This document shows, in pieces, positions 1 to 64,000 of a DNA stretch of 64,000 bases; position 1 is the first letter of the stretch, and the number at the start of each line of letters is the position of its first letter. The notes below the pieces were generated by a model, which was given only the letters and a program-made list of their open reading frames with translations, had not been told where the DNA came from and did no database searches. Origin of the DNA: Hydrolagus colliei (taxonomy: Eukaryota). The stretch is taken from NCBI GenBank assembly GCA_035084275.1, contig CM068770.1:558001-622000 (forward strand), in the 5' to 3' direction. Both the position numbers and the translations under genes were made by a program.

Positions 1-409
1 ATTGCCAGCCTGTCACCTCACTGTCCCATTGCCACACCCAACATGGCTGGCCTGACCTGTGCTCTTGCTCAGTGGGTCGCTCAGTGATCTTCACTGTAAG
101 GCGGGAGGGGGTGGGGGGATTATTGGTCATGTGAGTCGATTGATAGACAATGGCTGACGGCAATGGGGGGATAGCCAGATATACACGGGGGCATCTCAGG
201 GGTGGCTTCAGCTGCTGTTGTCTTGGAATACAATTGTGTTTCTTGGCAAAGGGCATTTATGTTAGTTGTTAGGCCAAACAGGGAGAGTGTTATAGCCGAC
301 TGTGACATAGTTGGATTGTTATACAAGGGGAATCGAGGAGTAATGTTACCCTTTGAACTGATTGCAAACAGACCTTGACTGATTATAATGGAGTAATATA
401 GTGTCTTCC

Positions 410-1735
410 TACTACAACAACAACATTACATTTATCGAGCTCCTTTCATGTCAGGAGGATGTCCCTGAACAGTCGGGGGCCAGGACCTGAGCACGCGGGA
501 GAGGCAGGGTAGGGGGGGAGGGGAGGGAGAGAGGTGGGAGGGCGGTAAAAGGCACAACCGAAGAGGAGGGTCTTGAGACCGTCCTTGAAGGAGGCAAGGG
601 AGGAAGCGAGGCGAAGGGACTGTGTAGGGCAAAGAGGTTGAAAGCCTGGCCACCGATGGTGGGGCGGGTCAGGTAGGGGACATGGAGCAGACCGGAGCCC
701 ACTGAACGGATGGGAGCGAGTTGGCAGCAAGTCAGCAGGTCGGAGAGATAGGAGGGGGCAAGGCTCTGGCCTTAAAAGTGACAACTTAAATTCGATCCTC
801 TAGGGGATGGGGATCCAATGGAGCCGGGTAAGGGTGGGAGTGATGGAGTTTGCAGAGTTTTGGACGATCTGTAGATTGTGAAGGGAAGAGGCGGGAAGGC
901 CAGTGAAGAAGGAGTTTGCACAGTTAAGCCCTTGATGCGACAAATGCATGGAAAAGGACGTCGGCAGCCTGAGGGGTGAGACAGTGGCGGAGCCTGGCGA
1001 TGTTACGGAGGTGGTGGAAGGCAGTGCTGGTCATGGTGCTGATGTGGGGGAGAAAGGACAGTTCAGGATCAAATAAGACGCCCAGGTTCCTGACTGGCTT
1101 CATGAGATGGAGAAGTGCAGCCTTGGATACTCAGCACCTGAGGTGCGGGGGCACTGATGGGAGCCAATCAGGAGGCCCTCAGTCTTGCTGACATTGAGCT
1201 GGGGGAAAGTTGTCCCTCATCCAAGGCTCAATGTCAGACAGGCAGGCAGTTCAGGACGCCGGTAGCTCTGGAGTTGAGGTTGGAAGCGGAAAGGTAGAGT
1301 TGGGTGTCATCCACGTACATGTGGAAATTTACCCCATGTCCGCGGATGATATCACTGAGGGGGAGCATGTAGAGGGTGAAGAGGAGGGGACCAAGGACAG
1401 AGGCCTGAGGAACGCCACCCAAGATGGTGCGGGGGCTGGCGTGAAAGCCGTTAGAGGCCGCAAGGTGGAGATGGTGTGACAGATAGGACCGGAACTAGTC
1501 GAGTCACAAATGGTCAGGATATATAATTTGTGACCTCGACCAGAACAGTTTCCGTGCTGTCGGCGGTGCGGAGGCCCGATCGGAGGGCCTCGTGGGGGGA
1601 GTGGGATGAGAGGAAAGAGCGAGGCTGGGAGGCCACGACTCTTTCAAAGACCTGTGATGGAAAATAGGGAGGTTGGAGACGGGCCCAGTTTCCCATTACC
1701 AACCTTGAGCGTAAGAAACGCGAAGGGCTCATTAA
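410..1735 (-). mobile_element. Degraded L2-clade LINE (RT fragment plus 3' end)
   Basis: Minus-strand peptide [43 protein letters not shown] (RT core YxDD). The 3' tail aggcgct..ataaatgtaatgttgttg is near 415-450. Confidence 0.9.
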
Positions 1736-2256
1736 TTGGCCCGTTGTTTGGATGCCTCGAGTTCTCGCTGAGAACCGCGGGTGTGTGGGATCCGAAAAGA
1801 ATTCCGCATAACACCGCGAACTGGGAAAGTTTAATATGACGTAATCCTGTTAGCGAGAGGTGGGGGTGGGGGGTGAGCGGGGGGGGGGGGGTCTAGAGAG
1901 AGGAAAAAAAATTATTCCAACCTTTTTGTTTCCTGGGCTGATCTGTTTTGAGTATTAATAAATGTCTTATAATAACCGCCAACTATTTTTAACGTGTAAT
2001 GAGGACAGTCGCCCTTTGTTGCAACGTTTGCTGAGAAGTCGCGATGTTTATGTAATGACTTTTAATGGGCTTCGAGCACCATTGATGCTCTACAAACAGT
2101 GTTAACTACTCCAGATACCCAGAAACTAACCAGCAAAACCATTGCCCTCAACACAAACAATTTTTGAGCTGAATAACTCCATGCGCTTACAGCTCGTCCG
2201 CAACTCAAACCGTGTGAGCCTCACCTTCCTACGGGTTAATTTGATCTGAATTGCGT

Positions 2257-2625
2257 TGAGTGGCTTAGTGGTTAGAGCGCTCGCCTCGCAAAGGAGAGGA
2301 TCTGGGTTCGATTCCCAGGCAGTGGGGAATATTAGGCAAGTTCCCTTACTCCACACGGCTTTATTTACCAGCAGTGAGGAGGAACCCGGTTGTCAGTCGA
2401 TTTGCAGGATCGCTTTTCCTGGGGTAATAATCCCTTAAAAATAAAATAATAAAACTGGTTTGGTCACTTAATCCACAGCTCTTTGTGGGGACGCTGCTGT
2501 GCACAATTGGCTCCTGCGTTTCTCCCACAATATACAGTCAATTCACTTTTATAGTACATTCTGTGAAGCACTTTGAGACGTCTCGAAGACATGATAGGCG
2601 CTAGTTCAAATGAAAAGGTTTTGTT
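2257..2625 (+). mobile_element. tRNA-derived SINE (head variant with ggatcgctttcc insert)
   Basis: A-box-like tggcttagtggttagagc and B-box ggttcgattcc. Family core gctgctgtgcacaattggct; tail tgtgaagcactttgagacgtc. Confidence 0.85.
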
Positions 2626-3165
2626 AAATCTACACTGTGCTTTCTAGACTGTAACATATAGCATTAGAAAGATGCTATACAAAAGTAATTTTGTTGTATC
2701 TGTGTTTGTGTGTGTCTGTGTGTGTGAATGGGGGGCGGGGGGGTTTGCCTCTTCACACAGAGACCAGTTGGAATCTGAAACTCTTTCCCTCCCTCAAAAG
2801 GCTATGGATTATGACCTTATCCATTCAAATTTTCGAGACTGAGGTGAATAAATGGTGGTTAGGTCAGAGGATCGCGAGATATATCAGGGTGAAGTCGGGT
2901 AATTGGAGTTGAGGTACAGATCAGTCACAATCTAACAGAATAAGCCAACAGGTTTGATGGGCTGAATGGCTTGCTCCTGTTCCTGTGACTCTCGTGTTGA
3001 TTGAGTTATCCTCCAATCATATCGTTGTAAAGCCACTTAAATTGACGCTTGTTTTATTTTGTGCGATGGACCCTGTGATCTTCAGGCTTGGGGTTGAGAT
3101 CACCCATTTCTGTTTCAGTGAAAGGTTCATTTTCAATTGATTTATTTTCCTGGAGAGAAAGAGAC

Positions 3166-3472
3166 AGTGCAGCTCAGTGGTTAGAGCACTCGCCTTACAA
3201 GCGTGAGACCTGTGTTCAAATCCAGGCAGGTCAGGGCGAAACCTTGGGCAAGTTTCCTTACTCCACACGCCTAATAATAATCCCTCAAATCAACAATAAA
3301 AATTGGTCATTTCAAACACACGATGTTGGTGGGGGACGCTGCTGTGCGCAATTGGCTGCCGCGTTTCACCCACAAATATATAGTCACTTCACTTTACAGT
3401 ATATCCTGTGAAGCGCTTTGAGACGCCTCGAAGACATGGTAAGGTGCTGTATCAGATGCAAGGATTATCATA
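3166..3472 (+). mobile_element. tRNA-derived SINE, near full length
   Basis: agctcagtggttagagc, gttcaaatcc, core gacgctgctgtgcgcaattggctgccgcgtttc, tail atgcaaggattat. Confidence 0.9.
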
Positions 3473-3995
3473 GTCTCCCAACAATGAAAGTAAACTCAGG
3501 GTTTATCCCCCCCCACCCTCCCCATTACCCTTCCTGTAACTATTTCAATAACCACTTGTATTTATATAGTACCTTTCACACATGGTAGCACCTCACAGAT
3601 AGTGCTTAACCAGGTGGGAAAGGTGGTCATAGGCCCAGCCGAAGAGGAAAGTCTTCGGGTGCAAAGAGGGGACGATTCGGAGGATTGAGGCGGAGGGATC
3701 GAGGCAAACCTGAAGTAGAGAGATGTCTCGGTCCGGGTTTAACCTGTTATTTTAAGAAAACAGGCCGCCGTCCTTGTTCACTCCTCGAACGAGTTGACTT
3801 ATGTAACGTTAATTCTTTATATAACGTTTCCCGATATGACTTTTTATTCTCGGGTGGGTCTCTGGCCCCGGTGTTTCTCTGGTAACCAGATTGTTCTGAG
3901 TGGATCCTCTTCCGAACGCACTGAGGAACTGACTTGCTTTTCCGTTGATGCCCCCTAAGGATTGCTGAGCTACTTTTTGTTCACGTGTCCACCAG

Positions 3996-4067
3996 GTACT
4001 CACATGTTCCTGTAGACCAGCACAGGACAATGGCGTGTCGACCACTCTTGCCAAACCCACACCTCAG
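3996..4067 (+). CDS. DIXDC1: Putative upstream DIXDC1 coding exon (VLTCSCRPAQDNGVSTTLAKPTPQ)
   Basis: Pyrimidine-rich acceptor (ttttgttcacgtgtccaccag) and CAG|GTGTGC donor. It is 72 nt, phase 0/0, and open, so it joins exon 7872 in frame. Similarity to the human linker (..SQSNG..) before SDLQLVRD is only weak. Confidence 0.5.
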
Positions 4068-4079
4068 GTGTGCAGAGGG

Positions 4080-4515
4080 GTGAGTGCAGATCAGATCACA
4101 GGGCTACTGTTTAGCTCTGTGTCGGTGGATCGATTACAAAGTCCTCACATTCGTTTCCAAATCCCTGGCACGAACCTACCTCTCCCAGCTGCTTACTCTC
4201 CAACCCATTACCCACTGCCCGCTCTCGACAGGCACCAGCCTCCCGCATGTCCCACGTGCCCCCCTGTCCACCATCGCTGCCCGTGCGTTCAGCCGCTACG
4301 CCCCCAAACTCTGGAGCACTCGCCCTGTATCCCTCCGCCCTGCCCCCTCCTCCCCCATGTTCAGGCCACGCCTAAAGACTTCCCTCTTCGGCCGTGCCTG
4401 CGGTCGCCCCCCACCTCTCGGCAGCTGGACGTCAGGCTCCGCCACTGTCAAGCGCTCCAGGACGCTGCCCTGCTCGAGGAGCGCTATGTAAATGCAAGTT
4501 GTTGTTGTTGGTGAT
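4080..4515 (+). mobile_element. L2 LINE 3' fragment
   Basis: WIDYKVLTFVSKSL...APKLWS-type 3' ORF2 remnant ending in gcgctatgtaaatgcaagttgttgttgtt. Confidence 0.8.
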
Positions 4516-4574
4516 GATGATTTTGTAACGTAGTTCCAACGGGTCAACTGGGACTGTTTAAAATCAGACGAATC

Positions 4575-4605
<31 letters not shown>

Positions 4606-5426
4606 TTTAAAAATATATGGCGATGAAAATATCAACCTCCTGCAAGTCGTTGTTGTTTTGTTGAGTTTCTCGTTTGGATTCACGTCAAACTAGTCCCTCA
4701 GAGCCTTTTTCTTTGAGTGCAAATTAATTGCGGAATAACCTGCGGCAACTTTACTGGGGTCTCTGCACCAGGAACAGTCTTAATGGAGCCGTCTTTACAT
4801 TAAAGTGCAACAAAAAGATCGCTTGCGCTGATCTGATAATCCTCCCCCTTCCCCACCCCCTCTCTCCCCCCCACTCAACGTCACGTCAGTAAGTTAGAGA
4901 AACACTGATATTTGGTCACTCAGTTCACGACTGTTTGTGTAGGTCACTGCGCAATTAATTGGCTGCCGAATTTTGCCCACAAAATACACTTTACAATATA
5001 TTATGCGAGATGCTTTGATTCATGCTGAGGCACTGTATCTAATGCAAGGATTATTAATATTAATATTAATATTATTATTATGAAGTCAGTTAGCCACACT
5101 GACCTCTCAACACAGATACAGGGGGTGAGGCGATATATCAAAGACAAGGGTTGTTATTTCAGTACTATTATTATAGAGCCTCATCGGGCTCTGTCTCAAC
5201 TCTCTCTCCATACATAGGCCATTCCATTGACTTTAACCTACTGTCAAAGACTGCCAGCCAGATCCCTCCTTTACTGTAGATACAGAGGGAGTTGATGGGA
5301 ATAGTAGTGTTTTACAACACATTTGGCCCATTGTGATTACTGACTTAATCAATCCTCTCTGTCCCGTTGATCTCTCCTTCCACCCACCCCACCATCCCCC
5401 ACCCCCACAATTATACCTCCACAAAT

Positions 5427-5742
5427 GGAGTCCTGTAGCTCAGTGGTTAGAGCGCTCGCCATACAAACATTGAGACTCGTGTTCAAATCCAGGCAGGTCA
5501 GGGCGAAACATTGGGCAAGTTTACTTACTCCACACGCCTAATAATAATCCCCCCCACCCCCCCAAATAAAATAAAAAATAAAATTAGTCATTTCAACCCA
5601 CGGCTGTTTGTGGGGGGGACGCTGCTGTGAGCAATTGGCTGCCGCGTTTCGCCCACAAATATACAGTCACTTCACTTTACAGTATATTCTGTGAAGCGCT
5701 TTGAGAAAGCACTATTATCAAATGCAGGGATTATTATTATTT
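5427..5742 (+). mobile_element. tRNA-derived SINE, full length
   Basis: ggagtcctgtagctcagtggttagagcgctcgcc...gttcaaatccaggcaggtcagggcg, core, and (att)n tail. Confidence 0.92.
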
Positions 5743-7364
5743 TTAATTAGTGCTGTTTTAGATACCTGTCTACACCAACAACAAATTTACATTTATAGAG
5801 CGCCTTTCACGTCAGGACGACATCTAGTTCTGTATTGAAGCGAAGTGGTTGTCCACTGTACCTGACAGAGCGTACTTCACCCTAACAACGTTTAGTGTGT
5901 GAAACAAATCCTCCTAATGTCCCCTATTGCTACTTTAGTGACTATGTTTAATCATTGCCCTCTGGTCACTCACTCACTGTTGAAAACCCCTCATAAACCT
6001 CAAGACTGTGATCGAGGCTCCTCTCTCGCTCTCTCTGTTCCATCTGAAAATAATCTCAGTTCCTCTCATCGCAAGTATAACTCTTCCTCACCCGCAATGG
6101 CACTGATGTCCTCCCTAACGTGAGGTGAGCAAAGCTGGACTCTGGGCTAACGAATGATTTGTACAAGTTGGGATTGCCCCTTTGGTTTTATATTCGATGG
6201 CCTAACGGATGCACAGTCACTACACTTCGGAGCGTATCCTGCCAATGGCTTGGAAGTCCCTCTTCCTGTCAATGTGAAAGACGCTACATCGCAATGCAAG
6301 GATTATTTCTCTTACTATAGTCCTCCATGAGAGTGGTTACATTGCCAACCCCTCCACTGTGCTCGGTCAGCCCCCCGTCTGGTCAGTCACGTCGCTCAAC
6401 CAAGGAACACAGCGCTCTGGCTCCCTCCCTGCCTCACACCACGTGACAAAAGTAGGACATCCTCACCCAATAGGCTCAACAGATTCCAACAGTCAGGACA
6501 GGAATAATTCCTCAACTGTGAGCTGAGCAGCCGGGAAAAATCTGGGTCACGCTCCGCACAGATAATTACCTTGCGATCGAGGGTTACGGTGGGCGAGGAT
6601 ATGATAGGCTATCTCCCCAGGGAACAGGAGGGGCCCAGTGAGTGCCTGTCCACTGTCACTTTGTCAGATGAGCAGTTCCTTCTGTAACCCAGCGAGCAGT
6701 TTTTTTTTACCATTTATGGCCATCCCTATTGGACCGAATTCAGAGACGGTGTAAATATTTTTCCCCCCCATTGTTTATAGACTCTTCCTTGTTCCCACTG
6801 GTGGTTTAATGGGACGTTACTGTCTTATTGACAAGAACCACTTATGTCTAACTTGGCGCCCTTAACATCGATAGTAAATAATAATCCTGTATGGATACCG
6901 TGCCTTATCACATCTTTGAGGCGTCTCGAAGCGCCTCACGGAGAACAACGACAACAAAATTACACTTGTATATAGATGCTGAGTATACTATGATGTGGGT
7001 CGACTCTATGTCTTGTGGCAGCCAATTGCGCACAGCAGCATCCCAAAACAACTGAGGATTAAGTGACCAAGTCATTTTTTTCTACGGGATTATTACCCCC
7101 TGGAAAGTGATCCACCAATCGACCGACAACCGGTTTCCAAGCTACCTCTGGTAAACAGAGTCACGTGGAGTAAGGAAACCTGGTATCTAGGATAATGTCT
7201 CGAAATGCTTTACGTGATGTGGGATGGACCCCGAGCTAGGAGGACGGGGGAGGTATTATCTCTGAGGTGTGATTTGAAGATAAATAGTGAAGGGACAAGA
7301 CGGAGGGACAGCTGTTGGGGGGGAGGGAGGCATCACCTCCTTTCCCCCCTCGACCACCCCCATA

Positions 7365-7686
7365 TACAGCGCTTTTCATATTTTGTCGATGTCTCAAAGC
7401 CCTTCACAGAATGCACTGTAAAGTGAAGTGACTGTATATTTGTGGGTGAAACGCGGCAGCCGATTGCGCACAGCAGCGTCCCCCCCCACAAACGGTCGTG
7501 GGTTGAAATGACCGATTTTTGTTATTGTGGTGTTTTTTTGGGAGGGATCATTATTAGGCGCGTGTGTGTGCATGTGTCTGGAGTAAGGAAACTTGCCCAA
7601 GGTTTCGCTCTGACCTGACCTGCCTGGATTCGAGTGAAACACAGATCTCACGCTTGTAAGTCGAGTGCTCTAACCACTGAGCCACA
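7365..7686 (-). mobile_element. tRNA-derived SINE, full length, antisense to DIXDC1
   Basis: Reverse complement of the same head, core and tail. Confidence 0.88.
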
Positions 7687-7802
7687 GAAGCTTCTAATGA
7701 GCAGAAATCTGGACTCTCTGTGCTCGATGAGCAGGGAAGCGTGTGTGGTGATACGTCCGCGTGGAGTCAGTTGTCCCGGCCTCAGTCTTGCGTTGGACTC
7801 TA

Positions 7803-7860
<58 letters not shown>

Positions 7861-7871
7861 GTGGTTTATAG

Positions 7872-9730
7872 TCTGACGATCTCCAGATTGTCCGGGATTC
7901 CCTACGTAGTTTGAGGAACAACTTCAGCAACCACGACCCGCAGCACCACACCATCGACACCCTGGAACAAGGCATCGCCAGTCTACTGGAGCGAATGCAC
8001 ATTGCCGAGATACAGTGCAGAACTGTCAGCAAGGTACCCCCTTTTCCCCCTAACCCCACTCACCACGATTGTTTGTGGGGGACGCTGCCGTGCGCAATCT
8101 GGCTGCCGCGTTTCGCCCACAAATAGACGGTCAATTCTCCTACTTTCCTTCCTCCCACCACGACCCTCCCCCTCCCCCCGCCCCTCCCATCTCCCGCCGT
8201 GGTCTCTACCTCGGGGACGTTGTCGTATTCTGTGAAGCGCTTTGAGACGTCGATAAGACGTGAAAAGCGCTATATAAATGTGAGTATTATTATTATTATC
8301 ATATTAAACACTTAAGTAACACCCCCCCACCCCAGACACATTCAATCATTATTCACTCCCTGGCTGTTTGTGGGACGTCGCTGTGAAATTTACAGTGAAA
8401 ATCCCGGCGAGGTGGTTCTTGAGATCGTTCTCTCCTCTGTGAAAAGCGTTCCATCAAATTGCGAGGCCGGTGGCTTGCGTCGACCTTCCTGCGTTTTGTT
8501 TTTCGCATCGTCGTTCCTCGCTTGTGGTTCCCTAAGCTCGGGTCATCTGACCCCCACATGAGACAGTGAAGCCTGTGAGGATCGTCAGATGATTAATGTG
8601 GCTGCTCCTGCGAGGCCAGCTTCTGTTTTGACACTGTTATCATTGTGGGTCAGACACCACCTGCCAGCAGCGAGGAAACGGCTTTTAATAACCAACGGGG
8701 AGGGCGGGCGGGCGGGCGGGCGGGCGGGGAGCTGCGAGTCTCAGTTCAAAGCAGCTTTTGTCTGTTGCGGTTACGTAATGTTCATGTTGCTCCAGGGTTG
8801 TTGCGTTCTCTTCCTCCCCAAAGTCACATTGCGCTTCTCACCGAGATCGCAATCACGATAATAATCATTAGATTCTAGACGTCTCTCAGCACTTCACGGG
8901 ATACACTGACAAGTGGATTGACGGTACGTTTGAGTGCGAAACGCGGCAGCCGATCGCGCGCAGCAAAACTGCCCCGGATTTCACTCCTACATGGCCTGGC
9001 TCTAATGATGTCCCTTGTGTTAGATTCCCCACCAGAGGAAATAGTTGCTCTGTGCCTACTGCCTACCCTATTCAATTCTTTTATTATTTTAAGTACATAT
9101 TTCGCGGTAAAGTGAGTTGTCCTCCTGTCGTAAATGGCGCTACATCAAACGCCAAGGATTATTACTATTATTTGTGGAGCCCTGCCTCGCGCAATTTGGC
9201 TGCTGCGTTTCGCCCAGAAAATGTACGGTCCCTACGCTTCACACTTCATGGTGTGAAGCGCTTTGAGAGGTCTCGAAGTCAACGATGAGGCTCTTGTGTC
9301 AGAATGCAAGGATTATTATCTCATCGTTTCCTCTTGTTTCCCGCAGCCTCCCGTGAGACCTGCAATGAACAGAGGGTACAGTACGGAGAGAGACTCCTGG
9401 TCACCGAATCCCAGTAAGAACAATCCATTTTTCCGGCTTTGAAGCACGTATCTCACGCGGCAACCCTCTGTGATGTAAAATGTTACACCTTTACGGTACC
9501 TTGTTCAGAATCCTGGCTCATTCGCGAGCTTGGCTCGGAGTCGCAAGCCTGTGGGTTCAAGCCCCGCATCGGAGCTTTGAGCTCAGGATCTAGGCTGTCA
9601 ATTTGTGGTCCTTCAGATGAGACATTAAACTAACTGTTATCACAGGATGATAGAATTATACAGCACAGAAGGAAGCTGTCTGTCCTGGCTGTTTGAAAAG
9701 AGCTGTCGAAATCAATCCCACTCCCCCGCG

Positions 9731-9767
<37 letters not shown>

Positions 9768-10354
9768 CCCACAGCCCTGCAAACCTGTCCTCCGCAAGTA
9801 ACTATCTACTGTACTTCTCTCTTGAAAGTTATTGTTGAATTGGCTTCCGCCCTTTCAGGCAACGCATTCCAGATCCCAACAACTCATTCAGGTGGAGACT
9901 AAAGATTAACACATTAACAGTGGCGGTATTCAGAGAGAGAAGAAAGTTTCTCCCAGCGAACGATTCCATAGATTCATTTTATACCTGTGGGACAGTGCAA
10001 GCGGGTTGCTGCACTTTCCTACAAATACACAGTCACTAAACTTTACGGTAATTCGCGCGAAGCTCTTTTGAGATGTCTCAACGACACATCGAAGGGCGTT
10101 GATTCCCAGGCAAGAATAATCATCAAAAGCTGAATTATTGTCTCGAGTGCCACCTAGTGTTAACAGCATGTTCCAATCAGCACAGTGTTGAGACTGACAA
10201 TGCAGACACCAGCGTAAAGGATTTAACAAGTGGTTCATCTCTGTCGTTGTTCACCAGCTCGGCTCTGATTCTTTGCCGAGTTAAACATCTGAATTATAAA
10301 TTTCTCTTCAAATTCTTCTGAGCTTCTGTGATTTGTTTCCCATAGAAGGGAGTT

Positions 10355-10386
<32 letters not shown>

Positions 10387-12828
10387 GTGTCGTTCACTTC
10401 AGGGCTGTCGATGGGTCCAAATTACTAAGAAAATTGAGTAAATCTCAGCCAGGCCTGGGTGGAATAAAATGTTGCACTTGTTACACACTCCCACCCCCAC
10501 CCCATCAGCTTTATAAATAATTAGTCAGTCAACCCTCGGCTGCTTGTGGGGACGCTGCTGTGCGCAATTAGCTGCTAACAAAATATACCGTCAATTCACT
10601 TTACAGTATATTCTGTGAAGCGCTTTGGGACGTCTCAACGGCGTGATAAGGCGCCCTTCGTATCAAATGGAAAAGATTCTTCTTATTGTGTAATGTACCA
10701 AAGTACTCAATTGGTTTAAAATCTCCTCTTGTTCCTGACAGAGGCCCATCGTTCGCACGCCAGTCCCGTCTCCAGCAGCATCATGTACACCAAGGTGGTG
10801 TATTTCACCGACCGATCGCTGGTTCCCTTTATGGTAAACATTCCAAAGAGGCAAGTGCAGCTCTGTACTCGGGAATCTCTGGGATTACGATCTTGACAGT
10901 GAATGGATGGAATTCTCTACCCCCCCCCCCCCCCCAAACGGCTCACTCAGTCCTTGAACGTGTGCAATTGATGGATTTCTTATGGATGAGGGGATTAAAG
11001 GATATGGGGAGAAGGCGGGCAGATAGATTTAGATTTAGACGATCAGCCATGATCTTATTGAATGGCGAGGCAGGCTCGAGGGGCTGAATGTCCTGCTCCT
11101 AATTCTTATCATCTTATATCATTAACATTTTATGACGAGTGGCGGTGGGCGCGGGTGGGCAGACCAGAGGAAAGCATTCATTTACTTCAGTCTTGAGTTT
11201 TATTCATCCATATATTCAAAATAACACAACATTTAAAAAAAAACACTAAGGTATTTACAATACAGGTAAACCTCTATTTAGGACGGGGTTGCGTTCCTGA
11301 AAAACTGTACTTAAATCGAAACGTCCTACATTGAAACGCGATTTCCCATGTGGTCCCATTATGTAACCAGAGATGCGTTTCTTTTCACAGACTTTTCAGA
11401 CCTTAAACCCACTAAATAACACACAAAATATAACACACAACATAACACACAAATTAACGCTCACAGGCAAGAAGGGGTACTTGGGGTAACTGTATGGTAT
11501 ATTACGCTGATTCTGATCCTCAATCCAGACACTCAGCGTTCTTTCCATGTTTTCCATCACATCCCTCCTATGTTTTGCTAATCTGCTTGCACCTGTAGCT
11601 AGAACACACCTTGAACTTGCCAGAATATTGTCCTTGTTCTGTTTTATAGTAGCCACCGTCGATCTAGCTAGCCCTAAAGCCCTCCCGATGTCAGTACCTT
11701 TTTCACCAGACTTGATGCGCTTTATCACCTTCACCTCCAGCCAAGGAGAAGGATATCGGAGGGAATAAGTGGTGGGTGGAGGTTCAAGGACAATAATTTC
11801 TATAGTCCCTTCGTATGGGGTTTGTGTGGAGTTTAAACGCTGGCATGGACTTGTTGGGCTTTAATGACTGGTTTCCTTGTTGTAAATCTATACAAACATC
11901 TTGTCCTTTTAATCACTGGGTCACTCAACCAGCCCAGCCAACAACAACACATCCAGAAACTGGTTGATCTCACACAATGTCTCCATTTTTTTTGTCCCCC
12001 AAACCCATTCCTTGTAGACTTGGGGAAGTGGTTTTGAAAGACTTCAAAAAAGCAATTGATCGGGAGGGGAATTACAGATATCATTTCAAAGCCTTGGACC
12101 CCGAGTTTGGCACGGTGAAGGAGGAGGTAAGCCCCAGGATCTTTTCCTGTTGTGCTGGAGGTGGTTGATTAACACTCAATATTCCAACCTGGGGCACAGA
12201 TCTGTAAAGTGACAATCAGTTCACTTTACAACGTATCCTGTGAATGGCTTGGAGACGTCTTGAAGTGATAAGGCGCTGTATCCAATGGAATGATTATTCT
12301 TATTACAATAACTCAGCCTCTGGCACCAACCCCCCAGCAGCTGGCCAAACAAGGTCCATTCTGTGTTGGCTCGATTGGATGTTAAAGTGGGTGGGGGGCT
12401 GTGGGGGATGAGGGGATCAGGGCCAAACCTTAGACAAGCAAGTTTCCTTACTCCACACACCTCAGTTTACCAATAGTAAGTAGGGACCCACTTGTTAGTC
12501 GATTGGCGGATCGCTTTCCAGGAGTAATAACCTTTTTAAAATTGGGGGAATTTTGTGGGGACGCTGCTGTGCGCAATTGGCTGCCCACAAATATACAGTT
12601 GATTCACTTTATGGTATATTCTGTGAAGCGCTTTGAGACACAGTCTAGAAGTGATAAGCCGCTGTATCAAATGCAAGGATTATTATTACTATTGTTGGTA
12701 TTGACCGACCGTTCGATCCTAATTTGCCATTTGTTTGGTTCCAGCTTTTTCACGACGACGATATTATTCCTGGCTGGGAAGGCAAAATAGTGGGGTGGGT
12801 GGAAGAAGACCCCGGGAATGCTAGATAA
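7872..12828 (+). CDS. DIXDC1: DIX domain-containing protein 1 (Ccd1), 3' coding exons: 7872-8033, 9347-9413, 10742-10850, 12018-12126, 12745-12828 (stop)
   Basis: Spliced translation is [42 protein letters not shown]...[85 protein letters not shown]. This matches the recalled vertebrate DIXDC1 C-terminus and DIX domain. Exon phases are consistent (0,1,2,0). All acceptors are AG; one donor is GC (10851). The 5' part of the gene lies outside the window. Confidence 0.95.
11261..11770 (-). mobile_element. Tigger/pogo (TcMar) DNA transposon, internally deleted
   Basis: TA followed by a CAGGTAAACCTC-type terminus at 11261. The minus-strand peptide [34 protein letters not shown]...[18 protein letters not shown] resembles the HTH/CENP-B DNA-binding N-terminus of Tigger transposases. 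Confidence 0.8.
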
Positions 12829-14204
12829 ACCCACAAAATGCTTGCCTGCCACCCACCCACATGCCCGCCCACGCCCCCTCCACCCCCCCCCCCACCCCAC
12901 CCCCCACCACACGTCCGTCTCCCTGCAGAGAGGCAGATTTATATTTTTTAATGAAACGCAGCACAAGCCACCAAAGAGAAGGCTTTGACCGGCTGTGTGT
13001 GCCTCCCAGCCGAGACCTCCCTCCTCGCCAAGTGCCAAACGGGAGCGAGAGTCAGAGCGGACGGTTTGCCATCACGGACGCAAGACATGGGGCTGGTTAC
13101 TGACGAGCGATGCCTTGTTTTGGTTTGGTTTGTTTGGGCCGGCGGCACGGCCTGTATGATAGTAACTCGGCAAAGCAGCCATCGTTTGCCATCGTTACGG
13201 AAATGGCCTTTGTCTGTCTGCCCGTCTGTCCGTCTGATTGTCTGTCTGACTGCAGCCTTTTTCGCCCCTTTGACGTCTGCTGACTCCGTAACCCGCCTAG
13301 CGACTGGGTTAGGACCAGTGGTTTGGACACAAGGATGAATTCAGGCTGTGCCTTTCCATGTTAAGTTATTGTCCAAGCTTCCAAACCGTTTATTTTTCCT
13401 CTTCTCTCTCTGTGACCGAATCTGGAGCTGCGTAACTTGACATCACCCTGCCAGGCAGGGGCCTGTCGTTGTCTGGATCTCTCGGTTTTAACCTGAAGGA
13501 CCTCGTCGTGAGTTGGTCATTCTAAAGAAACTGGACTGAAGAATTTCCCCCAAAACAAATCCATATTTGAGCATCGCGGAGTTTGAGCCATCGGTTTTGG
13601 GGAGAGGAGAGTGGATGTGTCTTTCTCGATTTGATTGGGACTTATTTAACCTCAGGAGAAGTCGGAGTGCGAGATGGACTGAGCGTCCGCAGACGAAGTA
13701 GCCGAGTGCCCGCGCCAGACACCACAGGGATTTGGGGGAAGGGAATTTGCTGAGGAACTGATTGTTGAGGATTTTTTTCTTAATTTAAAAACTTTTTTTT
13801 TTTTAGTGATGTGTTTTTTTCGAGATTCTATCGAAGAATGGCAAAGCTTCCTCCTTTTGAAAATTTCTTGGGAGACACAACTGTCTTTCACCCCACACCC
13901 CCCTGACACACACACACACACACACACACACAGAGACAGTTCAAGACCCATTATTCGTAACAGTGAGACCAAATAGCTTCAGAAATAGATTGCAATAAGT
14001 AGTCAATTGTCGGATCACTTTTCCGGGGATAATAATCCTGTTTAATCATTTGTTCACTCAACCCACCATTTTTTGTGGGTCACCGCTGTGCGTAAATTAT
14101 TGTCTGCAAATCTACAATCCACTTTATATTTTGTGACACACTTCGAGACCTCTCAACAACATGAACAGGTGCTATATCAAACCCAAGGATTATTATCATC
14201 GTTG

Positions 14205-14495
14205 AGTCCTGTAGCTAGAGCACTCGGCTCGCAAGCGAGAGAGCCTCGGCCGAATCCCGCCAGGTCGAAACCTTGCGGAAGTTTCCGCACGCCTGCTAAC
14301 AATCCCTCAAAAATGAACAATAATAAAATTGGTCATTTTCAACCCACGACTGTTTGTGGGGCACGCTGCTGCGCGCAATTGGCTGCCGCCTTTCGCCCAC
14401 AAATTCCGCAAACACGTCAATTCAGTCAATTGGCTTCACTGTATATTTTGCGAAGCGCTTTCACACGTCAAATGGAAGTATTATTTTTTGTTCTG
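14205..14495 (+). mobile_element. tRNA-derived SINE, directly after a 5'-truncated copy (about 13960-14200)
   Basis: gagtcctgtagctagagc head, family core, degenerate tail. Confidence 0.8.
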
Positions 14496-15169
14496 ATTAT
14501 CTCCACTGTATTCCTCATGGCACCTCTTCCCTTTGTTGAATTTCTGTGTCTGGAAACGGCAGTATTGTTGAGTGTTAAATCCACCTTTGGAGTGAGAGCA
14601 CAGGGTGGGCTGGGATGGGTGGTGGGGGGGGGGGGGGGTGGGTTGGAATATGATAATGTGCCAAATAAAAGCTGGAGGGCTCCATCAGGAAAAATGCCTG
14701 AACATTACAGGATTAGCAACCTCAAGGGTACAGTTGCTGTGTTTGTTTTATGACACATTTGCAAACCCAAATAGCCAAATAGTGACATCTTCCTCAGGGA
14801 GGGAGGGGGTAAGAGGGATCTCTTGGACCTGAACTGGCCCCAAGACGTCCTGTTCAATACAATCTAGCCCCTCCGTGACAGTCTCCAGCCCCCGGTTCCT
14901 AAGCGAGGCTGAGGTCCACAGTATATCCAGGGCTCTCTCTCTCTCTCACTGCTGACGACAGCACAGCCCATCCCTGGCTCATTAGCAGGACTTGGAAAGG
15001 CAGACCAGCCATCGAGGTTCTTTAGATTAACCAACCAGACTCCTGTGTCTGGGTATGGAGCAGTGTTAGTCAAGCAGAGGGTTCAGGTCATTTTGACAAT
15101 AGGATATACCAATAATAATTATTATTATTGTAATAATATCACAATAGTGCGATAAAATAATTTGGGGAT

Positions 15170-15292
15170 AAAACGCAAAATCCTGGCAAACGCTGGAAAA
15201 ATCTGAAACAAAACCGAAATGGCTGAGAACTCTTTAACACTCAGCAGGTCAGGCAGCATCTATGGAGAGAGGAAAGTGAGTCAGTGTTTCGT
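15170..15292 (-). mobile_element. Penelope-type terminal repeat fragment
   Basis: Reverse complement reads gaaacactgactcactttcctctctccatagatgctgcctgacctgctgagtg, the same motif as at 50745-50850, 53140-53260 and 62887-62971. Confidence 0.6.
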
Positions 15293-15321
15293 CTTGTGTG
15301 TGTGTGTGTAGATTATGTGTA

Positions 15322-15437
15322 CAGGGTGACCAAAAGTCATTGTACCATTACAATATCCGATAAGTGTCGAGGAAGTGCTGATATTTTGGGTTATTTTTAG
15401 ATAATAGGGTAGATACCACAACTTTTCGGTCACCCTA
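15322..15437. mobile_element. Short TIR element (Tc1/mariner-type MITE)
   Basis: TA + cagggtgaccaaaagt at the left end; acttttcggtcaccct (its reverse complement) at the right end; about 116 bp, non-coding. Confidence 0.6.
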
Positions 15438-15974
15438 TGTGTATATATGATATTATATATGAGCTAATTGCTAGTAAGATGCACTGATTTTGTATGCGTT
15501 GCTTTTTGAAAGGTGAATGAGAAAAAGAGGAATGAAGTTTTTTTTTACAAAAAGGCTGTGGTATTCTGCTTGAAAAGTTTCCACGATTGACGTTTTCTGT
15601 TCATTCCCAGCCTCAATAGTTTTTTTATGTGTGTGTGTATATATATATATATACATATACCAAAAGATATATACACTATGTATAATAATTAGAAATAATT
15701 TGAAGTGTCGCATCAGTTTTACAAAGTGCGCACACTGTCTCAGTCAGTATTTCTATCAGCATTTGTTTCTCCCCAAATTTAAAAAGGCCCAAGTCTTATC
15801 ACATTTAAAAACAACCCATTTCATTTGCAGGAATCTGCTGCCTTTTTTTTTTTGAGTTTACAAAAAAATCTAACCTTTGGATTGTGTTTGATATCATTAT
15901 TCCCACGCGTACCTGAATGCGTTTTCTCTCTTCGCCCGCCTCTCTCCATTTTGGAGACCGATTTGTACGTAGTC

Positions 15975-16378
15975 TTGGAGTGTATTGTTTTCAGCGCTTG
16001 CCTCACAAGTGAAAGGGGGCCTGGATTCAATTCCCGGGCAGGGTGAAACCCAAGGCAAGTGTACTAACTCCGCACACATCTGTTTACCCAGTAGTAAAGT
16101 AGGTACCCGGTTTGTTAATTGATTTGCAGATTTGTTTCTGGAGGTAAATTAATAATCCCTTTCAAAAACATGTTGTAATTTGGTCACTCAATCTACAACT
16201 GTTGTGGGGGACGGGGGAGGGGGAGGGGGAGATACACTGATGTGCGCGATTGGCAGCCGCGTTTCTCTGCGAATTATACAGTCAATTCACTTTACAGTAC
16301 ATTCTGTGAAGCGCCATTTAAGACGTGATAGGTGCTACATCAAATGTAAGGATTATTATTTTTATTATTATTATCATA
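15975..16378 (+). mobile_element. tRNA-derived SINE (gtaggtacccgg head variant)
   Basis: ggattcaattcccgggcagggtgaaacc, gtttacccagtagtaaagtaggtacccgg, core, (att)n tail. Confidence 0.8.
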
Positions 16379-17089
16379 GCTTCTGTTTCTGGACGAGGGG
16401 GAAATGTATTTTCTTGCCAGAGTTGCAAGGGGATTGAAGATCGATTACTGGGGGGGTGGGGGGAATAATACGCTCAGGAAGAATGTGGAGTGGTTCGAAG
16501 TGTCAAATGAACAGCTGCTGTGCAGTCATTGCAACCGAGCTAACAAACCGAGTCAGACGAGAGGTATTTGGGAAGGTTTGTTGAGAGGGTACTTTGTTAT
16601 TTTACTGTATATAAATATATATCGAGAGGGGTAAACAGGGCCCGATTCTGCCGTCCCTCTTACCTAACCCTCGGACCAAGATTTCGTTATGATAAGGCTT
16701 GAACTGTGTAAAGATCAAATTTTTTTTTATATAAAACAAAGACTTGCCACATTCTAAATAAAATGTGTTAAAAGGTTTCGTTTGGGGTCCTTGTGTTACA
16801 ATGCAACATCAAACGACATTTACGTTGCCTATCGCCAGTGGAAAAACATTTCCCCCCCTTCTCGCTCTCTGCTGCCCGAGAGTCGTCTGAACCTCTGGCC
16901 CTCATTAACTGACTTACCCTCTTCCCAATCTTTCCTCCACAAATCCCTCTTCTCCAGCCTCGACTCCCTCGCTCGCCCTCTCCCCCCCCCCCCCCACTCA
17001 CCTCCTGAACCCGTAAATCCCCCTGGTACACTAGCCATCTCCGAACTCTCAAGGCACAAATGCGAGCTGCCGAACACGTCTGGACCAAA

Positions 17090-17935
17090 TCCAAACTAAC
17101 GGTCCCTCAGCAGATTTGGCTGGTTCACACTAAGGCCTACTGCTCCGTCCTTGCCTCTGCTACCGCGCCCAAGTTAATCTTGGAGGCCAAGGACAACCCC
17201 GAGCTCCTCCGCAAACCACCTCCTCCATCCACCCTCCCACGCCTCCATCCATCCTCTCCTCCAAATGCGAGGAGATGCTGGACTTCCTTGTATCTAAAAT
17301 TGAGGGGATCCGTTCAGCCACCTCTACACCATCCACCACTCCCCCCCCCCCCATTACCTCCCCCTCCCCTCCCTCATGCTCCACACCCCCTCCTACCAGT
17401 TTAACCCTATCACTCCCCCCCCACCTTTCTATTCCAACCCCCGCACTATCACCTGTAATGTCCACCCCAGTCCTTCGTCCCTTTTCAACATCTACATGCT
17501 CCTCCTCGGTAACATTATCCGCAGACATGGGATTGACTACAAGCAAATGACACCCAGCTCTATCTATCTCCCTGCCTCTACCCTCGACTCCAGGTCCAAT
17601 ACCAGTCTTAACAGACTGTCAGTCAGTCAGGCATCAAGTCCTGGACGGGCTTCAGCCGTTCTGACCCCAAACCTCCGCAACTCCATCCCGCAGTCCCTCC
17701 GCCTCGCTCGCCCGCCCCCCCCCCCCTCCTCCCCGGCCTCCCTCAAGTCTCGCCTCAGGACCTTCCAGGTTGACGGTCCAATAGGTCACCCCCAAATCCC
17801 ACCTTTCCTTCCCTCCCCCCCCCCCCCATCCCACCCCATCCCCCGTCCTCAGCTCGGGTCTGAAACAATAACCGTCCGGCGCCTTGGAATTGTCCTCCTG
17901 ACTTGAAAGGCGCTACACAAGTTTAATGTTGATTT
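17090..17935 (+). mobile_element. Fragmented L2 LINE directly upstream of the DLAT promoter
   Basis: Remnants LDFLVSKIEGIRS, LFNIYMLLLGNIIRRHGIDY and LRNSIPQSLRL; tail aggcgctacacaagtttaatgttg. Confidence 0.75.
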
Positions 17936-17949
17936 TATTGCGCTGTACG

Positions 17950-18480
17950 TGTACGGGTAAGGGTGGGATTCGAACTCGAATTCTATCTCATTTGTTTCCT
18001 GGGGGGCGGGGCCAGGGAACTAGCTGTCAATCAACAGGTGGGCGGGCACGACGGCGCCGGAAGTGACGCAGTGACGCAGCGGCGTCTCGTCCCTCCCCGC
18101 CTGGAGGTCACTGAGGAGAAGCGGCGGGAAGCCTGGAGTCCGGCGGCGACAGACACAGGCGAGGCCCGTGGCTCGGTCTCGGGGAGGGGGGAGTCTAAAA
18201 AACATGCTACGCCAGGCGGTCAGGCTGAGGCAATGCGCCGGCCAGACGCTGCTGAGAGGCCGGCAACGCGCGGCGGCTCGACGCTGTTACTCGGTGACCG
18301 GCTGCAGGAGCAGGACAGCGAGCCTGAGGCCTACCCGGCAGCAGCTGTGGGTGCCCTGGGTCTCGGCCAGGAGATGGTACAGCCTGCCCCCCCACGAGCT
18401 GGTGAGCTGCGGGTGTTTTTTTGTTTGTTTTCTGCGGGGTCAGGCAGTCAGGACAGCCCGAGGCCTGAGGCCCAGTGTTT
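17950..18480 (+). promoter_or_regulatory. DLAT CpG-island promoter/exon 1 with GC box and ETS/CRE-like motifs
   Basis: CpG-dense stretch spanning the DLAT ATG. GGGGCGGGGC at 18003-18012; CCGGAAGTGACGCA at 18057-18070; second GTGACGCA at 18071-18078; no obvious TATA box. Confidence 0.7.
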
Positions 18481-21400
18481 CCCCCCCCCCCCCCCCCCCC
18501 CCCCCCTCCCCTCCGCCTCAGCTGTAATAATATACATAATAATAATAATAACTTTGCATTTGATTTACCGCCTCATCGCTATATATCAAACCCACCCCCC
18601 CCCAAATACACACACACACACACACACAGCTCTCCGAGTGACCTCAGGGTAGGGAGGGTCGCAGGGGGAGAGAGAGAGAGAGAGGGGGGGGGGGCGGGGC
18701 TTGGGAGGTCTTTCTGACACTAGAACAACAACAACTTTCCAGTTGTATCGGGCCCTCAGAGCGCTGAACAGCTTCCTGTTTGACTGTGATTATTATCCCC
18801 CCCCCCCCCCCCCCACCCATAGCTTGTGGACAAAAAGGGGCGGCTCCGTCACTGTGAGGCGCTCTGGGGCGCTACGCTGTATAAGCCAAATCGGTGTTGT
18901 TAACAGAGGCGGAGGTTGACTCCAAGCCTAGTGGGTGTGTGTGGGTGGGTGGGGGCGGTTTGCGGGGAGGTGATCATAAGTACGGTTAAACAGGAAAGGT
19001 TTCGGACGACACTTGAAAAGGGGGGAGAGAAGGGGCAAGGCGGAGGGATTGAGGGAGCTGGGGGGGAGGGGGGGGGGGTCAAGGTGGCAGAATTGAGGGG
19101 CGTCGAGAGAGAGAGAGAGAGAGAGATGGTAAATCGGTGGGATTGAGGGAGAGAATGGGTGGCCGAGGCGGTGGGATTGAACGTTCCAGAGTTTGGGAGT
19201 TTGGGAGCATAGTGGCTAAAAGCGCGAACTCCGATGGTGGGGGCCGGAGGGCGTGAGGGTTGCGCAGGGGTCAGTCGAGCGGAGGCACCCGGTAGTGGAT
19301 TGGGGAGTGAGGAGCTCAGGGAGGGAGGGAGGTGCCTGAGTGGTTTTGTTGTTGTTGTTGTTGATATCACATTGTCAAATCGTCTCAATGCGCTTCACAG
19401 GGTACACTGTAATTGGAGTGACTGTGTTTTGTGCTGCAATATGAGATAGGAGATGATTGATGTGACTTGTGCAAAGAAATCTTAGGTGGTTTTGACAGGT
19501 AACCCAGAAGATATTCAGCGCCAATCAGACTACACCATAATGTTCGTTTCTGGTCCGACCTCACCCATGACATAATAGAACTGCCCTGATCTGAGAGGAG
19601 GGGATGATGGAATGAGCTCGGAGCTACGATTAGAGAAGCCAAGGGACCTTATTCACTCTCGAAAGCAGACAACCTTGCAGAGATATACAAGAACAACAGA
19701 GCATGGGATGGGGAAGGGTTGGGATAAGGGAAGGCCGGAGGCACAGTTGAAGAGGAAGATCTTGAGCGAGGCATGGGAGGGAGCAAGGTGAAGGGATTGT
19801 GGGATGGAGTTCCAAAGCATAGGCAAAGAGACTGATAGTGGGAGATATGGAGCAGACCGGAGCCTGCTGAGCGGAAGGCGCAGACAGGTTGATAGGGGGT
19901 CAACGGGTCAGAGAGGTAGGAAGGGGCAAGGCGTGGAGGACCTTGAAAGTGAGGACAAGAATCTTGAATTTGATCCATCTGAGGAATTGGGAGCCAGTGC
20001 AGCCGGACGAGGGTGGGGGTGATGGGGTCGTTCCTTGAGGTGACAAACACGTGTGTCAGGGTTTCAGCGGCCTGAGGGGTGAGGCAGTGACGGAGACGGG
20101 TGATGTGAAGGTAGTGGAAGGTAGTGCTGATCATGGCAGCAACAAAATTATATTTGTTTCATTACATTGCCTTTCATGTCAGCAGGACATCCCAAGGCGC
20201 TGAACAGTCATGGGGTCAGGACCTGAGCAAAGTTGATGGGGGGTGGGGGTTGGGAAGAGTGAGGACAGAGAGATAGGGAGGGTGGGTGAAGGCACCACTG
20301 AAAAAGAATGTCTTGATTCGGGGGTTAAAGGAGGCAAGGCAAAGGTATTGTGGCGTGGAGTTCCAAAAGGCAGGTGGCCATCGCTCTGTAGGGCGGGTCG
20401 TACAGAATAAATATGAGTGGAAAAGGTTCCCAGTAAAAGTGGTTGTAGCTAGGACAATGAAACATTTTTTTTAAAAAGATTATTTATTGGGAGGATGATA
20501 TCAAATAGGCAGGTGGGCCATTTTCATCTGAAACCTTGATATAACCATGAGGAAAGGTTGTAATTGTTCCTGTTGAGGGGTGACATGATAGAGATATTAG
20601 GATAAGTGGAAGAATTCATCATTGAAGAAACTTGTTCTACTGGTATAAAATTCAAGAACCAGAGGACATGAATTCAAGGTCGTGACTAGCGGAATCAAAA
20701 AGGAGAAGTTTGGGAAGAAAGTCTCCCAGGCTGTTGACGAGGTGTGGACTGATTTTACAGGAGGTTAGAGCAGAGTCATTTGGCTTCATTTAAAAGAGAA
20801 CAAGAATTGCACAGACATGTGTGGAGGAAGGGTATTAGAGGGCATGGGAAAGAGCTCATGGAATGGGAGTAGGATGGATGTAGAACAACACCTGTCAGAG
20901 TTACTAGAAGATACATATTCTTATTTGACAAATCTCTCTCAGCCAGCCTGAGTATTGCTGTGGATCTTGGTCTGTGCTCAAGTGCTTCAACCTTCAAACT
21001 GTTCAACTAGGTTGAATTCTACACAGAAGTACATAATTAGTTCATTTCTATGTGGAATTTTTATATACAGATTTGTTCAATGATGTGCTATAAAGTTTTA
21101 CTTACTGTTACAGATGTCATGTGTCCAGTTTAATACTAACCTGTGGTGATGATAATTAAAATCTTTGCATTTGATTTAGCGCTGTTCACATCTTCTAGAC
21201 GTGGTCATGTACACATGAATTGTCAGACTCAACTCATCTGGAACTGAAAATAAAATGTAATGTACAAAGAAACGCAAGAGGGTGGAGCGATAACAGGACT
21301 TTGTCAACCCTAAGTACATTGTAGAGAGTACTGGTTTAGTGCACTGAGTAGCAGGACATATCCTTTAAAACACAGCAGCAAGCTTCTGATCTGTATTGAT

Positions 21401-24400
21401 GGAGAGACGCTGAGCACAGTGGTTTTATTTCCTTAAGGCGAAGAAAATTATCGTTATCAAGTCGCGCTTGGTTTTTACAGAGGAACTAAGATCTAGAAAA
21501 GTTCTTTGCCTCTACACTTTTATCCTGAACTCCTTACTTTCCATACTTGATTCTTGCGAATTTGTTAGTGCTTTGCTCTAAAACTTTATTTACTCTTACC
21601 TGATGTCGATTTACCTAGGACGGAACGATCAGGTACTCATTTTATCTCTAAACCCTTCGTACAGTTTATATTTTCTTCTGTTGCTTCTCTCATATGATGG
21701 AAAGTTGTGATTTTGTTTTAGAAAAATACATTTTTTGGGAAAACTATGTATGTTTACATCTAACCCTCTCTATCTTGTGTATTACTCTTACAAACAAAAT
21801 AAACTGATTACCATTGTTGCTTTCTGTTCATAGGTGACATTACCAGCTCTGTCTCCCACAATGCAGATGGGAACTATAGCTCGGTGGGAGAAGGAGGAAG
21901 GAGAGAAGATAAATGAGGGAGACCTCATAGCAGAGGTACGGTGAGAGCCTGTTTTACAATGGAGCTCAGGATTGGATCTTCTTTTCTTTGTCTGAAACTT
22001 GTTTATTGGCTGCCTGAGTGAACATCCTTGCATTTGTATAGCACCTTATCATGTCTTCAAGACGTCTCAGAATATACTGTAAAGTGAATTGACTGTGTAT
22101 TTTGTGGGTGAAAAATATAGTAGCCAGGGTGACCATTGAACCTTTCTGGCTCCTTCAAATCAACTTGCCACATTGGGTCTCTTTCAATGTAGCATTCAGA
22201 ATGTTGCCAGAACAGAATAGATTCACTCAATGATTATAACAACAACAATTTGCATTTATATAGCTCCCTTAAGCGAGGCAGCATTTCTGAGCTCTTGAAT
22301 AACTATATTGTAAGAGTACTGGCTTGATGCAATGATTGAGTGGACTGAGAAGGCGAGCCATACTGTAACTCTTCCGAGATAATCTAGGCTTCTTGTCAAA
22401 AGGTTTAACAGAAAGTTGTGTTAATTGCAAATGCATATTGTAAAATATCCTATTGCAAAACAGCTTATTTCTGTATAAATGTTGCCAGAGTTCCTGGGGG
22501 CTCCTATAATTGTTGGAAAGTTGTAGTAGCATTCAACTTGGAACTGTAATTTTTGTGCAACAGATTGCAGGGCGGTTCTCAATAAACTGAGGATGTGTTT
22601 GTCCTGTGTTTATCCTCTTTCAACAGGTGGAAACTGACAAAGCAACCGTTGGCTTTGAATGTCTGGACACATGTTACATGGCAAAGATCCTGATACCAGC
22701 AGGCACTCGAGATGTGCCCCTTGGTACTGTTATCTGCATCACAGTCGAAAAGTAAGCCAGGGCAAACTGGTAAACAACATTTATACAGAAATCTTAATCA
22801 CCAGTGATGGGGTGGGTAGGCCGGTGGGACATAAAGCAGGTCAGTGTTAGCTGAGCGAGAAGGCAGTAATAATAATAATCCTTACATTTGATTTTGCGCT
22901 TTTCACGTCTTCTAGAGGCTTGGAGGTGGAGGAGGAGTTGGTCGCAGAGGGAAGGGAAAGGAGGGAATTTATGGTGACCGATGGGACTGTCGAGGAGGAG
23001 GGTCTTGAGGCAGGACTTGAAGGAGGCAAGGGAGGGATTACGGGATGGAATTCCAGAGCTTGGCAGCAGAGTATAGGGGACATGGAGAAGCCTGGAGCCC
23101 GCTGAGAGAAGGGATCAGGCAAGTTGGTCGGGGCTTAGGAGGTCGAAAAGTTAGGGTGGGGCAAGGACATGGAGGGCTTTGAAGGTGAGGACCAGGATCC
23201 TACTATATAGTGATTTATCAGGTGTATATGATGTCTGAATGCACTTCACAGGATATACTGTAAGGTGAATTGACTGTGTTTATGTGGATAAAATGTAACC
23301 AGGTGCGGTTTCTCCTCTGCAGGTCTGAGCATGTGGCGTCTTTCCAGAATTACACAGCCAGCGATGCTGCAGCAGCAGCCGCCGTCTCTGCCCCCTCATC
23401 AAGTCCTCCTCCCCCGAGTACACCCCCGCCTGCAGCCAAGTCCCCGGGCAGTTCCTACCCAAGTCACCTGAAGGTAAAGAATGGGGTGCACAACCTTACC
23501 TGTTTCGAATCAAGCGACTAAATCAAAATGGTTTCTCTCACAGATGTGGCTGTTTCAGGGTCTCCATATCAATAGAGGACATGATTTGTGATGGTTATTT
23601 GGGAAGGACGGGTTTGCGGGTTTATGGAGAGTGAACCGGATTGCGGGATTGACTTTGAATACCCCCTCTACCCATCCCACCCTTTGCGCAGAATCCATCT
23701 GCCACTGCAAAGCATTCCGAGACTATTCTACCTGAACACTTCTCCATAAATGCAAGTTGTTGTTAGTGGGCGATGATGAAGGTTGCTTGTGTGTGTGTTG
23801 CAGATTACTCTACCCGCGCTCTCTCCCACAATGACCGTGGGCACCGTGCAGCGCTGGGAGAAGAAAGTTGGGGAGAAGTTGAAAGAAGGCGACTTGCTGG
23901 CAGAGATAGAAACCGACAAAGCAACAATAGGTGAGCCTTGCTCAGCACACACATCTCGTTTAATTTCTCCGCTGTTGTGTGTTGTGTCTTGCTCTTTGAG
24001 GACCACTCATTCAATCCTCAATTGGGCATGAGTTGATTCTGGTTTCCTCAGTTTGTTACACTCTATAAAACAATGCTGAGTTGTCTCTTGTCTGTACAAC
24101 TTGTATATATCGAACGGTCTATGGCCTGAGAATATGTTAAATGCTACGACAAGTAATAATAATAATAATCCTTGCATTTCCTACAATCAGTCAATCAAAA
24201 CTTACATTTATATAGCGTTTTTCAAGTCGAGAGCATTTCCCAGGCACTATACAGTTAGGTAGGGACAAGAGCAGAGGGGGTGGGGGAGGTGTAGGATGAA
24301 GAAGAGTAGGAAAATTGACTATATTTGTGGGCAAAACGTGGCAGCCAACTTGCGCACAGCAGTGTCCCACAAACAGTCAGGGAAATGGCGCCAGGAGGAA

Positions 24401-49379: not shown

Positions 49380-50200
49380 TGAAAACAGCTGGCAAAGGAT
49401 AATGAAACCAAGAGTTTTATATAAATGATTTGGATGAAGGAATAGAAAGTTTTATATCCAAGTTTGCAGACAACACTAAGATAGGAGGCTCAGTAAGTGG
49501 TGTAGATGGGAGTAGGAAGTTACAAAGGGACTTATAGACAGATTAAGTGAGTGAGTAAACTTGAGTTCAATGTAGGGAAGCACGAGGTCATCCACTATGG
49601 ACCAAACAAAGATAAGGCAGATCATTTCTTAATGGGGAGAAGTTAAGAGATGTGGAGGAGCGAAGAGGTTTGGGGCCATATCCCCAAATCACTGAAAGCT
49701 ACTTCCCAGGTACAAAATATAATCAAAAGGGGGAAATGGAAGGTTCCTTATCTTAGTGCCAGGAAACACTGTGTAAACTTGGATTGTATTGCCTTGAGTT
49801 TACACGTTTGAGGGGTGATTTGATTGAGGTATTTAAGATGATAAAGGGATTTGATAGGGTAGATACAGAGAAGGTATTTCCTCTGGTGGGGAATCTGAAA
49901 CAAGGAGATATAGTCTTAAAATTAGAATCAGTTCATTTAAGTGTGAAATCAGGGGGTTTTCTTTTCACTCAAAAGGTGGTAGAAATCTGGAACTCTCTCC
50001 CCCAAAAGGTTGTGGATTCTGGATCCATTCACACCTTCAAGAGTGAGGTTGAGGGATGTTTGTAGGTCAGGGTATCAAGGGATACGGGGAGAAAGCGGGA
50101 AATAGGAATTGAAAGGATTAGTGGAGGTGCAGATCAGCCATGGTCTAATTAAATAGCGAAACAGGCTTGAAGGGCTGAATTGTCTACACCTGTTCCTATG
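49380..50200 (+). mobile_element. CR1 LINE 3' fragment
   Basis: INDLDEGIESFISKFADNTK-like RT remnant (tatataaatgatttggatgaagg...aagtttgcagacaacactaag), RLRGDLIEVFKMIKGFDRVD, and VVEIWNSLPQKVV. Confidence 0.9.
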
Positions 50201-50204
50201 TGTG

Positions 50205-50510
50205 ACAATGTTGAAACATCTCAAAGTGCTTCACAGAAAGTGGAGTGGCTGTTTGTGTGGGTGAAATGTGGCAGCAAATTGTGCACAGCAGCGTCTCACA
50301 TTGAATGACCAAATTATTCAAATTAATTCATGTGTTTTTTGGAAGGGATTTTTACTCCTGGGAAAGCGATCTGCCGATCGATTAACAACCGGGTTCCTAC
50401 TTACAGTGTCGTGCGGAGTAACAAAACTTGCCCAATGTTTCTCCCCACCCAGGAATCGAACCCGGGTCCTCTTGCTTGCCAAGTCGAGGGCTCTAACCAC
50501 TGACCTACTC
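50205..50510 (-). mobile_element. tRNA-derived SINE beginning ~15 nt after a JAML donor
   Basis: Reverse complement reads gtaggtcagtggttagagccctcg...ggttcgattcctggg, then core. Confidence 0.8.
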
Positions 50511-50525
50511 TAGGAAGTATCTCAC

Positions 50526-51536
50526 CATAGTCATGTAGGTTGCGTTGGTGACCACCACCTTCTCTTGATCCCTGGCTGGCTCCGCTCCTCCGCCAGGACT
50601 CCGCCTCACAGACACATAGACGTTTGTTTCCTGAGGAAACGTATTCAGTTTTAGAATAGAAACGGAAGTCGCCGATGAGATCCCTGAATATTTAACCCCT
50701 AAATGTTTCCTTTTCTCTGCTTTTCCTGCTCCTTTTCCAACATGGAAGGTCATCGACCCTGAAGCGCTGACTCACTGTCCTCTCTGCAGAGATGCTGCCT
50801 GACCTGCTGAGTGTTCCCAGCCACTTCTGTTTGGATTTCGGGTTGGCAGAAATCACCGTTAATTCCCTATTAAACTCTCTCCCAAAGCTCTCAGGGATGG
50901 CTTCTTCTACGCCAACAAAGGCACTTCTGGTGTGATCCAGTGTGAAAGGCTCTACGCATAAACCCAAGTTATTAGAATAATAATCCTTGCATTTGATATA
51001 GCGGCTTTTCACATCTTACCGACGTCTCAAAGCGCTTCATAGAATACACTGTAAAGTGAAGTGACTGTATATTTTGTGGGCGAAACGCGGCAGCCAATTG
51101 CGCACAGCAGCGTCTCCCCCACAAACAGTCGTGGATTACAATGACCAATTTTTTATTATTGTGGGTTTTTGGGGGGAGGGATTATTATTAGGCGCGTGTG
51201 TGTGTGTTTGGGTGAAGGAAAGTTGCCCAATGTTTCGCCCTGACCTGCCTGGATTCGAAACACAGGCCTCACGCTTGTAAGGCGAGTTCTCTTAAAGGAA
51301 CATGAGGAGGCCATTCAGCCCCTTGAGCCTGTTCTGCAATTCTGCGGCCGATCTGTACCTCAACTCCCAACGATCTGCCTTTACCATATCCCCTGACATC
51401 CTGACCTATCAAACATCTCTCCACCTCAGCCTTGTTCTTAAGAACTTCCCCCTCTTTATGTTATTTTATTTTTACCTCAGAGTTTGCGGTTTGGAGTTCA
51501 TTGTTACTCCTGTTACGCCTTATCCCCACATCAGAG

Positions 51537-51568
<32 letters not shown>

Positions 51569-54500
51569 TGGAGAAATGACAAGTTTACAATTAGTTGTGA
51601 AAAAAAACATGGATTTAAAACTTCTACATAAGATTTAGCTGGTGAAAGCTTCCCATCAATGCTCGGCTTCCACCAGCCTGACATCGCTTGGTATATCGTG
51701 AGCCAAACAACAACAACAACACATCAGGTGGACTTCCCCAGGTCTTGGACTATACTGTCTCAGATACACAATTAATAACGATAATCCTTGGTCTTATTAC
51801 AGCGCCCCATCAAGCCTTGGAGACGCCTCAAAGCTCTTCACAGGGTACACTGTTAAAGTGACTGTATTTTGTGGGAGAAACGCAGCAGCCAATTGTGCTC
51901 AGCAGAGTAACCACAAACAGTGACGGATTGAGTGATCAAATGATTATTTTATTGATTGATTAAAAATTTTCTTGAGGGAAATGGGGGTCCGCCAATCGTC
52001 CAGAACGGGACTCCTCACTACTGCGAGTGTGGAGTCAAGGAGACCTGGCCAACATTTCCCCCCCGTGGTCCGGGAATTGAACCCAGGTCCTCTCGCTTGT
52101 GAGGCGAGCGAACTAACCACTGAGCTACAGGATTGCACGTACATCCTCCAAATCTATTACCTACCTTTGTCTCCTCTGCACCCATACAGCCAGGAGGATC
52201 AGGAGAGTCACAGCCCCAAACAATCCCAGCGCTCCCACCACAGAGTACATCAGTGTGGGCTGCCCGACCGATACTGGCAGCCGAACAACAGGCCTCAGCA
52301 TCCTGGATCCTGAGGGAACCACAGACAATTCATTACATTGTTCCTGAGAGAAACTGTGTCTCTAACCCTGGTCTGGGAGTGTGGACGGACAGACGCACAG
52401 TGTAGAGGGAGCTTTACTGTGTCTCTAACCCTGACCTGGGAGGGTAGATGCACAGTGTAGAGGTTCTGTGGTTGGAAGAGGATTCTGGTATAATAATAAT
52501 AATATTCATTGCACTTGGTATAGCGCTTTTCATATCTTCTAGACATCTAAAAGTTCTTCACAGAATGTACTTTAAAGTGAATTGACTGAATATTTGTGGG
52601 TGGAGCAGCCAATTGTTCACAGTAGCGTCCCCGCAAACAGTCGTGGATTGAAACGACCAAATGATTATCGTTTCTTTTCGAAGGGATTATTTCATTGGAA
52701 AAGTGATGTGCCAGTCGATCCGATCAACCAGCTTCCCCCCTGAGTAAACACACAGGCCCGTGGAGTAAGGAAACTTGCCTGGGAATTGAACTTTCTTGCT
52801 AATTGGGTTGTCTAATCACAGAGCTACACGAAGGGAAACCATGTTGATTTCTTCATCACTCCAGACACCCCTTGTCTCTCTGGTGTGTTGCCTACTCTTC
52901 ACTATTAACACCTCTTCTCCCCAGTTCTGTTTAAACCCACCCCACCTTTTGTTTCACTCCGCCATCAATTCTTTAACCCATAGATTAACACATTTTTTCC
53001 TTTGTCTTCTTCTTCTATCTTCTTTGTCTCTTTTGTCTTCCTTGTCCTGCCTCTCCGCCCCCCCATCCCTCCCCCCCCACCCCCACCCACCCGGCTCTAA
53101 CTTGTCCATAAAAACCATCTCCCTCCCAACAAGCCCCGGTTCTGACGAAGGGTCGTGGACCCCCAAAAACGTTGACTCGATCTTCCCCTCTCCATAGATG
53201 CTGCCTGACCTGCTGAGTCGAACCAGTTTTTGGTTTCAGATTTCCACCATCTGCAGTACTGTATTTTGGTGGTTCGATCCCTTCGTTACCTGCACACAGG
53301 ACGCGGATTTCCATTTGCTCTCTGAGGATGGCGTGATGGGTCCTGGGCGTCCGCACCTCGCAGGTGTAGAAGCCGGTGTCTCGGCATTTCGCGGCTGTCA
53401 GGAGGATGGAGCAGTTGTTATGCCGGACGTTGCCGACCCAGCGCAGTCTGTCCGTGAAGGTCGTGTTCTGAACGACCACCGACATGTTACTGTAATAGTA
53501 CAGGATCTGACGGCAAAGGGACAGGATATCACCCCACAAGAAAGGTTAGAGTTCGAGCCGTTCCAACGACAAGCACAAGTATCCAGCTTCGAGACACAGT
53601 AACGCTCCGTGTGTCCGTCCACACTCCCAGGTCAGGGTTAGAGACACAATAAAGCTCCCTCTACACTGTGTGTCCACACTCCCCAGGTCAGGGTCAGAGA
53701 CACAGTAAAGCTCCCTCTACACTGTGTGTCTGTCCACTCTCCCAGGTCAGGGTTAGAGACACAATAAAGCTCCCTCTACACTGTGTGTCCACACTCCCCA
53801 GGTCAGGGTCAGAGACACAGTAAAGCTCCCTCTACACTGTGTGTCTGTCCACTCTCCCAGGTCAGGGTTAGAGACACAGTAAAGCTCCCTCTACACTGTG
53901 TGTCCACACTCCCAGGTCAGGGTTAGAGACACAGTAAAGCTCCCTCTACACTGTGTGTCTGTCCACACTCCCAGGTCAGGGTTAGAGACACAGTAAAGCT
54001 CCCTCTACATGGGATCACCTGGAGCTTGGACCCAATCGTAGACCCTGGTGGTCGACACACACAGTCACACGTCCTCACTCGGTGCCTGTGGTTACAGTGA
54101 GGACCACCCCACCCCCACCCCACCCCCCCCCTCCCCCCCCCAGGCCTCGTTACCTCCCGTTGGTTCTCTGTGTGGCCGGGATGCGGGGAGTGGTACCAGT
54201 CGACCTTCACATGCTCTCGGCTGGTGTTCAGATGCAGTTGGAGGTCACACAGCAGTAAAGCCGGATCCCCCTCCCTCACGCCCTCCGGGGGCCACAACCG
54301 GAGCGCCAGGAGCCAGCGCCCAGCTACAGCCAACACAGGGTTAACGTTAGAATAATAATAATAATAATAATCCTTGCATTCGATAGAGCGCCTTATCACG
54401 TCTTCTGGACGTCTCAAAGCGCTTCACAGGTTATGCTGTAAAGTGAATTGACTGTATATTTGTGGGCGAAACGCGGCAGCCGATTCCCCCCCCCCCCCGT

Positions 54501-55248
54501 TCCCCCCCGTGTTTTGAAATGACCAAATTAGTATATTTTTTGGAAGGATTATTATTATTAGTAGGCGTGTGGCGTCAGGAAGCTCAGCCGAGGTTCCACT
54601 CTGCCTTCAAAGCGCTCTGAGACGCCGTCCGGGGTGGAGGGCGCGATATGAATCGAAGTTGTCATCGTCGTTGGAATTGAACCCGGGTCTCTCGCGTGCA
54701 ATGTGAGCGCGGCTACTCGATCCACCGCTGTTTGCAAAAAAAACATTTAAAAAAAAAATGAAACAAATGACAATTTGGTCACCCAAACCACGATTGCCTG
54801 CGAGACGCCGCTGAGCTCAATCGGCTGCCGCGTTCTGCCCAAAATACATACACGGTCACCACACTTTACATTGTACATAGAACACTTTGAGACGTCGCAA
54901 ACACACTCGTTATCCAAATGCCGGGATTATCGCTGCTGTTGTTAAAAAGGGAAGCGTTTACGTGGCAGGGAAGGTGGGGAGCGCTGTGTGTGGGGTGGGG
55001 GACGGACGCGGGCTTTGGGTGAGTGTGTGGGGGTGTGTGTGTGTGTGTGAGGGGGGGGTGTGTGTGTGTGTGTGGAGGTGGGGTGGGAGGGAGAGGTGTT
55101 GGGGGGGAGCGCTGGCTGGCTCATTACACAATCCTGAGACCCACGAACATTTGACTAGTTACCATCACTTCACGTCTCCCAGGCTTGTACGTTACTTACC
55201 CCCGAGGAGGAGGAGGAGAGAGGAGAGGGGCAGAGTGCGGCGGGCCAT
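50526..55248 (-). CDS. JAML: Junctional adhesion molecule-like (JAML/AMICA1) orthologue with a single Ig-V domain; exons 55248-55200, 54323-54154, 53506-53290, 52309-52165, 51518-51476, 50630-50526 (terminal exon uncertain)
   Basis: Phases are consistent (1,0,1,2,0,0) over 729 nt. Features: signal peptide [16 protein letters not shown]; Ig-V with [18 protein letters not shown] (human JAML D1 has VLYYYSNLSV) and DTGFYTCEV; [25 protein letters not shown]; tail ending TNATYMTM (human ATYMTM). It lies between SCN2B and MPZL3 on the same strand, as in mammals. Confidence 0.85.
50975..51290 (-). mobile_element. tRNA-derived SINE
   Basis: Core, tail and most of the head in reverse complement. Confidence 0.88.
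51772..52135 (-). mobile_element. tRNA-derived SINE
   Basis: Reverse complement of cctgtagctcagtggttag...ggttcaattcccgg head plus core. Confidence 0.8.
52975..53270 (+). mobile_element. Penelope-like element terminal repeat with a degenerate hammerhead motif
   Basis: ctgacgaagggtcgtggacccccaaaaacgttgactc...gatgctgcctgacctgctgagt...tttcagatttccaccatctgcag. Confidence 0.65.
53591..54009 (+). repeat. Tandem array of a 50-59-bp unit (gagacacagtaaagctccctctacactgtgtgtc(tgtc)cacactcccaggtcagggtta), about 7.5 copies
   Basis: Unit starts at 53591, 53641, 53697, 53756, 53812, 53871, 53926 and 53985. Confidence 0.95.
54350..54720 (-). mobile_element. tRNA-derived SINE, followed by an oppositely oriented partial copy (about 54770-54930)
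   Basis: (att)n tail, core and ggttcaattcc head in reverse complement. Confidence 0.8.
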
Positions 55249-55539
55249 CCCGAGCACACACCGGGGGGTTACAGTACGCAAGGTTCCCCCCGTTAAAGCC
55301 CCCTCCCCACCGGCTCTCACTGAACACGCTGTGTAACTAACACCAAACCAACAGCTTCCCGGCAATAGACAAACAGGTCACCTCCCCCTCACAGTCACTA
55401 GAATAACTGCCAGCTTCCGTTTGGCTCAGACACATCTACTGTATAACCACACACACTCACCACCACTTCAGTACATCCACCACCACAACAACAACTTTAG
55501 TTTCCCTCCCCTCCCTCCTTCCCTCGCTCCCTCCCTCCC

Positions 55540-56330
55540 TCTCCCCCTCCACGACGGGCGGCGTCTCGGAGCGCTTCACAATGGCAGAGCCCAAGGCCGA
55601 GCCAGGAGGAGAGGGGGGGGAAGTTGACCGTAAGCGTAATTGGTCGAAGAGAAAGAAAGGCATGACCTGAAGATGGGGAGGGAGGGAGGGAGGGAGATGA
55701 AGAGGTTGAGGGAGGGAGTTCCAGAGTTGCGGGGTGTAATGGCTGAAGGCGTGGCAGCTGATGGTGGAGAGGAGGAGGCCAGACCCAGTAGAGCAGAGGC
55801 AGCGAGTGGTGGTGTGAGGAAAGAGGAGGTTAGAGAGATGAGGAGGGGGTGGGGTTGCAGAGGAGCGGAGGGATTGAAACGCAACAGTGAGGATCTTGAA
55901 GTTGATCCTCTCTGTGAAGTTTGGTGCGGGTGAGAATGCGGGTGAGCTGGGCTTTCTGAATGGTAGCGGAGGGGAGACAGGCGAGGAGGGAGTTGGAGTA
56001 GTCCAGCCGAGAGGTGACGAAGGCAATGGACCAGGGTTTCGCCAGCTGTTGGGGGGTGAGGTATTGACGGAGACGGGCCACGTGGCAGTGATGGAAGACA
56101 GCGATGCTGGTGGACGTGGGGGAGGGAGGATAACTGGGGAATCAAACCTGATGCCTAAGGCGAGGAGGTCGGGTAGGTTGAGGAGGTTTGGAACCATTGT
56201 ACAGAACATGTTGACAGGAGCCAAAGAGTGTGGGTTCCATCTTGTTGGGTTTAACTGCAGGAAGTTTGCTCATCCAGCTCTTGAGGTCTGACAGACAGGT
56301 GTCTGCCAGCGATGGGCAGAGGAAGTGGGA
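55540..56330 (-). mobile_element. L2 LINE 3' region
   Basis: ARLRQYLTPQQLAKPWSIAFVTSRLDYSNSLL, ERINFKILTVAFQSL, AFSHYTPQLWNSLPQ. Confidence 0.88.
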
Positions 56331-58179
56331 GTTGGGTGGGGAGGAGAGGTGACGGGTTGGTCAAGGCAGCTGGTTTGTGGTGGAAGGTTCTGGGTGTATT
56401 AGTCAGCAGTGAACAGCACATGTTAACGGTTAAATAACAAAAGTTTATTGCTTGGTAATCGGGATAGTGAACTAAGTAAGGACACAAACAAAATGCATCA
56501 AGGTGAACAAACTTGTACTCTAAAATTGGTAACCAACTTATCTACTCCGCACATGCCTACCTCTCCGTAGAAGGCCATTATACAAGTGTAATTATGTTGT
56601 TGTTGTATGGATGGATGTGTGAGTGTATGAATACACTACTGGGTTCTGGATGTCTTGTCAAGAAGCAGCACCTCAAAGTCTAGTTTCTGTCCATTGCTAG
56701 ATCTCCTTAACTCTCTGCTCTGCCCCACTTGCCTTTTACTCAACTTTTCGACGTCTCTCTCTCTCTCTCTCTCTCAGTCTCAGTCTCAGTCAGGTTGTGT
56801 GTTTTGGGTTCGTTGGTTGAGTTGATAGTCTGCTTGCTGGTTGATCTAGACTTCTCTCTTTCTCTCTCTCACTTTTGCCACTTAACCCTTCAGTGCTATT
56901 GTCCAGGCTACAGTCCCGGCCGATCGCACAACAGCTGGACTCTCTCTAAGCAGCACAACTCTTTGATAAGTCTTGACTTGTAGTCTTGACCACACGACCC
57001 CCAAATAACCAGGCCTGTCCTCTTCTGATCGTTGGCTCACTGCCCCCACTGTCTTCCTGTTAGCCTGACCTCTAACTCTCCGGCTCGTTCTCTTTCGTTC
57101 TCTCGATTGTTGAAGTGACTATGGTGGGTGGTGGAGAACTGGGTTTTTGGCCTCCAGAATGATGTTGGAGTAGGGCAGGATTTGAACTTGTGGCAAGGAA
57201 CTGTGAAGATGCTTCCACTGCTCGAGCAGCCGGGTATGAGATCGGAGGCAGAGGAGATGGTTCACTGTACTAGGGGGATCGGGTGGGTTTGGTTTGGAGA
57301 GCGTCCTGGATTTCAGGGGGACGAGTGAGTTGAAGGTGGAGGAGAGGCGATCATGGAGCTTGTCGCACTCACACCCACACACACCTTACACTTACACACA
57401 CTCACACTGACACACACTGACACCGACACACTCACACCTGCACACCAACACACACACCAACACACACACCAACACACACACCTTACACGTACACACACCC
57501 ACACCAACACACACTCACACTGACACTCAGTCAGGCAAACCCCGACATGCACACCACAATTTGAAGCCACATTTAAATTAAGCCACTTTTGTTCAGCTAG
57601 CTTGCGATATTTGAGATAAACCCAACGCATTGAAACACGTCAGAACATTCTTGTGAAGTTGGTGAAGAGCATTTCTCACTGTATCATCGTATCTTTTTTT
57701 TAAAAATCTTATGTTCGCCACTCGCACAGAGAAATGGGGAGAGAGCAAATGAGAGAGAGAGAGAGATGGGAAGCGGAAATAAGAGAGACAGACAAGAGAA
57801 CAAGAGAGGAAATCCGAGAGACAGAGAGAGAGAAAGTGTGTGAGAGAGAAACCGAGAGGGTGCGAAAGAGGGAGTGAGCGAATGAGTGAGTGAGCGAATG
57901 AGAGAGAGAAAGAGAGAAAAACAGGGTCATTCAAATTTTACGGTAAATATACAATGTGTGGGAGAGCGACTGCTGAGATGTGTTACTCAGAGTAAACCCC
58001 AGTTTGCTGTACAAATAGTCAAAAGTAATTCCCTAAAAAATAATAATAAAAATGATAATAATAATAATGTAGTCGAGACATCGCCCAAATGTTTTGTAAC
58101 ACGGTCCTTCCCCCCCCACCCCCCCATTCATTCCCCCCAGCCCCCCAGCCCCCCCCCCACCCCCCCCCCCACCACCACA

Positions 58180-58336
58180 TTAGTTTTCTGTCGGTGACGG
58201 TGACTCCGGGCAATAACGGTGGAAATCTTCATCGTCGTCGTCGTCATCGTCAGAATACTGGAGGGAAACCACAACAACAACAAAGTTACGTTTAGAGGGG
58301 CGCCTGTCACATCGGGAGGACGTCCCAAGGCGCTGA

Positions 58337-58378
<42 letters not shown>

Positions 58379-58429
58379 TACACACACACACACACACACA
58401 CGTGCGTGGGGCCGGAGATGAAGACACTA

Positions 58430-58461
<32 letters not shown>

Positions 58462-61400
58462 CTCGGAGTGGGGGTGGGGGGTTCACAGTTCAATGAGCAC
58501 AGAGAGAGAGGGGTGAGGGGTGGGAGATGACAGGGAGGGACTGGAGTCCTTTGGGGTGGGGGGGGGGGGAGAGGCTTCAGACTGAGACTGCAGCTGGGGG
58601 AGGGAGACTAGACAGTAACCCTCGCTCACTCCCCGCCTGCACCTGCTTCGAGGGGAGGTGACGGGTCGCACGGCTGGTGAGAGAGAACGGAGCGTCTGTC
58701 CGTCTGTCTACATGTCTGTCTGTCTGTCTGTGGTCGGTCGGTCTGTGTGTCTTTATGTGTGTGTGTGTGTGTGTGTGTGTGACCCCCCCCCCCCTGATCC
58801 TCGCTCCTACCTCCAGACAGGCTGCACATCGCACACGCATCCTCTGGCATCGTCCTCCACGCTCCCCGACACCCCCTCCGTCTCCGTCTCCGTCTCCAAC
58901 ATCGATCACCACCCTGAACACAACGGCAAAGACTGGTAACCAGCAAAACACCAACCCCTACACGCACACACTCCCCGCACAGACACACACGATGTCCCCC
59001 CACAGACACACACACACACTCCCCCACTCACACATACCCCCCCCCCCACACAGAGTCTACCCCCTCCAACCATCCAACTCACCCAGCTGACACTCTCCCC
59101 CACACTCTCCAAGTCACACACTATCCCCCCCCACACACTCTCCCCCCCCACTACTCACACACATCCCCAAGACACACACACTCTTCCCCCACTACACACA
59201 CCCCACATCCCCTTCACACACACAGCCACACATCCCCCCACCACCGCCACTCCCCACACACACACACAGACAGATGACACAAAGCTGGAAGAAATATTAA
59301 ATGAGGTATAGTAGCCGACTGCAAGAGGACATAACCAGAATAGTAAAATGGGCAGACACATGGCAGATGAAGTTTAATGTGGAGAAATTGGAGGTGATGC
59401 ATTTTTGGAAGGAAGAATGAGCAGAAGCAATATAAACTGATGGTAGAATCTTAAAGTGGGAAGGAACAGAGAGACCTGGGTGTTCATATATATATGTATA
59501 AATATTTGAAGGTGGCAGGACAGGTAGCTAAAACTGTTAAAAAAAAAGCCTACGAGATACTCGGCTTTATATTGGGTAGAGACCAAAAATCAGGAAGTAT
59601 GATGAACCTTTATATAAAACCCTGGTTAGATCTCAGTTGGAGATGTTCAGTTCTGGGCACCACACTTTAGGAAGGATCTCAAAGTACCAGGAATGAGGGA
59701 CCAAGGTGCAGAGATTTCCCAGGAATGGTACCAGGAATGAGGGACTTCAGTCATCATCATCAGGAGAGGCCAGAGAGAAGCTAGGATTATTCTCCCGGGA
59801 GCAGAGAAGGTTCAGAAGAGATTTCAATGGAAGTTTTCAAAGCGATCAGGCGATTCGATCGGGTGAACAAGGAGGAACTGTTTCCACTGGGTTGGTCACC
59901 CGAGCGATTTAAAATAGTCGATAAAAGAAACTGAGGGGAGGCGAGGAGACATTTTTTTTCCACACAGCGAGTTGTTGGGATCTGAAACGCGTTGCCTGAG
60001 AGGAGGGTGAAAGCCGATTCGATGACAACTTTTAAGAGAGAAGCAGAGAGTTATTGGGGAGGTCGGTCGGGTTTGCAGGGCTATGGGGAGAGAGAGCGAG
60101 GGAGTGGGGTTGATTTGGACAGCTCTTTTCAAAGAGCCGACACAGAGATGATGGACAGAGAATGGCCTCCGTCTGTGCTGTATAATTCTATGAACCCACC
60201 ACCACACACACACACACACACACACACAGACCCACGCACCCCCCTTCCCGTACTGACCCCTCGGGGACACCGATGCCCGGGCCCTTGTCGGGGGGCCGGG
60301 AGCCAAGGACCCCGGAGACCTTCCCCGTCCACAGCAACAGCGTCATCACGGTAACCAGAGACGGCAACAACACCAGCAGCGACAGGAACACTCTTGCCTT
60401 CATCCTGTACAGTTTAGCTGCGGTGGGTGGGGGGGGGGCGGGGGGGGAGAGAGAGTGTGAGAGACAGAGTGAGGGTGGGGGGAGAGGGACAATAACAAAA
60501 TTACTTGTGTGAAGCGGTTTTCACGTCAGGCGAACGTCCCGAGCCACTGGCTGTGTGTTGGACCCGAGCTGGGGTCAGGATCAGGGGGTGGGGGGCAGGG
60601 GGTGGGGGTGTAAAGTAGGGTAAGACCAATGGTACAGCCAATTGCGCACAGCACAGCGCTCCCCACAAACACTCGCGGAGGTTGGTCAGAACTGGACCGA
60701 TGGACGATTGGGTTTGATGGGAAGAGGGATGGAAGGGAGAGGGAGGTGGGTTGATGGAGTGGGTGGGGAGAGTTTGGGTGAGGGGTGGGGGGGGGGGGGC
60801 TGGGACTCTTACCTCTCTTGGTGACGGAGAGCACGGTGCGGCGGGAAGGGGCCAGGGTGTCGGGGGGGTTACGGACGGAGCAGGAGAATGTCCCGTTATC
60901 TGCGAGGGTCAGGTTCCTCACAACTATGGAGGCGTTTCCCCGACTCACGTCACCGATCCACACAACCCTGTCCTTCAGTGGGCTCTGAGAGGCCGGGTAC
61001 ACGCCAGCCTGGTAATACAGTATCTGTGAGAGGAGAGTAGGGGGGGGCAGGGGGGGGGCAGGGGGTGGGGAGAGAGAGAGGAGGGAGGGAGGGAGGGGAG
61101 GGAGGAGGGAGGGAGGGGGAGAGATAGATGGAGGGAAAGAAAGAATAAATCTTGGGTCATTTGAGGGCATAAAAGTTGACTGTCTGCCCCACACACACTC
61201 AGCCAGCCTCATGCACACTCAGCCAATTCACACTCAGCCCCCCCCTCCCCCCCCCCCCCCCGCTCACACTCAGCTCCCCTCACAATCAGTCCCTCACACC
61301 ACCACAACACAATGACACGTGTGTAACACCTGTCACATCAGCACATCCGCTCAGCGCCTCTTCGCACACACACGCCCCCCACCCCCCCCTCAAACACACC

Positions 61401-61621
61401 CGCCCACGACTCTCCCTCGCGGTGGTGGGGGGGGAGGGGGGGGGCGATCTCTCTCACCGAGTGCTGGGGTCCGGTGTGGAGTGGTTGGAAGGCCCATTCC
61501 ACGGTTAGTTTCCTGGTGATGGGGGCGGATGACCTGAAGTTGCATTTCAGCTCCAGATCCTCGCCCACGTGACCCGTGACCTCGGGCGCCATCGATACGT
61601 CAACCGCGCTCGCCCCGGTGA
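58180..61621 (-). CDS. MPZL3: Myelin protein zero-like 3; exons 61621-61458, 61023-60813, 60417-60258, 58913-58811, 58257-58180 (signal-peptide exon not located)
   Basis: Ig-V: GHVGEDLELKCNFRSSAPITRKLTVEW...ILYYQAGVYP...DRVVWIGDVSRGNASI...DNGTFSCSVRNPPD...SVTKR. TM: VFLSLLVLLPSLVTVMTLLLW. The tail contains RCQRMRVRCAACLE (human MPZL3 has LCVRCAECLD). Phases are consistent (1,0,1,2,0). Confidence 0.88.
59275..60195 (+). mobile_element. CR1 LINE 3' fragment in an MPZL3 intron
   Basis: gcagacacatggcagatgaagtttaatgtggagaaat..gaggtgatgcattttgg (WADTWQMKFNVEK..EVMHFG), and a 3' end gatggacagagaatggcctccgtctgtgctgtataattctatga. Confidence 0.88.
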
Positions 61622-63120
61622 CTGCCGAGAAAACACCGGAGGGTTACCGTCAGCGAACCGGGCAATCAGCCACACACACACACACAGTCACAGAGAGGGA
61701 GCTGGGTCTCTATTCCTCTGAGTTTAATAACCATAATAATAATCTTTACATTTCATAATAATAAGAATCCTCGCATTTGACATGGCGCTTTTCATATCTT
61801 ATCGACGTCTCAAAGCGCTTCACAGAATGCGCTGTAAAGTGAAGTGACTGTATATTTGTGGGAGAAGCGCGGCAGCGCAATTGCGCACGGCCATGTATCA
61901 AATACCAGGATTATTATTATTATCATCATCATTTTATAATTGGAGCCAGACATATTTAGCAGTGAAATCAGGAGCAATGTTTTCACTCAAAACCTGTAAC
62001 TCTCCCCCCATCTCTCTCTGCCCCAAAAGGCAGTAGATCCAGTCACGTTGTCTGGACTGAGGTGGACAGAGGTTTGTCGGGTCAGGGGATCAGGGAATAC
62101 GGGGGCAAAGGCCCCTCACTGGGGCTGAGGGTCATGAGGATCTAATAGAATGACGGAACAGGGGCTTGAGGGCTGAATATCCTCCCCCTGTTCCCATTTG
62201 CTCTATCACTAAACTGGGAACTGGCAAAAATGTTGTCTCTGCCTGACCTCCCCCTCCTCCCTCTCCCCCCCACCACCCTGTATAGTCTCACCCCTGCACA
62301 CTCCCCCTCTCCGCCCCACCCCCCCCCACCTCTCCCCCACCCCCACTCACTTGCAATCAGTGTATCTGATTCATTATTTAACCATTTGTAAACTTCCTCA
62401 AAAAAATTTTTCCTTCCTGTTTGTGCAGGAAGTGGGGTGGGGGAGGCAAGGGGAGGTTGGCACCGTGATTATTATACTGTTAATCCCCCCCCCACCCCCT
62501 CACCCACCCCCTCACCCACCCCCCTGCCTCCCATCCATCGAGTCTGGCGCCTCTGAGAGGCTGATCAGAGGGAGCTCAGTCGGGGGGGGGGGTAGTGGGA
62601 GGGAGGCTTCTCATGTCTGTGCTGATCGCTCACTCATTGCAGCTCTCTGCTCTAAACCATTCCCCATTCCTCTCTCTCACTCTCTTGCTATCGCTTGCAC
62701 ACTCTCTCCCCCCCCCCCAGCCAAATAGCGGTGGGGTTGGGGCGGTGGGACAGGATGGGTGGGGGAGGGAAAACCGAGCGGGAGGGACTGAGGCAACTTC
62801 GTCTTTTTAGTGACTGTGTGTGTCTTATGTGTGTGTCTGTGTGTATGGGGGAAGAACAACAAGAATATAAATCGCTGGGGAACTTAACACTCAGCAGGTC
62901 AGGCAGCATCTATAGAGAGAGGAAAGTGAGCCAACGTTTCAGACCGTGGATGCTGCTGACCTGCTGAGTGTTCGCAGCCATTTCTGTTGTGTGTTTTTTT
63001 CCACATTTGTGTTTATTCCAACACATCCGAGTTACAAACAGCCCAGCTGCACAGTGATCCCAATCTCAACTTGGGTGGGGTTCAGTGACAAATCACTCCA
63101 TTTACAGGAAGAGCGATAGC

Positions 63121-63183
<63 letters not shown>

Positions 63184-63464
63184 AATCTCACGCAGACACA
63201 CACATACACCCTGACACACACAACAAACGACCTTTACTCAGCGCCTATCACATCGGGAGGACGTCCCAAGGCGCTGGGCTGACAGTCCGGGATTTGACCT
63301 GAGCTGGAGGTTTGGGATCACAGGAGTGGGATGGAGCGTGGGACGTAGTGGGGATGACCGAAGGACGAGCGGAACAGGAGAGTCTTGAGATGGGTTTTGA
63401 AGAGGTGAGGGGATATGGGGGGGCTAGGTGGAGTGTCTGTGGATGGAGTTCCAAAAGGTTTAAT

Positions 63465-63751
63465 TAATATTAACAATGCTTGCATTTTGAGATAGTGCGT
63501 TTCACGTCTTCCAGACGTCTCAAAGCGCTTCACAGAATATACTGTAAAGTGAATTGACTGTATACTTGTGGGCGAAACGCGGCAGCCATTTGTGAATTCA
63601 GTGACCAAATTATCATTTTGTTTTTGGAGGGATTATTATTCGGCGTGTGCAGTAAGGAAACTTGCCCAGGTTTCGCTCTGATCCTGCCTGAATTGAACCC
63701 AGGTCTCTCGCTTGTAAAGCGAGTGCTATAACGACTGAGCTACAGGACTCC
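63465..63751 (-). mobile_element. tRNA-derived SINE, full length
   Basis: Reverse complement reads ggagtcctgtagctcagtcgttatagc...ggttcaattc, then core and tail. Confidence 0.9.
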
Positions 63752-63869
63752 ACAAAGTCCTATTTGTGGCTGTCGGAGGAACAAGTGACAAACACAGTCA
63801 CTACACTACAAGAGTAATCAGTGACGATATAATCCCACCCCCCCCCCCACTCCCTCCCCTCTCCCCAGT

Positions 63870-64000
63870 TAGCTCCTGTAGCTCAGTGGTTAGAGCGCTC
63901 GCCTTACAAGCGTGTGAGACCTGTGTTCGAATCCAGGCAGGTCAGGGCAAAACCTTGGGCAAGTTTCTACTCCACGCGCCTGATAAAAATCCCTCAAAAA
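63870..64000 (+). mobile_element. tRNA-derived SINE 5' part (runs off the window)
   Basis: agctcctgtagctcagtggttagagcgctcgccttacaagcg...gttcgaatccaggcaggtcagggc. Confidence 0.9.

What the first reader, a model, noticed from the sequence alone, without database searches (positions are those of the whole stretch)
50526..55248. JAML orthologue with one Ig domain but an intact YMTM signalling motif
Seen: signal peptide, one Ig-V (two exons), TM and tail. The Ig exon splices in frame to the TM exon, and the 980-nt intron between them is filled by SINE, Penelope and tandem-unit sequence, leaving no room for a second domain. The domain resembles human D1 (LYYYSN.SV). Established: mammalian JAML has two Ig-V domains, binds CXADR through D1, and co-stimulates epithelial gamma-delta T cells via PI3K recruited to a YMxM motif. 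Inference: this may be the pre-duplication form, implying that JAML-PI3K co-stimulation dates to early jawed vertebrates and that D2 arose later by internal duplication. Loss of D2 in this lineage is the alternative.
Basis: partly seen in the sequence, partly recalled or inferred. Interest (0 to 1): 0.7.

Follow-up and report, generated by a model that had tools for sequence, protein, structure and literature searches.

The report
Single-Ig JAML orthologue of a cartilaginous fish
This is an ordinary, intact-looking cartilaginous-fish copy of the immune co-stimulatory receptor gene JAML with one immunoglobulin domain, and comparison shows one domain is the normal state in every vertebrate group sampled except placental mammals, which gained the second domain by duplicating the first.

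Summary
On the minus strand at 50526-55248 there is a gene with canonical splice sites. It has a signal exon, one V-set Ig domain split over two exons, a stalk/TM exon and a tail ending in YMTM. A profile scan finds no second Ig domain or relic anywhere in the gene.

It is a JAML orthologue on four counts:
- Its best solved-structure match is mouse JAML, with D1 scoring above D2.
- It falls inside a 100/99-supported JAML clade, apart from MPZL1/2/3 and SCN2B.
- It lies between SCN2B and MPZL3 on the same strand.
- Its two-tyrosine exon ends exactly at Y[MV]TM|gt, as in sharks, platypus, a marsupial and an armadillo.

The "pre-duplication" reading is supported and generalised. Sharks, a ray, paddlefish, turtle, birds, crocodilians, platypus and marsupials all have one domain. 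Only eutherians have two. Eutherian D1 and D2 are sister clades (100/96), encoded by a tandemly duplicated exon pair.

There is a 31-nt exon at 51476-51506, and the last mapped exon starts at 50630, adding a conserved NVYVSV tyrosine motif. The final exon was not found.

PI3K and CXADR function is inferred only. Single-Ig JAML-like genes are already annotated in several sharks, so this is a new member of a known kind.

The parts
55200..55248 (-). Exon 1: start codon and signal peptide ([16 protein letters not shown], ends in phase 1, donor G|gtaagt)
   Evidence: Same length (16 aa) and phase as exon 1 of the Mustelus orthologue. The AF2 model has a helix at residues 8-20.
54154..54323 (-). Exon 2: end of signal peptide and first half of the V-set Ig domain (A-C' strands; C42, W59)
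   Evidence: Ig-profile hit with domain i-E 8e-9. Acceptor ctgtag|, donor GAG|gtaacg. C42 and W59 are invariant in the alignment of 18 orthologues.
53290..53506 (-). Exon 3: second half of the V-set domain ([11 protein letters not shown]...DTGFYTC...RVLCA; R93, D116, G118, C122, plus chondrichthyan-specific C114 and C144)
   Evidence: Ig-profile hit E 8e-30. 45-47% identical to shark orthologues by tblastn. 35-39% identical to eutherian D1.
52310..53289 (-). 980-nt intron between the Ig-b exon and the stalk/TM exon; holds a SINE, tandem-unit copies and pyrimidine-rich sequence, and no Ig-like coding
   Evidence: tblastn with eutherian JAML finds nothing better than E 1.3 here.
52165..52309 (-). 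Exon 4: stalk ([16 protein letters not shown]) and transmembrane helix ([26 protein letters not shown]) with the stop-transfer RRQ; ends in phase 2
   Evidence: Aligns with the stalk/TM exon of the shark orthologues (R..RLP.S motif). AF2 helix at 163-200.
51476..51506 (-). Alternative acceptors lie at 51509 and 51518.
   Evidence: Found by enumerating AG...GT exons of the right phase. Same length, phase and ...TCTGAG|gtaa end as the 31-nt Mustelus exon (R)NYPDRLEDSE. NSE-ET aligns with SED/SEE-T in sharks. Predicted only; no transcript data.
50526..50630 (-). Exon 6: two-tyrosine exon [35 protein letters not shown], phase 0 to 0, acceptor cctcag|, donor ATG|gtgaga. Carries Y209 (YxxV) and Y236 (YMTM = YxxM).
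Evidence: The homologous exons begin just before the first tyrosine in sharks (cag|DTNRYVTV..) and, shown with their acceptors, in armadillo, Dromiciops and platypus (ctag|KH[VI]YS..). They end at Y[MV]TM|gt in sharks, armadillo and platypus. Y209, Y236 and M239 are invariant in 18 sequences.
50420..50515 (-). Head of a tRNA-derived SINE that begins about 12 nt after the exon-6 donor. It supplies the TAG that ends the read-through peptide VRYFLE*. This is most likely intronic and not the true C-terminus.
   Evidence: Sequence read. Other copies in the window. Orthologues splice after Y[MV]TM to a further exon.
35797..37700 (-). Downstream neighbour SCN2B (two Ig exons and a TM exon); synteny anchor
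   Evidence: Joined exon peptides match human sodium channel beta-2 at E 7e-65 over 165 aa. Ig-profile hits.
60823..61634 (-). Upstream neighbour, MPZL3-like (the two Ig exons); synteny anchor
   Evidence: 51% identical to Heterodontus MPZL3. Sister to it in the tree at 99-100/95-96.

Best explanation
The locus is the JAML orthologue of a cartilaginous fish. In the Ig tree it branches outside the sampled sharks and ray. It encodes a type I membrane protein with a signal peptide, one V-set Ig domain of the MPZ/SCN-beta/JAML kind, a short stalk, one TM helix and a disordered tail. The tail carries two tyrosine motifs that are invariant across jawed vertebrates: Yxx[VI], then [TI]Y[MVI]TM.

The single domain corresponds to the D1 lineage and is the ancestral architecture. 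D2 of placental mammals arose on the eutherian stem by tandem duplication of the two Ig exons.

Inferred mechanism: the single distal V domain engages a ligand on neighbouring cells, by analogy CXADR. Phosphorylation of the YxxM tyrosine then docks the p85 SH2 domains of PI3K, giving a CD28-like co-stimulatory signal. The first tyrosine motif probably recruits another SH2 or adaptor protein.

Shown here: gene structure, orthology, domain number, and the timing and direction of the duplication. Inferred only: ligand, phosphorylation, PI3K recruitment and expression in lymphocytes.
For: 1. Sequence affinity. The best PDB match is mouse JAML at E 6e-20 (75 bits). MPZ follows at 29 bits and SCN-betas at 24-27 bits. 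D1 scores 45.4 against 28.7 bits for D2.

2. Full-library HMMER search. The closest proteins are single-Ig proteins of Heptranchias, Mustelus and Mobula, followed by JAMLs.

3. Trees of 53-71 Ig domains (IQ-TREE, LG+C20). The JAML clade is supported 100/99 against MPZL1/2/3, MPZ and SCN2B. The window groups with the chondrichthyan JAML-likes at 97-99/89-91. The gene tree mirrors the species tree.

4. Synteny. SCN2B, this gene and MPZL3-like all lie on the minus strand. From established knowledge, not tested here, this is the order at human 11q23.3. Fused MPZL-JAML gene models in crocodile and birds show the same adjacency indirectly.

5. Exon-level homology. The Ig domain is split at the same place in all orthologues. 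The 31-nt phase 2-to-0 exon and the phase 0-to-0 two-tyrosine exon match their shark counterparts, and the two-tyrosine exon ends exactly at Y[MV]TM|gt in sharks, platypus and armadillo too.

6. Tail motif. It is present in every JAML examined and in none of the other roughly 90 V-set hits. Y209, Y236 and M239 are invariant.

7. Domain number. One V-set domain is found in 10 shark or ray species, paddlefish, turtle, chicken and other birds, crocodilians, platypus and 8 marsupials. Two domains are found in all eutherians listed, including Xenarthra and Afrotheria.

8. Duplication. Eutherian D1 and D2 are sister clades (99-100/90-96), nested above marsupials and platypus.

9. Gap-free genomic loci. 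One Ig exon pair and no relic in Mustelus, S. torazame, Dromiciops and platypus. Two consecutive pairs split at the same codon position in armadillo.

10. Published mammalian function (CXADR ligand; PI3K via a YMxM motif shared with CD28): PMC8404475 and PMC12237671, both citing Verdino et al. 2010.
Against: - There are no transcript data for this species, so exon 5 and the 3' end are predictions.
- The last exon was not found: hmmsearch with shark last exons gave nothing better than E 0.23 and a pattern search found nothing. Completeness of the gene is therefore unproven.
- The AU test does not reject a tree in which D2 lies outside all other JAML domains (delta lnL 14.5, p 0.11, 121 columns).
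- Amphibians, lungfish, gar and teleosts were not sampled. The coelacanth model (201 aa) is truncated.
- The window's Ig domain is only 42% identical to the nearest shark orthologue. It also has a window-specific Cys105 in place of a Gly that is invariant in the other 17 sequences, so some functional drift is possible.
- Structure comparison cannot separate JAML from MPZ or SCN-beta.
- Conservation of the CXADR-contact residues could not be assessed.
Confidence: 0.85

Rival explanations
1. Secondary loss. The ancestral JAML had two Ig domains, and this lineage lost D2.
For: The AU test does not formally reject D2 branching outside all other JAML domains (p 0.11). The 980-nt intron is heavily remodelled by repeats, which could have erased a relic.
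Against: Given the sampled distribution, this would need independent losses in chondrichthyans, paddlefish, coelacanth, sauropsids, monotremes and marsupials. No D2 relic appears in gap-free loci of two sharks, a marsupial and platypus, or in the window. D2 is sister to eutherian D1 with 100/96 support, inside mammals.
Confidence: 0.04
2. Not JAML. The gene is an MPZL2/MPZL3/MPZ-type or SCN-beta-type paralogue, as several shark copies are labelled ('myelin protein P0-like'), and its YMTM is convergent.
For: NCBI names most shark orthologues 'myelin protein P0-like' or 'MPZL3'. Foldseek ranks MPZ, MPZL1 and SCN2B structures above JAML. The gene sits next to MPZL3 and SCN2B, which have the same split-V exon plan.
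Against: Sequence scores favour JAML by more than 45 bits. The JAML clade is separated from all MPZ, MPZL and SCN2B domains at 100/99, and the window's own MPZL3 and SCN2B fall in the outgroup. The two-tyrosine exon is homologous at exon-boundary level to that of mammalian JAML. The motif is absent from all non-JAML hits. Scyliorhinus canicula's copy is already named JAML-like.
Confidence: 0.03
3. Decaying or truncated copy. The gene is a pseudogene or has lost its normal C-terminus, for example through the SINE 12 nt after the YMTM donor. The protein would then end [10 protein letters not shown] or not be made at all.
For: No last exon could be found. All introns are full of SINEs. The Gly that is invariant in the other 17 sequences is replaced by Cys105, giving an odd number of ectodomain cysteines. 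The branch is long (0.57). No matching protein is on record in the collections searched.
Against: Six exons are open, in phase and flanked by canonical splice sites. All hallmark V-set residues and both tail tyrosines are intact. Last exons are short (8-43 aa) and poorly conserved even among sharks, so failure to detect one is expected. Two assembly gaps (43607-43753, 46325-46581) lie downstream and could hide it.
Confidence: 0.08

Closest known systems
Mammalian (eutherian) JAML / AMICA1 (mouse structure 3MJ6; complex with CAR 3MJ7)
   Same: Orthologous locus between SCN2B and MPZL3. V-set domain most similar to D1 (YYYSN.SV, D.G.YTCE). Ig domain split over two exons at the same position. Single TM helix. 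Tail exon with Yxx[VI] and ATYMTM ending at the same splice donor. No PDZ motif seen.
   Different: One Ig domain instead of two. About 30-35% identity. Shorter tail. Chondrichthyan-specific cysteines C114 and C144. Ligand and signalling untested.
Single-Ig JAML-like genes annotated in elasmobranchs (e.g. Scyliorhinus canicula 'JAML-like isoform X2' P0133; Heptranchias, Mustelus, Heterodontus, Rhincodon, Cetorhinus and Mobula 'myelin protein P0-like' or uncharacterised)
   Same: Same architecture, same exon plan (signal / Ig-a / Ig-b / stalk-TM / 31-nt exon / two-tyrosine exon), the same extra Cys pair and the same two tyrosine motifs.
   Different: Only 37-42% identical. The window's gene branches outside all of them (99/97). 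Its motif is YMTM, where they have YVTM. Its two-tyrosine exon is 35 aa against 42 aa and is not duplicated. Its last exon is unidentified.
Single-Ig JAML of birds, turtles, crocodilians, platypus and marsupials (e.g. chicken XP_417915, 289-294 aa)
   Same: One V-set domain, a TM helix and a tail with both tyrosine motifs. This shows that the one-domain form is general outside eutherians.
   Different: These lack the chondrichthyan Cys pair. Sauropsid and monotreme tails carry a further P.EW motif that the chondrichthyan proteins lack.
CD28 family co-stimulators (CD28 YMNM, ICOS YMFM)
   Same: Works alike on paper: one V-type Ig domain, a TM helix, a short tail with a YMxM p85-binding motif, and possibly a membrane-proximal Cys.
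   Different: Not homologous beyond the Ig fold. The CD28-family V domain is encoded by a single exon and has the MYPPPY ligand loop (from established knowledge). CTLA-4 scored only E 0.08 against the query.
MPZL2 / MPZL3 / MPZ and SCN2B/4B (neighbouring paralogues of the 11q23.3 cluster)
   Same: Same split V-set exon plan and the same fold (Foldseek TM 0.8-0.89 to MPZ, MPZL1 and SCN2B). Genomic neighbours.
   Different: Separate clades (100/99). These have the NPPD motif after the F strand, which JAML lacks, and no Y..V / YxxM tail exon.

Membership tests
JAML (junctional adhesion molecule-like) orthology group | Ig domain groups with JAML domains rather than MPZ, MPZL or SCN-beta | tested here: met
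   JAML clade 100/99 with the window inside it. PDB phmmer gives JAML 75 bits against MPZ 29 bits.
JAML (junctional adhesion molecule-like) orthology group | Position between SCN2B and MPZL3 on the same strand | tested here: met
   SCN2B at 35.8-37.7 kb (E 7e-65) and MPZL3-like at 60.8-61.6 kb, all on the minus strand. The human gene order is taken from established knowledge and was not tested here.
JAML (junctional adhesion molecule-like) orthology group | Cytoplasmic YMxM/YxxM motif in the homologous tail exon | tested here: met
   ATYMTM|gtgaga at 50526. The same exon end occurs in sharks, platypus and armadillo. The motif's Tyr and final Met (Y236, M239) are invariant in the 18-sequence alignment, which includes marsupials.
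JAML (junctional adhesion molecule-like) orthology group | Two extracellular Ig domains (the textbook description, based on human and mouse) | tested here: not met
   One domain only. The feature also fails for all non-eutherian JAMLs. It therefore defines eutherian JAML and not the orthology group.
JAML (junctional adhesion molecule-like) orthology group | Binds CXADR through the membrane-distal domain | not testable with these tools
   Needs binding assays or a modelled complex. The paper with the interface residues (Verdino 2010) was not held.
JAML (junctional adhesion molecule-like) orthology group | Recruits PI3K p85 on tyrosine phosphorylation; expressed on gamma-delta or CD8 T cells and myeloid cells | not testable with these tools
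   Only the motif is seen here. The mammalian function comes from PMC8404475 and PMC12237671.
Classical JAM family (JAM-A/B/C) | V-type plus C2-type Ig domains and a C-terminal PDZ-binding motif | tested here: not met
   There is a single V domain. No JAM-A/B/C chain appears among the PDB matches at E<=10. The C-terminus is unresolved. Mammalian JAML also lacks the PDZ motif (PMC12237671).
MPZ / MPZL family | Groups with MPZ or MPZL V domains; NPPD motif after the F strand | tested here: not met
   It falls outside the MPZ/MPZL clades (100/99). The sequence after the F strand is EVRTPRTH, whereas the window's own MPZL3-like and SCN2B genes have NPPD and NPPT.
CD28 family | V domain encoded in one exon; sequence homology to CD28, CTLA-4 or ICOS | tested here: not met
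   The V domain is split over two exons. CTLA-4 matches only at E 0.08.

The most novel reading that the evidence does not exclude
JAML began as a CD28-like, single-V-domain co-stimulatory receptor with a two-tyrosine (Yxx[VI] + YxxM) tail, already in place in the last common ancestor of jawed vertebrates. It kept that form for over 400 million years in every lineage except placental mammals, where the ligand-binding domain was duplicated on the eutherian stem. The CXADR-JAML-PI3K axis would then be an ancient epithelial-lymphocyte signalling module, and the two-domain mouse and human protein a derived special case. In cartilaginous fishes the conserved C114/C144 pair, and the odd Cys105 here, might additionally make it a disulfide-linked dimer like CD28.
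Probability: 0.4. Interest if true: 0.55.

Novelty: new member of a known kind. Interest (0 to 1): 0.35.

Why it matters
For this window the result is mostly tidy annotation: it names a gene that several shark annotations call "myelin protein P0-like" and fixes its exon structure.

The wider by-product is modestly useful. All structural and functional work on JAML uses the two-domain mouse and human protein. The data here indicate that D2 is a eutherian novelty, and that the conserved core is one V domain plus a two-tyrosine tail exon.

This gives a clear minimal unit for testing whether CXADR binding and PI3K recruitment are ancient. It points to the first tyrosine motif, which is as conserved as YMxM. 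It also shows that non-eutherian models such as chicken, marsupials and sharks have a structurally simpler receptor. I found no paper stating this in the searchable library, but the annotations that show it are public.

Tried and rejected
1. It is in frame, but I rejected it. Orthologues in sharks, armadillo, a marsupial and platypus start this exon just before the first tyrosine motif, and in sharks a 31-nt exon precedes it. The window has matching sequences at 50630 and 51476-51506.

2. Read-through C-terminus [10 protein letters not shown], which looks like shark ...YVTMRSFLG. Rejected as coincidence. In Mustelus, platypus and armadillo an intron follows Y[MV]TM, and here the stop lies in a SINE head.

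3. Search for the last exon, by a profile of eight shark and ray last exons against minus-strand ORFs at 37400-50525 (best E 0.23) and by a pattern search after AG acceptors (no hit). Unresolved. I did not try to read through the N gaps.

4. Search for the 'RYVTV' exon by tblastn with shark proteins. Nothing was found, because the exon is short.

5. Fold comparison to discriminate families. The AF2 model is good for the Ig domain (pLDDT about 80-93), but Foldseek ranks MPZ, MPZL1 and SCN2B above JAML, so it is uninformative for orthology.

6. AU test of an ancient D2: not significant (p 0.11).

7. The look-up of encoding contigs for Heptranchias isoform X4: not on record. I used Mustelus and S. 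torazame instead.

8. Pfam scan of eight long ORFs elsewhere in the window: no families.

9. Verdino et al. 2010, for the interface residues: not held.

10. The first word-index protein search found only two eutherian JAMLs. The exhaustive representative search was needed to reach the shark orthologues.

Full report
**What is there.**
The finding lies on the minus strand. Reading the reverse complement of 50000-56000 and assembling the exons gives open exons with canonical GT-AG borders.
- Exon 1, 55200-55248: [16 protein letters not shown], donor G|gtaagt, phase 1.
- Exon 2, 54154-54323: end of the signal peptide and the first half of an Ig V domain.
- Exon 3, 53290-53506: [72 protein letters not shown].
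- Exon 4, 52165-52309: stalk, TM helix and RRQ.
- A tail exon ending ...TNATYMTM at 50526.

Pfam sees one V-set domain (E 3.9e-13) and nothing else. An AlphaFold2 model built on 18 orthologues shows one beta-sandwich (residues 24-140, pLDDT about 80-93), a TM helix (163-200) and a disordered tail. There are no N gaps inside the gene; the gaps are at 35590-35789, 43607-43753 and 46325-46581.

**Is a second Ig domain hidden?**
I built an HMM from the Ig region of JAML-like proteins and ran it, with filters off, over every ORF piece of at least 15 aa in all six frames of the window. It finds exactly three V domains, each as two half-exons:
- this gene (E 8e-30 and 8e-10);
- an MPZL3-like gene at 60.5-61.6 kb;
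- SCN2B at 37.0-37.7 kb.

Nothing else within or near the gene reaches E<1. tblastn with two-domain eutherian JAMLs gives the same picture. The 980-nt intron between the Ig-b and TM exons contains 457 nt that recur elsewhere in the window: a SINE with up to 21 copies, copies of the 59/115-nt tandem unit that also fills the Ig-a/Ig-b intron, and a 3-copy element. The rest is pyrimidine-rich. 'No room' is thus a little strong, but there is no Ig-like coding. I did not verify the 'Penelope' label.

**What it is.**
Against all PDB sequences the best match is mouse JAML (3mj6, E 6e-20, 75 bits). The domain aligns to D1 at 45.4 bits and to D2 at 28.7 bits. MPZ (29 bits), SCN3B, SCN2B and MPZL1 follow.

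An exhaustive HMMER search of 1.84 billion representatives gave single-Ig proteins as the best hits: Heptranchias (39% identity, E 2e-30), Mustelus and Mobula, followed by JAMLs. A profile search added Heterodontus, Scyliorhinus canicula (already named 'junctional adhesion molecule-like isoform X2'), S. torazame, Cetorhinus, Rhincodon, Chiloscyllium and Hemiscyllium. All have V-set only and are 239-326 aa long. Most are labelled 'myelin protein P0-like'.

In maximum-likelihood trees of 53-71 Ig domains, all JAML domains form a clade supported 100/99. The outgroups were MPZL3 (bird, Heterodontus and the window's own), MPZL2, MPZL1, SCN2B (including the window's own) and unnamed relatives. The window's domain groups with the chondrichthyan JAML-likes (97-99/89-91) and is sister to all sampled sharks plus the ray (99-100/97). 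The rest of the gene tree follows the species tree. The source is therefore a cartilaginous fish outside the sampled elasmobranchs, perhaps a holocephalan. That is an inference from branching order only.

**Synteny.**
The exon peptides at 37.0-37.7 kb and 35.8-35.9 kb match human sodium-channel beta-2 over 165 residues at E 7e-65. The Ig exons at 60.8-61.6 kb are 51% identical to Heterodontus MPZL3 and sister to it in the tree. All three genes are on the minus strand in the order SCN2B, JAML-like, MPZL3. To my knowledge (not tested here) this is the order at human 11q23.3. Erroneous fused MPZL-JAML gene models in crocodile and birds (P0011, P0013, P0028) show the adjacency in sauropsids indirectly.

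**Tail and corrected gene model.**
Every JAML examined carries [TI]Y[MVI]TM near the end of the tail, and none of the other roughly 90 V-set hits does. The motifs seen are ATYMTM (eutherians, marsupials), VTYMTM (platypus), ATYVTM (crocodilians, turtle), ETYITM (chicken), [EI/ET]YVTM (sharks, ray) and GIYVTM (paddlefish).

Mapping the Mustelus protein on its 50-kb locus gives this exon order:
- signal, Ig-a, Ig-b, stalk/TM;
- a 31-nt exon, (R)NYPDRLEDSE, phase 2 to 0;
- a 126-nt phase 0-0 exon, DTNRYVTV...EEIYVTM|gtaaga, present twice in Mustelus;
- a short last exon.

S. torazame has the same two-tyrosine exon. In armadillo and platypus the homologous exon reads ctag|KH[VI]YS.I...ATYMTM|gtgag.

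The exon is therefore 50526-50630, 35 aa, phase 0-0. A 31-nt exon of the required phase, (S)[10 protein letters not shown]|gtaaaa, lies at 51476-51506, with alternative acceptors at 51509 and 51518. The revised 239-aa product aligns cleanly with 17 orthologues, and Y209, Y236 and M239 fall in invariant columns.

Because orthologues splice immediately after Y[MV]TM, the window's ATG|gtgaga is most likely a donor. The read-through VRYFLE* is not the C-terminus; its TAG lies in the head of a tRNA-derived SINE that starts about 12 nt into the intron. I could not find the terminal exon. It is short and variable even among sharks, and two assembly gaps lie downstream.

**Pre-duplication or loss?**
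Single-Ig JAMLs are not peculiar to this lineage.
- One domain: chicken and seven other galliforms (289-294 aa), a finch, a turtle, crocodile, gharial and alligator, platypus (four isoforms), paddlefish and coelacanth (a truncated model).
- One domain: eight marsupials (Sarcophilus, Monodelphis, Dromiciops, Petaurus, Phascolarctos, Trichosurus, Notamacropus, Sminthopsis), at 243-289 aa with V-set only.
- Two domains: every eutherian listed, including Xenarthra (Choloepus, Tamandua, Dasypus) and Afrotheria (Loxodonta, Trichechus, Dugong, Orycteropus, Tenrec), at about 370-400 aa.

In the trees the eutherian D1 and D2 clades are sisters (99/90, 100/95, 100/96). They are nested inside mammals above marsupials (therian node 98-99/88-89) and platypus.

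At the DNA level, the gap-free loci of Mustelus, S. torazame, Dromiciops and platypus contain one Ig exon pair and no relic at E<=1. The armadillo locus contains two consecutive pairs split at the same codon position...HAT|EDYVLYYY and ...HGK|EEIVLHYD. D2 is thus a tandem duplication of the two D1 exons on the eutherian stem.

One caution is needed. With only 121 columns, an AU test does not reject a tree in which D2 lies outside all other JAML domains (delta lnL 14.5, p 0.11). That alternative would require at least six independent, traceless losses.

**How it probably works.**
Shown here: a type I membrane protein with one distal V domain and a tail carrying two tyrosines that are invariant across the cartilaginous fishes, crocodilians and marsupials aligned.

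Established for mouse and human: JAML binds CXADR and signals through PI3K via a YMxM motif shared with CD28 (PMC8404475 and PMC12237671, citing Verdino et al. 2010).

Inferred: the single domain is the D1-lineage, ligand-binding domain, and phosphorylated Y236 (YMTM) docks p85. The YVTM of the other chondrichthyans also fits the pY-[MVI]-x-M preference of p85 SH2 domains (established knowledge). The equally conserved first motif, Yxx[VI], engages another SH2 or adaptor protein.

Ligand-contact residues could not be checked, because the structural paper is not held. Fold comparison does not discriminate within the MPZ/SCN-beta/JAML group.

**Novelty and verdict.**
The gene is a new member of a known family. 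Orthologues with the same architecture are already in public annotation for about a dozen cartilaginous fishes, though often misnamed. I found no paper making that point. It is a modest, readily checkable observation, not a surprise about mechanism. Functional antiquity of JAML-PI3K co-stimulation remains an inference from motif conservation.

Noticed in passing
window 53290-53506 (residues C105, C114, C144 of the model): All ten chondrichthyan JAML-likes, including the window, share two extra cysteines: one in the E-F turn (KC.D.G) and one at the end of the G strand (VLC). Amniotes have E and P at those positions. The window alone also has Cys105 where the other 17 sequences have Gly, giving five ectodomain cysteines. 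Possible extra intradomain disulfide and/or covalent dimer.
   Followed up: partly
L001 32427-32552 and 36526-36651 (Mustelus asterias): The 126-nt two-tyrosine exon is tandemly duplicated in Mustelus, giving two Y..V + YxxM units. Heptranchias isoforms X2 (326 aa) and X4 (284 aa) differ by 42 aa, the size of one such unit, which may be the same exon; I did not align them. Copy number of the signalling exon may vary among sharks.
   Followed up: partly
window 35797-37700, minus strand: SCN2B orthologue (E 7e-65 to human beta-2). Its coding sequence runs into the N gap at 35590-35789 just after ...DDQKTEEEG, so the C-terminus is not readable.
   Followed up: partly
window 60529-61643, minus strand: MPZL3-like gene (two Ig exons, 51% identical to Heterodontus MPZL3). 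Only its Ig exons were mapped; the rest of the gene probably runs off or near the window end.
   Followed up: partly
window 53609-54009 and 52353-52463: A 59/115-nt tandem array (3.5-7 copies, 89-97% matches) fills much of the Ig-a/Ig-b intron. Related units recur in the next intron and elsewhere in the window (up to 9 copies).
   Followed up: partly
window 50213-50510, 50967-51292, 51768-52139, 52487-52780, 54351-54603: A tRNA-derived SINE family occupies every intron of the gene, in both orientations, with the repeated segments recurring up to 9-30 times in the window. One copy starts about 12 nt after the YMTM splice donor.
   Followed up: partly
window 37488-38135, minus strand: Upstream of SCN2B Ig exon 1, the same open frame reads as a long run of [11 protein letters not shown]-like units. 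This is a proline/serine-rich minisatellite, presumably intronic and not coding.
   Followed up: no
database proteins P0011, P0013, P0028, P0100, P0156: Several Ensembl, UniProt and NCBI models fuse an MPZL2/MPZL3 Ig domain to the JAML Ig domain (crocodile, fairy-wren, budgerigar, cheetah 'MPZL3 isoform X4'). These are read-through annotation artefacts. Incidentally they document MPZL-JAML adjacency on one strand in amniotes.
   Followed up: partly
alignment A1 columns 320-335 (tetrapod and paddlefish JAML tails): Sauropsid, platypus and paddlefish JAML tails share a further C-terminal motif, (Y..L.R...)P.EW. It is absent from the chondrichthyan proteins. It was not looked for in eutherian tails.
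   Followed up: no
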